Assembly (NCBI GenBank): GCA_045106715.1
Contig: JBGCFC010000009.1
Coordinates: 64,001-128,000, forward strand
Direction of reading: 5' to 3'
Length of the DNA: 64,000 bases
Source: Sandaracinaceae bacterium
GTDB taxonomy: Bacteria > Myxococcota_A > Polyangia > Polyangiales > Sandaracinaceae
The notes beneath the pieces are model-generated. The model did not search any database and was not told where the DNA came from. It saw nothing but the letters and a program-made list of their open reading frames with translations. Positions 1 through 64,000 of this stretch are shown here, piece by piece. The stretch's first letter is position 1, and every line of letters begins with the position of its first letter. A program made the position numbers and the translations under genes.

Positions 1-1554
1 ATCGACGAGCGCGCGGAGTGCGCCGAGTTCGAGGTGCCGCTCCACTGGTCCGATCGCGAGGGCGAACGCATCGTCCTGTTCCTGAAGCGGTACCGCGGTG
101 AGCCCGGCGGGGGGCAGGCGTGGTTCCTCACCGGCGGCCCGGGGCAGGCGGCCAGCGACCTCGAGCCGCTCGTCGACCAGCTGATCGGCCGGGACCCCAC
201 CCGCAGCTACTACCTGCTCGATCACCGTGGGGTGGGGCGCTCGACCCGACTGCGCTGCGAAGGCTCGGAAGGGATCGAGAGCCCGAACTCGATCGGCCTC
301 GGGGAAGGCGAGATCGCGGCCTGCCTCGAAGAAGTGCGCGCCGCCTGGACCGACGACCAACTCGCGGGTTTCTCCACGGTGAACGCTGCGCACGACCTCG
401 GCCAACTCATCGGTCTGCTTCGAGTGGACGACGAGACCGTGTCTCTGTGGGGCGGCTCCTACGGCACGCTCTGGCTCGAGCGCTACCTGGGGCTCTATCC
501 CGAGCAGCCCGACGCCGCCGTGTTCTCCGCCCTCGCGCTCGACGTCGACCTGCTCAGCGTCGATCGGTACGTCGACGACGTCACACGCCGCTGGCTCGAC
601 GCGTGCGACGCTGACGCGGAGTGCGGAGAGCGTTTTCAGGCGACGTTCTCACGCCGCGCGCGGGAGGTCGTCTCCGAGGTCTTCAGCGGTCCCGACGCAG
701 CGCTCTGTCCCGAGATCGCCGCGCTCGACCTCGACGTGGACATCCTCAAGCCGTTCTTCGGGCAGATCTTCGGCGATCTTCAGGGGCGCTCGTTCTATGC
801 GCCGATGGTCTATCGGATCGCGCGGTGCGAGCCCCGGGACGTGGCCGCGATGGAGAACATCATCATGGCGCTCTCTCCCCCGCCGGGCCCGCCGCAGATT
901 CCGCTCGGCGTGCGCCAGTGGGGGTTCGTGCTCTCGGAGAACATCGCCGTGTCCGAGCTGACGAGCGACCTGGACGCCGCGACCATCGAGGCTGACTACG
1001 CCAACGCCATCGCCGTCCAAGGCCCGACACCGCGGCTGATCGAATCACGTGCGCTCTGGCCGCGGTACGACGCGCCGCCGTTCTCGACCAGCGACTACCA
1101 GGGCGCGGTGTTGATGCTGCACGGGGAGTACGACTTCCTCCCGGAGGCAGCGTACCAACGGCTCGTCGACCACTACCTCGACACGAACCCGAACGCCGAC
1201 TTCGTCCTGATTCCCGGCGGGCCACACTCGCTCGAGAGCCCGACCACCGACGGCCAACAGTGCGGCCTCGAGCTGATCTTGTCGCGACTCTACGATCCGT
1301 CCGCGCCGGTCTCGGACTGCACGAGTCGCGTGGAGCCGCTCCGCTTCGCACCGCCGCCGGCGCTCTCGACCGCGCTGTTCGGGACCGACGACCCGTGGGA
1401 CGGAGTGCCAGGCGGGATGGGCGGAGGCGCGGACGCGTCGGGGCCCTCGCCGGTCTTCGTGACGCGGGTCCGGACCCGCGCGTCCAGCGTGCACGTCCTG
1501 GGCGGCGTGTCCCCACTCGGGCCGGCGCCCCGGCTACCGACCCTCCGGCGGTAA
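1..1554 (+). CDS. alpha/beta-fold hydrolase (prolyl aminopeptidase / S33-like), 5' partial
   Basis: Frame 1 is open from nt 1 and the first in-frame start is at 34, so the gene probably begins upstream of the window. It has the 'LLDHRGVGRS' motif and a 'GGSYG' (GxSxG) nucleophile elbow, and the composition is typical of a real high-GC CDS. Confidence 0.7.
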   Translation: MDERAECAEFEVPLHWSDREGERIVLFLKRYRGEPGGGQAWFLTGGPGQAASDLEPLVDQLIGRDPTRSYYLLDHRGVGRSTRLRCEGSEGIESPNSIGLGEGEIAACLEEVRAAWTDDQLAGFSTVNAAHDLGQLIGLLRVDDETVSLWGGSYGTLWLERYLGLYPEQPDAAVFSALALDVDLLSVDRYVDDVTRRWLDACDADAECGERFQATFSRRAREVVSEVFSGPDAALCPEIAALDLDVDILKPFFGQIFGDLQGRSFYAPMVYRIARCEPRDVAAMENIIMALSPPPGPPQIPLGVRQWGFVLSENIAVSELTSDLDAATIEADYANAIAVQGPTPRLIESRALWPRYDAPPFSTSDYQGAVLMLHGEYDFLPEAAYQRLVDHYLDTNPNADFVLIPGGPHSLESPTTDGQQCGLELILSRLYDPSAPVSDCTSRVEPLRFAPPPALSTALFGTDDPWDGVPGGMGGGADASGPSPVFVTRVRTRASSVHVLGGVSPLGPAPRLPTLRR

Positions 1555-3249
1555 GTTCGAGGGCTCGACGATGACCCGGGCGCGGAGCCGGTAGCGGTCT
1601 CGCCCGACGGTCTCCAGCACGCCGCGGAGTCCGGCGCGCCGCAGCGTCCAGACGGCGGTGTGCACCCGCTTGCGCTGAGACGCGGCTCGGATTCGCTGTC
1701 CGGGCCAGCCCACCTCGAACAGCTCCTCGAGCGAGACGATCGAGCCGGCGGGCAGATGGCAGAGGTGAACCAGCAGCCGCCACGGAGGGCCCTGTCCCGC
1801 GAGTCGGATCGGCGCCCCGTCGAGGCGCGCGTCGGTCGGACCGAGGCCGACGATCGGGGCTGCCGGCGAGGGGGTCAGAGCCGCGGCTGCGTCCCGCGCC
1901 AGATCGGGAGACTCTGCGTTTGCCGCCGCGCGCAGCGCGCCCTGAAGCATCTCGTGCGAGGCCAGGCCGGCTTCGACGCACGCGAGCGCGGCCAACCCCC
2001 GCACGGTCACCGACGGCAGGCCCGCCGCCCGCTGCCATGCTCGTTCCGAGACGTGTGCGGCCTTGTCCCGCTGGCCTTCGCGACCGAGCGCCCGGGCGTA
2101 GCGCGCCTGGCAGTACGTCGCGCCCATCTCGTCCCCCGCGCCCCCCAGCGCCGCGATCGCCCGCGGGTAGCGCTCGAGGCACGCTGCGTCCGCCCGTCGG
2201 TCCGCGGCCTCGGCGCACACTCCCCAAACGAGCCCTCGGTGACGTGCCTCGACGGCCGCTTCCAGCTGCTCGCGGAGCAGCGTGTCCGCCTCCGGGTCGC
2301 GTGCGTAGGTGGCGGCGAGCGCCCACTGCAGGGCCCAGTTCGAGTCCCCCTCGCGGGGACCGACGGCCCGCAGCAGCGATCGACCCTGCGCGAGATCGCC
2401 GCGCTCGATGTGTGCGTGGGCCCGCATGACGCGGGACGCGCGGCTTCGCCCGGAGAGCACGAGGATGCCCTCGCAGTACGCGCCCATGTCCAGGAGTGAG
2501 CCACCGAGCGTTTGGCGGAGCCCAGGGGCCTTGGAGCGTGGCGCCGAACCCAGGCGCGCCCGGAGCACACCAACCGCGAAGCCGGCGTGGGTGGTGTGCC
2601 GCAGCGCGCTGGCGGCCCTGACCAGCTCGGCGTCGTCCAGGCCGCGGGCGACGGATGGCCGAGCCAGGCACGCGGCGAGACAGGTGCGGTCCTCGAGTGT
2701 CCAGGCGGCGTCGCGAGACAGGCGCCGCGCGGTGTAGCGGAGGAGGAACCGGTCACGCGCCGCCGCTTGGGCGGACGTCAGCGTGTGCCACTCTCGCACA
2801 AGCTGTCGCCGCATCGTCGGCATCTCCACGCGCTCTCCTCGCTGCGCCACCCATCCTGAACGAAGGAGCGTGTCGAGCGTCGCGACGCCATCGGCGGGCC
2901 GCTCGACGCAGGCGAGCATCGTGGAAAGGTCGAGCCCCGCAGGGCACCCACTCAGGGTCCGCAGCCACCGACGCGGCGCGTCTGCCAAGGCGCCCCAAGC
3001 GCGCCGCCATCGTCGACCGGTGTCCGCGCCCCCGACCGCCGCCAACCACACCTCCGGCTCGGTTTCGTAGCTCGTGCACCAGCGTGCGACTCCGAGGATG
3101 GCCGCCCCCCGGGACGCGATCTCGAGTGCGCGCCGGTTCGGTCCTGCCCACCGCGCGAGCTGCCGCAGCTCCGCCTCGCTCGCGTCGGTCAACGCGGGCA
3201 TCGCGTCGCGCAGCCCGGCCTCGGTCCACTCTTGGGGCGGATGCGCCAT
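1534..3249 (-). CDS. transcriptional regulator with helical-repeat body and C-terminal OmpR/PhoB-type winged-helix DNA-binding domain
   Basis: The C-terminus '...SLEELFEVGWPGQRIRAASQRKRVHTAVWTLRRAGL...RDRYRLRARV' matches the trans_reg_C winged-helix pattern. The start ATG at 3247-3249 was checked. It overlaps the upstream hydrolase 3' end by 21 nt. Confidence 0.55.
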   Translation of the reverse strand: MAHPPQEWTEAGLRDAMPALTDASEAELRQLARWAGPNRRALEIASRGAAILGVARWCTSYETEPEVWLAAVGGADTGRRWRRAWGALADAPRRWLRTLSGCPAGLDLSTMLACVERPADGVATLDTLLRSGWVAQRGERVEMPTMRRQLVREWHTLTSAQAAARDRFLLRYTARRLSRDAAWTLEDRTCLAACLARPSVARGLDDAELVRAASALRHTTHAGFAVGVLRARLGSAPRSKAPGLRQTLGGSLLDMGAYCEGILVLSGRSRASRVMRAHAHIERGDLAQGRSLLRAVGPREGDSNWALQWALAATYARDPEADTLLREQLEAAVEARHRGLVWGVCAEAADRRADAACLERYPRAIAALGGAGDEMGATYCQARYARALGREGQRDKAAHVSERAWQRAAGLPSVTVRGLAALACVEAGLASHEMLQGALRAAANAESPDLARDAAAALTPSPAAPIVGLGPTDARLDGAPIRLAGQGPPWRLLVHLCHLPAGSIVSLEELFEVGWPGQRIRAASQRKRVHTAVWTLRRAGLRGVLETVGRDRYRLRARVIVEPSNLPPEGR

Positions 3250-3348
3250 CCGCTCTCGGGAAATGCAATCCGCGTACCCGTCAGGAGCGCCCCGAAACGT
3301 GGCCCCGACGACTTCGATCGTGCCGGACGTGACGGGCGCGCTGTCAGA

Positions 3349-3768
3349 TCAGGCACGCGCCGGTTGGGCGCGGTCCACCGCGTCGCGGAGCGCGGCCGGC
3401 GCCGAGACGGTGGCGCGGGTCTTCGGGTCGACGCACACGCTGGTGAGCTCCGCCTGGGCGAGAACGTTGCCGTTCGGGCCACGCATCACGTATTCGCTGA
3501 CCACGCTGCTGCGACCGATCCGCGCGATGCGCGTCTCGATGGCGACGACCTCCTCGAAGGTGGCGCTGCCGCGGTAGTCGCACTTGGCGCCGCGGTAGAA
3601 CATGTCGACGCCGGCTTCGACCAGGTCCTGCCATGGGCAGCCGATGTGCCGCATGTAGGCGGCCAACGCCTCGTCGCAGAACGTCAGGTAGTTCGCGAAA
3701 TACATGTGGCCCTGCGCGTCGGTGTCGGCGAAGCGGACGGGCATCTCGAAGATGAACGGGGTGGTCAC
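3349..3768 (-). CDS. acyl-CoA thioesterase, hotdog fold (4HBT/YbgC family)
   Basis: 139 aa with the typical 4HBT signature 'VRFADTDAQGHMYFANYLTFCDEA...' and a coding-like composition. Confidence 0.85.
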   Translation of the reverse strand: MTTPFIFEMPVRFADTDAQGHMYFANYLTFCDEALAAYMRHIGCPWQDLVEAGVDMFYRGAKCDYRGSATFEEVVAIETRIARIGRSSVVSEYVMRGPNGNVLAQAELTSVCVDPKTRATVSAPAALRDAVDRAQPARA

Positions 3769-3831
3769 CGACGCAGCCTGACCGAAGCCAACTTGAACAT
3801 CGAGCGCCCGCCGTGCGTCTATGTTCTCGTG

Positions 3832-4593
3832 ATGCGCGCGACGACCCTCTTCGGCACCGTGCTGTGTGCTTGCCTCTTCTCATTGCCCAGGCCCGGCTCC
3901 GCCCAGGAGATGAGCGCGTCCGATCGCCAGGCTGCACTGACGCGGGTGCGGGTGATGGTCGACTGCGTGGAGCGGGAGAACGCGGCGCTTCAGCGCATCA
4001 ACCGGCTGATTCGCGACTCCGAAAGGCAGCGCGACCAGGCCAGGGACGCGCGCGTCAGAGGTGACGCCGAGGCATCTCTCGAAGCGCTCATCGCCCAGGC
4101 CGCCGATCTCCAGCGACGCGCGTCGGAGTGTTTCGCGGGCGATGCCTTGCCCACGCCCGGCACCCGCGTCATCCGGCAGGCCCCGCCGCCGGACCCCGCC
4201 GCCGACTCGGTCGCCGGCACGGGCGGCACGGTGCGCGAGGTGGAACGCGACACTGCGTTGAGCGGCAACGTGCGGGTCGTCGTCGCGGAGCAGGTCGACG
4301 GGGAGGGACGGCTCGACCCTTCCACCGTGCAGCGTGCCTTCCACGCCACGGCGCCGCGGATCGAGCGCTGCTACGAGCGCTGGCTCAACCGGGGCAGTTT
4401 GACGGCGCACCAGTTGGACGTCGTGTTCACCCTGCGTTCAGCGAGCGCGCGCCGGGTGACCATCGAGCGCTCCGACTTCGGCGATGCGGCCATGGATCGC
4501 TGCGTGACCGCGGCGGTCTCCCGGCTCCGGGCGAGCCGTGCGCCTTCGGGTGGCCCGGCCACCTACAGCTACCGCCTGCGGTTCGGTCGGTAG
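3832..4593 (+). CDS. secreted hypothetical protein (signal peptide, coiled-coil, conserved C-terminal domain)
   Basis: An internal ATG at 3832 opens a signal peptide 'MRATTLFGTVLCACLFSLPRPGSAQE'. The upstream part of ORF 3232.. is antisense to the thioesterase and Arg-rich, so it is likely spurious. The C-terminal block 'RIERCYERWL...VVFTLRS...RVTIERSDFGD' resembles TonB-C/AgmX-like domains common in myxobacterial secreted proteins (inference). Confidence 0.55.
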   Translation: MRATTLFGTVLCACLFSLPRPGSAQEMSASDRQAALTRVRVMVDCVERENAALQRINRLIRDSERQRDQARDARVRGDAEASLEALIAQAADLQRRASECFAGDALPTPGTRVIRQAPPPDPAADSVAGTGGTVREVERDTALSGNVRVVVAEQVDGEGRLDPSTVQRAFHATAPRIERCYERWLNRGSLTAHQLDVVFTLRSASARRVTIERSDFGDAAMDRCVTAAVSRLRASRAPSGGPATYSYRLRFGR

Positions 4594-4857
4594 CTGTCAC
4601 GCGCCAGTTCCCCAGTGAACCAGCACGTCCGTGGAGGCGCTCCGAGCGGAGCGGGGCAGGGTCTTCTTCATCTCGTTCCTGGCGGAGGGCGACGTCGTCT
4701 GGGCCTGGAGCAACCAGCGGGTCGATCGCGCGACATTGACGGGAACCTCGTGTACTAGGTTCCGTTCGGCGCCGAGTGCTCCCCGGCCGGCGCCTCCGCC
4801 GAAAACGTTGACGAGCCTTGCCCGGCTGCTCCGGCCGCGACAGGCTCTCCCCTCGCC

Positions 4858-6174
4858 ATGCGACTGACCGAGCCCCTCACGCGCGAGACTGTCGTCGAGC
4901 TGGAGCGGCGCCATGTATGGCCGCCCTACACCTCGACGGAGCGCCACGAGGGCACCGACCCGCTCGTGATCGTCGCGGGAGACGGCGCCTGGATCGAGGA
5001 TGCGTCGGGCATCCGCTACCTCGACGCGAACGCGTCCTGGTGGACCTGCACCCTCGGCCATGGGCATCCGCGCCTCCGGAGCGCGCTGGTCGAGCAAGCC
5101 GAAGCGCTCATGCATGTCGCCGCGGGCGGCATCACCCACGCCCCCGTGGCCCTGCTCGCGAAGGAGCTGGCCGAGATCGCGCCGGGCGAGCTGAGTCGGG
5201 TGCATTTCTCCGACGATGGCTCGACGTCGGTGGAGGTCGCCGTGAAGGCGGCGTTCCAGTACTGGCAGCAGAACGGCCGTCCGTCCCGCACGCGCTTCAT
5301 CTCGCTCGCCGGCGCCTACCACGGCGACACCCTCGGCGTGGCCAGCCTCGCCGGCCTGGACGAGTTTCACGGGGTCTTCCACCCCCTGCTCTTCGAGGTG
5401 ATCCGTCCGCCCGATCCCGAGGACCCGACGGGGTGGGAGCAGGCCTTCGAGTTTGTCATCGCTCAGCTCAAGGAGCACCGCGACACGATTGCGGGCGTGA
5501 TCGTGGAGCCCCTGATCCAGGGCGCGGCGGGCATGCGGATGTACCCGCCCCAGCTGCTCGAGGAGCTCCGCGCGGTCACCAAGGAGGTCGACACCTTCCT
5601 CATCGCCGACGAGGTCTTCACCGGCCACGGGCGGACGGCATCGATGTGGGCGCCCGAGCGCGCCGGGATCCAGCCCGACCTCCTCTGCACGGCCAAGGGC
5701 TTCACCGCCGGGGTCCTGCCCATGGCCGCGACGATCGCCACGCCGCGGGTCTACGAGGGGTTTCGTGGCGGCGCCGATCGCGCGCTGATGCACGGGCACA
5801 CCTTCTGCGGCAACCCGCTTGGCGCCGCCGTGGCGCGTGAAGTGCTCGCCGTCTACCGCGATGAAGACGTGTTGGCTGGGATCGAATCGCGCGCCGCTCA
5901 GATCCAAGAGTCCTTCGCCTGGATCGCGGCCATCGCGGGTGTCGAGCGCACCCGTGCGCTCGGCATGGTCGGCGCGGCCGACCTCGGGGACGGCGGCTAC
6001 AACGGCGAGCTCGGGTGGCGGGTCTTCGAGGCCGCGCTTCAGCGAGGGGTGTTCCTCCGCCCGTTGGGGGACACCGTGTATGTGACCCCGCCGCTCAACA
6101 TCCCCGAGGATGAGCTCGCGCAGCTGCTCGACGTTGTGGAGCAGAGCGTGCGCGACGTGCTCGAGGGCGAGTGA
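4858..6174 (+). CDS. bioA: adenosylmethionine-8-amino-7-oxononanoate aminotransferase (class III PLP aminotransferase)
   Basis: 438 aa with class III aminotransferase hallmarks throughout: 'WWTCTLGHGHP', 'FIADEVFTGHGRTASMWA', and the C-terminal 'GDTVYVTPPLNIPEDEL', which is characteristic of BioA. Confidence 0.9.
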   Translation: MRLTEPLTRETVVELERRHVWPPYTSTERHEGTDPLVIVAGDGAWIEDASGIRYLDANASWWTCTLGHGHPRLRSALVEQAEALMHVAAGGITHAPVALLAKELAEIAPGELSRVHFSDDGSTSVEVAVKAAFQYWQQNGRPSRTRFISLAGAYHGDTLGVASLAGLDEFHGVFHPLLFEVIRPPDPEDPTGWEQAFEFVIAQLKEHRDTIAGVIVEPLIQGAAGMRMYPPQLLEELRAVTKEVDTFLIADEVFTGHGRTASMWAPERAGIQPDLLCTAKGFTAGVLPMAATIATPRVYEGFRGGADRALMHGHTFCGNPLGAAVAREVLAVYRDEDVLAGIESRAAQIQESFAWIAAIAGVERTRALGMVGAADLGDGGYNGELGWRVFEAALQRGVFLRPLGDTVYVTPPLNIPEDELAQLLDVVEQSVRDVLEGE

Positions 6175-6348
6175 ACGCGAGATCCCTCACGCCTCGTCCG
6201 CTCCGAAGACGCGCGTTTCTCCCCGTGAGACCCTCCCTGCCCGTAGACTGCGGTGTTCCGTAGTCGGCTCTCGCTTTCCCATCGTGCAGTATCCCGCGAA
6301 ATCCCGAGCCCCGAAGCCCTGCGCGCCTGCGCGGAGCCAGGTCGCGCT

Positions 6349-8904
6349 GTGAAGCGGCTCATCGACGGGATCGCCCATGCGGTCACCCGCCGGAGGGCGC
6401 AGGTGCTGCTCTCGGTCGCGATCGTCTGTGCCGCGAGCGCCGTCTGGATCCCGAGCCTCGAGGCCGACCCGCGCCCGCAGACCTTGACCGCGAGCAGCCT
6501 GGAGAACCAAGCGCAGATCTCCGCGCGCTACCGTGAACGCTTCGGGAACCCCGATCACGTGGTGGTGCTGCTCATCCGCGCCGACGACGTGCTTGCGCCA
6601 GGCCCGCTCGACTACGTGCATCAGGTCGCCACGGCGTTTCAGGGCCGCGACTACGTCAGCCGCGTGGAGGGCATCACCGTCACCCCGCTCGCCTACCGCG
6701 CCGATGAAGTGAGCGAAGAGACGCTCGACGGGCTCGACGACGGCGAGACGCTCGACGACCTGGGCGGGGGAGAGACACTCGACGATCTCGGGGGCGATCC
6801 GACCGGCGCAGGGCAGGACATCGACCCCGCGCTCGAGGCGGCGCTCGGGCAGCTCGTGCTCGCAGCGCCCGAGTACTTCCCGATGGGGCTCGGCACCCTG
6901 GCCAACCGGATGGCCGAGCAGACCTACGGGCCGATCGTCGAGGGCGACTCGATCGAAGAGGCCGAGCGGGAGCGTCTGATCGCCGCGCTCGAAGACGCAC
7001 CCCTGCTCGAAGGGCGCCTCATCAGCCACGACCATGGCCTGACCGCGGTGGCGCTGGTGCTCGACGACCGGGTCGAGGACCACCAGGTGATGCAGGCGTC
7101 GGTGCGCGACGTGGACGCGTGGCTGGCCGCGCACCCGCCCCCCTCGGGCGTGTTGATGGACGTCGGTGGGCTGCCGCACTTGTTCGACTCGATCGTCGTG
7201 AAGATGGAGCACGACAACTTCCGCATCGTGCCGCTCACGCTGCTGGTCTGTTTGGTCCTGCTCTACGTCTCGTTCCGCTGGGTGCCCGGGATGGTCCTGC
7301 CGGTCGTCGCGGTGGGCTTGAGCGCGCTGATGGTGGTGGGCGCGATGGCGTTCCTCGGCGAGACGATGAACGTCGTCAACAACATCATCCCGCCGCTGTT
7401 AATCATCATCGGGGTCAGCGACTCGATCCACCTGATCGGGCGCTATCGCGAGGAGCTCGAGCACAGCAAGACGATGATCGAGGCCGCGGCCAACACCGTC
7501 CGCGCGATGGCGGTCGCGTGTTTCCTCACGTCGATCACGACGTCGGTGGGGCTGGCTTCGTTGCTCGCGTCGCAGACCGAGATGCTGCGTCGCTTCGGCC
7601 TGATCGCATCGTTCGGCGTGATGATCGCCTACTTCGTCACCATCGGGTTTCTCCCGTCGGCGATGACGTACTTCAAGCCCCCGCTGCCCCCGCGCGCGCG
7701 GCCGAAGAAGGGCGAGCAGCGGGCCGATCGCGGCTTGCTCGAGAAGGCCATCGTGGTGCTGACGGCGAAGATCCTTCGCCGCCCCTGGCCGTTCATCGTG
7801 GGCGCCACGCTGCTCTTTGGCGGCTTCGTGTACAGCGCGCTCCAGGTCGAGGTGGACAGCGCCCTGCTCGACGAGTTCGACGAAGAGGACGCCGCGTTCC
7901 AGAGCACCGTCCTGATGGAACAGGAGCTCGAAGGCGTCCGTCCGCTCGAGATCATGCTCGAGTCAGACGAGCCGGGCCGCTTCCACGACCCTGAGGTGCT
8001 CGCCGCGGTCGACGAGATGCAGGCCTGGTTGCACGAGCAGGACGCCGTGCTCGGGTCGGTCGCGCCGACCGATCTGCTCCACATCACGTGGGCGCGCCTC
8101 ACCGGCGAGCCCGACGAAGCCGACGCGCCGTTCCGATCCCGCGATCAAGTCGCGGCGCTGTTTGCCCTGTTCGCTGAGATCGACCGCAACCCGCTGGACA
8201 CGATGGTGGTGGAGGACGGCCGCGTGGGCCGCATCCAGGTGCGGCTCGGGGACGTCGGCGCGGCCGCCAGCCTGGTGATCATCGACGACCTGCAAGCGCG
8301 GCTTCATGAGCGCTTCGATCCCTTGGGGATCCGGGTCTCGCTCACGGGGGAGGGCTATACGGGATCCGTTGGCCTCGAAGCGATCGTCCGCGACTTGCTC
8401 GGCAGCCTGAGCACCGCGGTGGCGATCATCTTTGCACTGCTCGTCTTCCTGTTTGGGAGCTGGCGCCTCGGGCTCCTGAGCATCCCTCCGAACGTGATCC
8501 CGCTGGTCGGCACGATGGCGTGGATGTCGTGGCGCGACATTCGGCTCAACGCCGCCACGGTGATCGTCTTCTCCATCAGCCTCGGGCTCGCGGTCGATGG
8601 ATCGATCCACCTGCTGGCGCGCTACCGCGAGGAGATCGCCAGCGGGCTCGGTCGGAACTCGGCGCTGCTGCGGGCCGCCCGAGGCACGGGCCGCGCGGTC
8701 GTGGTCTCCTGCATCACGCTGATGCTCGGCTTTGGCGTGATGTTGCTCAGCTCGTTTGTGCCCGTTCGCCGATTTGGTGAGCTCATCGGCGTGACGGTGG
8801 GGATGTGCCTGTTGTCGACGCTCGTCGTGCAGCCCGCGCTCCTTCGCGTCTGGGCTCCGAAGACGCCGCCCAATCGGTTCCGTCGCCCGCCCAAGGAGTT
8901 CTGA
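6349..8904 (+). CDS. MMPL/RND-superfamily (SSD) membrane transporter, HpnN-like
   Basis: It has two 6-TM bundles with large periplasmic loops, 'GVSDSIHLIGRYREEL' and 'LAVDGSIHLLARYREE' SSD motifs. The ORF is open from 6253, but the GTG at 6349 ('VKRLIDGIAHAVTRRRAQVLL') fits MMPL N-termini better. Confidence 0.85.
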   Translation: MKRLIDGIAHAVTRRRAQVLLSVAIVCAASAVWIPSLEADPRPQTLTASSLENQAQISARYRERFGNPDHVVVLLIRADDVLAPGPLDYVHQVATAFQGRDYVSRVEGITVTPLAYRADEVSEETLDGLDDGETLDDLGGGETLDDLGGDPTGAGQDIDPALEAALGQLVLAAPEYFPMGLGTLANRMAEQTYGPIVEGDSIEEAERERLIAALEDAPLLEGRLISHDHGLTAVALVLDDRVEDHQVMQASVRDVDAWLAAHPPPSGVLMDVGGLPHLFDSIVVKMEHDNFRIVPLTLLVCLVLLYVSFRWVPGMVLPVVAVGLSALMVVGAMAFLGETMNVVNNIIPPLLIIIGVSDSIHLIGRYREELEHSKTMIEAAANTVRAMAVACFLTSITTSVGLASLLASQTEMLRRFGLIASFGVMIAYFVTIGFLPSAMTYFKPPLPPRARPKKGEQRADRGLLEKAIVVLTAKILRRPWPFIVGATLLFGGFVYSALQVEVDSALLDEFDEEDAAFQSTVLMEQELEGVRPLEIMLESDEPGRFHDPEVLAAVDEMQAWLHEQDAVLGSVAPTDLLHITWARLTGEPDEADAPFRSRDQVAALFALFAEIDRNPLDTMVVEDGRVGRIQVRLGDVGAAASLVIIDDLQARLHERFDPLGIRVSLTGEGYTGSVGLEAIVRDLLGSLSTAVAIIFALLVFLFGSWRLGLLSIPPNVIPLVGTMAWMSWRDIRLNAATVIVFSISLGLAVDGSIHLLARYREEIASGLGRNSALLRAARGTGRAVVVSCITLMLGFGVMLLSSFVPVRRFGELIGVTVGMCLLSTLVVQPALLRVWAPKTPPNRFRRPPKEF
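6718..6795 (+). repeat. in-frame tandem repeat (~3 x 27 bp) encoding 'ETLDGLDDG/ETLDDLGGG/ETLDDLGGD' inside the MMPL periplasmic loop
   Basis: Direct nucleotide repeats 'gagacgctcgacg..ctc...ggc' seen three times consecutively in the sequence. Confidence 0.6.
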
Positions 8905-8999
8905 GCGAGCTACTCGCGCGCTCGACCGGCTCACCCTGCTCTCGAGACCGCTCGCGCGACGGAGCTGGAACCCTCCCCCGCCGTGCCCATGGTGTGACC

Positions 9000-9224
9000 A
9001 TGCGCGGTTGGAATTGGGTACTCGGTTCGGGCCTCGGAGCGCTGGTAAGCGCCGCGACGGCGGCTCTGTGCGCCTTCGCCGGCATCCTCATCGGCAGCGA
9101 CGAGGCGATGGCCGCCAAGCCGTTCTACGCCGCGTTCCTGGTCTTGTCGCTCGTGGCGGTGGGGCTCGCCGGAGTGTGCGGCGCCTCCCTCGTACGGACG
9201 GTCGCGGCGTGCGCCTCGGGCTGA
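9000..9224 (+). CDS. small two-TM membrane protein (hypothetical)
   Basis: An internal ATG at 9000 gives a 74-aa peptide with two hydrophobic helices ('WVLGSGLGALVSAATAALCAFAGILIG', 'AAFLVLSLVAVGLAGVCGASLV'). The upstream part of the ORF is unconvincing. Confidence 0.35.
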   Translation: MRGWNWVLGSGLGALVSAATAALCAFAGILIGSDEAMAAKPFYAAFLVLSLVAVGLAGVCGASLVRTVAACASG

Positions 9225-9230
9225 GTGGCC

Positions 9231-9887
9231 TCAGGGAAAGCAGCCGGCGAGCCGTGTGTTCTCGCAGCTGATGACCGTGCTCCCCTCGCGGCAGGCGTCC
9301 AAGGCGTCCGACTCGAGGGTGCAGGTGCCGCCGCCGTCGCGACACGCGAAGAAGTTCTGGAACTCGGTTGGGCACATCTCGAACCAGCACGACTGAACCT
9401 GCTGAGCGGCGCACTGCTCGCAGTTGAGCGTGGTGATCTCGCCATCGGGCAGGGTCAGCGAGGTCGCGGGCGTGGTGTCGGCTTGGAGCGTGGCCGTGAA
9501 GCAGTCTCCGTCTTCGCACGCGCGTAAAGCCGTATCGGTAGACGAGGAGCAACGCGGCAAGCAGGCGACCGGGAGCTGCGTGAACCCGGTGAGTCGGCAG
9601 GCGCCCGGCGTCGGGGGCGGGGGGCCAGCGTCGTGCGCCGGGGGCGGGCCGGAATCCATGAGCCGGATCCCACCGGAATCCTGGCGCGGAGGCGGCGGGG
9701 GCGGGGTCTCGTCGCCCCCATCGCGCTCGACCGGCGGCAGGCGGGTCCCGCTGTCAGAGCCCGAGCGACGTGTGTCGGGCGTGCAGCCCATGTCGGCGAG
9801 CGCAAACGCGAGCACACAACCGAGCAAGACGCCAAGGCCGGAGCGCGCGGTGACGCGGGAGAGCAGGAGAGAGAGTCGTCGCATCAC
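9231..9887 (-). CDS. Cys-rich secreted lipoprotein (hypothetical)
   Basis: Signal peptide with lipobox 'LADMGC', a Pro-rich linker, then a 16-Cys C-terminal domain; non-Arg-biased composition. Confidence 0.5.
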   Translation of the reverse strand: MMRRLSLLLSRVTARSGLGVLLGCVLAFALADMGCTPDTRRSGSDSGTRLPPVERDGGDETPPPPPPRQDSGGIRLMDSGPPPAHDAGPPPPTPGACRLTGFTQLPVACLPRCSSSTDTALRACEDGDCFTATLQADTTPATSLTLPDGEITTLNCEQCAAQQVQSCWFEMCPTEFQNFFACRDGGGTCTLESDALDACREGSTVISCENTRLAGCFP

Positions 9888-9964
9888 GCTTCTCCCTACG
9901 GCTCATCTCGACCGGCATCAAGCCGGCGCGTGCGTGCGGGGGCGTTTCGGAATATGGTCCGCGG

Positions 9965-10342
9965 GTGCAGGGAAGGGCCCAAATCCTCGTTGCCGAGGAC
10001 GACGCTGATGTGCGCCGGATGCTCGAGCAGCTGCTCGGTACGCTGGGGGACGTCACGGCGTGCATGGACGGTCAGGCCGCGCTCGACGCGATGCAAGGCG
10101 GTCTTCGGCCGGATGTGCTGGTGACGGACGTGATGATGCCGCGGATGGATGGCGTCGCGCTCGCCCGCGCGATGAAGAACGTCCCGCATCTCCACAATGT
10201 CCCGGTGGTGATGTTGACCGCCCGCACGGGCCCACGAGACGTGATCGCCGGCATCAACGCGGGCGCGCGCTTCTACGTCACCAAGCCGTTCAAGACCGAC
10301 GAGCTGCTCAACAAGGTCAAGAAAGCCCTCGGGCCTCGTTGA
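9965..10342 (+). CDS. stand-alone response regulator receiver domain (CheY-like)
   Basis: 'ILVAEDDADVRRML...VLVTDVMMPRMDGVALARAM...VVMLTAR...FYVTKPF' shows the acid pocket, the phospho-Asp in 'VTDVMMP', and the conserved T and K. Confidence 0.85.
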   Translation: MQGRAQILVAEDDADVRRMLEQLLGTLGDVTACMDGQAALDAMQGGLRPDVLVTDVMMPRMDGVALARAMKNVPHLHNVPVVMLTARTGPRDVIAGINAGARFYVTKPFKTDELLNKVKKALGPR

Positions 10343-10394
10343 GCCTCGAGGGACAGTTGAGCTTCGAAGGACAGTTGAGCCTCGAAGGACAGCG
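10341..10394 (+). repeat. 3 x 18-bp tandem repeat immediately after the receiver-gene stop
   Basis: 'gagcctcgagggacagtt / gagcttcgaaggacagtt / gagcctcgaaggacagcg' read directly from the sequence. Confidence 0.6.
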
Positions 10395-10407
10395 CTGAGC
10401 GGACACC

Positions 10408-12189
10408 GTGGGGAGAAGGAAGCCCAAACGACGCGCCAAGCGCGGGTCGGGGCCCTCGTCGCGCGCCCACGAGGCCAAGCGGGAGGGCGCGCCGACCGAG
10501 CCCGAACTGCCGAAGGCAGAGGACGCGAAGTCCCCACCGCGGGACTGGGCGGAGATCGGACGCGCGTACGGCCTGTTGCTCGCCAGCGCGGTACTGATGT
10601 TCCTCGGCTTTGCGGGGTTCGGCGTCTGGCCGCTGGCGTTTGTGGGCATGGTGCCCGCGCTGCTCGTCATGGACGGCCGCACGGGACCCTGGTTCGCGCG
10701 CTCGGAGCGGCCAACGGGCTGGGTGTTCTTCCGGCGGGCGCTCTTCTTCGGCTACGTCGCGTACTACGGCGGCTTCTATTGGGTCGTGAACACGATCGTG
10801 GATTTCGGGGGCTTCCCGTACCCGCTCGCGTTGGCGTTCGCCTCGATCTACTTCCTCTACCAGGCCACCGAGTACGTCTTGATGCTCTGGCTCTTCCGGC
10901 GCGCCCGGGATCGCGGCTTCTCCGCGGCCCTGTCGCTGGTGGCGGCGTTTGTCACCGCCGAACTCGTGTTCCCGGCCCTGTTTGACCACTTCTACGGCAA
11001 CAGCTTCCACATGTTGCCCTGGTTGGTGCAGATCGCCGACCTCGGGGGCCCGCTGCTCCTGAGCGGCCTCGCGATGCTGGGCAACGGCGCGCTCTACGAG
11101 GTGGTCCTCGGCCGCATCGAGAGGAGGCCGATGCCCTGGCGCGCGCCAGCGGCGTTCCTCGGGGCGATGGTGTTCACGCTCGGATACAGCGCCTATCGGA
11201 TCGACGAGGTCGATCGGCGCATGGCCGACGCCCCCACGATGACGGTCGGCGTCGTGCAGACCAACATGGGCATCTACGAGAAGCGGGAGGACCCGGGCGA
11301 AGGGTTGCGCCGCCACCTCGCCCAGTCCCGTGCACTCGAGGAAGAGCACAACCTCGATCTGCTCGTCTGGCCGGAGTCCGCCGCCACCTTCCCGCTGCCG
11401 CGAGACGAAGGGGTCGATGCGTTTCAGGCCTTTGGCCAGGCGGCGCGCTTCTACCGTGTCGAGGCCGGGCCGCCGCCGACGACGCCCACGATGTTTGGCG
11501 GGCTGAGCACCGAGCGAGGTCCAGACGGGCGGCTTCTCTACAACACCGCGTTCCTCACCGACCAAGACGGACTCGTCCAGGGCCACTACGACAAGACGTA
11601 CCTGCTCGCGTTCGGGGAGTACCTGCCGTTCGGCGAGACCTTCCCGATCATGTACGAGTGGAGCCCCAACACCGGGCACTTCCAGCAGGGCGATCATGTC
11701 CGGCCGCTCGAGCTGAACGGCTTCCGGATCGGAGCGCTCGTCTGCTACGAGGACATCCTCCCGAGCTTCGTGCGCCAGGTGATGGAGAACGACCCGCACG
11801 TCCTGGTCAACATCACCAACGACGCTTGGTTCGGCGACACCCAAGAGCCCTACATCCACCTGGCGCTGGCCAAGATGCGGGCCGTTGAGCAGCACCGCTA
11901 CCTCGTCCGCGCCACCAACACGGGGGTCAGCGCCATCATCGACCCGATGGGGCGCACGGTGGCGGAAGGACCGCTGTTTGGGCGATGGCAGGGCGCCGCC
12001 GAGGTCCACATGCTCGAGGGCCAGACGGTCTTCCAGACCCTCGGGCACTGGCCCGGCTTCCTCGCGCTCGGCACCATCGTGTACATTGGCTTCGTCGGAC
12101 GTCGGAATCCGTCTCCATCGCCGTCTCCGCCTGCTCCGGCCGCCTCTTCCGGGGCGGCCCTTCGCCGGCGCGACGACGAAGAAGAGTGA
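10408..12189 (+). CDS. lnt: apolipoprotein N-acyltransferase
   Basis: An N-terminal multi-TM region is followed by a CN-hydrolase domain with 'LLVWPESA' and the catalytic Cys in 'GALVCYEDI'. The GTG start is at 10408. Confidence 0.9.
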   Translation: MGRRKPKRRAKRGSGPSSRAHEAKREGAPTEPELPKAEDAKSPPRDWAEIGRAYGLLLASAVLMFLGFAGFGVWPLAFVGMVPALLVMDGRTGPWFARSERPTGWVFFRRALFFGYVAYYGGFYWVVNTIVDFGGFPYPLALAFASIYFLYQATEYVLMLWLFRRARDRGFSAALSLVAAFVTAELVFPALFDHFYGNSFHMLPWLVQIADLGGPLLLSGLAMLGNGALYEVVLGRIERRPMPWRAPAAFLGAMVFTLGYSAYRIDEVDRRMADAPTMTVGVVQTNMGIYEKREDPGEGLRRHLAQSRALEEEHNLDLLVWPESAATFPLPRDEGVDAFQAFGQAARFYRVEAGPPPTTPTMFGGLSTERGPDGRLLYNTAFLTDQDGLVQGHYDKTYLLAFGEYLPFGETFPIMYEWSPNTGHFQQGDHVRPLELNGFRIGALVCYEDILPSFVRQVMENDPHVLVNITNDAWFGDTQEPYIHLALAKMRAVEQHRYLVRATNTGVSAIIDPMGRTVAEGPLFGRWQGAAEVHMLEGQTVFQTLGHWPGFLALGTIVYIGFVGRRNPSPSPSPPAPAASSGAALRRRDDEEE

Positions 12190-12266
12190 GCTGACGCGAA
12201 GATGCCATTTGACTCCCTCGCCCCGATGGCGTTCATTCGCCCCCGGGGTCTCTCGCGCGGTTTGCC

Positions 12267-13268
12267 ATGACACTTCGACGTCGCCTTCCATTCCTGCTGG
12301 CTCTCGTGACCATGTGTTTCGCCGCGTGGCCCGGGAACGTCGACGCCGCGCCGTGGTCCCGCGCGTTCATCAACGGCGTGCCCGTGCCGGTGAGCTTCAA
12401 CGACGGCGACTCCTTCCGCGTCTTCGGCGGCGAATACAGCGGCAGCCAGTGCCGGCTTGCCGGGTTCAACACGCTCGAGAGCTTCGGGCCCGCCCACCAG
12501 TGGGGCGATTGGCACCCGTACGAGCTGTACATCAACGCCAAGATGGCCACGTACAACGGCCGGCGCGGTGTCTGGCACTGCAACACGGACGGCTCCCGCG
12601 ACGGATACGGCCGCCTCTTGGTGGATTGCCCCGACCTCGTGGTCGATCAGATCCGCCGCGGCTTCGCCCACGCGTACAACATCGATGACAACCCAGCGCG
12701 GCCCGAGTATTTGCGCGCTCAGCAGGACGCGATCCGCAACCGGCGCGGCATGTGGGCGCACGGCGTGCCGGACTACCTGATGACGTCCGTGCACTCGGCC
12801 GACGAGCAAGCGAGTCGCGAGTGGCACTACAACCGCTTGGTCTCGACGCGCGACGCGCACACCGAGTCCATGCAGCACCAGAACACCTACGCCGAGTGCG
12901 ATTGGGTCTGCAACGACGAGATCCGCGTCGACATGGGTCCCGTGACCGCGGCGGCGCGTCGCCTCCGTGAGGACTCGGCGATCGCACCTGAGGTGGCCGA
13001 GTTCTTCAACCTGCACCTCATCGAGTTCGTCTCGCGTTTCCGCCGCGTGGGTGAGCTGCCCGAGTACCTCACCGGTCCTGCGCGCGGCTTGATTCAGGCC
13101 CGGCTCGAGCGTGAGCAGGCACAGGGGCTGCTGGGCGAGACCCGCACCGAGCGCGGCTCGTGCATGATTCACGTGCCGTTCCAGCGGCGCTACGGACAGG
13201 GCAGCGCGGCGTGCCTGCGCGGGCATGGCACCTGGCAGCGACCAGGCGAAGAGGGAGACCACCACTGA
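12267..13268 (+). CDS. secreted staphylococcal-nuclease (SNase/thermonuclease)-like nuclease
   Basis: Signal peptide, then 'GDSFRV...CRLAGFNTLE', which matches the SNase Ca-site/active-site pattern ('GDT.KV...RLLLVDTPE'). Its stop overlaps the next start (TGATG). Confidence 0.8.
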   Translation: MTLRRRLPFLLALVTMCFAAWPGNVDAAPWSRAFINGVPVPVSFNDGDSFRVFGGEYSGSQCRLAGFNTLESFGPAHQWGDWHPYELYINAKMATYNGRRGVWHCNTDGSRDGYGRLLVDCPDLVVDQIRRGFAHAYNIDDNPARPEYLRAQQDAIRNRRGMWAHGVPDYLMTSVHSADEQASREWHYNRLVSTRDAHTESMQHQNTYAECDWVCNDEIRVDMGPVTAAARRLREDSAIAPEVAEFFNLHLIEFVSRFRRVGELPEYLTGPARGLIQARLEREQAQGLLGETRTERGSCMIHVPFQRRYGQGSAACLRGHGTWQRPGEEGDHH

Positions 13269-14932
13269 TGCCGTTCCCCCGTCGCTCCTCCGCTCTGCCG
13301 ACTTGGCCGCGGATCGTCTGCGCGCTGGCCATGTCGGCGCTGTTCGCGGGTTGCTTTACGCTCGACCGGGATGCCGACGGCCGCATCGCGCAGCCTCCGC
13401 CCCAGGGCTACGAGGTGGACTACCTGAGCTGTTCGAACGGCGTCGACGACGACCAGGACGGCCGGACGGATTGCCAGGACGAGGACTGCTACAGCCGTGG
13501 GCATTGCGGCGAGCAGATCCCGCTCCAGCGTGACCCCCACCCCGAGGCCAGCTTCAGCTTCTGCATCGACGGCGTCGACAACGACGACGATGGGCAGTTC
13601 GATTGCGGCGACCGTGGCTGCCAGAACATCCGCGAGCTCTGCTGCCTGAGCGAGTTCGACGACGAGAGCTGCTCCGACGGAATCGACAACGACGGCAACG
13701 GCTTCGCCGACTGCGCGGACTTCTCGTGCCGGAACGGCGTGTTCGTCACGGTGTGTGAGGCGGAGACCAACTGCGGTGACCGGCTCGACAACGACGGAGA
13801 TCGGCTCACCGACTGCAACGACGACGACTGCCAGAACGAGCCGATGTGCGAGGAGCGCGACTGCGACAACGGTGAGGACGACGATGGTGACGAGTTGGTC
13901 GACTGCGCCGACCCGTCGTGCGCGGGCAACCCGGCGTGCCCGGCCGAGAGCGACTGCGGCAACATGGTCGACGACAACGGTGACGGACGCACCGACTGCG
14001 CCGACATCAGCTGCACCATGAGCCCCGCCTGCCTGGGCGAAGAGAACACGGTCTCCCGCTGCCAAGACATGATCGACAACGATGGCAACGGCTTCACCGA
14101 CTGCGAAGACTTCAGCTGCTCGATGTCGACCGACCCGGCGGTGATGGCGCTGTGCAGCGGCGGCGGGATGGAGACCTCTCTCGCGGCCTGCTCCGACGAG
14201 GAGGACAACGACAACAACGGCTTCACCGACTGCGACGACTTCAGCTGCTCGCGCTCGATGAACCAAGAGGTGCTCGACTACTGCGCAGAACAGGCGGAGA
14301 CCGGCCTGGACAAGTGCACGGACGGAGTCGACAACGACGGCAACGGGTTCGTCGACTGCGACGATAACGCCTGCCGCTTCGCCAACGAGCCCGCGGTCCG
14401 CGAGGCGTGCGAGGCGACGCTTGCGAGTTGCACGGACAACATCGACAACAACGGCAACGGGTTCGTCGACTGCGCCGACTTCTCCTGCCGGTTCCACTCG
14501 TTCACCGCCGCGGGGCTTTGTGACGACGCAGGCGGCTGCCCGAACGGGCTGGCCTGTTTCCGAGGCAGCTGCCTCTCGGTGATCAGCCCTTGCCAGGAGG
14601 GGTCCGAGCCGGGCGGGAACTTCGAGCCCGTGGGCGCGCCGCTGCCGGATGACCTGACCACGGAGGAGCGCCGTCGCATCGCGGTGGCGGGCTGCACCGA
14701 CGGACGCGACGACGACCGCGACGGCTTCGTCGACTGCGAAGACTGGGACTGCAACTACAACCCCCTCGTCATCGACGAGGAGGGCAACCCCATCTGCCGC
14801 TTTGCGGGTGGGCGAACGTGCACACAGGGAGCGCGCGCCGGGGAGGCGTGTTCTTCCGACGATGATTGCTCGGGACTCTCCGGCGCGTGCGGACCTCCGG
14901 GACCGCGCGGCGCCGTGATGGTGTGCCCGTAG
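13268..14932 (+). CDS. lipoprotein with ~11 Cys/Asp-rich 'CxDGxDNDGNGFxDCxDFSC' repeats
   Basis: The ATG at 13268 overlaps the nuclease stop. Lipobox 'LFAGC' is followed by ~40-aa repeats resembling the myxobacterial MopE-type putative metal-binding motif. Confidence 0.8.
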   Translation: MPFPRRSSALPTWPRIVCALAMSALFAGCFTLDRDADGRIAQPPPQGYEVDYLSCSNGVDDDQDGRTDCQDEDCYSRGHCGEQIPLQRDPHPEASFSFCIDGVDNDDDGQFDCGDRGCQNIRELCCLSEFDDESCSDGIDNDGNGFADCADFSCRNGVFVTVCEAETNCGDRLDNDGDRLTDCNDDDCQNEPMCEERDCDNGEDDDGDELVDCADPSCAGNPACPAESDCGNMVDDNGDGRTDCADISCTMSPACLGEENTVSRCQDMIDNDGNGFTDCEDFSCSMSTDPAVMALCSGGGMETSLAACSDEEDNDNNGFTDCDDFSCSRSMNQEVLDYCAEQAETGLDKCTDGVDNDGNGFVDCDDNACRFANEPAVREACEATLASCTDNIDNNGNGFVDCADFSCRFHSFTAAGLCDDAGGCPNGLACFRGSCLSVISPCQEGSEPGGNFEPVGAPLPDDLTTEERRRIAVAGCTDGRDDDRDGFVDCEDWDCNYNPLVIDEEGNPICRFAGGRTCTQGARAGEACSSDDDCSGLSGACGPPGPRGAVMVCP

Positions 14933-14960
14933 TAGACCGACGACTCGAGGAGAGAATCGA

Positions 14961-16784
14961 ATGATGGGCCAAGGGTCGCGCGCCGCTCAGGCGCTGGCGA
15001 AGATGTGGGGCACCGCTTGTGTGCTGGGTGTGGGGTTGACGATGGTCGCCGCGCCCGCGTTCGCACAGGACGACGCGAACCCCGAGGATGGATACGTCGC
15101 GCCCCCCCCGGCCGACGACCCCGGCGCTCCTCCTCCTCCGCCTCCGCCGGCCCAGGCGGTTCCGGCGCCGGCCATGACGCAGGTGGCGCCGCCGCCGCCG
15201 GCGGTCGCGCGCGAGACGGTGTGCGACGACCGTCAGGACGACGACAACGACGGCATGCCCGACTGCGCGGACGCCGACTGCTTCGGTGACCCCCACTGCC
15301 AGGCCGGTGGCCAGTCGGAGCAGAACAACGACCGCTGCAGCGACTGGATCGACAACGACGGCGACGGCGCGGTCGACTGCGAAGACCAGGACTGCCAGGG
15401 CGAGCTCATCACCGTCTGCAACGGCAGCTACACCGGCCCGACCGGCGGCCAGGGCACCAACCTCGGCACACCGGGCGGCAACGCGGGGGACGAGGTTCCG
15501 GAGCTGACCGGCGACATGAGCGTCGAGGACCTCATTGGCCGCGGCGGCGATGCGGACGGTGAACGCGACGACTACGTGTGCAGCGACGGCGTCGACAACG
15601 ACGGCGACGGCCGCACCGACTGCTCGGACTTCGGCTGCCGATTCGACCCTTCGGTCACGGTCTGCGCCAGCTCCCCGGGGATCCGCTTCAGCGTGGTCGC
15701 GGGCCTCGCGGGCAGCCTGCGTTTCGACGAGACGCCGGACATCGACGGCGACGGCCTCACCGAGTACACGGACCCGATCGGCGACGTGCGCTTCACGCGG
15801 ATTCAGCTCCGCGCGCTCGGTCCGATCCCGTTCATCCAGAACTCCTTCTTCCTCATCAACGTGCGCGCCGAGCGCACGGTGCGGATGACGTTCGCAACCT
15901 TCAACATCCCGCTCGGCAACGACGGACACTATCTCTCGCTCAACAGCGGCTCCGGTGGTTTGAGCCCCGGCCTGATCGTGTCGACGTCGAAGCAGCCGCT
16001 TCTCGATCCGCCTTTCTACCTGTTCAACGCGTTTGAGCAGGGCAGCGGCGCGGCCCTCGAAGTGGGCGGCCCCATCACCGACGACAACGTGCTGCGGTTC
16101 CGGATCTTCGGCGCCGGCGGCTCAGGCGAGTTCAACGGCAACGTGGGCGGGCGCTTCTTCCGTAGTGAGGACCGCAACTTCAGCTACGCGGGTGGCGCTC
16201 AGATCCGCGCCAACCTCATCGGACACTCGTCACGCTTCGACACGCCGTTCCTGTACACCGAGGTGCCGATGGCGCTCTCCATCGTCGGTGGTGTCCGCTG
16301 GGATCAGCGTCCGGTCGAGCGCTATCTCGCGTGGAACGTGTTCGCGCTCTGGCGCTTCTGGCACTTGTCCTTCCGGGCGGAGAGCTACAGCCGCTACGTG
16401 CTCGACTTCGACGGCGTGCAGACCGCGTGGAACTTCCAGGCGTCCATTCTGCTCGTGCCGCGCACGCTGATGCTGGCGTTCGATGTCGGCGGCTTCTTCG
16501 TGCCGCTTCGCTACGACCCCGCCGCGGTCACCTCGGGCGGCGGATTCAGCTCGCAGTTCCGCGAGCCGGTCGAGGAGTTCCAGGCCCGCGCGGCGCTGCA
16601 CTGGTACTACTTCCGCAACATCGGGATCATGAGCTTGCTGTATGGGATCCGGCTGCGTTGTGCGGTCGACGACCGCGACGGAGCCAGCGGTGTGTTCGGG
16701 GGCCAGTGCCTGCCGAGCACGGCGACGCCCGAGGCAGCGCTCACCGAGCATGAGGTCCGGCTCGAAGCGCAGTTCCGCTTCTGA
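14961..16784 (+). CDS. outer-membrane beta-barrel protein with N-terminal Cys/Asp repeat module
   Basis: Signal peptide, a Pro-rich stretch, then four 'CxDxxDNDGDGxxDCxDxDC' repeats. The C-terminal ~400 aa has alternating-hydrophobic beta-strand character and ends in an aromatic residue ('...RLEAQFRF'). Confidence 0.75.
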   Translation: MMGQGSRAAQALAKMWGTACVLGVGLTMVAAPAFAQDDANPEDGYVAPPPADDPGAPPPPPPPAQAVPAPAMTQVAPPPPAVARETVCDDRQDDDNDGMPDCADADCFGDPHCQAGGQSEQNNDRCSDWIDNDGDGAVDCEDQDCQGELITVCNGSYTGPTGGQGTNLGTPGGNAGDEVPELTGDMSVEDLIGRGGDADGERDDYVCSDGVDNDGDGRTDCSDFGCRFDPSVTVCASSPGIRFSVVAGLAGSLRFDETPDIDGDGLTEYTDPIGDVRFTRIQLRALGPIPFIQNSFFLINVRAERTVRMTFATFNIPLGNDGHYLSLNSGSGGLSPGLIVSTSKQPLLDPPFYLFNAFEQGSGAALEVGGPITDDNVLRFRIFGAGGSGEFNGNVGGRFFRSEDRNFSYAGGAQIRANLIGHSSRFDTPFLYTEVPMALSIVGGVRWDQRPVERYLAWNVFALWRFWHLSFRAESYSRYVLDFDGVQTAWNFQASILLVPRTLMLAFDVGGFFVPLRYDPAAVTSGGGFSSQFREPVEEFQARAALHWYYFRNIGIMSLLYGIRLRCAVDDRDGASGVFGGQCLPSTATPEAALTEHEVRLEAQFRF

Positions 16785-16818
16785 AGCGGGGCCAGTCCAG
16801 CTCGCGAGGCGGAGATCG

Positions 16819-17925
16819 ATGCGGCGACGACACGCGACCTGGATGGCCGGACTGGTGCTGCTCGGTGGGCTCGCGTTTGTGCTCCGCTACACCTTGCTCC
16901 TCGACTTCGAGCAGTATGTCGCTGGGCTCGAGGACGAACATATGGCGGCGCTGCAAGAGCAGATGGCGGAGAACTTCGCCCGGCTCGCCGAGGGCGAGCC
17001 GATCGAGCCTCCAGTGCGTCCGTCTCGGCGAGCCCGGCTCGACCGGGATGAGGTGGATGCGCTCGCTGCGCGCTTCGCCGAGGTGGGGCTGAACGATCCG
17101 GTCGAGCTCGGGGGCGTTCTGCAGTTCCGAGGACTCTCCAGCCCGGAGGGGGCGGAGAGGTTCGAGCGAAGGGTTCACCGGCTCGCGGAGGAACAAGGTG
17201 CCATCCCTCGGATGGTGGTGGCGATGAACGAGTGGCGGCTTGACGATGTCCGCCGCAGCCGAGTGGAGCGTTCTCGCCCTGACGCCGACGCCGCGTGGGA
17301 GCACCTCGACGCGTCTCAGCGGGAGGCGGTCGATGCCGCCTGGCAAGAACATGGCGGGTCGATCTTCGGCAGCATCCTCCGTTTGCGCGAGGCGCTCACC
17401 GACGCGCGGCGTTTGGGCGAGCTACAGCGTACCGCTGCGCTTCTGGAGTCGGACCCTCCCGAGGACCGAAGCCTCGACGGCCTGCGTGAGTACGCCATGC
17501 AGACGATCTACGAGATCGATCCGGAGAGCATTCTCGACCTCGACATGGTGGGCTGTTCGTACCAGCTGGAGCCGACCGCCTCAGCTCAGCAAGTGCGCCT
17601 GACGCTCGACTGCCTGCGCCTCGACGAGCCGGGCGTTGGGGACGTCGCTTTCGAAGGCCTCCTGGTTCATCTCCCCTTGCGGCCCTTCAACCGGGTGGCC
17701 ACCGAAGCGGCGCTCGGCGTTCTCGCGGGGCGGCTCATCGATGCTTCGGCGTACGGGGAACTCCCCGTGCAAGGCGCTGTCGTGGAGGAGTGGATCGTCG
17801 AAACGGAGCGGCGGACCGGATGTGACATCGCGTATGAGCCTCTCGCCACAGGTGAGACCGCGGAGCTGACCGCCCGCTGTGGTGAAGAGACGGTAACGCG
17901 TACGCTCGAAGCGCCCCCCCGCTGA
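16819..17925 (+). CDS. membrane-anchored hypothetical protein
   Basis: ATG at 16819 ('MRRRHATWMAGLVLLGGLAFVL', an N-terminal TM) followed by a soluble domain. The upstream part of ORF 16642.. overlaps the previous gene. Confidence 0.5.
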   Translation: MRRRHATWMAGLVLLGGLAFVLRYTLLLDFEQYVAGLEDEHMAALQEQMAENFARLAEGEPIEPPVRPSRRARLDRDEVDALAARFAEVGLNDPVELGGVLQFRGLSSPEGAERFERRVHRLAEEQGAIPRMVVAMNEWRLDDVRRSRVERSRPDADAAWEHLDASQREAVDAAWQEHGGSIFGSILRLREALTDARRLGELQRTAALLESDPPEDRSLDGLREYAMQTIYEIDPESILDLDMVGCSYQLEPTASAQQVRLTLDCLRLDEPGVGDVAFEGLLVHLPLRPFNRVATEAALGVLAGRLIDASAYGELPVQGAVVEEWIVETERRTGCDIAYEPLATGETAELTARCGEETVTRTLEAPPR

Positions 17926-17985
17926 GGTCTCGTTTCCGAAGGCGGCACGAGGCCCGACTCGGCGCTGTCCCACGTCGGTGCTAGG

Positions 17986-18654
17986 GTGTCTGCGATGACT
18001 TTCCTTTGGCGCCGGGCGGGTGCAGTCGGTCTCGCCGCGTTGCTCACGACCCTGCTCGCGGGCTGTCCCCGCACGGTGGGCCCGACCGACACGGGGCCGG
18101 AGCCGGGCGAAGACGGCGGGACGAGCAACTACGACCCCGTCATGGGCATGCCTTTTACGGGCACTCCTGAGTTCGACGACGAGCGCGTGCGGAACCTCGA
18201 TCCCTCGCTGTTGCGGGCGGGCGACACGCCGTGCCGCGCGCCGATCCTCGGCCGCGTCGTGCAAGCGGTCGATGGAGACACGATCCTGGTCGACGGCGAA
18301 TCGGAGGTGTTCAACGCGCGGGTCCGAATGATCGGAGTGGACACGCCGGAGCTCGCCCACGACGGAATGGGGGCGGAGTGCTACGCGCGGGAGGCGCAGG
18401 AGTTCACGGAGAACCTCGTCGACCACCTCGTGTACCTCACGTTCGACAACGAGTGCTTCGACCGGTTCGACCGGCCGCTCGCGTACATCCACGTCGGGGG
18501 CGGCCAGGGTGATATCTGGGAGCGACAGCTTCTCCGGCGCGGTTTCGGCGAGAGCTTCCCGTTCGGCGACAACCGCACATACGAAGCGCTCTTCGCGGGC
18601 GACCAGCAAACCGCGGTCCGAGACGGCGTCGGCAAGTGGGGCATCTGTTTCTGA
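17986..18654 (+). CDS. SNase/thermonuclease-like lipoprotein (second paralog)
   Basis: Lipobox 'LLAGC', then 'GDTILVDG...ARVRMIGVDTPE' at the SNase active site. Alternative ATG at 17995. Confidence 0.8.
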   Translation: MSAMTFLWRRAGAVGLAALLTTLLAGCPRTVGPTDTGPEPGEDGGTSNYDPVMGMPFTGTPEFDDERVRNLDPSLLRAGDTPCRAPILGRVVQAVDGDTILVDGESEVFNARVRMIGVDTPELAHDGMGAECYAREAQEFTENLVDHLVYLTFDNECFDRFDRPLAYIHVGGGQGDIWERQLLRRGFGESFPFGDNRTYEALFAGDQQTAVRDGVGKWGICF

Positions 18655-18694
18655 GCCGCGCTCGTCGGTCCGCTGCCTCTACCTGCGATCCGTG

Positions 18695-19657
18695 ATGCCC
18701 CTTCGCCGAAGTGCTTTGCCCGCTGCGCTCGCTCTGGTCCTTAGCGGGTGCGGGGTCGAGGGCTGCAGTGCGGGCCCGGCGGCGCACCTCCCGGATCCGC
18801 AGTCCGCGCCGGCCGCGGAGTTGCCGAGCGAGGCCGCCTATCCGGCGGCTGTCGTCGAGTCGCTGCCAAGCGCGACGCCCGCATCGACCGTGACGATCGA
18901 CCCCTCGGGGGTGAGTGTCGACAACGTCGAGCTGCTCACGTCGTGGCCACCCGATGCGCTCGCACGTGCGCAGGCCTCGTCCAGTGTGGAGGGCTGGCCG
19001 CGCGTGCAGGTCAGCTTGCCGTACCCTTCAGACGAGACGGGGGAGATCCCGGCGCTCCGCGCCGCGCTCACTCAAACGCGGGAGGCCGAGCGCGCCGCGA
19101 CGGGAGCCGGCCAGGGGGCGGGCACCTACAACCTGCGGGTGGCCAATGCGGTGCCGTTTCGTGTCCTTCAGCGGGTGCTCTTCAGCAGCGCCATGGCTGG
19201 CTATGGGCCCCCTCGGATCCTCGTTTCTTCCCCGGCCGGAGACCGCCTGCTCCAATGGCCTTCGTCGTTGCCCCGGAACGTGCCCACGCCCGAGCAGTTC
19301 GCCGCGCTCATGAGAGGCGCGCCGCTCCCTGAAAATCCGGACGCACTGCCGGAGCCCGAGCGCCCGGCGCGCGCGATCCTTCGTCCCGACGGCGCGGTGC
19401 AAGTTCAGCTCGGGGACGCCACTCAGACGGCCGGCTGTGCGGCCGCGTCCGAAGAGCCGGACCCGGTCACGCTGCTGCCAGACGCCTCGCCCGCAAGCTT
19501 CGCTCGCTGTTTCGAAGCCCTCCATCCGCGCACCGACGAAGACGCCATCGCGCTGTTCATCGCCGCCGATGTGCCCTTTGCTCAGCTGTCGCCCGTGGTG
19601 CAGCACGCCACCCGCGTCTTCGACCAGGTGCGTGTCCGAAGGCAGCCGTCTCCGTAG
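18695..19657 (+). CDS. lipoprotein, hypothetical
   Basis: An internal ATG at 18695 gives 'MPLRRSALPAALALVLSGC'; Ala/Pro-rich with no recognisable domain. Confidence 0.5.
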   Translation: MPLRRSALPAALALVLSGCGVEGCSAGPAAHLPDPQSAPAAELPSEAAYPAAVVESLPSATPASTVTIDPSGVSVDNVELLTSWPPDALARAQASSSVEGWPRVQVSLPYPSDETGEIPALRAALTQTREAERAATGAGQGAGTYNLRVANAVPFRVLQRVLFSSAMAGYGPPRILVSSPAGDRLLQWPSSLPRNVPTPEQFAALMRGAPLPENPDALPEPERPARAILRPDGAVQVQLGDATQTAGCAAASEEPDPVTLLPDASPASFARCFEALHPRTDEDAIALFIAADVPFAQLSPVVQHATRVFDQVRVRRQPSP

Positions 19658-19731
19658 CGAAAGCAGCCTCCGCAAGGAAAGAACCCCCGCGACCCGGAGG
19701 GCGGCGGGGGTCTTCGGAGCGCTCGGCGGCC

Positions 19732-20346
19732 TCAGCCGGCGACGGCGCGGATCGCGACGTTGACCCGGATCTCGTTGCTCACCTTGAGGCGAACGGGGAG
19801 CGGAATCGAAACGTTGTAGTCGGTCAGGCGGATGCGGAAGCTCGCCTGCGCGCGGATGGTGTCCGTCTCCACGCTCTCGTGAGAGGCGGGGATGAGGCGG
19901 ACCTGGGCGTTGGCGACGATGTCGTGGGTGACGCCGTGGATGCTAAAGCGGCCGTGGAGACGGACACGGGTAGACTGGTTCGGCTGGAGGGAGCTGGCGC
20001 CCTCGACGCGCGTGATCTCGAAGGTGGCGTTCGGGTTGGCGCCGGCGCCGAGCCAGTTGTCGCTGCGGAGATGCTCGTCCCGAAGGTCGATGCCCGTGCG
20101 GATCGAGGCCACTCGGACGTTGATCGTGCCGCGCGCGGCGGACAGGTTGCTCGGGTCGAGGCTGACGCTGCCCGTGACATGGCTGCTGACCCCCGTGATG
20201 GTCTCGAGCGGCGCGTCGGAGACAAACTGGATGCGGCTACCGCCGTCGTTGCGAATCTGGAAGTCGCGCGACTGGGCGGAGGCGACCGAGCTGAGGCCAA
20301 GGCCCAGCAGGGCGGCGAGGGCGAGGGTCGAAAGCGTCTTGTGCAT
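19732..20346 (-). CDS. YceI-like periplasmic protein (polyisoprenoid-binding fold)
   Basis: Signal peptide 'MHKTLSTLALAALLGLGLSSVASAQ' followed by a YceI-like beta-barrel pattern ('...ATFEITRVEG...HGRFSIHGVTHDI...'). Confidence 0.75.
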   Translation of the reverse strand: MHKTLSTLALAALLGLGLSSVASAQSRDFQIRNDGGSRIQFVSDAPLETITGVSSHVTGSVSLDPSNLSAARGTINVRVASIRTGIDLRDEHLRSDNWLGAGANPNATFEITRVEGASSLQPNQSTRVRLHGRFSIHGVTHDIVANAQVRLIPASHESVETDTIRAQASFRIRLTDYNVSIPLPVRLKVSNEIRVNVAIRAVAG

Positions 20347-20509
20347 GGGGGGGAGTCTCCTCGGTGAGTTCAGGCAGGCCACGGCCGGCAGACGGCGCGC
20401 GAGTGGCCCCGATTCATTTGAGTGGGGTACGCGGGAGCAGGGCGCTCGTTACGTGGCCGAATGCTCTCCCACAAGGGAGTTCGCGTCGAGGTCTGTCTTG
20501 GCCGCGGTC

Positions 20510-21334
20510 TCAGAGACGCCGCAGCGTGACGGTGCCGGGCTCGCGTGGCTCCGTGGCGGAGGAGTCGCGGTAGCGGAGCTGTTCCCCGTCGACGCAGTAC
20601 TCCCAGCGCTTGCCCGAGAAGCCCCCCACGATCTCGTTGCTCATCGTGCTGTACGTGTCCATGTCGTCGATCACCGTCGACAGCGACGCGGTGCACTCGC
20701 AGTTGCCGGTGCTGTCCGCGGTGCACGACGCCTCGTCGACGAGCCCCCGCATCGCGTCTTCCAGCATCGAGCAGCTGAAGAACGCCGCGCAGACCGCCGG
20801 AAAGAACAGGTCCGTCTCGACCACCGATTCGGCGACCCGATGAGCGGCTCCGGAAGACTCGAACCGTACACGCCCGCGTCCACGTCCCTCGCGACGGGTG
20901 ACCATCGCGCCCGGGCAGCTGGAGATCGCCGACTCGATGTCCACCTCGAAGCAGCCGCCGCTGAGATCCCATGTGCCGACGATGTCCCCACCGCAGGGGG
21001 TTAGCGCCGGGCAGCTGCCGACGGGTCCGACGGTGAGGTCCACCCAGTCGGGGGCGGGGCGAGACGGGTCGGGCCAAGTGAGCCCGGCGTCAGGGTCGGC
21101 GCCCGCGTCCGTGGTGCCGGCGTCGACCGCGCCCGAGTCAGAGGTGCCGGCGTCAGGTGGGCCGGAATCGACGAGGCCCGCGTCCGCCGCGCCGCCGTCG
21201 GGCAACGTGGATCCGTCGAGGCCAGGGACACGCGCATCGGTCGGCCCGGCGTCCGAATCGCCGCCGCCTCCACACCCGGTGGCAACAGCGACAAGCAGGA
21301 GCAATGGAACCCGTGAGGAGATGTTCATGCTCAT
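20510..21334 (-). CDS. Cys-rich (12 Cys) Asp/Gly-rich lipoprotein, hypothetical
   Basis: Lipobox 'VATGC' and an acidic low-complexity linker. The start lies 44 nt downstream of the DUF2063 gene stop on the same strand. Confidence 0.55.
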   Translation of the reverse strand: MSMNISSRVPLLLLVAVATGCGGGGDSDAGPTDARVPGLDGSTLPDGGAADAGLVDSGPPDAGTSDSGAVDAGTTDAGADPDAGLTWPDPSRPAPDWVDLTVGPVGSCPALTPCGGDIVGTWDLSGGCFEVDIESAISSCPGAMVTRREGRGRGRVRFESSGAAHRVAESVVETDLFFPAVCAAFFSCSMLEDAMRGLVDEASCTADSTGNCECTASLSTVIDDMDTYSTMSNEIVGGFSGKRWEYCVDGEQLRYRDSSATEPREPGTVTLRRL

Positions 21335-21378
21335 GAGTGGCGGCAGGCCCCGAGAGTTATCAACGGCAAGGCGAAACG

Positions 21379-22149
21379 CTACGCCGAACCGAGAATCAGA
21401 TCCTGCTCCACCAGGTCGGCCAACACCCCAGCCATGCCGTCGATGAAACGCGCGTCGGGCTCTCGCCCGAGGTCGGCCAGCACCCGGCGCACGCCGTCCG
21501 CGCAGCTCGTCCCTTCCTCGCTCGCTTCGCGCCAGGCGACAAAGAGCAACGCGCCGATGGGGTTGAGCACGTAGGTGGAGATTCGGGGGTTGCCTGGCTT
21601 CCGGTAGATGAGCGCGAGGTGCGGCTCCTCGAGGACCTCAGGAGACTCGCTGCTTTTGTCCACGCGATGGTGGAGGTCGAGCGTGCGCACCGTGCGGTTC
21701 CACACCGGAGGCCGCTCGAAGTCGAACTCCGGGTGCGTGCCGTCGGTCGGCTCACCGGGCAGAGATGCGACACGCCACTTGAGCGCCTCGAAGCGGGCCA
21801 GGTCGGGCAGGTGCGACGGCAGGGTCGGGTCGACCTCCCAGGCGGGGAGGGTGTGCGCGAGCAGCTCGTGAACGACCTCACGGATGAACCGACTCCGCGG
21901 TCCGTGGTCGGCCAAATACCCGGCGACCGCGTCCTCGAACATCGGCTCGCCGAGCACCGCCGCGGTCTTCGGGAGCCCGCTGCGAATCATCTCTCGCAGC
22001 CGAAAGCGGACCATGTGGCGGTAGAGTTTCCAGCGCTCGGGGTCGTCGTGCAGCGTGTCGAGGTCGGCTTTGGGCGGCTCGCGCTCCAAACACACGCGTG
22101 TGAACGCGCGCTCCAGCTCCGCGATCGTCGGGGCGGTGCCCTCACTCAT
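21379..22149 (-). CDS. DUF2063-family protein (partner subunit of MNIO/DUF692 enzymes)
   Basis: 256 aa starting 'MSEGTAPTIAELERAF'. The ATG at 22147-22149 overlaps the DUF692 stop (ATGA). Length and N-terminal helical region are typical of MbnC/TglI/BufC-like partners. Confidence 0.75.
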   Translation of the reverse strand: MSEGTAPTIAELERAFTRVCLEREPPKADLDTLHDDPERWKLYRHMVRFRLREMIRSGLPKTAAVLGEPMFEDAVAGYLADHGPRSRFIREVVHELLAHTLPAWEVDPTLPSHLPDLARFEALKWRVASLPGEPTDGTHPEFDFERPPVWNRTVRTLDLHHRVDKSSESPEVLEEPHLALIYRKPGNPRISTYVLNPIGALLFVAWREASEEGTSCADGVRRVLADLGREPDARFIDGMAGVLADLVEQDLILGSA

Positions 22150-23030
22150 CGGGCCACCGCCGATTCCCTTGCCGTGTGCCGCGCCTCGAACGCGGCGATC
22201 CCGCGCTGGTAGATGGTGTCGAGCTGCCTCACCTCGTCGAGCAGTTCCGCCAGCGGTGGGATGTTCTGGTCGCGCTCGAGAAGGACCGGTGTCGGCCCGA
22301 CGTGAGCCAGCGTGTACTCGAGCAACTCGAACACCCCTTCGCACACCGGTTCGCCGTGCGTGTCGATGATCAGGCCGTCCTTGCGGGTGAAATGTCCGGC
22401 GACATGCATCTGCACGACGCGCTCCCGCGGGATGCGATCGATGTACGGCTTTGGGTCGAACCCGTGATTCAGCGAGTTGACGTAGATGTTGTTCACGTCG
22501 AGCAGGAGCTTGCAGTCCGCCGCCTCGAGCACCTCGAGCAGGAAGTCCGGCTCGTCCCATCCGCCCCGCTCCGCCGGGTCGGCGTAGAAGCTGATGTTCT
22601 CGATCGCCACGGGGCGCTCGATGGCGTCGCGCAGTTCTGTGACGCGCGCGGCCACGACGTCGACCGCCTCTCGGGTGAAAGGCAGTGGAAGGAGATCGTG
22701 GAGGTAGAGCCCGTCGATGCCGGCGAAGCAGAGGTGGTCGCTGTACCAAGGCGCGTCGACCTCATCGAGCAGCACCTTGAGTGACTTCACGTAGCCCGGC
22801 TCGAACGGCGACGTGGTCCCGAAACACAGGGTCAGGCCGTGGGGGACGACCGGCCATCCCTCCTGCGCCTTCTCCAGGTTCATACGGAAACGCCCGCCCC
22901 TGTCCACGTAGTTCTCGGGATGGATCTCCAGCCAGTTCACTTCGTTGGGCGCCTGCTCGAAGAACGCATCCGCCATGTCGTGACGGAGCCCAAGCCCCAC
23001 GCCCTCTGCCGCCTGTCGTTCAGCCATCAT
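22146..23030 (-). CDS. DUF692 / multinuclear non-heme iron oxidase (MNIO, MbnB/TglH/BufB-like TIM-barrel enzyme)
   Basis: 'MMAERQAAEGVGLGLRHDMADAFFE...NWLEIHPENY...', 'WYSDHLCF' and 'IENISFY' match the DUF692 xylose-isomerase-like TIM barrel. The start was taken at the MM codons at 23025-23030, traced codon by codon. Confidence 0.85.
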   Translation of the reverse strand: MMAERQAAEGVGLGLRHDMADAFFEQAPNEVNWLEIHPENYVDRGGRFRMNLEKAQEGWPVVPHGLTLCFGTTSPFEPGYVKSLKVLLDEVDAPWYSDHLCFAGIDGLYLHDLLPLPFTREAVDVVAARVTELRDAIERPVAIENISFYADPAERGGWDEPDFLLEVLEAADCKLLLDVNNIYVNSLNHGFDPKPYIDRIPRERVVQMHVAGHFTRKDGLIIDTHGEPVCEGVFELLEYTLAHVGPTPVLLERDQNIPPLAELLDEVRQLDTIYQRGIAAFEARHTARESAVAR

Positions 23031-23080
23031 CGGTAGGTATGCCTCGAAATCGATTCGGATACAGGCCGTTAACGCAAGAA

Positions 23081-23108
23081 CGCGGGAGATCCCGAAGGTT
23101 CTCCCGCG
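23081..23108 (-). terminator. GC-rich hairpin (9-bp perfect stem 'cgcgggaga/tctcccgcg') between precursor and MNIO genes; putative attenuator/partial terminator
   Basis: Palindrome read from the sequence. On the minus-strand RNA it is followed by 'UUCUUGCGUU'. Confidence 0.4.
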
Positions 23109-23162
23109 AACTCGCTCCGCGCCGGACGAGCCGGCTCGGGTCAAACGATCACGTCAGCGTGA

Positions 23163-23450
23163 TCACTCACTCTCTTCAGCGGCGCCGCAGCTGCCAGCGC
23201 CGCAGGACGCCTCGGCACCCGCCTCTTCGCCACCCTCGGACGCACCCTCTTCGGACGCGCCGGAGCAGGACGCCTCGCCGGCACCGCTGCAGGACGCCTC
23301 GCCGCTTCCGCTGCAGGACGCTTCGCCGCCACCGGTCTCGGTCTCGCCGCCACCTTCGCCGCCGGCGTCGCCGCCGCCACAGCCGTACGCCGTGAGGCCA
23401 AGAGTCGCCGCCGCAATCGCTACGAGTGAGGTCTTGAGCTTCGTGTTCAT
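23163..23450 (-). CDS. exported acidic Cys-repeat peptide; candidate MNIO (RiPP) precursor
   Basis: The 95-aa product is 'MNTKLKTSLVAIAAATLGLTAYGCGGG...GEASCSGSGEASCSGAGEASCSGASEEG...EASCGAGSCGAAEESE'. It has a Sec or lipoprotein signal, 6 Cys and tandem 21-nt repeats. The ATG at 23448-23450 is preceded by 'GGGGAG'. It lies directly upstream of the MNIO gene on the same strand. Confidence 0.6.
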   Translation of the reverse strand: MNTKLKTSLVAIAAATLGLTAYGCGGGDAGGEGGGETETGGGEASCSGSGEASCSGAGEASCSGASEEGASEGGEEAGAEASCGAGSCGAAEESE

Positions 23451-23832
23451 TTCCAAAATTCTCCCCGAACCAATCACAAGGGTTCGATTGGGCCGCTCGG
23501 ACGACACTCGTCAGTAGCGACCGTCTGATGAGGTCGATGCGCATCTTACGCCAGATCAACCTCGGAGTTACAAGTACCTAACGAACATTTTCTGCCGATG
23601 CGGACCGAAACCCAGGCGTTTCGTAGGAGAGGTTCCCACATGGGACTACCCCCCTCGTCGGACAAACCGTCCAATGCGCTCAGAACGGCCTGGCCCCGGC
23701 CCACCCGGGTTGTGCGCACACGCCGATTACGACGCTGCGCGCCGTTCGGATCGAGGCGTGCCCGCGCCAACGCAGCGCGGTGGGGTCTCCGATCCACCCG
23801 GGTCCGATCGACGCGGGGTCCGATCGACGCGG

Positions 23833-25662
23833 TCAGATCGAGGGTGGCAGCAGAAGCGTGAACGCGCCGCTCTCGTCGGTCACCGCGCGGCCGATCTGGA
23901 TGGCGCGGGTCGATGTGTCGGTGCTCTCGACGATCGCGTAGGCCCGCACCTCGGCGCCGACGGCGAGCGCGGTCCCTTCGAAGCGCGCCACGCCGGTCAT
24001 CGTCACGGGCGTCGCCAGCTCGAAGACGTTGTTGAGCGGCGCGGCCGACCCCCCGATCGGCTGGTCGGGGACGACGAGCCACGGGTAGTTGGAGCCGCCC
24101 GCGGGCTCGACCACGACGTCGTAGACGCCCACGTCGAGGTTGACGTTGAACACGCCGTCGAGGTCGGTGACGGTGCTGCTGGACCGTGCGAGTGAGGCGA
24201 TCGGTCCGAGCATGCCCATCCAGTCGACGCCGCGGGGACGCGCCCGGATCTGAGCGGCCTCGAACCCGACCGCTTCGGGCGTGCGCACGACTCCGCCGTA
24301 CTGAGCGCGGAACGGGACCTGGAACACTTGGCCGCGCACCTCGCCTTGCTCCGGGCCGATGCGAACCGTCTGCCGCAGGATGCGCAGCGTCTCGCCGATC
24401 TCCGACGACGCCTCGGGCGTGACGACGACGTCGTAGGTGGCTTGCTCCTCCGCGGTGCCGGGCAGGAGCTGCACCTCGAAGCGCCCCGCGTCTTCGCCGA
24501 CACCTGTTGTGGTGCTGGTGCGGAAGCTCCCCACGACGCCCGTCTCGCCGTCCACGACGTTCAACGCGCTGAGGCTGACCGAGGCGTTCTCGACCGGGCG
24601 GCCCCGATCGTCCTCGACGAGCCCCTGGTAGGTCACGATGGTGCCCACCTCCGGGGTCAGGATGGTGACCATGCCGCCGACCTCGAAGAGCGAGCTCGGG
24701 TCCGCGCTGAAGGTGGGGCTCGGGCCCTCTTCTTCGATGCGTTCCGCGCTGGGCGTTACGGTGTAGAGCCAGTCGTTGGCGCGCCACGCGGCGAGCGGGA
24801 GCACGACGCGGAAGGTGCCAGCTTCCACGTCCTCTGCCGTGTCGGCCCCGGTTGTGTACACGGACGACAGCAGCTGGTTGGTCTCCGCGCGCACGACGCG
24901 GACGATCATCTGGTCCTGGGGCTCGCCCTCTCCGTCGACCACGGTCCCGCTCATCTCGACCAGGCAGTCCGCCTCGGCCGAGGGGTCTTCCATGACGGCG
25001 CTGGTGCACAAGTCGGGGTAGTTGAGGAAGTCGAGGAACGCGCTGTCGCTCCCGCTCGGGCTGCGGTAGGTCGCGCCGACTCGGAGCGGAGGGCGCCTCG
25101 CGGCCCATGCGCCGGTCGGGGTGACCGTGATGTCGTAGTCGCGGCCCGGCAGCAGGCTGACGGTGAGGTTGCTGTTCCGGTTCTCGCCGTCCTGGGTGAC
25201 CTCTTCCACCGCCTGCGCGCTCAGCCGCGTCGACGGGCCGGCTTCGAAGGCGCTCTGGAGGTTGAACGTCACCGTGGCGGTGATGGCCTCCTCGGTCCGG
25301 GTGTCCCACACCAGCCCGCTGGTGCGGACGGGCTCGGGCAGCACGAGCAGTCGCGGCTCATCCTCGGGGCCATCGAGCTCGAAGCTCTCGAAGCTCACCA
25401 GGATGGGCGTGCCGCCCGCGGCGGTCGTCTCCGGGAGCACCTCGAGCCCGATCCGGATCGGCTCGCGAACCTCGGTCGTGCACATGCCGAGCTCGACGTC
25501 GCAGGTGCCGGTCCGGCAGTCGCCATCGCCTTCGCATCGGTTGGCGAGTGGGGGCGCGTCGGCAAAGCTGCACCCGTATTGCGAACCGAGCGCGAGTGCC
25601 AGCACGGCCGCCGCTGAGAACCCGAGGGCGGCACGAAGCCGCGCTGAACTCAAGCCGGTCAT
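23833..25662 (-). CDS. large secreted/lipoprotein, beta-rich, hypothetical
   Basis: ATG at 25660-25662 gives 'MTGLSSARLRAALGFSAAAVLALALGSQYGC'. The Thr/Val/Glu-rich composition suggests a beta-sandwich. The start overlaps the upstream gene stop (ATGA). Confidence 0.6.
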   Translation of the reverse strand: MTGLSSARLRAALGFSAAAVLALALGSQYGCSFADAPPLANRCEGDGDCRTGTCDVELGMCTTEVREPIRIGLEVLPETTAAGGTPILVSFESFELDGPEDEPRLLVLPEPVRTSGLVWDTRTEEAITATVTFNLQSAFEAGPSTRLSAQAVEEVTQDGENRNSNLTVSLLPGRDYDITVTPTGAWAARRPPLRVGATYRSPSGSDSAFLDFLNYPDLCTSAVMEDPSAEADCLVEMSGTVVDGEGEPQDQMIVRVVRAETNQLLSSVYTTGADTAEDVEAGTFRVVLPLAAWRANDWLYTVTPSAERIEEEGPSPTFSADPSSLFEVGGMVTILTPEVGTIVTYQGLVEDDRGRPVENASVSLSALNVVDGETGVVGSFRTSTTTGVGEDAGRFEVQLLPGTAEEQATYDVVVTPEASSEIGETLRILRQTVRIGPEQGEVRGQVFQVPFRAQYGGVVRTPEAVGFEAAQIRARPRGVDWMGMLGPIASLARSSSTVTDLDGVFNVNLDVGVYDVVVEPAGGSNYPWLVVPDQPIGGSAAPLNNVFELATPVTMTGVARFEGTALAVGAEVRAYAIVESTDTSTRAIQIGRAVTDESGAFTLLLPPSI

Positions 25663-26252
25663 TGACTGCCCGCGCAAGTGGTCATGTCGGGGGTGGGGTT
25701 GCCGTCGTTGAAGCCGCCGACGAACCACACCCCAATGCCCAGATCGCGTCGGGTCCCCTCCATCATGCCGTCCTCGACCGGTTCGAGGCTGGGGAGGTTT
25801 TGGAACTCGCGGCTGACGTGCAGCTCGATCCGGTTGCAGTTTGGAACCAAGTCGGCCCGGGAGACGGTGAACTCGATGCGCCGCTCCAGCGTCCCCGCGG
25901 AACCATCGATGTCGATCTCGGTGACCGTACCCGGTCCCTCGTCACGATTTAGGTTCACGTAGATGCGCCCCTCGAGCTCGTCGAGGAGGTTGGCGTCTCG
26001 CACGATGGCCGAGATCGTCACGTCACGCGTGAAGGGGCTGGCCGCCCCACTGTCTCCGGGGAACGGATTGTCAATGGGGCCCACCTGGCGCGTGATGGTC
26101 TGAAACATCGGCGTCGTTGCGGTTCCGTGCACCGAGGGCGGGAAGTTCGCCGGCTCGTCGAACGACGGTTCCTGTGTGATGAGGCAGCCCATGAGGGAAG
26201 TGGTGGAGACCGATCCGAAGCACACCGCGAGAGCGAGAAGCGAACGGCTCAC
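25659..26252 (-). CDS. lipoprotein, hypothetical
   Basis: GTG at 26250-26252 preceded by 'AGAGGA', giving 'VSRSLLALAVCFGSVSTTSLMGC'. Confidence 0.45.
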   Translation of the reverse strand: MSRSLLALAVCFGSVSTTSLMGCLITQEPSFDEPANFPPSVHGTATTPMFQTITRQVGPIDNPFPGDSGAASPFTRDVTISAIVRDANLLDELEGRIYVNLNRDEGPGTVTEIDIDGSAGTLERRIEFTVSRADLVPNCNRIELHVSREFQNLPSLEPVEDGMMEGTRRDLGIGVWFVGGFNDGNPTPDMTTCAGSQ

Positions 26253-26391
26253 CCACGATCCTCTAGCAATGTGAGTGCCACGCACCGATGCACGCGAGAT
26301 CGAAACGGTCTCGGTGGAAGAATCAGAGCTGGCGGCACGAAGCTGCGACATCGATGTCAGGGACCCGGTGGGAGCGCGAGGAGCGCAAATC

Positions 26392-28218
<1,827 letters not shown>

Positions 28219-28332
28219 GCCGGGGAGGATACCCGACGCCGGGCGCCTGTGTCCGCTTCGGCGCGGTGTCCGCGCCAACGGAAGGGCGTGGACCGGCAAC
28301 CGGGGCGGTCGTTGTGCCGATGAGCCGGCCGT

Positions 28333-29202
28333 ATGCAGAAGGTCTGGCTCCTGTCGTGTCTCGCCGTCTCCCTCGCGCTCCCGCTGACTCCGCCGTCGCC
28401 GGCGAGCGCTCAGCTGCTCGACCGGGTGGCGCGCTCGGCGCGGGGTGATCGGCTGTCAGGGCGCTCGCGCTCGCGTCGCCGCGGTGGGGCCCGAGCGCAC
28501 CCATGGCAGGACCATGGGGATGCCGCCATGCTCGAGGCGCTCCTCTATCCTTTCTTCGGTCCGGTATTCGCCACGGGGGACCGCTGGGGGCCCGAGTGGT
28601 GGCTGGCGGATCATCCGTACGCGGACGGTGTTGATGGCTACGCCGTGTACTTGCCGGTCGATGGCAGCGACCTGGACGCGCCGCCCGTGCAGGACATCGC
28701 CGTGTCGGCCAGCGCGGAGGGAGGCTACCTGCTCGGGGATGCCGGGCGCAGCGCGCTGGAGCTTCGGGTCATGCTGCCCGATCGTTTCGAGATCGATGTG
28801 AGAAGCGCCGTGCTGTTCGAGCCGCGGCCCGCGGGCACATGGTCATTGGCCGGGATGCAGACGCTGCACCTCGGGCTTCGGTTCGCCCAGGACGCGAACT
28901 GGCAGTTTCATGTGGGGATGGGGGCGCGGCTGTTTCACGACCGGCAGGGCGCGATGCCGGGCTTCGACTTTCGCTACCAGGTGGACGTGTTCCCCGCCCG
29001 CCCGTGGGTGGTGAGCGTGCGGCTCTCGCTGGGCAACCTGGGTCGCGCGCTGACGGTGGGCGGGCGGGTGACGATCGGCCTCGCGCTGGGGCCGGTGGAA
29101 GTGCTCGTCGGCTACGACCATCTGGCGGTCATCGACGGTGTGGACCACAGCCGCTCGGTGGACCTGAGCGGGCCGATCGGGGGCCTTCGGATCTGGATCT
29201 GA
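28333..29202 (+). CDS. secreted hypothetical protein (possible beta-barrel)
   Basis: Signal peptide 'MQKVWLLSCLAVSLALPLTPPSPASAQ'. The Gly/aromatic-rich C-terminal half ends 'GGLRIWI'. Confidence 0.45.
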   Translation: MQKVWLLSCLAVSLALPLTPPSPASAQLLDRVARSARGDRLSGRSRSRRRGGARAHPWQDHGDAAMLEALLYPFFGPVFATGDRWGPEWWLADHPYADGVDGYAVYLPVDGSDLDAPPVQDIAVSASAEGGYLLGDAGRSALELRVMLPDRFEIDVRSAVLFEPRPAGTWSLAGMQTLHLGLRFAQDANWQFHVGMGARLFHDRQGAMPGFDFRYQVDVFPARPWVVSVRLSLGNLGRALTVGGRVTIGLALGPVEVLVGYDHLAVIDGVDHSRSVDLSGPIGGLRIWI

Positions 29203-29209
29203 GTCCACG

Positions 29210-29776
29210 TCACTCGGTCCAGCGCAGCACGAACTCCATGTGATCATCGCCGTCTTGCCCGCCGTTGAGCAGGTTTACGGAGAGGGTCTCCGCGCCCATG
29301 CTCACGAGCACGCCCTCCACGCCGCCGATGAAGTCCCACCACATGAGGTGCGAGTACCCCGGGAACTCGGTGAGCCGATAGTGCATACGCCCCGGTTCCG
29401 CGCTGACGACGTCGATGTGGCCGCCATCGATGTAGCGCGCCGCGACCCGCCTCGACTGCGCCGCGGCGAGCTCGGGCGAAAAGAAGAGGCGCATCACACG
29501 AAAGACGGTCTTGAAGTCCGACTTCAACGCGTCCCGCGAGAGCCCCCGGATGGTCTGCGCGCCGCCGCCGATCTCGGTCGCGATGCAGCCCAGCAGCTCG
29601 CCGTACCAGGATGCCGGGTACCAGGCGCTCACGAGGATGCCGCCGAACTCGAGCGTCTGCCTCAGCTCGCCCGTCACGGACGCCTCGACGTGCGCGCGTG
29701 CATCTTCGCCGTGCTGCTTCTCCAGCGCGGCGAGAATGGTGCGGAAGTTCAGCCCCTTGAGCTTCCTCTCGGTCAC
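29210..29776 (-). CDS. hypothetical protein (myxobacterial DUF-type)
   Basis: 188 aa with balanced composition ('WYPASWYGELLGCIATEIGGG...MWWDFIGGVEGVL'). No catalytic motif recognised. Confidence 0.45.
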   Translation of the reverse strand: MTERKLKGLNFRTILAALEKQHGEDARAHVEASVTGELRQTLEFGGILVSAWYPASWYGELLGCIATEIGGGAQTIRGLSRDALKSDFKTVFRVMRLFFSPELAAAQSRRVAARYIDGGHIDVVSAEPGRMHYRLTEFPGYSHLMWWDFIGGVEGVLVSMGAETLSVNLLNGGQDGDDHMEFVLRWTE

Positions 29777-29804
29777 GACATGGCGAGCGTATCAGCTCGC
29801 GACG

Positions 29805-30863
29805 TCAGTCCAGGGACTCGACGGCCAGCTCGCCGCTGCTCACGTAGCCGCGCCGGTCCAGGACGACCAAGCCAGTTTCGTCGTAGACCTCGAGCACGTA
29901 GAAGTCATCCGACGCGGCGGCGGGGTGGCCCACGCTGACGTCGATGCTCACCGCCGTGTCCCCGCACGACTCGTGGCCCTCGTCGATGCTCACCATGAAG
30001 GCGACGACATCCACGGCGTCGCCCGGAGCCGATCCGTCGCTGCAGGCGGTGAGCGTGTAGCTCTCGCCCACCCCGCACGCGTCGGCGTCGCACGGACAGT
30101 CGTCGTCATCATCATGTCCGTGTCCATGTCCATGGCCTCGGTGGCGGTGCCCACGACCCCGACGGTTCCGATGTCGGCGACGGTGCCGAGGACACCAATC
30201 GCCCTCATCGACGTCGTCGTCGCAGTCTTCGTCGACACCTTCGTCCATGTCTTCGTCGACGTCGTCGTCGCAGTCGTCCGCGGCCGGCCCTTCGTACAGG
30301 CACGTCACGGTGTCGCCGCTGCGGGCGTCTTCGAACGAGACGGTTGCGCTTCCGCCATAAGAGGAGCCTTCGGTCACTGGGAGCGCGTCCGGGACCGCGA
30401 CGCTCGCGACGCCCGCGAGGTCCAACACCCCGTCGCTTTCGCCGCTGGGTCCGTAGGTCGCGACGAGCGTCTGAACGGCGTCGGGTTCGTGGTTGTCGTA
30501 GTCCTCGACGAGCAACGTGTACGAGAAGCCCGGCACACCGTCGATCAGGGCGGCGCCGTTGCTGTCGCCGATCGCCACCCCATTGATGCGGCAGGTCACA
30601 TTGGCCGGGCTGAGTGTCACGAGCTCGCCGCCGACGGTGGTGTGAACCCACTCGCCGCTGCCGCTGGTGGCCGAGCCGCTGAGGTCTCCCGTCACGGCGT
30701 CGCCGTTGTCCAGCGTGCCGCTTCCCGAGATTCGGCACTGGGTTGGCTCGACCACCGCTCCGACCGCCGCGTCCGAGTCGCTCATGCACCCGGACAACGC
30801 GAGCGCGATCCCCAACATCGACCAGCAGTGGCGCTCCAGCAACATCAACCCCTCTCGGTGCAA
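29805..30863 (-). CDS. lipoprotein with His/Arg/Asp low-complexity metal-binding-like segment
   Basis: Lipobox 'LALSGC'. Contains 'DEDCDDDVDEGDWCPRHRRRHRNRRGRGHRHRGHGHGHGHDDDDDCPCD'. Confidence 0.5.
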   Translation of the reverse strand: MHREGLMLLERHCWSMLGIALALSGCMSDSDAAVGAVVEPTQCRISGSGTLDNGDAVTGDLSGSATSGSGEWVHTTVGGELVTLSPANVTCRINGVAIGDSNGAALIDGVPGFSYTLLVEDYDNHEPDAVQTLVATYGPSGESDGVLDLAGVASVAVPDALPVTEGSSYGGSATVSFEDARSGDTVTCLYEGPAADDCDDDVDEDMDEGVDEDCDDDVDEGDWCPRHRRRHRNRRGRGHRHRGHGHGHGHDDDDDCPCDADACGVGESYTLTACSDGSAPGDAVDVVAFMVSIDEGHESCGDTAVSIDVSVGHPAAASDDFYVLEVYDETGLVVLDRRGYVSSGELAVESLD

Positions 30864-30949
30864 AACTGCACCCCGCTCATAGTGTGCAGAGTCCGTACAC
30901 CTGGATCAAGTCGGTGGAGTCGTTTGCGATCCGGGCTACGTTGGAGCCG

Positions 30950-31597
30950 ATGCGGATCACGCGACGACGTGGGGTACTCGGGCTGGGGGTGGCGGCCTTC
31001 TGTGTGGTGTCGCTCGTGGCCTCGCCCGCACCGGCCACGATCGCGGAGCAGCGGGCGCGCCTGCCCCCGGCCGCCGAGTGCGCGGATGAAACGGTCGCGG
31101 GGGTGTGGCGCAGCCATGCCTGGAGCGCGCGCTGGGACGAGTGGCAGGTGTTCACGCTCTATGTGCGACGCGTCCCCGACCGTCCTGGTGCACTCGTCGG
31201 ACGCATCGAGAATCACTTCTGGGCGGGAGGCCGCGATGCCGAAGAGCCCCCTCCCTGCGCCGCGCAGCGAGGCTACGACGCCGTGGTGTCGATGCGCGCC
31301 GAGGGCTCGGTCAGCGACGACGGGACCATCCGTTTTGGCGGCGTGGGGCAGTGGACCCTCGAGCGCACCAACTGCGGCGGCATGCCTGGTGGGTACAACC
31401 TCGACGTGTTCTCCGGGCAGATCGACCCCACCATCTTGGAGTTCCAGTCGGTCAACAACGACGGGGGACGCGCGGTGAACGAGCCCACCGTGTTTCGGCG
31501 CATCCGATGTCCTCCCACGCCGTCCGCCGAGGCGCCCAGCGTGAACCCGCACCCGCCGCGCTTCTATCCCGAAGGGGGTGGCTGTTCTTGGTTCTGA
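30950..31597 (+). CDS. secreted hypothetical protein
   Basis: An internal ATG at 30950 gives 'MRITRRRGVLGLGVAAFCVVSLVASPAPA', followed by a globular domain with 6 Cys. Confidence 0.5.
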   Translation: MRITRRRGVLGLGVAAFCVVSLVASPAPATIAEQRARLPPAAECADETVAGVWRSHAWSARWDEWQVFTLYVRRVPDRPGALVGRIENHFWAGGRDAEEPPPCAAQRGYDAVVSMRAEGSVSDDGTIRFGGVGQWTLERTNCGGMPGGYNLDVFSGQIDPTILEFQSVNNDGGRAVNEPTVFRRIRCPPTPSAEAPSVNPHPPRFYPEGGGCSWF

Positions 31598-31618
31598 GGC
31601 TGGTGATAGAGTGGTGGC

Positions 31619-32776
31619 GTGAGGCTGTGGTCGAGCATGGTGTGTGCGCTCGTGATGGCCGGATGCTCGCCGTCCGCGACGCTCGTGGTCCAGCTGCGTA
31701 CGGAGATGCGGCCCGGGATCGAGTTCGACCGGGTCGAGACGGTGCTGTACGCCGGCCAGGGGATCTCCGCGCTCGACCTGCCTCAATCGGTCGCGCCCGC
31801 CCTTCCGGTGACCGAGTCCCGTGACACCTTCAGCGGAGAGCGGGTGGCCGAGCTGCTCGATGTGGCTCCCGGCGCGTATCTTGTGCGCGTCCAGCTCCTC
31901 GACGGACAGCGGGTGGTGGGCACAGGGCTCGCCGCCACCCAAATGGCCGACGTCTCGCAGCTCGTCGAGGTCTTCGTGAACCGGCAATGCCGAGGCGTCG
32001 AGTGTCCCGGCGCCACGGGCCGTGCCAACGAGATCGCGTGTCTTGGTGGCCGCTGTGTGGACCCGAGCTGCCCCGAGGACCCCGCCGCCTGCCCGGCGCC
32101 GGACTGCAGCGTCGATAGCGACTGTCCGGCAGGCGCGTTCGACTGCGTCACTGGGCGCTGCCTTGCTGGCTTTTGCGTCCTGTTGACCGAGGACGACCGT
32201 TGCGGTGGGGCCCGCTGTGCGCTCGAGACCGGGTGCATGGACGCGACCCCCGACGCGGGGCCGGGCGACGCCGGCATCGACGGGAGCGTTGACGGTGGAA
32301 CCGATGCGGGGCCCGACAGCGGGCCGCCGGACAGTGGGCCGCCGGACAGCGGGCCACCCGAGCCGACGTGCTTCGACGTGCCTAGGACCACGCTGAACAT
32401 CAGCTTCGCGCCGCTTTTCACGACCAGCACGCCTCCTCCGGATACGTGGAGCGCTCCCAGCGGAGCGAGCTGCCCCAGCTCCCTGGGTCCGGATGCGCCC
32501 TACTTCCGGGAAGAGGTCTTCTGCAACCAAGAGACCGCCCCGTACGATTTCTCCCTCACCATCGTCGAGCCCGTCGGAGACGAGATCGCGAGCCCTGTCA
32601 TCTGGGGATACCGCGGCAATGGCGTGACCGACGACGGTGCCTGCGAGTTCATCACTCGCGGCGTCGGCAGCGAGACCCCGCAGATCCTCCTCAACCCGGG
32701 CGAGTTCTTCACCGTTCGGGTGGGCAGCTCGATGACCGGCGCACAGGGGTTCTTCCGCGCCACCGCGAACCCCTGA
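31619..32776 (+). CDS. Cys-rich lipoprotein, hypothetical
   Basis: GTG start, lipobox 'VMAGC', an EGF-like Cys cluster and a 'DSGPPDSGPPDSGPP' linker. Confidence 0.55.
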   Translation: MRLWSSMVCALVMAGCSPSATLVVQLRTEMRPGIEFDRVETVLYAGQGISALDLPQSVAPALPVTESRDTFSGERVAELLDVAPGAYLVRVQLLDGQRVVGTGLAATQMADVSQLVEVFVNRQCRGVECPGATGRANEIACLGGRCVDPSCPEDPAACPAPDCSVDSDCPAGAFDCVTGRCLAGFCVLLTEDDRCGGARCALETGCMDATPDAGPGDAGIDGSVDGGTDAGPDSGPPDSGPPDSGPPEPTCFDVPRTTLNISFAPLFTTSTPPPDTWSAPSGASCPSSLGPDAPYFREEVFCNQETAPYDFSLTIVEPVGDEIASPVIWGYRGNGVTDDGACEFITRGVGSETPQILLNPGEFFTVRVGSSMTGAQGFFRATANP

Positions 32777-32915
32777 AGGTCCGCGTACGCGTTGGGCGTC
32801 TGCGAGAAGCTGGGGATCTGCCGTCGCTTGTAGGGTGCGCCCCACGCCCACGCCGTGAGGTGCGCCGCGCACTGCCCACTTTTCGGCCGGCCCGGTTCCT
32901 GCTACGCGCTGCTCC

Positions 32916-33776
32916 GTGAAGTGGGAAGACCGTAGACGCAGCAGCAACGTCGAGGACCGCCGGGGCGGAGGCGGCCGACGGCCGCGTGGCAAGCTCGCCA
33001 TCGGCGGGGTGAGCGGCATCGTTGTGATCTTGGGCGTGGTGGCGTTCGGCGCGGCGACGGGCACGGACGTGTCCGGTGTGCTGGGCGCGCTCATGGGAGG
33101 CGGAGGCGGATCGTCTGCGCCAGCGAACAGCGCGCCCGTGGACGGCGAGAGCGCCGAGTTCATCTCGGTCGTGCTCGCCGACACCGAGGACGCCTGGGGA
33201 CAGATCTTTCAGGCGCAGGGTCAGCGCTACGAGCCGCCGCGGCTCGTGCTGTTCCGGGACGAGGTCCAGTCGGCCTGCGGCATGCAGTCGGCGGCTGTGG
33301 GTCCCTTCTACTGCCCGGGTGACCGGCAGGCGTACATCGACCTCTCGTTCTTCGACGAGCTGGGCAACAACTACGGCGCGCCCGGCGATTTCGCGCAGGC
33401 GTACGTGCTCGCGCACGAGGTAGGGCACCACATCCAGACGTTGACCGGCGTGAGCAACCGCGTGCGCGCCATGAAGCGCGGCCGCCCGGAGGCCGAACGC
33501 AACCAGCTGTCGGTGCTGCAGGAGCTTCAGGCGGACTGCTACGCCGGCATCTGGGCGCACCACGCGCAGCGCGGCGATCTCTTGGAGGCGGGCGACCTCG
33601 AAGAGGGACTGCGCGCGGCCGCCGCGATCGGAGACGACACGCTGCAGCGTCGGGCGGGCCGGCGGGTGGCGCCGGAGTCGTTCACGCACGGCAGCGCCGA
33701 GCAGCGGGTGCGCTGGTTCCGTGTTGGGCTCGACAGCGGTGACATGAACCGCTGCGACACTTTCGCCGGACGCTGA
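32916..33776 (+). CDS. YpfJ-family neutral zinc metallopeptidase
   Basis: N-terminal TM, 'SACGMQSAAVGPFYCPGD' and 'AYVLAHEVGHHIQ' (HExxH), typical of the KPN_02809/YpfJ family. Confidence 0.85.
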   Translation: MKWEDRRRSSNVEDRRGGGGRRPRGKLAIGGVSGIVVILGVVAFGAATGTDVSGVLGALMGGGGGSSAPANSAPVDGESAEFISVVLADTEDAWGQIFQAQGQRYEPPRLVLFRDEVQSACGMQSAAVGPFYCPGDRQAYIDLSFFDELGNNYGAPGDFAQAYVLAHEVGHHIQTLTGVSNRVRAMKRGRPEAERNQLSVLQELQADCYAGIWAHHAQRGDLLEAGDLEEGLRAAAAIGDDTLQRRAGRRVAPESFTHGSAEQRVRWFRVGLDSGDMNRCDTFAGR

Positions 33777-33800
33777 AGACCGCACTCAACGGGATTCCCT

Positions 33801-35642
33801 GTGCACCTCCACGACAACGCACCCCTGACCGTCGCGTTTGCGCTGCTCGCCGGAATGGCAGGCCAAGCGCTGGCGAAGCACGCGCGTGTGCCGGGCATCG
33901 TGCTCCTGCTCGCGTTCGGGGTGCTCCTCGGCCCCGACGTGGCCAACCTCGTCCAGCCGGACTCCCTCGGCGAAGGCCTGCAGTCCCTCGTTGGGTTCGC
34001 CGTCGCCGTGATCCTCTTCGAAGGTGGGATGACGCTCCGGCTCAAGCGCCTGGCCCGCCAGAGCCGCGCGATCAACCAGCTTATCAGCGTCGGGGCCTTT
34101 GTCAGTCTCCTCGCAGGCGGAGCGGTCGCCGCCCTGGTGATGGGGTGGGACTGGCGCCGCAGCCTGCTGTTCGGGACGCTCGTCATCGTCACCGGGCCGA
34201 CGGTCGTCACGCCCATCTTGAAGAGGCTCAAGGTCAAGAAGACGGTCTCTACCGTGCTCGAAGCCGAGGGCGTGCTGATCGACGCGGTCGGGGCGATCAC
34301 GGCCGCGGTGGCGCTCGAGCTGGTGCTCTCGCCCGGCGGCTCGGAGGTCGCCATGGCGGCTCCTACCATCGCGTGGCGGTTGCTGTTCGGGGCCGTCGCA
34401 GGGGTGGTCGGCGGGGGTCTGCTCGCGTTCCTCTTGCGCTGGCGCGGGGTGATCCCGGAGGGCCTCGAGAACCCGTTCACGCTGGCCGGCGCGCTGTTGA
34501 TCTTTCAGCTGTCGAACGCGGTCTTCCACGAGAGCGGCATCGCTGCCGTCACGATCGCGGGCCTCGTCGTCGGCAACGTGCACTCGCACGCGCACCGCAC
34601 GCTGCACTCGTTCAAGGAGCAGCTCACGGTCATGCTGATCGGGCTCCTTTTCGTGCTCCTCGTCGCGGACGTCCGGCTCGCGGACATTGTCGCGCTGGGC
34701 GCGCCCGGCGTGATCGTGGCCCTCCTCACGATTCTGTTGGTCCGGCCGCTGAGCGTGTTCGTCAGCACCATCCGCACCGACCTTCGACGCAACGAGCGGG
34801 TGTTCATCGCCTGGCTCGGCCCGCGGGGGATCGTGGCTGCGGCGGTGGCTTCGCTGTTCGGCTACGAGATGGCGCGCGAGGGCATCGAAGGGGGCACCGA
34901 GCTGCGGGCGCTGGTGTTCCTCGTCATCGCGGTCACCGTCGTGTGGTCCGCGCTGACCAGCGGTCTCGTGGCCCGCTTCCTCGAGCTCAAGCGAAGGTCG
35001 GACGACGGATGGCTGATCATCGGCGCCAATGCCTTTGCCCGGCAGATGGCCGAGCTTCTGAGCGCGGCTGGCATGCAGGTCGTGTGTGTCGACCACGACC
35101 CCGAGCTGGTGCGCGCCGCGCAGGAAGAAGGCATCCGGGCCCTGCACGGCAATGCCCTGGAGGACCGCACTACCGGGCTCGCGGAGCTGGATACACGCCT
35201 CGGGGCGATCGCGATGACGACCAACGAAGAGGTGAACTACCTGTTCGGGGAGAAGGCGAAGCTCGAGTTCCGCGACGTTCGCTACCTCATCGCCATCAAG
35301 AGCGAGACGCGCGGGATCACGCGCGCCATGGTGGAGGACTTCGGAGGCAACGTGATGTTCGACGGAAGCACGGATGTCTCGCTCTGGTGCAAGCGTCTGG
35401 AGTCCAACGAGGCCACCGTTCGGTGGTACCGGGCTACCTCTAAGAAGGGACTGGCCGGTGTGTTGAAGGCCAAGGCCAAAACCCACGTCCCTTTGCTTCA
35501 TCGCCGCCGACGCCGTACGGAGCCATTCACGAAGGGCGTCCGGTTGCGCAAAGGCTCCGAAATCGCCGTTCTGCTCGAGACCGCGCGTCTCGATGAAATC
35601 CAAGGTGCGTTGCGAATCGCCGGCTGGGAGCCGGTCTCTTGA
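33801..35642 (+). CDS. CPA1-family cation:proton antiporter with C-terminal TrkA-N (RCK) domain
   Basis: About 12 TM helices followed by 'WLIIGANAFARQMAELLSAAGMQVVCVDHD', a Rossmann-type RCK domain. Confidence 0.85.
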   Translation: MHLHDNAPLTVAFALLAGMAGQALAKHARVPGIVLLLAFGVLLGPDVANLVQPDSLGEGLQSLVGFAVAVILFEGGMTLRLKRLARQSRAINQLISVGAFVSLLAGGAVAALVMGWDWRRSLLFGTLVIVTGPTVVTPILKRLKVKKTVSTVLEAEGVLIDAVGAITAAVALELVLSPGGSEVAMAAPTIAWRLLFGAVAGVVGGGLLAFLLRWRGVIPEGLENPFTLAGALLIFQLSNAVFHESGIAAVTIAGLVVGNVHSHAHRTLHSFKEQLTVMLIGLLFVLLVADVRLADIVALGAPGVIVALLTILLVRPLSVFVSTIRTDLRRNERVFIAWLGPRGIVAAAVASLFGYEMAREGIEGGTELRALVFLVIAVTVVWSALTSGLVARFLELKRRSDDGWLIIGANAFARQMAELLSAAGMQVVCVDHDPELVRAAQEEGIRALHGNALEDRTTGLAELDTRLGAIAMTTNEEVNYLFGEKAKLEFRDVRYLIAIKSETRGITRAMVEDFGGNVMFDGSTDVSLWCKRLESNEATVRWYRATSKKGLAGVLKAKAKTHVPLLHRRRRRTEPFTKGVRLRKGSEIAVLLETARLDEIQGALRIAGWEPVS

Positions 35643-35700
35643 TGCGCTGATCGCTCACCCTGTGCCGGGCGTTCCGGCCTATCGATAGAAAGACACGATC

Positions 35701-36234
35701 ATGAAGAAGACTTCCTTGCTCGCCATCCTCCTCACCCTCGTCCTCGGCGCCTGCGGTGGTGCCACGGCCGAAGAAGAGACCGACACGACGCCCGTCGCGC
35801 AGACCGAGCCGGCGCCCGAGCCCGAGCCGGAACCCGAGCCTGAGCCCCAGGACGTGCGCATCGACGGTGACCACCTCACCATCGACCGTCACATCAACTT
35901 CGAGAGCGGCAGCGAGACGATCCTCGCCGACTCGAACGAGCTCCTCGACCACATCGCGTGGGTCATCAGCCACAACGAGGAGATGGTCTCCCACCTCAAC
36001 ATCATCGGTCACACCGACCTCGTCGGGAACGACGCCGACAACCAGTCGCTCTCCGACCGTCGCGCGGCGGCCGTCGCAGCGGCGCTCCAGGAGCGCGGCG
36101 TGAGCATCACGCTCGACCACACCGGTGCCGGCGAGTCCAACCCCCTCTGCCAGGAGGAGACCGAGGAGTGCAACGAGCAGAACCGCCGCGTTGAGTTCCT
36201 CATCGTGACGGACACCGCGGGCGGCGAGGGCTGA
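35701..36234 (+). CDS. OmpA-family lipoprotein (peptidoglycan-associated)
   Basis: Lipobox 'LVLGAC'. The OmpA C-terminal motif 'IGHTDLVGNDADNQSLSDRRAAAVAAAL...NRRVEFLI' is present. Confidence 0.85.
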   Translation: MKKTSLLAILLTLVLGACGGATAEEETDTTPVAQTEPAPEPEPEPEPEPQDVRIDGDHLTIDRHINFESGSETILADSNELLDHIAWVISHNEEMVSHLNIIGHTDLVGNDADNQSLSDRRAAAVAAALQERGVSITLDHTGAGESNPLCQEETEECNEQNRRVEFLIVTDTAGGEG

Positions 36235-36267
36235 ACAGCCTGGCCTCCACGAGGCTGCCAACCGAAC

Positions 36268-36307
36268 GAGCGCTCGGGGCGAATGCCCCGGGCGCTCTTT
36301 CTATTTC
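36268..36307. terminator. bidirectional rho-independent terminator between convergent genes
   Basis: Hairpin 'gagcgctcggggc-gaat-gccccgggcgctc' (13-bp stem, 1 mismatch) followed by 'tttctatttc'. Confidence 0.55.
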
Positions 36308-36810
36308 AGTGCGTCTACCCACCCCGCGCGCGCGTCGGGAAAGGCGTCGGCGCTCGGCAGGTACGGCTTGAGATCGACCACCGGGGTGCCGTCCAGCAGA
36401 TCGAGGCGCTCGAGCACGACCGCGCGCCGCTCCACCCTGACGATCTTGGCAGCGCTCAACCCGATGGGGTTTGGGCGGTGTGGCGCACGCGTCGCGAACA
36501 GACCGCGCCTCACCCGGGGGCCACGCGGGGGAACGACGGTGGCGCGCCACCCCTGGTTGAGATGCAGCCACGCGAGGACCCACACACGCGAGAAACCCTC
36601 CAGGTCGCGCAGGCACTCGGGCGCGATGGTGTCGAACAACTCGATCCGGGACTCTTCGGAAAGACGGTGCAGAGGGTCAGCCTCGACCGCCGCCTGGCGT
36701 GGGGTTCCGTGGCGCTCGAGGTGCGGTGAGCGCACGACTCCGATCGCGTTCAGCGCGAACGCCGTGGGGGTCGACACGTCCCGGGCGTAGGAGCGGGGCG
36801 GGGGCTTCAT
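36301..36810 (-). CDS. TrmO/TsaA-like SAM-dependent methyltransferase family protein (YaeB)
   Basis: 'IGVVRSPH...GLFATRAPHRPNPIGLS...LDGTPVVDLKPY' is characteristic of the TsaA/YaeB fold. Confidence 0.8.
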   Translation of the reverse strand: MKPPPRSYARDVSTPTAFALNAIGVVRSPHLERHGTPRQAAVEADPLHRLSEESRIELFDTIAPECLRDLEGFSRVWVLAWLHLNQGWRATVVPPRGPRVRRGLFATRAPHRPNPIGLSAAKIVRVERRAVVLERLDLLDGTPVVDLKPYLPSADAFPDARAGWVDALK

Positions 36811-37718
36811 CGCGTGGGCGATTCAGCGAACGCGGCGAGCGCGGCCTCGGCCACGTGCGCGCCCGCCTCTTGAACGAAGTGGCCCGCTTCCTCGAGCATG
36901 AGTGGCTCGGGGCAGCCCTGGATCACACGCCGGAGCGACTTCATGACCGGGGGGCCGAGCACCGGATCTTGCACACCCACGGCCATGAAGGCCTGACCCT
37001 TCCACGCGCTCGACCACCAGGCCGCTGCTTGCTTCGAAAGCGCGGCGCCGGGCATCTCCGGAGTCACGGGCACGAGCGCCGGGAACGTGCGCACGCCGGC
37101 CTTGAACTCCACCGACGGGAAGGGCGCCTCGTAGGCCTTCTTGTCTTCGTCTGTCAGCCCCGGGATTGCGCGCGCCATCAGCCCGCCCACGTCAAAGTCG
37201 GGTTGGCTCGCGACGTACTCCTTCCACGCCTTGAACCCCGGCCCCGGATCGACCCCGACGGCGAGCGCGGTGTTCATCACGATCAGCCGCTCGACGGCCC
37301 GCGGGATGGCTACGGGCAGCGTGAGCCCGATGAGCCCGCCCCAGTCCTGGCACACCAAGGTGAACCGCGTCAGGGACAGCGTCTCGATGAGCGCGAGCAG
37401 CGCGTCACGATGGAACGAAAACCCATAGGCGTCATCGTCGGTGGGTTTGTCCGAGCGCCCAAAGCCGAAGAAGTCAGGTGCGATGACCCGGCCACCCGAC
37501 GCGAGGAACGGCGGGATCATCTTGCGGTACAGGAACGACCACGAGGGCTGTCCATGAAGGCAGAGAAACACGTGCTCCGCGTCCGACGGGCCTTCGTCGA
37601 GGTACGCCATCCGGAGCCCCTCATAGCCAGGAAGGTCCTCGGCGTACTTCGGTGTGTAGTCGAAGTCAGGCAGGTTCTCGAAGCGTGCTTCGGGGGTGCG
37701 GACAGCGTCGATGGGCAT
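36807..37718 (-). CDS. dhlA: haloalkane dehalogenase, DhlA-type (HLD-I subfamily)
   Basis: Collinear similarity to DhlA, as I recall it, is unusually strong: 'TPEARFENLPDFDYTPKY...DLPGY.GLR.AYLDEG.SDAE.VFLCLHG.P.WS.LYRKMIP.F...G.RVIAPDFFGFG.SDKP'. The nucleophile 'QDWGG', the Trp in 'FKAWKEY', the Asp in 'VQDPVLG' and the His in 'AGHFVQE' are conserved. It overlaps TrmO by 4 nt. Confidence 0.9.
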   Translation of the reverse strand: MPIDAVRTPEARFENLPDFDYTPKYAEDLPGYEGLRMAYLDEGPSDAEHVFLCLHGQPSWSFLYRKMIPPFLASGGRVIAPDFFGFGRSDKPTDDDAYGFSFHRDALLALIETLSLTRFTLVCQDWGGLIGLTLPVAIPRAVERLIVMNTALAVGVDPGPGFKAWKEYVASQPDFDVGGLMARAIPGLTDEDKKAYEAPFPSVEFKAGVRTFPALVPVTPEMPGAALSKQAAAWWSSAWKGQAFMAVGVQDPVLGPPVMKSLRRVIQGCPEPLMLEEAGHFVQEAGAHVAEAALAAFAESPTR

Positions 37719-37742
37719 GGCCGGGACTGTACACCGCGGCGT

Positions 37743-39110
37743 TCAGAGTTCGATGCGGTAGGCCACGATCACGGGGGGCCGATCGTAGTCGCCGACCTGC
37801 CCTGCGTTCGCCAGCGAGAGGTAGAGGGTGCTCGAGCCCGCGTCCCACGTGCCTCCGATGATGCGGTGCGCACCGCCATCGTCGAAGGGCACGTCCCACA
37901 CTCCGTACGCGTACGGCTGCGGCGCGGACAGCGTCTCGCCATCGAGGACGTCGTCGAGATCGTAGAGCCAGTAGTAGTTGGCGTAGTCGTCCGCGCCATA
38001 CGCGCAGTAGCCCCCACACAGGTTGTCGTTGTCCTGCCGGATCTTGTAGCCGATGCCGGTGGTCATCCCCCCGCTGCTCCCGAACACCGCGTAGGTGCGG
38101 GTGCCCGGAACGATGAAGCCGTACATGGCCTTGGACAGGAAGTTCCAGAGGGAGGAGGCCGCGGCGCCCTCTTCGCAGGAGGTCACGTCGTCTTCGATGG
38201 AGCACTGTTGCTCGAGCGCGTCTTCGGCGAGGTAGACCCCTTCGGAGTAGGCGTAGTCGAGGTGCGCAGTGGTCTCGATGCTGCCTTCGGCGGCCGGGTT
38301 GCCGGCCTCCGCGGTGAGGTCCGCGGGGTCGAACGCGAACAACGTCGGACCCACGCTGTAGCGGCCGATGATGGAGTAGTTCGACGCCCACCCCGCGAGG
38401 GCCGGGCCGCCGAGCGCGGCCTGCCATGCTTCGGGAATGGGCGAGACGAAGCCCGCGGCGCGCGCGCGCCCTGCGAGCTCGAAGTAGCCGATGACGGTGC
38501 CGTCCAGCTCGCCGTCCACGACGAGCAGAGTCGTGTCGGTTGCGGACGCCGCGGCGTCGTACCACCGGTTCGTCTGCACGATCAGGTGACCGTCCGACCA
38601 GTAGAGCCCCGTCACCCGGTCCATGCTGTCCGGATTGCCGTTCGCGGAGTCGCCCAGAACGTTGTGGAACTCCTGAAGCGGGGCCTCGACCACCGGCAGG
38701 TCCGCCACCACCGTGCCCGTCCCGAGGGTCTCTGGGATGGCGAACTCCGCGATCGCGTTGTGCTGCGCGTGGCCTGCGATGAACAGGGAATTGCGGTCCG
38801 GGTTGTGGCCGAGGGTGCCAACCGCGTAGTTGGTATTCGAGTCGCCGAAGTCCGCGCTGGAGAGGCGGAACGCCCCTGCGTACTCGAGGTCCTCCATCGC
38901 GAACAGGCCGGTGGGAAGAGGCCCGGCGTCGGTCGGGCCGGCGTCCGCTTCGCCCGCGTCCGTTCCCCCACGCGTTCCCGCATCGGGGCCAGCAGCGTCG
39001 CTGACTGGCTCGGCGTCCGAGGGGGCGCCCGCCGTGTCGCACGCCGTGAGTCCGAGGAGGACGCTGACCGAGGCGAAGAGAAGAAGGCGCGTGTCGTTCT
39101 TCAGTCGCAT
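37743..39110 (-). CDS. lipoprotein, hypothetical
   Basis: An internal ATG at 39108-39110 gives 'MRLKNDTRLLLFASVSVLLGLTAC'. The portion upstream in the ORF is Arg-rich and spurious. Confidence 0.6.
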   Translation of the reverse strand: MRLKNDTRLLLFASVSVLLGLTACDTAGAPSDAEPVSDAAGPDAGTRGGTDAGEADAGPTDAGPLPTGLFAMEDLEYAGAFRLSSADFGDSNTNYAVGTLGHNPDRNSLFIAGHAQHNAIAEFAIPETLGTGTVVADLPVVEAPLQEFHNVLGDSANGNPDSMDRVTGLYWSDGHLIVQTNRWYDAAASATDTTLLVVDGELDGTVIGYFELAGRARAAGFVSPIPEAWQAALGGPALAGWASNYSIIGRYSVGPTLFAFDPADLTAEAGNPAAEGSIETTAHLDYAYSEGVYLAEDALEQQCSIEDDVTSCEEGAAASSLWNFLSKAMYGFIVPGTRTYAVFGSSGGMTTGIGYKIRQDNDNLCGGYCAYGADDYANYYWLYDLDDVLDGETLSAPQPYAYGVWDVPFDDGGAHRIIGGTWDAGSSTLYLSLANAGQVGDYDRPPVIVAYRIEL

Positions 39111-39136
39111 GGCGAGGGGTATACCGCCCGATCCTC

Positions 39137-40225
39137 TCACTCGGTCAGCGGCGTACGCTCGCAGTCGAACGTGACCTCGACCGGGGCGCCGTGGTCGATG
39201 ACCTCGAAGTCTTCGACCGCGAGGTCCGCCAGGTCGCGGGGACCGAGCAGCCCTTCCCACTTGGCCGCGGTGCGCTGGTCGCTCTGGGCGGTCAGCGCGA
39301 TCTGGCCGCCGTCCGCGTGGTACATGCCGTAGCGCTGGAGCGCCCGCGCGACGGTGCGTGCGGCGTCGTTGGGGAGGTCCTCGAGCGGGTAGTCGGCGCG
39401 CAGACGGAAGTGCACGCCGTACGCCGGCGCGTTGTTGTCGCCCGAGGTGTTGGTGCCGTGCGTCGCCGGCGGAACGTAGCGCCGCATGCGCACGCGGTCG
39501 TTCGGCAGGATGAAACGAATGGCGTGGTTGATCTCGCCCGCCGCGACCTCGTCGGCGGTGAACAGCAGTGGCGCGATGGGGAAGCCCGCCGCGTCCGCGC
39601 TGGTGCACTGGTCGCCGCGCCCCGAGTCGTCGTAGACCCGGCTCGTGTCCCACACCGCGAGGCAGCCGCCGAAGAAGGTGTCGCCCTGAATGTTGGCGCG
39701 CCACATCTCGTAGAGGCGTTGCTGGGTCGGGGCCCAGACGATCAGGTGGCAGTCACCGTCGGACTCGCACCGGTAGCCGGATTCGCCTTCGAGATTCCCG
39801 CCGACCGGGACGGGCATCGGGACGTTGTCGCAGTCCGGAGAGAAGAAGTCGCCCGTGGTCTCGAAGGCGCGCATCGGGGTCGCGTCGTCGGCATCGAGCA
39901 CCTCGATGGAGAAGTCGATCTGGAAGCGGTCGCCGTTTCCCCAGCCGCCCGCGTTCCGGAGCGAGGCGATGATCGCGTCGGAGTCGTCCGCGGGCGCGTC
40001 GCCGCTCACGTCGTCGAGAAAGAACGAGCCCGCAGGAAAGAAGTGCCCGGTCGCCCTGCCCCCGTCGACACTGCCCGCGTCGACACCGCCCCCGTCGACG
40101 CCCGCGTCTGATCCGCCCGCGTCTGATCCGCCCGCATCGAGTCCACCGCCGTCCGGGTCCCCGCTGTCATCGCAGCCGACGAGCCACAAGCTCAGAAGCA
40201 GCGCACCCCACCATCCGCATCGCAT
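39137..40225 (-). CDS. lipoprotein, hypothetical
   Basis: Lipobox 'LWLVGC', followed by a 'DAGGSDAGGSDAGVDGGGVDAG' linker and a globular domain. Confidence 0.6.
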   Translation of the reverse strand: MRCGWWGALLLSLWLVGCDDSGDPDGGGLDAGGSDAGGSDAGVDGGGVDAGSVDGGRATGHFFPAGSFFLDDVSGDAPADDSDAIIASLRNAGGWGNGDRFQIDFSIEVLDADDATPMRAFETTGDFFSPDCDNVPMPVPVGGNLEGESGYRCESDGDCHLIVWAPTQQRLYEMWRANIQGDTFFGGCLAVWDTSRVYDDSGRGDQCTSADAAGFPIAPLLFTADEVAAGEINHAIRFILPNDRVRMRRYVPPATHGTNTSGDNNAPAYGVHFRLRADYPLEDLPNDAARTVARALQRYGMYHADGGQIALTAQSDQRTAAKWEGLLGPRDLADLAVEDFEVIDHGAPVEVTFDCERTPLTE

Positions 40226-40258
40226 CTCGAAAGAGTACGGGAGAGGTGCGCTCCCGGG

Positions 40259-47227
<6,969 letters not shown>

Positions 47228-47287
47228 CGTCGTACATGATGAACGGATTCTTACGCTGTGACAACGATTTGAGGTCAGCCGGTAGCC

Positions 47288-48538
47288 CTATTCTTGGACG
47301 GCAGTTTCGGGGAGCATTCCCCGCATGACGGCTGCGTGGAGGCCAGTCGGGTGGCTGTCGAGATAGGTGCGAGCCAGCTCGCGCGCCGCTTCGACCTCTC
47401 CGGCCTGCGCTCGTGCCTCCGCTTCGCGCGCGAGGGCACCCGCCGCCAGCGGCCCCTCTGGAGCGAGCTCGCGAACCGTGCGGAAGGCGGCGGCGGCTTC
47501 GGCGGGGCGCTGCAACGGCGTCATCAACACACGCGCCCGCGTGAAGGCCACGAGCGGTCGGCGCGGGTCGTCGACCGCCACCTCCTCGGCGCGGACAAGC
47601 AGCCCGAGCGCCTCCTCATGGTGCCCCCGCATGCGCAGCGTATCCGCCGCCACCAGCAGCTCGTCGAGGTTGCCCCGTCGCAGCAGAGCGGTGTCGGCCT
47701 CGATCCCCTCGAGCGCCCGATCCACCTCGCCGCTCTCGGCCTGTTCGATCCATGGGGGGGAGGGCGGCTCTGCTGCCGGCCGCGAATGGGCTTCAGAGGG
47801 ACGAGCGGAGCCGCGCGCCGCCTGGGCGCGACCCGGCCCCGGGCGGCCAGACCCTGTTGGGCCACGTGGAGGCTCGCCGGCCGTTTCACGATGGTGCAGC
47901 TCCGGGACACGCTCGGCGCGAACGCGAGCGGACGCCGAGCGCCGTTCGGTCAGGGAGAACGTTCGCTCGTCCCCCGCACCCAGCACCGTGCTGCCCTCGG
48001 GCGCGTCCACATGGACCCGACCCTGGTCGACCCGCACGCGCACCCGCTCGTCCATCCGTTCGATGTCGAACCGCGTGCCCAGGACGCTCACGACGACAGT
48101 ACTGACCTGCACCACGAACCGGCGGGGCTGCTCGGTCTGCGTCACGTCGAACCGCGCGGCGCCCCGGGCGAGGGAGAGGCGGATCCGGTCCGACTGAACC
48201 TCCTCGACGACGATCTCCGTGTCCTCGGTCAACGGCGTGGCGGTCGATCCGTCGGCGAGGTGAACGACCCCGTCCGCGCGCGAGCCGGGCGTGTCCTCCT
48301 GCGCAGTCGGCGGACGTTCGCTCGCCGTGGAGGCCGAGGGCACTTGGTGCATCAGCGCGCCCCCAACCAGCAGGGCCACGAGGGCCGCCGCGGCCACCCC
48401 CGCGCGTGCGATGTGACGCCGCCTCCGTCGCGCCTTCGCGCGTTCGAGCAGAGCCGTCACCTTGGGCTCGCCCCACCCCTCGGTGTTCACCTCGCGCCTC
48501 ACGGAGGCGGCGGCGGTCTCCAGCCGACCTTCAGCCAT
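47288..48538 (-). CDS. FecR-family anti-sigma factor with C-terminal TPR-like region
   Basis: A single TM ('AGVAAAALVALLVGGAL') precedes the FecR domain ('FVVQVSTVVVSVLGTRFDIERMDERVRVRVDQGRVHV'). The ATG at 48536-48538 lies 4 nt after the sigma gene stop. Confidence 0.7.
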   Translation of the reverse strand: MAEGRLETAAASVRREVNTEGWGEPKVTALLERAKARRRRRHIARAGVAAAALVALLVGGALMHQVPSASTASERPPTAQEDTPGSRADGVVHLADGSTATPLTEDTEIVVEEVQSDRIRLSLARGAARFDVTQTEQPRRFVVQVSTVVVSVLGTRFDIERMDERVRVRVDQGRVHVDAPEGSTVLGAGDERTFSLTERRSASARVRAERVPELHHRETAGEPPRGPTGSGRPGPGRAQAARGSARPSEAHSRPAAEPPSPPWIEQAESGEVDRALEGIEADTALLRRGNLDELLVAADTLRMRGHHEEALGLLVRAEEVAVDDPRRPLVAFTRARVLMTPLQRPAEAAAAFRTVRELAPEGPLAAGALAREAEARAQAGEVEAARELARTYLDSHPTGLHAAVMRGMLPETAVQE

Positions 48539-49145
48539 GTCCGAGTTTCCCCTGGAGCTTGGCCTCGGCCGCCGAGACACGGCGCTTGGCGGTGGCCAGA
48601 GAGCACCCGCAGAGCTCGGCGACGTCGCTCAAAGTATGCTGCTCGATTCGGCGCAGCACCCACGCGGTCCTTTCCTCGGAAGGGAGAAAGTCCAGGAGCT
48701 GGTAGACCTCCCCGACGAGGGTAACCTGTGCTGGGCTGGCGCTGGGGGACGCGACTTGTGCGTAGTCGGGCACTTGGTCGAGCCCCATCAAACGGCGCAA
48801 GCGACGCTTCTTGAGCACCCGTGTGGCCTTTCGAACGGTGAGCGTCGCCAGCCAGCCCTTCAAGGCCGCCGGCTCCCGCAGCGTGGCCCGCTGACGGTGA
48901 GCCGCGAGGAAGACCTCCTGAACCAGGTCGTCGACTTCGTCCGGCCGCCCGAGGATGCGCAGTCCGATGGCTCCGACGTATCGCGCGTACGCACGGAACG
49001 CGGCGTCGAAGTCGTCGAGGGAGACGACCTCGTCCGACGTCTCCGACGCGCTCGGCTTCGCGACGAGACGCAGATGCGGGGGGCTGTGCGCCATGCTCTC
49101 CTTCAGAGTGGCCCGATTGTGCGGAACTGGCTCATCTTTGTGCAC
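48531..49145 (-). CDS. ECF (group IV) RNA polymerase sigma factor
   Basis: Sigma-70 region 2 'DEVDDLVQEVFLAAHRQ' and region 4 'LSDVAELCGCSLATAKRRVSAA' are present. The start is uncertain and could be 49094. Confidence 0.8.
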   Translation of the reverse strand: MHKDEPVPHNRATLKESMAHSPPHLRLVAKPSASETSDEVVSLDDFDAAFRAYARYVGAIGLRILGRPDEVDDLVQEVFLAAHRQRATLREPAALKGWLATLTVRKATRVLKKRRLRRLMGLDQVPDYAQVASPSASPAQVTLVGEVYQLLDFLPSEERTAWVLRRIEQHTLSDVAELCGCSLATAKRRVSAAEAKLQGKLGHG

Positions 49146-49183
49146 TCGGGTCCTCGCACCGCCCTTCGCGGTGGGGCACTCTC

Positions 49184-50227
49184 GTGGACATGCGCGTTAC
49201 GGCCCCCGCGCTCTCCGCGACCGTTCTGCTGTCGTGCATCGTCTGCCTCAGCCCTGCGAGGGCGCAGACATCGACGCCGTCGAGACAGGCCGTTCTGGAG
49301 ATCGAGGACTGTCTCGGGGCGACCGCCGAAGGGGTTCGACGCATCGTGGCGGCCGAGATCGGCACTGCGCTGCTCCCCGCGCCGACGGGGCCGTCCACGG
49401 ACTTCGCCCGCATCGCTGTGCGCTGCGGTGTCGAGACGGCCGTGCTCGCGGTCGAACATCCGCTCGGCGTTCGACTCGAACAGAGAGTGGACCTGAGTGG
49501 TGCGGCCGCCCCCGCGCGCGGACGCCTGCTCGCCTTGTCGATCGCGGAGCTCTTGACCGCGCTGTGGCAGCGGGTGGATGCGCTGCCGCCGCCGAGCGCG
49601 GCTCCGCCCCCGCCCGCGCCCGCCGTCCCCCCCGATCCGGAACCCGAGCCCGTCCAGACGGTCCTGATCCCGCCTGCGCCCGCCGTCGCGCCTCCTCAGC
49701 AGCGGGCCTTCGGGATCCATGTCGTGGGCGCGCTGCGGGTTGCGGGGACCCCCGTGCATCTGTCCGGAGGCGGAGGTGCCGGTGTCGAGGTGGGGCTGCC
49801 TTTCTCGCTCGGGCTCGGGGCTGATCTGCGCTACGAGTACGGCGTCTCGGAGGCGGAGGACGACACCTCGGTGGAGATGCATGCGGTGTGGGGCGGAGCG
49901 CGGGTGCTCAGTCGGCCCATCGTCGGGGCCTCGAGCCTCGCGCTCGGCCTCGGGGCTCGGGTGGGGGCGGTGTGGTTGACCGGTCGCCCGTCGGCCGGTG
50001 CCGGCCTGACCCATCAAGGCGTGGTTGCCGGCCCCACCTTCCTGGCGTCCACGGCGCTGCGCGTCGCTGGACGCGGCTCGCTTTTCCTCGGTCTGGAGCT
50101 GAGCTGGATGTTGCTCAGCGTCAGCGGCATCGACGGGGCAAGCGGGAGCGAGCTGGCGCGCTTTGGAGGACCTCAGATCGCGCTGCTCGCGGGCTTCGAG
50201 ATCCAGCCGCTCGAGGCCGGGCCTTAA
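49184..50227 (+). CDS. secreted hypothetical protein, divergent from ECF sigma
   Basis: A signal peptide, then a Pro/Ala-rich stretch and a Gly-rich beta-like C-terminal half. Confidence 0.45.
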   Translation: MDMRVTAPALSATVLLSCIVCLSPARAQTSTPSRQAVLEIEDCLGATAEGVRRIVAAEIGTALLPAPTGPSTDFARIAVRCGVETAVLAVEHPLGVRLEQRVDLSGAAAPARGRLLALSIAELLTALWQRVDALPPPSAAPPPPAPAVPPDPEPEPVQTVLIPPAPAVAPPQQRAFGIHVVGALRVAGTPVHLSGGGGAGVEVGLPFSLGLGADLRYEYGVSEAEDDTSVEMHAVWGGARVLSRPIVGASSLALGLGARVGAVWLTGRPSAGAGLTHQGVVAGPTFLASTALRVAGRGSLFLGLELSWMLLSVSGIDGASGSELARFGGPQIALLAGFEIQPLEAGP

Positions 50228-50323
50228 CCCACGCGGCTTACGCCTGCAAAAATGCGGGTACAGCATAGTTCGTGCGAATTTGAGCCACATCTGCGCGCTC
50301 TGCCCACCGAGGGGTCGAACGCG

Positions 50324-53300
50324 ATGCCCACTCGACACAGCTCTTCGTATGCCCGATTGGTTTCCATCGCGCTCGGCCTCGTCACCGCCTCGGTGATGGC
50401 CGGGTGTGACGATGACCCCGGCGTGATCATCAACCCCGACGCCAGCCCCGAGCTGGACAGCGGAACACCTCAGGACGGCGGTCCGCCCGCCGACGAGGAT
50501 CCGCCCTTCGTCGAGTCGACCACGCCGAGCGAAGGCACGAGCGGCGTGGAGGGCGCAACCGACGTGACGGTGGTCTTCAGCGAGACGATGGCCGACGAGA
50601 CGGATGTGACGCTCCTGGTGGAGGCCGCCGAGGTGGCGTCGTCGGCCGCGTTTGCGGGCGATGAGCGCACGCTCACGATCACGCCCGGGGCGCCGTTCGC
50701 CAGCGGCGTCGAAGTCCTGGTCACGGTCGGAACGGGACACCGAGACGCGTCGGGCAACCCGCTCTCCCAGCCCTACACGTTCCGGTTCCGCGTGGCGGAC
50801 GAAGAGGCACCCACGGTGACGGACTCCACGCCAGCGGAAGGGGCGGCGGACGTGTCGCGTCGCTTCGAGCGCGTCGAACTCACGTTCTCTGAGGCCATGA
50901 ACAACGCGGCGGGCACGCTGACCCTCGCCGGTGGTCCGGGCGAGGTGGAGAACGTCCGATGGTCCGCCAACGACACCGTCGTCGCGGAGCTGACCGGTCT
51001 CGCGAGCGCGACGGACTACGCGCTCGCGCTCACCGGGTTCGAGGACGCCGGAGGCAACGCGCTCGCGGGCGACACGCTCGGCGGTGACGCGACGCTCGAC
51101 TTCTCCACCCGCGTCGACGATGAGCGGCCTTGGGTTCTCGATTCGAACCCAGCCGAGGGGCAGGTGAACATTCGCGTCCGGAGCACGCCGGAGGTGGTCG
51201 TCGCGTTCGACGAGCCGATGGACACGTCGATCCGAACGGTGACGCTCTCGGTCGAAGGGGCGGACACCGCGGTCGAGGGCTCCTGGGACGCCGCGGCCAC
51301 GATGTTCACCATCCCGGTTGGCGGCCAGCTGATCGATGACCGGCCTCACCAGATCGACCTCAGCAACCTCGCGGACCCGGAGGGCAACCTGCTCGACCCG
51401 GCTCCGTACTTGGGCGACGGGGTTCTCGACTTCCGAACCGGGGCGGACAGCGCCGCGCCTCGCGTGCTCTACACCGCCCCGGTCGAGGGTTCGAGCGATG
51501 CCAGGTTCACGCAGAACGAGGTGTTCATCGTCTTCGACAAGGCGATGGACGACTCGGTCACCTCGCTGACCGTGGACGACGGCGTCGCACCGTTCGAAGC
51601 GCCCGTGACGTGGAACTTGTCGGCGACGCGCGCGACGCTCGACGTCACCGACCGGCTGTTCTCGGGCCAGGCCTATCGCATCGTGCTCGCCGGTCTCGAG
51701 GACACGTCAGGTCGACCGGTGGATGTGGCGGACGTCTACCTCGGCGACGGAGCGCTCGACTTCACGATGGGCACCCCGGGCGGCGAGTCGTGCCGCGACG
51801 CGCTCACGGTGGCGGAGGCCACGTCTTCGGACGGCGGCGTGTTCGTCTTCGAGCTGCCCGAACGCACGTTTGCACTCAATGACGGCAGCATGTCCTGCGA
51901 CGCGGACGGCATCGTGGCCGACGGCGTGATCCGCTACACCAAGACCACCCAGGACACCGCGGGCGGCGGCACCGTGCTGGTCGTGCGCGCGGACAGCAAC
52001 CAGCTCAACGTCCGCGAAGGACTCGACGTCGAGATCTTCCGGGACTCGTGCGACCCCACGGCCGCGGGGGCGGATGCAGCGAGGGAGACGTGTCGTTTCA
52101 GCAGTCGCTACAGCGAGCACTACCTCGATGTCGGCCCGGGGGACTACTACATCTGGGTCGCCCACAACGACGATCAGTTCGAGGACGCGACGATCACCAT
52201 CGAAGAGGTCGCGCTACCCCCCGAGGGCGAGACGTGCCTCAACCCGTTCACGACCGGCAGCCCGGCTGAGTTCTACACGCCGCCCGCTGCGCTCGGAGAA
52301 CCCCACACGTTCACGATCCCTGGGGACACCTCCACGTTCGGGATGGTCGGCGCAGACATGGGGGTGCCGATGAGCTGCGATGACGATGGCGAGCAAGGCT
52401 CGGACGCGGTCATCCGGTTCGACAAGGCGTCCGCGACCAGCGTGCTCCGTGTCACGGTCGACAGCCAGAGCGGCATCAACGGGTATGGCTACGAGGTGTT
52501 CGACGTGTGTGACCCGACCTCCGCCGCGGCGACAAGCCTCGCGTGCGGTGCGGGCCTGTCACGAAGCGCCGACCCCGAGCTGTTCATCGAGGGGCCCGCG
52601 GGCGCGTACTACACCTGGTTCACGACCAGTCAGTTCGAGGGCTCGTTCTCGGACGGACTCGTCACGTTCACGGAGATCGAGCCGGCCGAGGGTTCGTCCT
52701 GCGCCCGCGCCCGCCCGCTCACGGTTGGCGCCGCGGCGACGTTCCCGATCTCGCCCGACGTGGCCCAGCGCATCTCCCCTCCGAGCTGCGGGGAGATCGA
52801 GGACCAGTACACCTGGTACCGCTTCACCTCCCCGGAGGTCGCGACCGTTCTGCGGACCGACGCGGCGGCAAACTTCGCCGTCTGGGAAGGGGGCGGAACG
52901 AATCGCGAGCTGGGCTGCCAGGAAGGGGACGACGAGCCGATGTTCGCGACGACGTTCCTGGCTCCGGGGACCGAGATCTGCGTGGGTGTCCAGACCGGAA
53001 GCTCCGTGACCTCATTGAGCATCGAGCCGGTCGAGTACGACGGGATTCGCGGCAACGTCACCGATCTCAACATCGACCGTCCGCTGACCAGCAGCGGCTC
53101 CGAGCGGTCCATCACGACCATGAACTGGATGGCGGTGACCGACACCGTGATCTACGCCGGCATCAGCTCGACGGGCGTGCTCATCGCGCCCCGCACGGGC
53201 AACGCGCGGGCGGACTTCAACGACACGCCCACCTCGAGCCAGCTCGGCACGGGCGGCGCGTCGTTTGGGGAGGCCCTGTTCGCGCTCGACGACAGCACGT

Positions 53301-53908
53301 CGTCATCGACGCGCCTCAACCGCTTCGTGGACGGCACGGGCGCCTTCGCCATCACGCCCTGGGACACGGGCACCGTCTGGCCGAGCGACGGCTTCGACGC
53401 GCTGACGTTCGACGGGACGACGCTGATCGCGGTCAACGACTACAGCTCCAGCGTGCCCACGACGTTCCTTTCCTTCGACCCCTCCACCCCAGGGCCGGCC
53501 GTCGACCTCGGGAGCAACCCGACACTGCAGAGCAGCGCGGGCCTCGCCGCCGACGCCACCTGGTTCTACGTGCAGGCCCGCGATGGCGGCTTCGGCACCG
53601 CGGAGGGGGTCTTCCGCGTGTCGCGCGCCGACCCCTCGGTCTACGAGATGCTGGCGGAGTTCGACACCTCCACGCGGGGCGCCGTCGTGCTCGACCCGAC
53701 CGGCGGCTACCTCTACGTCCGCCCCAACGACGGGCACATTCGGGTCATCAAGGACCCCGGCGGCGCGAGCCCGATCTACCTGGGCGTGCTCTCCGAGCTG
53801 GGTGATGGCAGCGACGACTCGGGCATGGCCTGGGATCCCGTCGAGAACGCGCTCGTCGTGTTCGATTCCGAGACCGTGAGCACCGGTCGCTTCGTGCGGA
53901 TGAACTGA
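50324..53908 (+). CDS. large lipoprotein with multiple SbsA-Ig-like ~100-aa repeats (paralog 1)
   Basis: The ATG at 50324 gives a signal peptide ending in lipobox 'VMAGC'. Repeats of the form '...P.V..S.P..G...V.....V.F(S/D)E(P/A)MD....T....GDG.LDF.T' occur at least 6 times. Confidence 0.8.
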   Translation: MPTRHSSSYARLVSIALGLVTASVMAGCDDDPGVIINPDASPELDSGTPQDGGPPADEDPPFVESTTPSEGTSGVEGATDVTVVFSETMADETDVTLLVEAAEVASSAAFAGDERTLTITPGAPFASGVEVLVTVGTGHRDASGNPLSQPYTFRFRVADEEAPTVTDSTPAEGAADVSRRFERVELTFSEAMNNAAGTLTLAGGPGEVENVRWSANDTVVAELTGLASATDYALALTGFEDAGGNALAGDTLGGDATLDFSTRVDDERPWVLDSNPAEGQVNIRVRSTPEVVVAFDEPMDTSIRTVTLSVEGADTAVEGSWDAAATMFTIPVGGQLIDDRPHQIDLSNLADPEGNLLDPAPYLGDGVLDFRTGADSAAPRVLYTAPVEGSSDARFTQNEVFIVFDKAMDDSVTSLTVDDGVAPFEAPVTWNLSATRATLDVTDRLFSGQAYRIVLAGLEDTSGRPVDVADVYLGDGALDFTMGTPGGESCRDALTVAEATSSDGGVFVFELPERTFALNDGSMSCDADGIVADGVIRYTKTTQDTAGGGTVLVVRADSNQLNVREGLDVEIFRDSCDPTAAGADAARETCRFSSRYSEHYLDVGPGDYYIWVAHNDDQFEDATITIEEVALPPEGETCLNPFTTGSPAEFYTPPAALGEPHTFTIPGDTSTFGMVGADMGVPMSCDDDGEQGSDAVIRFDKASATSVLRVTVDSQSGINGYGYEVFDVCDPTSAAATSLACGAGLSRSADPELFIEGPAGAYYTWFTTSQFEGSFSDGLVTFTEIEPAEGSSCARARPLTVGAAATFPISPDVAQRISPPSCGEIEDQYTWYRFTSPEVATVLRTDAAANFAVWEGGGTNRELGCQEGDDEPMFATTFLAPGTEICVGVQTGSSVTSLSIEPVEYDGIRGNVTDLNIDRPLTSSGSERSITTMNWMAVTDTVIYAGISSTGVLIAPRTGNARADFNDTPTSSQLGTGGASFGEALFALDDSTSSSTRLNRFVDGTGAFAITPWDTGTVWPSDGFDALTFDGTTLIAVNDYSSSVPTTFLSFDPSTPGPAVDLGSNPTLQSSAGLAADATWFYVQARDGGFGTAEGVFRVSRADPSVYEMLAEFDTSTRGAVVLDPTGGYLYVRPNDGHIRVIKDPGGASPIYLGVLSELGDGSDDSGMAWDPVENALVVFDSETVSTGRFVRMN

Positions 53909-53912
53909 AGAG

Positions 53913-56900
53913 ATGAGCCACCCGATGAGAACCCTTCGCCCCCTCCTCGCCCTCTCCTTCATGCTGGCGCTCGCCGGCTGCGACGATGACCCGACGCCCA
54001 CGGATGCCGGGGACGCGGACACCCGCGACGCGGACACCCGCGACGCAGGCTCCGTGGACGCGACGGGCCCCACCCTGGTCTCGAGCTTGCCCTCGGACGG
54101 GGCCAGCGCGGTCTCCCCCGACGCGTTGCTGTCGGTGCGCTTCAGCGAGCCGATGGCCGCGGCCGGGGGCGTGACCCTCGAGGCGGACGGCACCGCGCTG
54201 GCGGCTCCCGCGCTGACGCGCTCCTCGGACGGATTCGCCATCCAGCTCGAGCCGGCCGAGGCGGTCCCGGCGTCCACCGAGATCACCGTCGTCCTCAGCG
54301 GCTTTACGGACGTCGCCGGCAACCCCCTGAGCGGCATGGACCGCTTTACGTTCAGCACGCTGGACGACGTGAGGCCCGCGCTGGTCGCCTCGACGCCCAG
54401 CGAGGGCGCAACCGGCGTGTCGGTCGACGTCGGGACGCTGAGCTTCACGTTCAGCGAGCGGATGGACATGACCCGTGGCTCGGTCTCCCGTGACGATGTG
54501 ACGGTGGGCGAGGTGGTCTGGTCCAGCCTGACGGAGGCTTCGGTCACGGTGTCCGCGCTCGCCGCGGAGACGGCGCTCTCGTTCGACCTCGTCGACTTCG
54601 TCGATGTCGCGGGCAACCCGCTCGACCCGGCGCCGGAGCTCGTGGACGGCGCGCTCGACTTCACGACCGGCGCGGACGATTCGGCGCCCACGGTGATCGA
54701 GTCGGACCCGATGGAAGGTCAGCTCGACGTTTCGCTCGACGGAGTCACCCGTGTGGTCGTCACGTTCAGCGAGCCGATGGAGACTTCTTCCGGCACGGCC
54801 ACGCTACGGGTGGGTGCGGGAGCGACCAGCCTCGTCGTGTCCTGGGACGATGACGGACGTCGGGCTCTGCTCGAGGTGGGGGGCCTGCTCGCCGTCGACG
54901 CCGCGCACGCCATCGATCTCGAGGGTTTCGAAGACGTCGCCGGGAACGCGCTCGACACAGCGCCCTACCTCGTGGACGGTGCGCTCGACTTCACGACCGG
55001 CGACGACAGCTTCATCCCATTCGTCACGCTCGGCACGCCCGAGGAGGGCGCGACCGACGTCGACAGTGGCCTTAACGCGCTGGTCGTCGTCTTCAGTGAG
55101 CAGATGGACGACTCCCGGGAGAGCCTGGAGATCCAGGACGACACGGGCCGTCGGATCACCCGTCCGGTGAGCTGGGGCGCGGCGCGCACCTACCTCACGG
55201 TGGACCTCTTGCCCGGCGACTTGATCAACGGGTTCGACTACACGATCGACCTTCGCGGCTTCGCCGATGTCTCCGGCTCGCCCATCGACGCCGCGCATCC
55301 CTACCTCGGCGACGGACAGCTCCAGTTCTCCACGGTCGCGACCCGCACCGGTGAGACCTGTCGAGACCCGCTCACCGTCGCTGAAGCCACCGAGACCGAT
55401 GGCGTGTTTGTGTGGACGCTGGCTGACGACGCGTTCGAACAAGAGAGCATCAACTTCTCCTGTCATCCCTCGGGCGGCAGCGACGACGGCCTGATCTACT
55501 TCCGCAAGACGGGTGGTGACCTCGCGTCCGGCGGCACGGCCTTGCGGGTCCTCGTCGAGGGCGCGGACGACGTGGTGATCGAGCTCTTCGAGGGCTCGTG
55601 CGGCACCGGAAGCGACGCCGAATCGGCCCGCCGGCGCTGCCTCTACCGCCAGGAGACCTGGGAGACGTTCCTCGACGTCGTCGCGGGCGACTACTTCCTC
55701 TGGGTCTCGGAGACGTCGGGCTCCTTCGGCGGCGCGACGGTCACGATCGAAGAGGTCGCGATGCCGACGGAAGGGGAGTCGTGCGGCGCTCCGTACGACA
55801 CCACGAGCGTGGGTGTCTACACAGCGCCTGCAGGCGCGACGGACCCCCACGTCTGGACGTTGCCGGCCGAGGCCGTGTCTTCCATCGAGCGCACGATCTC
55901 CCACGACACGGCGCCGCTGAGCTGCGCTCCGGAAGGCCGTTTCTACGGTCGCGATGCCGTGATCGCGCTCGAGAAGACGTCCGCCACCAGCGTGCTCACC
56001 GTGCGCGTCGAGCCGGGGGCCGAGTCGAGCGCGAGCAACCTCCTGGACATCGCCATCACGGACACGTGCGAGGCGGCCGGCGCCACCCAGCTCGGGTGCT
56101 TCGCCTCTCTCGGCGACGAAGATGTGCCCTCCGCCTACGAGGTCACCCTGCGGGGCGCGGCCGGAACCCGCTACCTGTGGCTGAACACCCCGCGCACAGG
56201 TTTCTCCAGCGCCCCCTACTGGCGGAGCTTCCCGGGGGCGCGCGTCTCCGTCACCGAGGTCGAGACGGCCCCCGGCGACAGCTGCGACAACGCCATCCCG
56301 ATCACGGCCGGCGCGTCGGTTCCGATCACTCCGGACCGCCCCTACCGGGTCGACGCCCCCGCTTGCACGACGGGGGCCATCACGTGGTACCGCTACACCG
56401 CGAGCGAGCGCCTCGCCATCGTCTCGGTGGCCAACGGCGCCGCGGTGGGTGGGGTGGACGCGGCGAGCGGCCTCTCCGCCGGCTGCCGGGACAACACGGT
56501 CGATCAGTCGGCGCCGGTCGTCGTCGCGGCCGGAGACGACGTCTGCCTGGCCGTCGCCTCCGGCGCGGGGGCGACCACGCTCTCGGTCGACGAGCGCCCC
56601 TACACGGGCGTGGTGGGGCGGGCGATCGATCTCGCCATCACCGAGCCCGACGACGCGCCGCTTCTCTTCGGAACGGGGCGCTTCCTGACCCTCACACCCA
56701 CCGACATCTACACCGTGGTCTCCTCGCGGATGTACGCCGCGCCGCGGGCCGGGGGCGTGCCGTACCAGGTCGTTCCGCTGAGCTTCGCCGTGACCGGAGA
56801 CGACGGCCTGGCCGTCGGGGACGACCTGGTGATGTTCCGCACTTCGAGCTTCGATGTGGACAACCCGGCCTCTCTGGTTCAGCGGATCAGCGACGTTCGC

Positions 56901-57509
56901 GGCGCGGCCACCATCACCGCGTTCGACAGCACTCCGAGCTACGTCGACGGTGTCCCGCTCAACGCGATCACCCGGCTCGGGGACACGCTGTGGGTGGCCA
57001 CCGATACGCCTTTCGGAGGCGGCACCGCCACCGCGTTCTTCACCCTTCCGGTGGGGGGCGGCGCGCCGACGCCGGTCGGTTCGAACGCCGCGATGGAGAG
57101 CGTCTCGGCCATCGCCGTCGACGCCACGCACGTCTACATGATGGGCCGCGTCGGAGACACGTCCACGGGGACGGAAGGCATCTGGCGCCTGCGCCGCGAT
57201 GAGCTCTCCGAGCCGAGCGCCGCTCCGTTCCTCGTGTACGCCGGCGGGTTCAACTACAGCGACGACAATGGGGCGCTCCATGTGGACAGCGCTGGCGGCA
57301 CGACGTGGATCTACTTCCGCACCTACATCCCGGCGTCCGTGCACATGGTCGTCGACCCCGAGACGGACACGCCCGCGTACCTGGGGACGCTCTGGCAGCC
57401 GAGTGGGACCCGGATCGAGAACGGCCTGGCCTACGACCCCAGCGAGCCCGCCCTCTACCTGATCGACACCTCGGTCACCTCCGACGGCCAGTGGATTCGG
57501 ATCGAATAG
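53913..57509 (+). CDS. large lipoprotein with SbsA-Ig-like repeats (paralog 2)
   Basis: Lipobox 'LALAGC'. It has the same repeat architecture and C-terminal domain as 50324..53908 and sits 5 nt after its stop. Confidence 0.8.
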   Translation: MSHPMRTLRPLLALSFMLALAGCDDDPTPTDAGDADTRDADTRDAGSVDATGPTLVSSLPSDGASAVSPDALLSVRFSEPMAAAGGVTLEADGTALAAPALTRSSDGFAIQLEPAEAVPASTEITVVLSGFTDVAGNPLSGMDRFTFSTLDDVRPALVASTPSEGATGVSVDVGTLSFTFSERMDMTRGSVSRDDVTVGEVVWSSLTEASVTVSALAAETALSFDLVDFVDVAGNPLDPAPELVDGALDFTTGADDSAPTVIESDPMEGQLDVSLDGVTRVVVTFSEPMETSSGTATLRVGAGATSLVVSWDDDGRRALLEVGGLLAVDAAHAIDLEGFEDVAGNALDTAPYLVDGALDFTTGDDSFIPFVTLGTPEEGATDVDSGLNALVVVFSEQMDDSRESLEIQDDTGRRITRPVSWGAARTYLTVDLLPGDLINGFDYTIDLRGFADVSGSPIDAAHPYLGDGQLQFSTVATRTGETCRDPLTVAEATETDGVFVWTLADDAFEQESINFSCHPSGGSDDGLIYFRKTGGDLASGGTALRVLVEGADDVVIELFEGSCGTGSDAESARRRCLYRQETWETFLDVVAGDYFLWVSETSGSFGGATVTIEEVAMPTEGESCGAPYDTTSVGVYTAPAGATDPHVWTLPAEAVSSIERTISHDTAPLSCAPEGRFYGRDAVIALEKTSATSVLTVRVEPGAESSASNLLDIAITDTCEAAGATQLGCFASLGDEDVPSAYEVTLRGAAGTRYLWLNTPRTGFSSAPYWRSFPGARVSVTEVETAPGDSCDNAIPITAGASVPITPDRPYRVDAPACTTGAITWYRYTASERLAIVSVANGAAVGGVDAASGLSAGCRDNTVDQSAPVVVAAGDDVCLAVASGAGATTLSVDERPYTGVVGRAIDLAITEPDDAPLLFGTGRFLTLTPTDIYTVVSSRMYAAPRAGGVPYQVVPLSFAVTGDDGLAVGDDLVMFRTSSFDVDNPASLVQRISDVRGAATITAFDSTPSYVDGVPLNAITRLGDTLWVATDTPFGGGTATAFFTLPVGGGAPTPVGSNAAMESVSAIAVDATHVYMMGRVGDTSTGTEGIWRLRRDELSEPSAAPFLVYAGGFNYSDDNGALHVDSAGGTTWIYFRTYIPASVHMVVDPETDTPAYLGTLWQPSGTRIENGLAYDPSEPALYLIDTSVTSDGQWIRIE

Positions 57510-57511
57510 AC

Positions 57512-59683
57512 ATGCGCCACCCTACTTTCGCTCGCTCCCTTCTTCTCCTCGCCTGCGGATTGCTGAGTGCGTGCACGGTCAGCAGCGACCCGGACGCGGG
57601 CGCAGACGCACAGGTCGTCCCCGACGCCGGGGCCCCTGACGCCGGACCCCCGGTCGAGGTGGAGTGCCTCGATCCGGGCGGCACGATCGGGGACGCGTGC
57701 GCCGCGACGGCGGACTGCAGTGATGGCTGCTTCTGCAACGGAACCGAGCTCTGCGAGTCCGGTACCTGCGTTGCTGGCGTCGACCCGTGTGACGACGACA
57801 CCGACTGCACGACCGACGCCTGCGAGGAGTCCGACGACTCGTGCACCTTCGACGCGGACGACACCGTCTGCGCCGACGGCGACCTCTGCAACGGAGACGA
57901 GCGGTGCCTTCCCGGGGTCGGCTGCCGGCCCGGGTTTCGCCTCGCCTGTGCGAGCGACGACCCCTGCATGATCGGGAGTTGCGACCCCTCGGAGGGCTGC
58001 ACCTATGCGATCCGCGACCTCGATGGGGACGGCTTCGCCGACGACCGGTGCGGTGGTGAGGACTGCCTCGATGACCCGGTCACCGGCGACAGCATCTTCC
58101 CGGGTGCGGCCGAGGTCTGCGGCAACGACGTCGACGACAACTGCGACGGCATCGTGGACTTCCGCTCGCCGACCTGCCTCGGCGAAAACGACACCTGCGC
58201 CGAAGCCGATGTGCTCCCCGGGGCGGGCTCGTACGTCCGGACCACCCGCGGCTTGAGCGGCGACTACGCCATCGGCTGCCGGGCGACGGGACCGGACGCC
58301 GTCTTCCGATTTACCCTGGCGAGCGCTCAGGACGTCGAGGCTCGTCTGGAGACCGACACGGGGAGCGGCTCGGTCGCCATCCGGTCCGCCGCGAGCTGCG
58401 ACGCGGGCCCCGACACCTACTGCGACAGCAGCGCGGTGCTGGCCAGGAACCTCCCGGCAGGTGAGTACGTCCTCATCGTCAAGACCACCATCCCGACGAG
58501 CTTCCTGCTGTCGCTCACCTTCCTCGACGCGACCCCCGTCCTGCCCGTCGACGTGTGCAACGACGCCACCCTCGAGATCACCGCGAGCGGCAGCTACAGC
58601 GGCTTCTTCGCGGACGTCGAGGATGACTACGACCTGTCCTGCCGCACCGCCTCGAGCACGGCCTACCGCGACGCCGCCTACCGGCTGGTCCTGACCGAAC
58701 TGTCCGACGTCACCCTGACCGCGGGGTCGACGAGCACCGGCTCGACCTCGACCTACCTCTCGCTCGTCCGTGACTGCACCGACCCCGCGAGCGCGCTCTC
58801 GTGCGTGCAGTCGGCGAGCGCGGAGATCGAGCGCTTGTCGGTCCCGCCCGGTGTCTACTACGTCCTCGTCGAGTCTTCGCGCACGACCGCGAGCACCTGG
58901 AGCCTCGACGTCGACATCCGCCCGGCGATGCCCCGGGCGGACGGCGACGCCTGCACCACGGAGATCGACGTTACCGACGCGACAGCGACCGTGGCCCTGT
59001 CGAGCCTCGTGCTCGACTACGGCACGACCTGCGGCGGCAGCACCACCTCCGCGCGGGACGCGAACTTCGCCTTCACGCTGACCGAGACGAGCGACGTCAT
59101 TCTGCGGACGGTCGCCGGAGGCATCCACTACGTTTCGGTGTCGAGCGCCTGCGGGGACCGCACCACCGAGACGCTGTGCGCCAGCGGTACCCCGGGGGTC
59201 ACCCGGCGTTTCCTCCGCCTCGAACCCGGCACCTACCACGTCACCGTGGCGACCACCCTCTCCAGCGGGGACCTGGAGGTGTCCGCCGAGGTGCTCCCGC
59301 CGACCTTCCCACCGGACAACGACACCTGCGCCTCTCCCGCCCCCATGGCGGACGGGGTGACCTTGTCGGGTGACCTCCTCGCCGCCGGCGACTCCGTGGA
59401 ATCCTGCGGTCCGGGCGGCTCCGTCGACGCGCTGCACGTGCTCGAACTCACCGAGACGCGGAACGTCACCGTGGTCGCGCGGCGCACCGGAGGGATCACC
59501 GAGCCGCTCTTCCTGGGCCTCCGTGACGACTGCGAGGCCATCTCCACCGACACCGCTTGCACCTCCGGCTCGCCGGCGTTGCTCAACCGCACGCTCGGCC
59601 CGGGCACCCATCACCTGGTGGTGGAGTCCGCGAGCAGCTTCGTCGGCCCGTACTCCCTCACCGTCTACCTGGCCGCGCCTTGA
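57512..59683 (+). CDS. Cys-rich lipoprotein, hypothetical
   Basis: ATG at 57512 and lipobox 'LLSAC'. An N-terminal EGF/laminin-like Cys cluster is followed by three ~110-aa beta-domain repeats ('...CG...YCAS..', 'LTETSDV.L'). Confidence 0.75.
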   Translation: MRHPTFARSLLLLACGLLSACTVSSDPDAGADAQVVPDAGAPDAGPPVEVECLDPGGTIGDACAATADCSDGCFCNGTELCESGTCVAGVDPCDDDTDCTTDACEESDDSCTFDADDTVCADGDLCNGDERCLPGVGCRPGFRLACASDDPCMIGSCDPSEGCTYAIRDLDGDGFADDRCGGEDCLDDPVTGDSIFPGAAEVCGNDVDDNCDGIVDFRSPTCLGENDTCAEADVLPGAGSYVRTTRGLSGDYAIGCRATGPDAVFRFTLASAQDVEARLETDTGSGSVAIRSAASCDAGPDTYCDSSAVLARNLPAGEYVLIVKTTIPTSFLLSLTFLDATPVLPVDVCNDATLEITASGSYSGFFADVEDDYDLSCRTASSTAYRDAAYRLVLTELSDVTLTAGSTSTGSTSTYLSLVRDCTDPASALSCVQSASAEIERLSVPPGVYYVLVESSRTTASTWSLDVDIRPAMPRADGDACTTEIDVTDATATVALSSLVLDYGTTCGGSTTSARDANFAFTLTETSDVILRTVAGGIHYVSVSSACGDRTTETLCASGTPGVTRRFLRLEPGTYHVTVATTLSSGDLEVSAEVLPPTFPPDNDTCASPAPMADGVTLSGDLLAAGDSVESCGPGGSVDALHVLELTETRNVTVVARRTGGITEPLFLGLRDDCEAISTDTACTSGSPALLNRTLGPGTHHLVVESASSFVGPYSLTVYLAAP

Positions 59684-59697
59684 CTCCCGAGTCCACC

Positions 59698-61686
59698 ATG
59701 CAGCGCAACACTCTTTCATTGCTCCTCACGTTGCTCCTCGCGGCGCCCCTCTCGGCCTGCGACGGGGACACCCCCATGCCGATGGCCGACGCTGGCCCTC
59801 TGGGCGATGCGGACGACGACACGATTCTCGACTCCGACGAGCGGGTGGAGTTCGAGCTCGATACCGACCTCGATGGCACTCCCGACTACCTCGACCTCGA
59901 CTCGGACGGGGACGGCCTCTCGGACGCGCTCGAAGCCGGCGACGACGACCCCAGCACGCCGCCCATCGACTCGGACGGGGACTCCATCCCGAACTTCGTC
60001 GACGACGACAGCGACGGCAACGGCATCCCGGACGCGCGGGAGGGCGACGGCGACGCCGACGGGGACGGGGAGCTCGACTACCTCGACCCCGACGACGACG
60101 GGGACCTCATCCCCGACGCCGACGAGCTGGGAGACCGGACGGAGTTCCCGGCGGACAGCGACGACGACGGCATCCCCAACTTCCGGGATCCGGACTCCGA
60201 CAACGACACCATCCGAGACGGCGCCGAATGGGAGGTCGACACCGACCGGGACGGGATGGCCGACTGGATGGATCTGGACTCGGACGCCGACGGCATCCCC
60301 GACGCGGTCGAGGCCGGCGACGCGGACCTCTCGACCTCCCCGGTCGACAGCGACGAAGACGGCCTGCCCGACTTCCAGGACCGCGACAGCGACAACGACG
60401 GCCTGCCCGACGACAACGAGGTCGAAGCCGGGACGGACCCTCTCGACGGCGACTCGGACGACGACGGCGTCTCGGACCTCATCGAGGTCGGTGCCGAGAC
60501 CGATGCCCTCGACCCCGACGACAACCCACGCACCCGGGGGGACTTCGTCTTCTTGATGCCCTACCTCGAGCCGCCGGCTCCCGAGCGCGACACGCTCGAG
60601 TTCCGCACCAACATTCAGTTCGGTGACGTCTACTTCCTCTTCGACACCACCGGCTCGATGGGGACCGAGATCGCGTCGATGAAGGAGGCGGTCGAGACCA
60701 TCGTCGAGAACCTCACCTGCGCCGACTCTGGGGTCGCCTGCGCCGGCGATCCCGAGTGCAGCGATGGCCAGGTCTGCTCGGCCGGGGGCACCTGCATCGC
60801 CGACCCGCGCATCAGCGGCTGCATCGCCGATCTCTACACGGGCCTCGGGACGTACGCGGGCAACCCCAACAGCTACCGGAACCTCCTTGCCCTACAGCCC
60901 GACGCAGGCGAGACCCGGCGCCGCATCCCCGCCTCGGCGAGCGGCGGCGGTGCAGCCGAGTCCCTCTTCGAGAGCGTCGCCTGCGTCGCGGACCCGACGG
61001 CATGCTCGGGTGCCGACTGCACCCCCGGCGGGGTGGGCTGCCCGGCCTTCCGCTCCGACGCCGTGCGCATCCTCGTCGGCATCACCGACGAGTCGAACCA
61101 GTGCACCTCCTGCACGGTCAACACCGCTGCGGCGGCCGGCATGCGCCTGCTCGCCGAGGACATCGTCTTCGTCGGCGTGGACGCCGACAGCTCGAACAGC
61201 CCCGAGACGGATCTGCGCGCGGTCGCCACGGCGTCGAACAGCGTCGACTCGCTGGGTGAGGCGCTCTACGTACAAGGGAGCGAAGCGGCGGTAACGAGCG
61301 CCACCACGCGCGCCATCCGGAACATCGCCCAGAACGTGCCCGTCTTCGTCTCGATCGCGGCGGCCGACCTGCCCGGCGACGACGGCGACGCGCTGCCTTT
61401 CATCGACTATGTCGAAGTCAACGTCTCCGGCGAGGGCGACTGCACCGCGCTGACGTCGAGCGCGGACACCAACGGCGACGGCTTCCGCGACGCCTTCCCG
61501 TCACTGCTGCCCGGCACTCCGGTTTGCTGGGACGTCGTCCCGCGTGAGAACGACGTCATCGAGCCCGGGTCGAGCCCACAGATCTTCCGCGCCCGCCTCA
61601 CCGTTCGCGGCGACGGGTCCACCCTCGACGCCCGAACGGTCTATTTCCTCGTGCCCCCGCGAATCGAGCTGCCGGACTTCGGGTAG
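59698..61686 (+). CDS. lipoprotein with thrombospondin-type-3-like Ca-binding repeats and vWA/MIDAS-like domain
   Basis: Lipobox 'PLSAC' and more than 12 'DxDxDGxPDxxD' repeats. 'VYFLFDTTGSMGTEI' is a MIDAS-like motif. Confidence 0.75.
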   Translation: MQRNTLSLLLTLLLAAPLSACDGDTPMPMADAGPLGDADDDTILDSDERVEFELDTDLDGTPDYLDLDSDGDGLSDALEAGDDDPSTPPIDSDGDSIPNFVDDDSDGNGIPDAREGDGDADGDGELDYLDPDDDGDLIPDADELGDRTEFPADSDDDGIPNFRDPDSDNDTIRDGAEWEVDTDRDGMADWMDLDSDADGIPDAVEAGDADLSTSPVDSDEDGLPDFQDRDSDNDGLPDDNEVEAGTDPLDGDSDDDGVSDLIEVGAETDALDPDDNPRTRGDFVFLMPYLEPPAPERDTLEFRTNIQFGDVYFLFDTTGSMGTEIASMKEAVETIVENLTCADSGVACAGDPECSDGQVCSAGGTCIADPRISGCIADLYTGLGTYAGNPNSYRNLLALQPDAGETRRRIPASASGGGAAESLFESVACVADPTACSGADCTPGGVGCPAFRSDAVRILVGITDESNQCTSCTVNTAAAAGMRLLAEDIVFVGVDADSSNSPETDLRAVATASNSVDSLGEALYVQGSEAAVTSATTRAIRNIAQNVPVFVSIAAADLPGDDGDALPFIDYVEVNVSGEGDCTALTSSADTNGDGFRDAFPSLLPGTPVCWDVVPRENDVIEPGSSPQIFRARLTVRGDGSTLDARTVYFLVPPRIELPDFG

Positions 61687-61831
61687 CCCGATGGACCCCG
61701 CGCCTGATGGCCAACACCGACGGGACCTCGAAGGCGGGCAGCGGCGACAATCTGCATTTCATCTGAGCCGTTTTCGGCTCGGCTGAACACTGCGGCACCG
61801 AAGGCGTCCCGTCGGACGCCCGGGAGGCAGG

Positions 61832-64000
61832 ATGCGCAGCAATCGGATGGTCGGAGCTCTCGCGATCGCAGTCGCGGTATGGGCCGTGGGGTGCGATGGC
61901 ACGGAGGACCCCGAGGACGCGGGGCCGGTGATCGAGGACGGGGGGACCGATTCGGGCTCCGACGCGGGGACGCTCGACACCGACGCCCCGGAGGTCACGT
62001 CGTCGCGTCCGCGAAACGGCGAAGACCTGGTCGAACGCACCCAGGCGCTGGAGCTCCGGTTCAGTGAGGCCATCGACCCCGCCTCGGGCGCCATCACGGC
62101 GATGGGTCCGGGGGGAGCGATCCCTCTCGAGGCCGCGGCGCCCAACGCCGACGGAGACGTGCTCACCGTGACGCCGTCCGATCCCTGGCCGGGGGGTGCG
62201 CAGATCGACGTCTCGGTGACCGGCTTCGTGGACCTCGCCGGCAACACGCAGGAGGATGGCTACGCGCTCGCGTTCGAGACGAACGACGACGGCGCCCCCG
62301 AGGTCACCGAGGCCACTCCGGGAGAGGGCGCGTCCGACCTCCCGACGGATCCGCTGACCGTCTCGCTCACGTTCAGCGAGCCGATGAACCCGCTGCTCGG
62401 CACGCTCGGTCTCGAGGGCGGCGGCCAGCTCGGGGAGGCCGCGTGGTCTTCCGACCGCGAGATACGGGTCGAGATCACCGGGCTCGCCCACGCCGTGACC
62501 TATCGTCTGGTGCTCACGGGCTTCGAGGACCGCAGCGCCAACGCGCTGGACCCGGCCCCCGTGCTCGGAGACGGTGTTCTCGACTTCACGACGGTCGCGG
62601 ACACGACCGCGCCGACCGTGACGGACTCCAATCCCACCTCCGGCCAGGCGGATGTCAACGTCGCGGGACTGCGCGCCATCGACGTGACCTTCAGCGAGCC
62701 GATGGACACGAGCGTGCGTACCGCACCGTATGAAGCCGGAACCGCGGTCGGCACCCTCACCGGCAACTGGAGTCCGGACGGAACTTCGATCCGCTTCGAC
62801 GCGGGCGGCCGCGTGCTCGCCGACGCGGAGCACGAGGTGGACCTCTCCGCGTTCGCCGACGCGGCGGGCAACCCGCTCGACGGAACGGTGATGCTCGTCG
62901 AAGGCGCGCTGACCTTCACGACCAGCTCGTCGGATGCGGTGGCGCCGTTCGTCGTCTTCTCCACTCCAAGCGAGGGCTCGACCGGGGTCTCGACGAGGCT
63001 GCCGGCCGTCGAGGTCCTCTTTTCCGAGGCCATGGACGTCACCGCAACCGATGTGTCGCTGGACGACGGCGCCGCCGCGGTTGCGATCACCGGCACCTGG
63101 AACGCCGCCGGCACCCGGTTGACGTTGCCGCTCGACGGGTTCGCGCCCGCGAACTCGTACCGCATAGACCTCGCGGCGTTCCAAGACGTCTCCGGCAACC
63201 CCATCGACACGTCGCACCCGTACCTCATGGACGGCGCGCTCGACTTCACCACGGGGCAGGCGACCGGTGAGAGCTGCGCCGACCCGCTCGACGTGACGAC
63301 CGCGACCACCGATGGCGCGGCGATGGTCTGGGAGCTCGTGGGCGGGCAGTTCTCCGAGCCGGATGGTGCGCCCAGCTGCAGCGCCGTGAGCAACGTGGAC
63401 AGCGGCGTGATCGTCTATGAGAAGACCAGCGCCGACGTCGCCAGCGGCGGCGCGGCGCTCCGCATCACCGCCACGAGCCCGAACGCTTTCAACGGTGTTC
63501 AGCTCGAGGTCTTCCGCGGCGTCTGTGACCCTGATGCGGTCGGCGGGGGTCTCGCCGCGCGCGAGGTCTGCCTGACCCAGCGCCCGCGTTGGGACCAGTA
63601 CCTCGATCTGCCGGCAGGCACCTACTACTTCTGGGTCTCGAACGAGAACTCGGAGGACTTCGAAGGCGCCACGCTCCGAATTGAAGAGATTCCGGCCGTC
63701 CCCGAAGGCGAGAGCTGCAGCGCTCCCTACACCAGCGCCTCGGCGAACCACAGCGCACCGGCGACGGACACACAGCGCTGGGTCGTCCCCGGCTCCTCTT
63801 CGCAGTCCTCCAACTTCGGCACGGCCACGCGCGGCGAGGGCAGCATGGAGTGCGTGACGGATCACGGCCCAGATGCCGTTGTCCAGGTCACCAAGGCCCG
63901 CGCTGGCAGCATCCTCAACGTCGAGATCGACCCCTTCCCCGCCGAGTCGGGTTCCGGCGTCTTCAACCGGGCGGGGACCAACGTCGCGGTGCTCGACGGC
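61832..64000 (+). CDS. large lipoprotein with SbsA-Ig-like repeats (paralog 3), 3' partial
   Basis: This gene is not in the ORF track because it runs off the window. I translated it by hand from the ATG at 61832: 'MRSNRMVGALAIAVAVWAVGC...FSEPMNPL...LGDGVLDFTTVAD...FSEPMDTSV...'. No stop occurs before nt 64000. Confidence 0.7.
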   Translation, partial: MRSNRMVGALAIAVAVWAVGCDGTEDPEDAGPVIEDGGTDSGSDAGTLDTDAPEVTSSRPRNGEDLVERTQALELRFSEAIDPASGAITAMGPGGAIPLEAAAPNADGDVLTVTPSDPWPGGAQIDVSVTGFVDLAGNTQEDGYALAFETNDDGAPEVTEATPGEGASDLPTDPLTVSLTFSEPMNPLLGTLGLEGGGQLGEAAWSSDREIRVEITGLAHAVTYRLVLTGFEDRSANALDPAPVLGDGVLDFTTVADTTAPTVTDSNPTSGQADVNVAGLRAIDVTFSEPMDTSVRTAPYEAGTAVGTLTGNWSPDGTSIRFDAGGRVLADAEHEVDLSAFADAAGNPLDGTVMLVEGALTFTTSSSDAVAPFVVFSTPSEGSTGVSTRLPAVEVLFSEAMDVTATDVSLDDGAAAVAITGTWNAAGTRLTLPLDGFAPANSYRIDLAAFQDVSGNPIDTSHPYLMDGALDFTTGQATGESCADPLDVTTATTDGAAMVWELVGGQFSEPDGAPSCSAVSNVDSGVIVYEKTSADVASGGAALRITATSPNAFNGVQLEVFRGVCDPDAVGGGLAAREVCLTQRPRWDQYLDLPAGTYYFWVSNENSEDFEGATLRIEEIPAVPEGESCSAPYTSASANHSAPATDTQRWVVPGSSSQSSNFGTATRGEGSMECVTDHGPDAVVQVTKARAGSILNVEIDPFPAESGSGVFNRAGTNVAVLDG

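Follow-up and report, generated by a model that had tools for sequence, protein, structure and literature searches.

A divergent three-gene relative of the oxazolin and bufferin RiPP clusters in a Sandaracinaceae bacterium

Oxazolin, fontiphorin, gonophorin and the bufferins all bear 5-thiooxazoles and bind copper. Signal peptidase I cleaves HvfA and the bufferins, and NedA and DybA are MNIO products that are true lipoproteins. In NedA of Neisseria dentiae, which has a lipobox and EGKCG, each motif loses 4 Da and the peptide is triacylated (PMC13056109). For FonBC, the third motif residue may be Ala, Thr or Arg, the fifth must be Gly or Ala, and a double repeat is required; a single EGKCG repeat is left unmodified. 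MNIOs of the Lys-Cys type carry ERDF and an N-terminal Arg-Arg pair, and those of the Cys-Lys type carry ERDD. Bufferin clusters commonly contain ECF sigma genes. Peptides with a lipobox and EASCSG, EASCAG or EGSCGAGSCG have been tabulated as cluster III 'Oxazolin-like' RiPP-lipoproteins, and those with a lipobox and CxxxxC as cluster X (PMC12636315 supplement; PMC13056109). The cluster III and X listings (PMC12636315) give neither organism, regulation nor chemistry. A further 776 unclassified signal-peptide Cys precursors beside MNIOs of the same mega-cluster are reported by Antoine et al. 2025.

The window analysed here is a stretch of 64,000 nt from a Sandaracinaceae bacterium (GCA_045106715.1, contig JBGCFC010000009.1, positions 64,001-128,000, forward strand). 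Three minus-strand ORFs, encoding a precursor, an MNIO and a DUF2063/HvfC-like partner, are present where the first-pass annotation had placed them (Table 1). That annotation had described an MNIO + DUF2063 RiPP-type cluster in the canonical A-B-C order, and both the gene order and the Pfam matches agree with it: in the Pfam search that it had suggested, the MNIO matches PF05114 and the partner PF09836, both above cutoff. The overlap that it had seen between the MNIO stop and the partner start is found in ...CCCGATGAGTGAG... as ATGA at 22146..22149. An MNIO, a DUF2063/RRE partner and a Cys-rich precursor, the components that define a captophorin gene cluster, are thus all present. No DoxX gene and no copper-resistance gene adjoins the cluster in the neighbourhood examined. 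A Gly/Asp/Ala-rich lipoprotein is also encoded at 20510..21334; such lipoproteins are numerous in myxobacterial genomes.

Table 1. Features of the cluster and its surroundings (positions in the window).
Feature	Position	Strand	Remarks
Putative ECF-sigma-type promoter motif GTAAC-N16-CGTA	23547..23571	-	~96 nt upstream of precursor ATG
Shine-Dalgarno-like GGGGAG	23461..23466	-	10 nt ahead of precursor ATG; conserved in five close loci
Precursor gene	23163..23450	-	95 aa; signal peptide, predicted lipobox Cys24 and 71-residue acidic core, rich in Gly, Glu, Ala and Ser, with 5 Cys
Signal peptide and predicted lipobox, residues 1-24 (MNTKLKTSLVAIAAATLGLTAYG-C)	23379..23450	-	PS51257-style rule
24-nt tandem repeat, 2.9 copies	23265..23334	-	encodes GEASCSG[SA] units (Cys46, Cys54, Cys62); Tandem Repeats Finder
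C-terminal double motif AEASCGAGSCG (Cys83, Cys88; CxxxxC)	23184..23216	-	counterpart of the HvfA repeat
Hairpin GATCACG-CTGA-CGTGATC over precursor stop codon	23147..23164	-	RNA fold
GC-rich hairpin GCGGGAGA...TCTCCCGC, tail GTTCTTGCGTT	23071..23107	-	between precursor and MNIO genes
MNIO enzyme gene	22146..23030	-	294 aa; PF05114, E=3e-96
DUF2063/HvfC-like partner gene	21379..22149	-	256 aa; PF09836, E=7e-10; ATGA overlap with MNIO gene
Second GTAAC-N16-CGTA copy	20428..20452	-	upstream of yceI
yceI-like gene	19732..20382	-	PF04264, E=4e-27; likely true start is ATG at 20346

Residues 10-273 of the MNIO align with positions 1-261 of the 263 in PF05114 (MbnB_TglH_ChrH) at 322.2 bits against a cutoff of 25, and no signal peptide is found in the enzyme. 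Its best NCBIfam match is HvfB (NF003818; 306.8 bits, under the cutoff of 360) and its second is BufB (NF050167; 284.6 bits, under the cutoff of 310), while the MbnB model gives 42.5 bits against a cutoff of 325. The other clade MNIOs tested score 283-296 bits with the HvfB model, and this model outscores the BufB model in 10 of 10 clade MNIOs tested. The top PDB match is 3BWW (E=3e-60), which is 72% identical to HvfB. The motifs HPEN37, PHGL63, SDHL97, IENIS143, DVNN178, HVAGH209, DTHG223 and LERDQ251 cover all positions that align with iron-binding and catalytic positions of 3BWW, and HPEN, PHGL, IENIS, DVNN, HVAGH, DTHG and LERD are identical; which residue holds which iron is assigned from the literature. 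DVNN and DTHG are the counterparts of N175, D242 and H244, reported in the literature as essential in HvfB. At the specificity site, Gln follows the catalytic Asp (ERDQ) rather than the Phe of FonB (D249-F250, ERDF), so that substrate handling may differ. Clade relatives have ERDN, ERDS, ERDD or ERDG at this site. The N-terminal site reads GLRH, with Arg-His and not the Arg-Arg pair of HvfB and the Lys-Cys enzymes.

The partner protein matches PF09836 (DUF2063) with 39.4 bits against a cutoff of 27.2 and, as its best NCBIfam match, the HvfC model (NF050145) over positions 22-236 of 237 (E=4e-18; 66 bits, under the cutoff of 142). Its C-terminal domain matches PF22106 weakly (E=0.015). Judged by the PF09836 match and the full-length HvfC similarity, the partner belongs to PME type 1.

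The precursor has the sequence MNTKLKTSLVAIAAATLGLTAYGCGGGDAGGEGGGETETGGGEASCSGSGEASCSGAGEASCSGASEEGASEGGEEAGAEASCGAGSCGAAEESE. At the end of the signal peptide stands an invariant lipobox, TAYG-C24, in which Cys24 is an invariant alignment column, and from this we predict a lipoprotein. The lipobox was called with a regular expression written from a PROSITE-type (PS51257-style) rule, and 21 of 21 close relatives obey this rule. The core carries three GEASCSG units followed by EASCGAGSCG; 16 of its residues are acidic and none is basic, Lys, Arg and His all being absent. Copy number of the GEASCSG[SA] repeat among relatives is 2 to 3. The lipobox Cys and the E-x-S-C motifs are the sole invariant columns of the precursor alignment, and the linkers drift; these columns include E43/S45/C46 and E51/S53/C54 in the repeat region and E80, S82, C83, G84, G86, S87, C88 and G89 at the C-terminus. 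AlphaFold2 predicts only the signal-peptide helix and leaves the remainder disordered. The window precursor has no match in Pfam or NCBIfam, and with the HvfA-family model NF050137 (KCGExKCG_twice; cutoff 19.5 bits) there is none even at E<=10. EASCG-AGSCG follows all three FonBC substrate rules. Since FonBC leaves a single EGKCG repeat unmodified, it is uncertain whether the three isolated EASCSG units are modified.

The signal peptide and the five core Cys agree with the earlier description of the precursor as exported and Cys-bearing. It is also correct that this is neither a DUF2282 protein, as no Pfam match is found, nor, judged by its sequence, a Cys-Lys (Buf2-like) peptide; with zero Lys, no Cys-Lys motif is possible. 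The further suggestion of an undescribed substrate family is not supported. By motif comparison, a third class, EGKCG/oxazolin (HvfA), is the closest known one, and cluster III peptides have already been tabulated. The first-pass annotation compared the precursor with only two known classes, omitting Buf_EGKCG/oxazolin, and it overlooked the lipobox and the HvfA-type C-terminal CxxxxC motif.

Co-occurrence of such peptides with MNIO pairs in Myxococcota, which that annotation proposed to look for, was found in more than 20 loci that keep the trio of precursor, MNIO and partner with different flanking genes. The same order recurs in L001-L014, L019, L028-L030 and L032, where MNIO identity to the window enzyme ranges from 79% down to 44%, and therefore the window arrangement is beyond chance. 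In all loci examined, the precursor lies immediately upstream of the MNIO even where the surroundings are rearranged, and in three loci the precursor alone is tandemly duplicated. L015 (MNIO 43%) has an ORF with lipobox and CxxxxC upstream of the MNIO, and its DUF2063 partner was not detected at the tblastn threshold used. A profile search with the precursor gives 247 relatives. Among the matches listed, 119 of 120 have the lipobox + E[AG]SC[GS] architecture, and the lipobox Cys is at position 20-25 in 119 of 120 family members; in a second set of relatives, the lipobox is present in 51 of 59. With 71 clusters in a set of 1.84 billion representatives, the family is narrow. Published cluster III peptides reach only 14-22 bits with the clade profile, with heavy composition bias, and are not close homologues. 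The precursor of L010 (MNIO 56% identical), with EGSCGEGSCG, passes NF050137 with 28.9 bits, and the metagenomic peptide P0143 combines EGSCG with EGKCG repeats in a single chain; peptides with the two repeat types form a continuum. A gene for an M61-like (glycyl aminopeptidase-like) lipoprotein lies beside the cluster in most relatives and was not found in the window. In true DUF2282 loci (L021-L027), MNIO identity is only 34-39%, and DoxX is present.

GTAAC-N16-CGTA occurs twice in the 64-kb window, where 0.05 matches are expected. Its blocks and spacing are invariant and its spacer variable in L001, L002, L003 and L005, and G[TA]AAC-N16-CGTA is also found upstream of the precursor in L010, L011, L013, L014, L015, L019 and L028/29. 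The motif precedes yceI in L001, L004, L005 and L032 as well, and in L014 it precedes a MerT/MerP-like heavy-metal transporter gene. By consensus match alone, it is assigned as a putative ECF-sigma-type promoter. The window has a single ECF sigma gene, 25 kb away and without the motif. yceI is near the cluster in close relatives only, on the opposite strand in L002 and L032, and is probably a co-regulated neighbour outside the operon. The RNA fold of 23020..23170 has -68.5 kcal/mol (z = -3.85). Hairpin 23071..23107 in this segment is a candidate partial terminator (attenuator). A strong hairpin stands at the equivalent position in L001-L008 and L010, and in L003 and L010 a T-run of the kind seen at intrinsic terminators comes after the hairpin. 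The hairpin of the window is without a canonical U-tract and was not called in a consensus terminator scan of the window.

We consider it probable that the operon belongs to the MNIO/PME1 'captophorin' RiPP clusters (bufferin + oxazolin) and that its three genes represent a lipoprotein-type, acidic Ser-Cys variant specific to polyangial Myxococcota. The enzyme pair most likely turns precursor Cys into copper-binding thiooxazole rings, and our best guess for the function of the product, like that of the first-pass annotation, is a periplasmic or surface copper chelator. For the clade, we infer modification, lipidation, metal binding and regulation as follows. Transcription would start at GTAAC-N16-CGTA by an ECF-type sigma factor. 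The conserved hairpin after the precursor gene probably stops a share of transcription, so that precursor mRNA would exceed enzyme mRNA, and read-through transcripts would yield the MNIO and its HvfC-like partner, translationally coupled at the ATGA overlap. By analogy with HvfBC, FonBC, NgoBC, NedBC and BufBC, the cytoplasmic MNIO-partner heterodimer would convert core Cys to 5-thiooxazoles, with -4 Da each. In AEASCGAGSCG this would affect Cys83 and Cys88, and in GEASCSG most likely Cys46, Cys54 and Cys62 too. Sec export, diacylglycerylation of Cys24, cleavage by signal peptidase II and N-terminal acylation would follow, as suggested by the invariant lipobox and by NedA and DybA. The end product would be a 72-residue, disordered, strongly acidic, membrane-tethered lipopeptide. 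Its role may be to sequester Cu(I), or a soft metal other than copper, in the periplasm or on the cell surface, in an envelope or metal stress response.

Several other explanations were weighed against a lipidated captophorin. It is unlikely that the enzymes modify Cys with a chemistry, metal or function that departs from the copper-binding 5-thiooxazole paradigm, for example oxazolone-thioamide or a non-copper target. MNIO subfamilies do catalyse very different reactions; the window MNIO scores under both the HvfB and the BufB equivalog cutoffs and has ERDQ in place of ERDF (Lys-Cys) or ERDD (Cys-Lys), the precursor core is acidic with a Ser-Cys context where HvfA is Lys-rich, and in L014 the promoter motif also precedes a MerT/MerP-like gene. 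However, according to the literature, every characterised MNIO with a DUF2063-type partner installs 5-thiooxazoles, HvfB and BufB are still the top two matches at ~300 bits, and the E-x-x-C-G skeleton is kept, with peptides of mixed EGSCG/EGKCG type known. We would give somewhat more room, though still as a tentative idea, to the polyangial clade being a functionally distinct captophorin branch. Its lipid-anchored poly-acidic Ser-Cys peptide would have a modification pattern or metal preference unlike those of EGKCG oxazolins, and would belong to an ECF-sigma stress regulon with yceI (and the MerT/MerP-like transporter in one relative). Processing by the M61-like lipoprotein peptidase in most relatives would then be a new MNIO maturation step, and the window genome a variant without the peptidase.

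Membrane anchoring itself could be questioned. HvfA and the bufferins are signal peptidase I substrates, the lipobox call comes from a regular expression, and the M61-like lipoprotein of most relatives could trim or release a Gly-rich peptide; all this would suit a soluble periplasmic or secreted product, cleaved by signal peptidase I or released by a protease. We regard such a product as quite unlikely, as the lipobox Cys is nearly invariant in the family, NedA and DybA provide precedent for lipoprotein MNIO products and the M61-like gene is absent from the window. Still less probable is an ordinary unmodified Cys lipoprotein, e.g. a thiol- or metal-binding tether, with the MNIO pair acting on another substrate or having no peptide substrate here. 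Such a tether is compatible with a low-complexity precursor that matches no curated model and gets no AlphaFold2 structure, and with the many Gly/Asp/Ala-rich lipoproteins of myxobacteria, such as the one noted above. It fits poorly with the fixed place of the precursor beside the MNIO, with its duplication by itself, with invariance of the Cys motifs and lipobox alone amid drifting linkers, and with the relative that passes the HvfA-family model. A strict bufferin (BufA1/DUF2282 or BufA2 6/12-Cys) is effectively refuted: the BufB score and the bufABC-like gene order speak for it, but there is no DUF2282 match, no Lys and no predicted folded domain in the disordered 5-Cys core, HvfB scores exceed BufB scores, and the true DUF2282 loci have distant MNIOs and DoxX.

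The operon is real and opens no new class: it is a divergent relative of the oxazolin/bufferin ('captophorin') peptides. Earlier work has already described the enzyme pair, this gene order and the motif skeleton, and even versions that are lipidated. Newly found are the conserved, putative ECF-type promoter common to yceI, the conserved hairpin between precursor and enzyme, the absence of DoxX, Gln at the specificity site and the M61-like neighbour in relatives. If the captophorin assignment is true, thiooxazole metallophores reach Myxococcota in a membrane-tethered, DoxX-independent form with Ser-Cys instead of Lys-Cys motifs. The clade would also offer a natural test of specificity-setting enzyme residues (ERD-Q/N/S/D/G vs ERD-F), and the common promoter a handle on the inducing stress and the remaining regulon.

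The Lys-Cys captophorin systems HvfABC (oxazolin, Haemophilus influenzae), FonABC (fontiphorin) and NgoABC (gonophorin) share with the window the pair of MNIO and DUF2063/RRE partner and the A-B-C order. HvfA has a Sec signal and 95 aa, the same length as the window precursor, and its repeat AEGKCGEGKCG (PMC11252979) has the E-x-x-C-G skeleton and the CxxxxC double repeat in common with AEASCGAGSCG. In the window, Ser replaces Lys ahead of Cys and the core is strongly acidic, whereas HvfA is Lys-rich. Compared with oxazolin, three of the five window motifs are single EASCSG units with Cx7C spacing, and the signal peptide has a predicted lipobox (signal peptidase II) instead of a signal peptidase I site. 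The window also differs from the oxazolin system in having no DoxX, ERDQ rather than ERDF, RH rather than RR, and scores under the HvfA, HvfB and HvfC cutoffs. The route proposed here is that of Lipo-NedABC (PMC13056109), in which a lipobox precursor beside MNIO and partner is modified in the cytoplasm and then triacylated. NedA is betaproteobacterial with canonical EGKCG repeats, while the window peptide is from Myxococcota, has EASC[SG]G motifs and is known from sequence. Cluster III peptides (PMC12636315) have the same architecture and motifs as the window, e.g. ...GEGEASCSGEAEGEASCSG...EEASCSGAA, ...AEGSCGAGSCGAGSCGKK and ...GGEASCSGKATQKGGEASCGEGTCG, and CxxxxC peptides of cluster X (PMC12636315) resemble relatives of the L015 type. 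Bufferins (BufA1/BufA2 with BufBC) share the MNIO mega-cluster, the DUF2063 partner and a Sec-exported Cys precursor, and thiooxazole chemistry, a copper-stress role and frequent ECF sigma control are expected to be alike. Their precursors, in contrast, are folded domains or Cys-Lys peptides, and DoxX and a sigma/anti-sigma pair are usually adjacent (L021-L027). In methanobactin (MbnABC), an MNIO likewise oxidises Cys of a small peptide into a copper-binding heterocycle. However, its enzyme is distant, MbnC is not a DUF2063 protein, a leader peptide takes the place of the Sec signal, the ring is an oxazolone-thioamide and the role is copper acquisition, not sequestration.

The three co-directional minus-strand genes proposed in the first-pass annotation are all present exactly where it placed them. 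The stop codon of the MNIO gene (encoding a DUF692-type iron enzyme) overlaps the start of the partner gene in an ATGA, as had been claimed, and both enzymes match the expected Pfam models (see the table). The cluster is almost certainly a functional RiPP operon. Every related myxococcal locus has a small ORF immediately before its MNIO gene. The module comprises these three genes alone, and its neighbourhoods vary from genome to genome. Among GTDB species representatives, the closest MNIO loci belong to Sandaracinaceae, Polyangiales and Myxococcota MAGs, with 79–43% identity; exact-sequence look-ups of the window proteins returned no record. Among the fetched related MNIO loci (L001–L033), L006 has two tandem precursor genes before one MNIO gene, with ~150 nt of structured intergenic sequence between the two copies, and L007 and L008 are alike.

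Features of the cluster, its surroundings and related loci
Feature	Sequence	Position	Strand	Remark
Precursor gene	window	23163..23450	-	encodes MNTKLKTSLVAIAAATLGLTAYGCGGGDAGGEGGGETETGGGEASCSGSGEASCSGAGEASCSGASEEGASEGGEEAGAEASCGAGSCGAAEESE
24-nt tandem repeat, 2.9 copies	window	23265..23334	-	encodes three GEASCSG units
MNIO gene	window	22146..23030	-	Pfam PF05114, E=3e-96
DUF2063 partner gene	window	21379..22149	-	Pfam PF09836, E=7e-10
Intergenic hairpin	window	23071..23107	-	GCGGGAGA...TCTCCCGC + GTTCTTGCGTT; single-sequence fold and locus comparison
GTAAC-N16-CGTA, copy 1	window	23547..23571	-	upstream of precursor
GTAAC-N16-CGTA, copy 2	window	20428..20452	-	upstream of yceI
Conserved 5' leader	window	23472..23546	-	after promoter
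Cys-rich lipoprotein gene	window	20510..21334	-	274 aa; 45 nt downstream of partner gene
yceI	window	19732..20382	-	
631-aa protein gene	window	23833..25728	-	CarboxypepD_reg-like, secreted
230-aa protein gene	window	25659..26351	-	
Sigma-54 activator gene	window	26392..28299	-	GAF + AAA+ + HTH_8; possible FHA-like N-terminus
Very large ORF	window	40259..47227	-	2322 aa; N-terminal signal-like sequence
ECF sigma gene	window	48531..49145	-	Sigma70_r2 + r4_2
M61-like gene	L001	5608..7119	+	
M61-like gene	L006	1505..2941	-	
M61-like gene	L028	3372..4703	-	
M61-like gene	L030	1200..2657	-	
Tandem precursor genes	L006	3204..3458, 3609..3887		
MerT/MerP-like gene	L014	6807..7559	+	HMA-domain fusion-like heavy-metal transporter
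GAAAC-N16-CGTA	L014	6842..6866		precedes MerT/MerP-like gene

The precursor peptide has a simple composition. The lipobox L-T-A-Y-G-C closes at Cys24, and the mature peptide is predicted to consist of 72 residues of seven amino-acid types (23 Gly, 15 Glu, 13 Ala, 12 Ser, 6 Cys, 2 Thr and 1 Asp). It has no basic or aromatic residues, and alanine is the only aliphatic side chain. In an alignment of 13 ORFs, the invariant columns are Cys24, then Glu43, Ser45 and Cys46, then Glu51, Ser53 and Cys54, and at the C-terminus Glu80, Ser82, Cys83, Gly84, Gly86, Ser87, Cys88 and Gly89; the linkers drift. A lipobox by a PROSITE-PS51257-style rule is found in 21 of 21 close relatives, in 119 of the 120 listed of 247 profile relatives and in 51 of 59 further representatives. 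In an AlphaFold2 model built on an alignment of 36 sequences, the signal-peptide helix is the only predicted structure, with pLDDT below 50 for the remainder. The peptide family is narrow: HMMER, run exhaustively over 1.84 billion representatives, gives 71 clusters at E≤1e-3. Among the profile relatives listed, the named sources are all Sandaracinus, Sandaracinaceae, Polyangiales, Myxococcota or 'uncharacterized low-complexity protein'. Against Pfam and NCBIfam, the precursor matches nothing, even at E≤10.

The first-pass annotation had proposed an undescribed substrate family, judging the core against the DUF2282 and BUF_6/12Cys precursors only. A third class, Buf_EGKCG/oxazolin, proves to be the closest, and the proposal is unsupported in that form. 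HvfA has 95 residues, of which 24 form the signal peptide, and contains AEGKCGEGKCG three times (PMC11252979). The window precursor is likewise 95 residues long, and its invariant C-terminal AEASCGAGSCG shares the AEGKCGEGKCG skeleton. The precursor of L010, whose MNIO is 56% identical to that of the window, carries EGSCGEGSCG and passes NF050137 with 28.9 bits (cutoff 19.5). Two metagenomic peptides from the weak-scoring end of the profile search are also informative. P0143 has AEGSCGEGSCG and AEGKCGEGRCG in a single chain, and P0156 has canonical EGKCG; both carry a signal peptide with no lipobox, probably of signal peptidase I type. The P0143 chain shows the Ser-Cys and Lys-Cys motifs as interchangeable variants. 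In vitro, FonBC accepts Ala, Thr and Arg at motif position 3, whereas the residue at position 5 must be small; it modifies double repeats and leaves a single repeat unmodified. The window E-A-S-C-G-A-G-S-C-G fits these substrate rules. L010, P0143 and P0156, together with the FonBC rules, bridge the window peptide and the oxazolin class. Since no curated model matches it, the window peptide is not an HvfA member in the strict sense; it would resemble oxazolin precursors in its predicted working.

The enzymes point in the same direction. The top NCBIfam match of the window MNIO is HvfB with 306.8 bits (cutoff 360), followed by BufB with 284.6 bits (cutoff 310), and five other clade MNIOs also score HvfB above BufB with both under cutoff. 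HvfC is the sole NCBIfam match of the partner (66 bits, cutoff 142), covering positions 22–236 of 237. This ranking, with both scores under cutoff, places the enzyme pair in the bufferin/oxazolin 'mega-cluster' with a type 1 DUF2063-RRE partner (PME1), where by its sequence it would form a separate sub-clade. The best solved structure for the window MNIO is 3BWW (E=3e-60), which is 72% identical to HvfB (2026 preprint). The window enzyme carries HPEN, PHGL, IENIS, DVNN, HVAGH, DTHG and LERD, and the aligned motifs of 3BWW are identical. DVNN and DTHG include the positions equivalent to N175, D242 and H244, which are essential in HvfB.

Upstream of the precursor, the aligned regions of the window, L001, L002, L003 and L005 contain two invariant blocks, CTTGTAAC and TGGCGTA, 13 nt apart with a variable spacer, which gives GTAAC-N16-CGTA. 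The 64-kb window has exactly two matches to this motif, where 0.05 would be expected. Its relaxed form G[TA]AAC-N16-CGTA has 17 copies over the 33 fetched loci: 12 upstream of the precursor (L001, L002, L003, L005, L010, L011, L013, L014, L015, L019, L028 and L029), four upstream of yceI (L001, L004, L005 and L032) and one just upstream of a MerT/MerP-like heavy-metal transporter gene in L014. The last is a single-locus observation, and this transporter gene lies ~1 kb downstream of the cluster. ECF-sigma promoters generally have an 'AAC' -35 element and a 'CGT' -10 element with 16-nt spacing, and we infer that GTAAC-N16-CGTA is an ECF-type promoter, newly described here. Two other readings of these blocks were weighed. 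A sigma-54 promoter was prompted by the activator gene upstream, and the conserved TGGCGTA...TGC lacks the GG-N10-GC spacing; a MerR/CueR-type promoter would have a 19-bp spacer, and the spacer sequence is unconserved. Both were rejected.

With the ECF-type reading, the motif in front of both genes suggests that the precursor and yceI may belong to a common ECF-type regulon. For CorE, the copper sigma factor of M. xanthus, the published rule is AAC ... 16–18 nt ... G, which does not suffice to assign the motif to CorE. ECF sigma and anti-sigma genes lie beside ~23% of MNIO clusters. The window has a single ECF sigma gene, which is 25 kb off and probably does not encode the cognate factor, because GTAAC-N16-CGTA is absent upstream of it. 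The promoter and the hairpins were recognised solely through locus comparison; scanning 21000..24000 for consensus promoters and terminators gave 0 sites. After the promoter, the 5' leader has a conserved TGCGCGTCGACCTCA ... GGTCGCCGC ... GACGAG in five loci, with a CGACC/GGTCG inverted repeat inside the block; a leader hairpin and an operator are both possible readings.

Every close or moderately related locus has a strong GC-rich hairpin after the stop codon of the precursor gene and before the start of the MNIO gene. In the window, the 151-nt region that holds it has a fold z of -3.85, and in L003 and L010 a T-run follows the hairpin in the fashion of an intrinsic terminator. The folds are single-sequence predictions, as MAFFT misaligned the 5' arms and made the covariation term of RNAalifold uninformative. 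An Rfam scan of 19500..24000 gave a chance CPEB3 match alone (E=0.45) and nothing for the leader or the intergenic region. Partial terminators after the precursor gene are common in RiPP operons. The hairpin is a candidate partial terminator, which would raise the precursor-to-enzyme transcript ratio.

The genes around the cluster are less constant. The gene yceI, two genes downstream, is found near the cluster in the closest relatives only, and in L002 and L032 it lies on the other strand, so it is a probable co-regulated neighbour outside the operon; a Legionella bufferin cluster includes a YceI gene. The Cys-rich lipoprotein gene was considered as a fourth operon gene and rejected: it has a counterpart in no related cluster, and its homologues are in unrelated neighbourhoods (45 homologues, none of those checked beside an MNIO). 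Its product has a DAG-rich N-terminal region and no Pfam domain, and is 100% identical to AB8I08_03220, a hypothetical protein of a Sandaracinaceae MAG. We regard this lipoprotein as incidental. Most relatives have a predicted M61-like lipoprotein of 445–505 residues with HExxH-x18-E (gluzincin) and weak matches to Peptidase_M61 (glycyl aminopeptidase). Its gene shows at least three arrangements: directly downstream of the partner in L001–L004, divergent upstream in L006–L008, L010 and L028/29, and nearby in L030; it is weak in L012, L013 and L019. It is absent from L005, L032 and the window, where no remnant is found. Speculatively, it may be a processing peptidase of the Gly-rich lipopeptide. 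Upstream of the cluster, the block of three genes at 23833..28299 is syntenic in L002, L003, L005 and L032; no functional link of these genes to the RiPP genes was found. The window also contains a very large ORF farther away.

Much of this has published precedents. Antoine et al. (2025) counted ~2,000 peptides of the Buf_EGKCG class; they also reported a 'CxxxxC' family and another 776 signal-peptide Cys precursors that remained unclassified, and their genome table has Sorangium and Haliangium with MNIOs and without any named precursor family. MNIO-associated lipobox peptides were mined for RiPP-lipoproteins (2025 preprint PMC12636315; PNAS 2026, PMC13056109), and NedA, with a lipobox and EGKCG, is triacylated and shows -4 Da per motif (both reports). 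In the supplement of PMC12636315, the cluster III 'Oxazolin-like' peptides include ...GEGEASCSGEAEGEASCSG...EEASCSGAA and ...AEGSCGAGSCGAGSCGKK, and the cluster X 'likely uncharacterized RiPP precursor' peptides end in ...ACGAGTCA, which is like the L015-type relatives. Against the profile of the Sandaracinaceae clade, these published peptides score a weak 14–22 bits, which falls short of showing homology beyond an equivalence of motif; the motif type is thus catalogued, but there is no specific description of the clade itself. All MNIO-PME1 products were brought together by Gadgil et al. (2026) as 'captophorins' (bufferin and oxazolin peptides) with 5-thiooxazoles, and the oxazolin modification has been reassigned to match.

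The cluster is best filed with the MNIO-PME1 captophorin peptides, in the oxazolin-like branch and the lipoprotein subtype. By analogy, its product is most likely a membrane-tethered 5-thiooxazole peptide that would sequester copper or another soft metal. Published precedents exist for the enzyme pair, gene order, motif skeleton and lipidation route, and peptides of this motif type have already been tabulated. The new elements are modest: the delimitation of the clade, the proposed co-variation of Ser-Cys with ERD-Q and the absence of DoxX, together with the putative ECF-type promoter common to yceI, the conserved attenuator-like hairpin and the association with an M61-like peptidase in relatives.

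The cluster differs from the characterised systems in several features, its make-up of just three genes among them. The proteobacterial bufferin loci have DoxX, and a DoxX query from one of them (L022) matches them all; in contrast, the same tblastn query finds no DoxX in the window or any myxococcal locus, and three further loci have none in their precomputed Pfam annotation. In Lys-Cys enzymes the catalytic Asp is followed by Phe (ERDF in 3BWW), in Cys-Lys enzymes by a second Asp. In the window MNIO and its close relatives the residue at this position is Gln, in other clade members Asn, Ser, Asp or Gly, and in none of the clade MNIOs compared is it Phe. The specificity site of this clade therefore deviates from that of the Lys-Cys enzymes, and, unlike the characterised Lys-Cys systems, the window precursor has Ser-Cys in a wholly acidic core.

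Follow-up and report, generated by a model that had tools for sequence, protein, structure and literature searches.

Few RiPP pathways are as widespread as the MNIO-PME1 clusters, whose products buffer copper. To our knowledge, the substrates characterised so far are either Lys-rich (EGKCG, Cys-Lys) or folded DUF2282 domains, and all of them come from Pseudomonadota.

Among the enzymes described, FonB is a validated 5-thiooxazole (5TO) synthase; the FonBC substrate rules call for Glu at position 1, Cys at position 4 and a small residue at position 5, and two repeats are required for turnover (PMC13097082). Lipid anchoring has also been described in this context: the lipidated EGKCG peptide NedA was shown experimentally and a CxxxxC lipoprotein cluster was reported beside MNIOs (PMC13056109), while about 16% of Buf2 precursors carry lipoprotein signals (PMC12452194). 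Here we analyse a locus from Sandaracinaceae within a 64,000-nucleotide stretch of DNA, called the window throughout. To judge from its sequence, the locus would fall in the captophorin class, taken here to include oxazolins, gonophorin, fontiphorin and bufferins: it combines an MNIO, a DUF2063 PME1, a precursor with a signal peptide, the A-B-C gene order and the catalytic Asp. We consider it likely that the small ORF of this locus encodes the precursor (A) of a three-gene MNIO-PME1 captophorin operon, whose lipoprotein-anchored, acidic, Ser-type product would buffer copper in the periplasm or at the membrane. The features on which this proposal is built are the following, with the evidence for each in brackets.

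21379..22122, minus strand: PME1 partner protein, DUF2063/HvfC-like (PF09836, NCBIfam HvfC).
22146..23033, minus strand: MNIO (DUF692) enzyme, HvfB/BufB/FonB-like (PF05114, NCBIfam, PDB, comparison with FonB).
23081..23108, minus strand: GC-rich hairpin CGCGGGAG...CTCCCGCG (fold z-score, alignment, consensus folding).
23163..23450, minus strand: precursor peptide gene, comprising signal peptide, lipobox and acidic repeat core (ORF, substitution pattern, orthologues).
23184..23213, minus strand: terminal double 5-mer EASCG-AGSCG, with Cys83 and Cys88 in C-x4-C spacing (family alignment, hhalign).
23256..23327, minus strand: three tandem 24-nt units, each encoding GEASCSG[S/A], with Cys46, Cys54 and Cys62 (Tandem Repeats Finder, lag analysis).
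23379..23450, minus strand: lipoprotein-type signal peptide, residues 1-24, MNTKLKTSLVAIAAATLGLTAYG followed by C, with lipobox TAYG-C (PROSITE-like rule, alignment).
23461..23466, minus strand: ribosome-binding site GGGGAG, 10 nt upstream of the ATG (GGGAG kept in all aligned loci).
23540..23574, minus strand: conserved promoter-like block CTTGTAAC-N16-GCGTAAGATGCG (alignment of upstream regions).

The precursor ORF begins with an ATG at 23450 and runs on the minus strand for 95 codons plus a stop, giving the translation MNTKLKTSLVAIAAATLGLTAYGCGGGDAGGEGGGETETGGGEASCSGSGEASCSGAGEASCSGASEEGASEGGEEAGAEASCGAGSCGAAEESE, which bears out the ORF proposed at 23163..23450 in the first-pass annotation. 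Over its first 27 codons in six orthologous loci, differences at codon positions 1, 2 and 3 number 27, 35 and 126, and the codon changes comprise 107 synonymous and 50 non-synonymous ones; the frame is coding. The many long spurious ORFs that overlap on both strands of this high-GC window, two of them across the precursor region, and a GC3 of only 0.78 for the ORF would suit a chance reading frame in GC-rich, low-complexity repeat DNA with no real gene. This reading has next to no chance of being right and is effectively refuted already: the divergence is dominated by third positions, the start codon, ribosome-binding site and promoter-like block are conserved, and the same gene is called in independent assemblies. 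Moreover, signal peptide, lipobox and Cys motifs are conserved in 32 protein clusters, the only ones with this precursor architecture in a profile search of 1.84 billion proteins.

The sequence LTAYGC had been read as either an SPase I site or an atypical lipobox, and the lipobox is the favoured reading. The motif passes a PROSITE-PS51257-type rule (TAYG-C, Cys at 24, K within the first 7 residues), and Cys24, encoded by 23379-23381, is invariant in the family alignment (A2; 14 sequences). The lipobox Cys is found in 17/17 Myxococcota precursors tested; 16 satisfy the full rule and one departs from it solely by its missing N-terminal K/R. Some homologues carry a fully canonical LTAGC or FTAGC, which tips the balance towards a lipoprotein and away from an SPase I site. 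A Pfam search places an Lnt gene within the 64-kb window. In an AF2 model of the precursor, the only helix spans residues 3-21, within the signal peptide, and pLDDT is <50 in the core, which is thus predicted to be disordered.

The translation contains the three evenly spaced EASCSG motifs and the terminal EASCGAGSCG that had been noted before. Their tandem arrangement holds as well, with a period of 24 nt (8 amino acids, GEASCSG plus S or A) in place of the 21 nt first claimed. Tandem Repeats Finder reports an array at 23265-23334 (2.9 copies, 86% matches, score 112), and the self-identity of the repeat DNA is 0.71 at lag 24 vs 0.43 at lag 21, so that the shorter period is ruled out. The units lie at 23304-23327, 23280-23303 and 23256-23279, and adjacent units match at 20/24 nt. 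The 72-residue region from Cys24 is built from seven amino-acid types only (G23 E15 A13 S12 C6 T2 D1); it has no basic residue, hence no Lys, and its 15 Glu and single Asp give a net charge of about -16. The earlier estimate of about 20 Glu in roughly 70 residues was therefore too high, and its count of six Cys is correct only if the lipobox Cys24 is included, the core proper having five.

Within the core, the alignments point to EASCG-AGSCG as the most conserved element and the counterpart of EGKCG-EGKCG in HvfA/FonA: columns E80, S82, C83, G84, G86, S87, C88 and G89 are invariant or nearly so. Comparison of the family profile with FonA/HvfA/NgoA by hhalign places EASCGAGSCG on EGKCGEGKCG (93.1% probability, E=3.2e-7), a match of moderate weight, given that the core is of low complexity and profile matches to it count for less than usual. 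The register E-x-x-C-small is maintained at all five core Cys sites. The Ser after Cys is retained although its codon shifts between the AGC and TCN families, implying that the position is under selection. The E-A-S-C-S/G motifs would fit the FonBC substrate rules, and Ser at position 3 also occurs in the validated substrate NgoA (AEGSCG; PMC13097082). Each GEASCSG unit is predicted to be a single modification site. The suggestion of a modular core with variable copy number is upheld, as close orthologues carry either three single EASC[S/A]G units (the window, L003, L007, P0001, P0003 and P0006) or two (L001/P0004, L004, L005, P0002 and P0005), and across the wider family anything from none to several units occurs. 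Orthologues with the same repeat, whose absence the first-pass annotation had named as grounds for abandoning its proposal, thus exist.

The gene order on one strand, peptide, MNIO and DUF2063 protein, is the A-B-C layout, and the proposal of a RiPP precursor is strengthened by the position of the peptide gene immediately upstream of the MNIO and partner genes. The MNIO matches PF05114 over residues 11-274 (E=3e-96) and PDB entry 3BWW (E=3e-60), and it is 45% identical to FonB (E=4e-70). Its conserved metal-ligand motifs HPEN, HGL, SDH, EN, DVNN, HxAGH and DTHG align with 3BWW and FonB, and the catalytic Asp (FonB D249), located in LLERD, is invariant wherever the loci align there (27/29 loci plus the window). 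Its best NCBIfam matches are HvfB (306.8 bits, cut-off 360) and BufB (284.6 bits, cut-off 310), not ChrH, ApyH or MbnB, the last scoring 42.5 bits against a cut-off of 325. The partner matches PF09836 (E=6.7e-10) and, over residues 27-245, NCBIfam HvfC (66.2 bits, E=3.8e-18, under the cut-off of 142); a PDB sequence search gave no match for it. Since both enzyme and partner score below the HvfB, BufB and HvfC equivalog cut-offs, isofunctionality is not guaranteed. A DUF2063 partner is conserved 3' of the MNIO gene in 21/28 related loci.

Orthologues from MAGs of Sandaracinaceae and other Myxococcota retain the three-gene set, and all have the lipobox. The Myxococcota loci L001 and L003-L016 share the peptide-MNIO-partner triad, whereas flanking genes are shared only within the closest clade; the A-B-C order is conserved in those Myxococcota loci that include the upstream region. 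The precursors form a graded series that runs from GEASCSG/EASCGAGSCG through GEASCAGEGSCG, EGSCGEGSCG and K[DE]GSCGAKK to EGKCG. An intermediate peptide of this series (L012) passes the NCBIfam HvfA-domain model with 28.9 bits against a cut-off of 19.5, and distant MNIO relatives (34-36% identity; L024-L029) adjoin DUF2282 precursors. These comparisons bear on the idea that the ORF encodes an ordinary, unmodified acidic Cys-containing lipoprotein that lies beside the MNIO-PME1 pair by chance, the true substrate being elsewhere or absent. The peptide is indeed recognised by none of the family models searched, with no match among Pfam and NCBIfam models, nor to the NCBIfam HvfA models and DUF2282 even at E<=10, and sizeable shares of bufferin precursors and MNIO genes are unlinked (Antoine et al., PMC12452194). 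However, adjacency and gene order persist across loci whose MNIOs are only 43-59% identical while every other neighbour changes, the MNIO gene is preceded by no further small Cys-rich ORF, the core motifs change in step with the MNIOs along their divergence series, and the conserved Cys contexts fit known substrate rules. We therefore regard a chance neighbour as very unlikely.

Several elements around the peptide gene could govern its expression. The promoter-like block lies about 90-125 nt upstream of the ATG, with T-A-n-n-n-T and GCGTA conserved in five distinct orthologous upstream regions, and may be either ECF-like (GTAAC-N16-CGTA) or a sigma-70 promoter with a 19-nt spacer. A sigma-54 promoter for the peptide gene was considered and rejected: the conserved TGGCGTAAGATGCGCA has four mismatches to TGGCAC-N5-TTGCW, it does not turn up at <=3 mismatches, matches at this level are no commoner than chance (97 observed vs 115 expected), and the 'GG' of the block is 'AG' in L001 and L002. 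A genuine conserved sigma-54 site does exist, but in front of p230, a neighbouring gene. The hairpin between the precursor and MNIO genes (fold z-score -3.2) is followed by a T-rich tract at 23071-23080; across 6 loci its 3' arm is invariant and its upper stem shows compensatory changes in alignment and consensus folding. A simple terminator scan did not call the hairpin, whose tail has only 4 T in 8, and an Rfam scan of the region returned nothing relevant. The conserved fold suggests a terminator- or attenuator-like element.

Based on the above data, we infer the expression, export, modification and metal binding of the precursor product, including the modification chemistry, the identity of the modified Cys, lipidation, localisation, metal and physiological role, as follows. 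The precursor would be expressed from its own conserved promoter and ribosome-binding site, and the conserved hairpin past the stop codon would probably let only part of the transcripts be read into the enzyme genes. In the cytoplasm, a complex of the iron enzyme (22146-23033) and its DUF2063 partner (21379-22122) would oxidise core Cys residues by four electrons each (-4 Da), producing 5-thiooxazoles in E-x-S-C-(S/G) contexts. The EASCG-AGSCG pair (Cys83, Cys88) would be the canonical double site, and the three GEASCSG units (Cys46, Cys54, Cys62) would be additional single sites whose copy number varies. The Sec signal peptide would then export the product, and Lgt would add diacylglycerol to the unmodified Cys24. 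Signal peptidase II would next cut between G23 and C24, and N-acylation of the new N-terminus by Lnt would leave a membrane-tethered 'DAG-RiPP'. Through their N,S donors, the thiooxazoles would chelate copper in the periplasm or at the membrane, thereby buffering copper stress.

The peptide might instead be an MNIO substrate that departs from canonical 5-thiooxazole copper buffering in its chemistry or its target. Modification might, for example, be confined to the terminal C-x4-C, leaving the EASCSG units as free thiols; another heterocycle or a crosslink might be installed; or the very acidic product might serve another metal, or act on the cell surface or on vesicles. Such a departure would be consistent with enzyme and partner scores under the curated equivalog cut-offs, with specificity positions that read R-H and D-Q where FonB has R-R and D-F, and with a Lys-free core of net charge -16, in contrast to the Lys-Cys and Cys-Lys captophorins (PMC13097082). 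Among the FonBC position-5 variants only Ala was tolerated, and Ser, the residue found here, was outside the tested set (PMC13097082). No DoxX or Lactamase_B_2 gene lies downstream of the HvfC gene here, nor in L008 and L012, no ECF sigma/anti-sigma or copper-resistance gene is among the annotated nearby genes, and the MNIO superfamily performs many reactions (PMC12452194). On the other hand, the enzyme groups by sequence with 5TO-forming enzymes, as its identity to FonB and its best matches to HvfB and BufB indicate, every PME1-dependent MNIO tested to date installs 5TO (PMC13097082), and the E-x-x-C-small register extends to every core site. The FonB specificity positions, tried as a covariation signal, were uninformative, R-H being clade-specific and D-Q common to DUF2282-type enzymes. 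Taken together, we judge a different chemistry or target to be unlikely.

A bolder version, which we hold to be quite improbable, is that the Ser-type, Lys-free, acidic and lipid-anchored core represents a functionally distinct captophorin branch. Its EASCSG units would be processed with another outcome or selectivity than the terminal C-x4-C pair, yielding a polyanionic multi-thiooxazole chelator displayed on the membrane or on vesicles, whose role or preferred metal would depart from periplasmic copper buffering. If this were true, possible roles would include the capture of another soft metal together with carboxylate-bound hard cations, or a function at the cell surface.

Under the preferred reading, a lipid-anchored copper-buffering captophorin, the window peptide is the myxobacterial version of a peptide class that is very widespread and was described recently, and not a new type of system. 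Current understanding is not overturned, as reports from 2025-2026 already cover lipidated oxazolins and lipoprotein precursors with CxxxxC. What the locus offers is a compact natural test case from Myxococcota, in which a minimal three-gene cluster is combined with a lipoprotein anchor, an all-acidic, Ser-flanked E-A-S-C-S-G motif missed by curated models, and natural copy-number variants, in which one double site is accompanied by 2 or 3 single sites. Questions that it could help to address are how MNIO enzymes pick their Cys yet spare the lipobox Cys, what number of sites each copper requires, and whether function changes upon membrane tethering.

Compared with known systems, methanobactin (MbnA/MbnB/MbnC) is related in being an MNIO-modified, Cys-derived, copper-binding RiPP, modification and copper binding being predictions for the window peptide. 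Unlike methanobactin, whose precursor has a leader peptide and which is a secreted chalkophore for copper uptake with oxazolone-thioamide chemistry, the window system has an enzyme far below the MbnB cut-off, a DUF2063 partner in place of MbnC, and a precursor with a signal peptide. The bufferins Buf1 (DUF2282), Buf2 (Buf_6/12Cys) and Caulobacter BufABC share with the window system the MNIO, the PME1 and a Sec-exported, Cys-containing precursor; their thiooxazole chemistry and copper buffering are what we propose here. The window precursor differs from them in having a disordered, repeat-built core instead of DUF2282 (PF10048) or another folded bufferin domain, its enzyme scores under the BufB cut-off, and its cluster contains neither DoxX nor ECF sigma/NrsF genes.

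Two groups of systems share the C-x4-C spacing or the lipid anchor. The 'CxxxxC' family of Antoine et al. 2025 (76 proteins, Pseudomonadati), compared by its description, likewise has a signal peptide, C-x4-C, an MNIO and an authentic PME-type 1, whereas 54% of its BGCs have Lactamase_B_2 and many have DoxX, neither of which occurs in the window cluster. The strings EASCSG, GSCG and related ones do not occur in the supplementary material of papers on captophorins and the MNIO landscape, the scope of this search. The DAG-RiPPs, exemplified by lipo-NedA of Neisseria dentiae (PNAS 2026, PMC13056109), share the SPII-type signal, the invariant lipobox Cys and the MNIO-modified core, with modification and lipidation predicted in our case; NedA, partnered by NedB and NedC, is an EGKCG peptide whose core motif and charge are unlike those of the window peptide. 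The uncharacterised lipoprotein 'Cluster X' of the same paper, again compared by description only, has a conserved CxxxxC like C83-x4-C88 here.

The oxazolin/HvfA, NgoA and FonA peptides (Lys-Cys captophorins; Buf_EGKCG; NF050137, NF050188) come from Pseudomonadota, the window system from Myxococcota. They are basic and Lys-containing, whereas the window core is strongly acidic and Lys-free, with Ser at position 3 (as in part of NgoA), Ser at position 5 of its single units, and 8-residue single-site units in place of 5-mer or 17-residue repeats. The window peptide also has a lipoprotein signal peptide, and its cluster has no DoxX gene; relative to HvfA/oxazolin, it fails the curated HMMs and its MNIO lies below the HvfB equivalog level. 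In common, these systems have the A-B-C operon with MNIO and DUF2063 PME1, a Sec signal peptide that replaces the leader peptide, and a repeat-built core of variable repeat number with its Cys in E-x-x-C-small 5-mers, in which the tandem EGKCG-EGKCG and the EASCG-AGSCG of the window show the same C-x4-C spacing.

The peptide gene, an MNIO (DUF692) gene and an HvfC-type partner gene lie in this order on the reverse strand:

23450 (ATG) to 23163 (stop), (-): precursor peptide ORF, 95 codons, translation MNTKLKTSLVAIAAATLGLTAYGCGGGDAGGEGGGETETGGGEASCSGSGEASCSGAGEASCSGASEEGASEGGEEAGAEASCGAGSCGAAEESE
23304-23327, 23280-23303 and 23256-23279, (-): three 24-nt units, each encoding GEASCSG plus S or A (lag analysis and Tandem Repeats Finder)
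23184-23213, (-): terminal EASCGAGSCG, a fourth, related site (from the translation)
23033 to 22146, (-), directly downstream of the peptide: MNIO/DUF692 enzyme (PF05114, E=3e-96)
22122 to 21379, (-), after the MNIO: DUF2063/HvfC-type partner (PF09836, E=6.7e-10)

Tandem Repeats Finder places an array at 23265-23334 (period 24, 2.9 copies, 86% matches, score 112), and the self-identity of the repeat DNA is 0.71 at lag 24 versus 0.43 at lag 21. The repeat thus consists of three 24-nt units rather than the 21-nt units of the first-pass annotation. In the metagenome homologue P0003, units 1 and 2 abut directly (GGEASCSGGEASCSG) with a 7-aa (21-nt) spacing, so that the quoted period occurs in a relative and not in the window. 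The 72 residues from Cys24 onwards comprise G23 E15 A13 S12 C6 T2 D1, with no basic residue; Glu therefore numbers 15 instead of about 20, and the six Cys previously announced are obtained by counting the lipobox Cys with the five of the core. AlphaFold2 places a helix only at the signal peptide (residues 3-21), and the core (pLDDT below 50) is predicted to be disordered. Codon positions 1/2/3 account for 27/35/126 of the differences among six orthologous loci within their first 27 codons, and codon changes are 107 synonymous versus 50 non-synonymous. This substitution pattern, together with the conservation, excludes a spurious ORF; judged by its evolution, the reading frame is truly coding.

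LTAYG-C, earlier read as either an SPase I site or an atypical lipobox, follows the PROSITE PS51257-type lipobox rule (uncharged h-region, [LIVMFWSTAG]2-[LIVMFYSTAGCQ]-[AGS]-C), with Cys at position 24 and a Lys within the first seven residues. The Cys24 column is invariant in a 14-sequence family alignment. Each of the 17 Myxococcota precursors tested carries a lipobox Cys, in some cases within a fully canonical LTAGC or FTAGC; the full rule holds for 16, and the remaining one fails it only for want of the N-terminal K/R. In contrast, the signal of the Methylophilus relative is of the SPase I type. An Lnt gene lies ~11 kb from the precursor and recurs in the syntenic block of locus L001, which is probably housekeeping synteny:

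10408-12186, (+): apolipoprotein N-acyltransferase Lnt (LNT_N + CN_hydrolase)

Direct homologues of the peptide number six, all metagenome- or MAG-derived; the syntenic locus of GCA_046766215.1 reads sigma-54 activator, 207 aa, 566 aa, peptide, MNIO, HvfC. A scan based on the MNIO, with one genome per species, returned 28 loci, led by a Sandaracinaceae MAG (79% identity), then other Myxococcota (43-73%) and, lower down, Methylophilus (40%) together with a heterogeneous set (34-45%) of one further Myxococcales locus, one Chloroflexia MAG and otherwise Pseudomonadota, among them Thermomonas-type loci (35-36%). By their sequences, the small ORFs upstream of these MNIOs form a graded series of motifs:

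closest clade: (GEASCSG)2-3 + EASCGAGSCG
MNIO identity 56-59%: GEASCAGEGSCG and GEASCGEGSCG
locus L012: EGSCGEGSCG
MNIO identity 44-48%: K[DE]GSCGAKK repeats
Methylophilus: EGKCG/KEGSC[HS]
Thermomonas and related loci: DUF2282 bufferins

Outside the closest clade, the sole conserved block is the peptide-MNIO-partner triad. An unmodified lipoprotein that merely happens to adjoin the MNIO-partner pair is unlikely, because the adjacency is kept where every other neighbour differs. In four Myxococcales MAGs (L013, L015, L016, L022), more distant lipoprotein precursors beside related MNIOs are basic, not acidic; they combine K[DE]GSCGAKK repeats with a long spacer rich in Ala, Pro and Thr, and carry EAGCGAG[S/G]CAAKKKK at the C-terminus. 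Inside one lineage-specific family, the charge has thus changed sign.

The proposal of a copy-number-variable core is borne out among the relatives compared, with three single units in the window, L003, L007, P0001, P0003 and P0006 and two in L001/P0004, L004, L005, P0002 and P0005. At the DNA level, the units of two-unit genomes are both AGY-Ser (L001, L005) or both TCG-Ser (L004), and three-unit genomes have mixed Ser codon classes (window, L003) or TCN-type only (L007). This suggests independent gain or loss of units, short as they are. Since Ser is kept across a codon-family switch, selection may also maintain Ser after Cys, a reading that units of this length make suggestive only. A search of 1.84 billion representative proteins with a family profile yielded only 32 clusters at E<=0.001. 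Nearly all of them combine a signal peptide of the lipoprotein type with an acidic linker, single GEASC[S/G/A]G units in varying number and [EQ][AG]SCG[EA]GSCG at the C-terminus; one cluster, P0027, has three complete double units.

Within the 382 nt 5' of the peptide gene, five distinct orthologous sequences share a conserved block, and further candidate signals flank the ORF:

23574-23540, (-): promoter-like block CTTGTnAC, 16 nt, GCGTA-nnn-TGCG, conserved in the five orthologous sequences
23466-23461, (-): predicted ribosome-binding site, conserved GGGAG (upstream alignment)
23108-23081, (-), 3' of the peptide stop: GC-rich hairpin CGCGGGRG...CTCCCGCG, then a T-rich tract, kept in 6/6 loci

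The first could be a promoter of one of two types, ECF (GTAAC-N16-CGTA) or sigma-70 (spacer of 19 nt, -10 element TAnnnT). The hairpin, with compensatory changes in its upper stem, fits a partial terminator, which would increase the precursor:enzyme transcript ratio. Between promoter-like block and ribosome-binding site, the leader also holds a self-complementary block, GGTCGCy...GACGAG...CGTC...GCGACC (~23488-23521, (-)), conserved mainly as sequence with one covarying pair and without an Rfam match.

Further upstream lies a sigma-54 unit, syntenic with the peptide operon in the closest clade only:

26392-28221, (-): sigma-54 activator, FHA-GAF-AAA+-HTH
26265-26280, (-): near-perfect sigma-54 promoter TGGCACTCACATTGCT, between the activator and a small lipoprotein gene
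25659-26351 and 23833-25662, (-): downstream genes

L001, L004, L005 and L007 have TGGCAC-N5-TTGC conserved in the corresponding position. Because the annotated ATG of the 230-aa ORF (26351) precedes the promoter, translation probably begins instead at the GTG at 26252 (MSRSLLALAVCFGSVSTTSLMGC, also a lipobox). A 16-nt tandem repeat (23788-23841, 3.6 copies, 85% matches) sits at the 3' end of the 609-aa gene upstream. On the other side, a gene for a 274-aa Cys-containing lipoprotein (20510-21334, (-)) separates the HvfC-like gene from a YceI gene; it has no family match and no counterpart in 30 related loci, and so looks like a window-specific insertion. No DoxX, Lactamase_B_2, ECF sigma or copper-resistance gene was found near the cluster.

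19732-20346, (-) in the window, and 12153-12800 in L001: YceI-family gene near the cluster

This gene runs with the operon in the window, L003, L006 and L007 but against it in L001 and L004; the supplement of PMC12452194 also notes a YceI gene next to a Legionella bufferin cluster.

The MNIO matches PDB 3BWW (E=3e-60) and FonB (45% identity, E=4e-70), for which 5-thiooxazole formation has been reconstituted in vitro (PMC13097082), and its catalytic Asp (LLERD) is unchanged in all related loci aligning at that position. We infer every step beyond translation. By analogy with systems already characterised, the precursor would be bound in the cytoplasm by the MNIO-partner heterodimer, which would convert core Cys into 5-thiooxazoles (-4 Da each). 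Sec export and lipidation at Cys24 would follow, the latter as in NedA, an EGKCG lipopeptide whose lipidation was demonstrated experimentally (PMC13056109), and the product would serve as a copper chelator in the periplasm or at the membrane. In FonBC substrates, Glu is preferred at position 1, Ala, Thr or Arg are tolerated at 3, position 4 must be Cys and position 5 a small residue, and turnover requires two repeats (PMC13097082); E-A-S-C-S and E-A-S-C-G/A-G-S-C-G fit this register. Ser occupies position 3 in the validated substrate NgoA (PMC13097082). Profile-profile comparison aligns EASCGAGSCG with EGKCGEGKCG (93% probability, E=3e-7), and the L012 intermediate passes the NCBIfam HvfA-domain model, which the window peptide does not. 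Chemistry other than 5-thiooxazoles, or a metal other than copper, has a low but real probability: the best NCBIfam scores of the MNIO (HvfB, 306.8 bits, equivalog cut-off 360; BufB, 284.6, cut-off 310) and that of the partner (HvfC, 66 bits, cut-off 142) are sub-threshold, FonB specificity positions are altered (R-R to R-H, D-F to D-Q), the Cys-Ser dyad falls outside the FonBC position-5 variants, which do not include Ser (PMC13097082), and the core is extremely acidic.

Antoine et al. 2025 described the precursor families Buf1, Buf2 (~16% with lipoprotein signals), Buf_EGKCG/oxazolin and 'CxxxxC', besides 776 unclassified small Cys-containing signal-peptide ORFs adjoining MNIOs (PMC12452194). 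Gadgil et al. 2026 grouped MNIO-PME1 products as 5-thiooxazole 'captophorins' and listed 74 Myxococcota loci and 508 'other repeat' BGCs (PMC13097082). A 2026 DAG-RiPP paper showed lipidated oxazolins and mentioned Cluster X, an uncharacterised lipoprotein group in which a CxxxxC motif is conserved (PMC13056109); compared by description only, this group may be the same family as that of the window peptide. The general logic of the system is therefore already known. Particular to the window family are a Ser-flanked, Lys-free and strongly acidic core, an 8-residue single-site repeat of naturally variable copy number, a minimal three-gene cluster, the failure of curated models on it and its confinement to Myxococcota.
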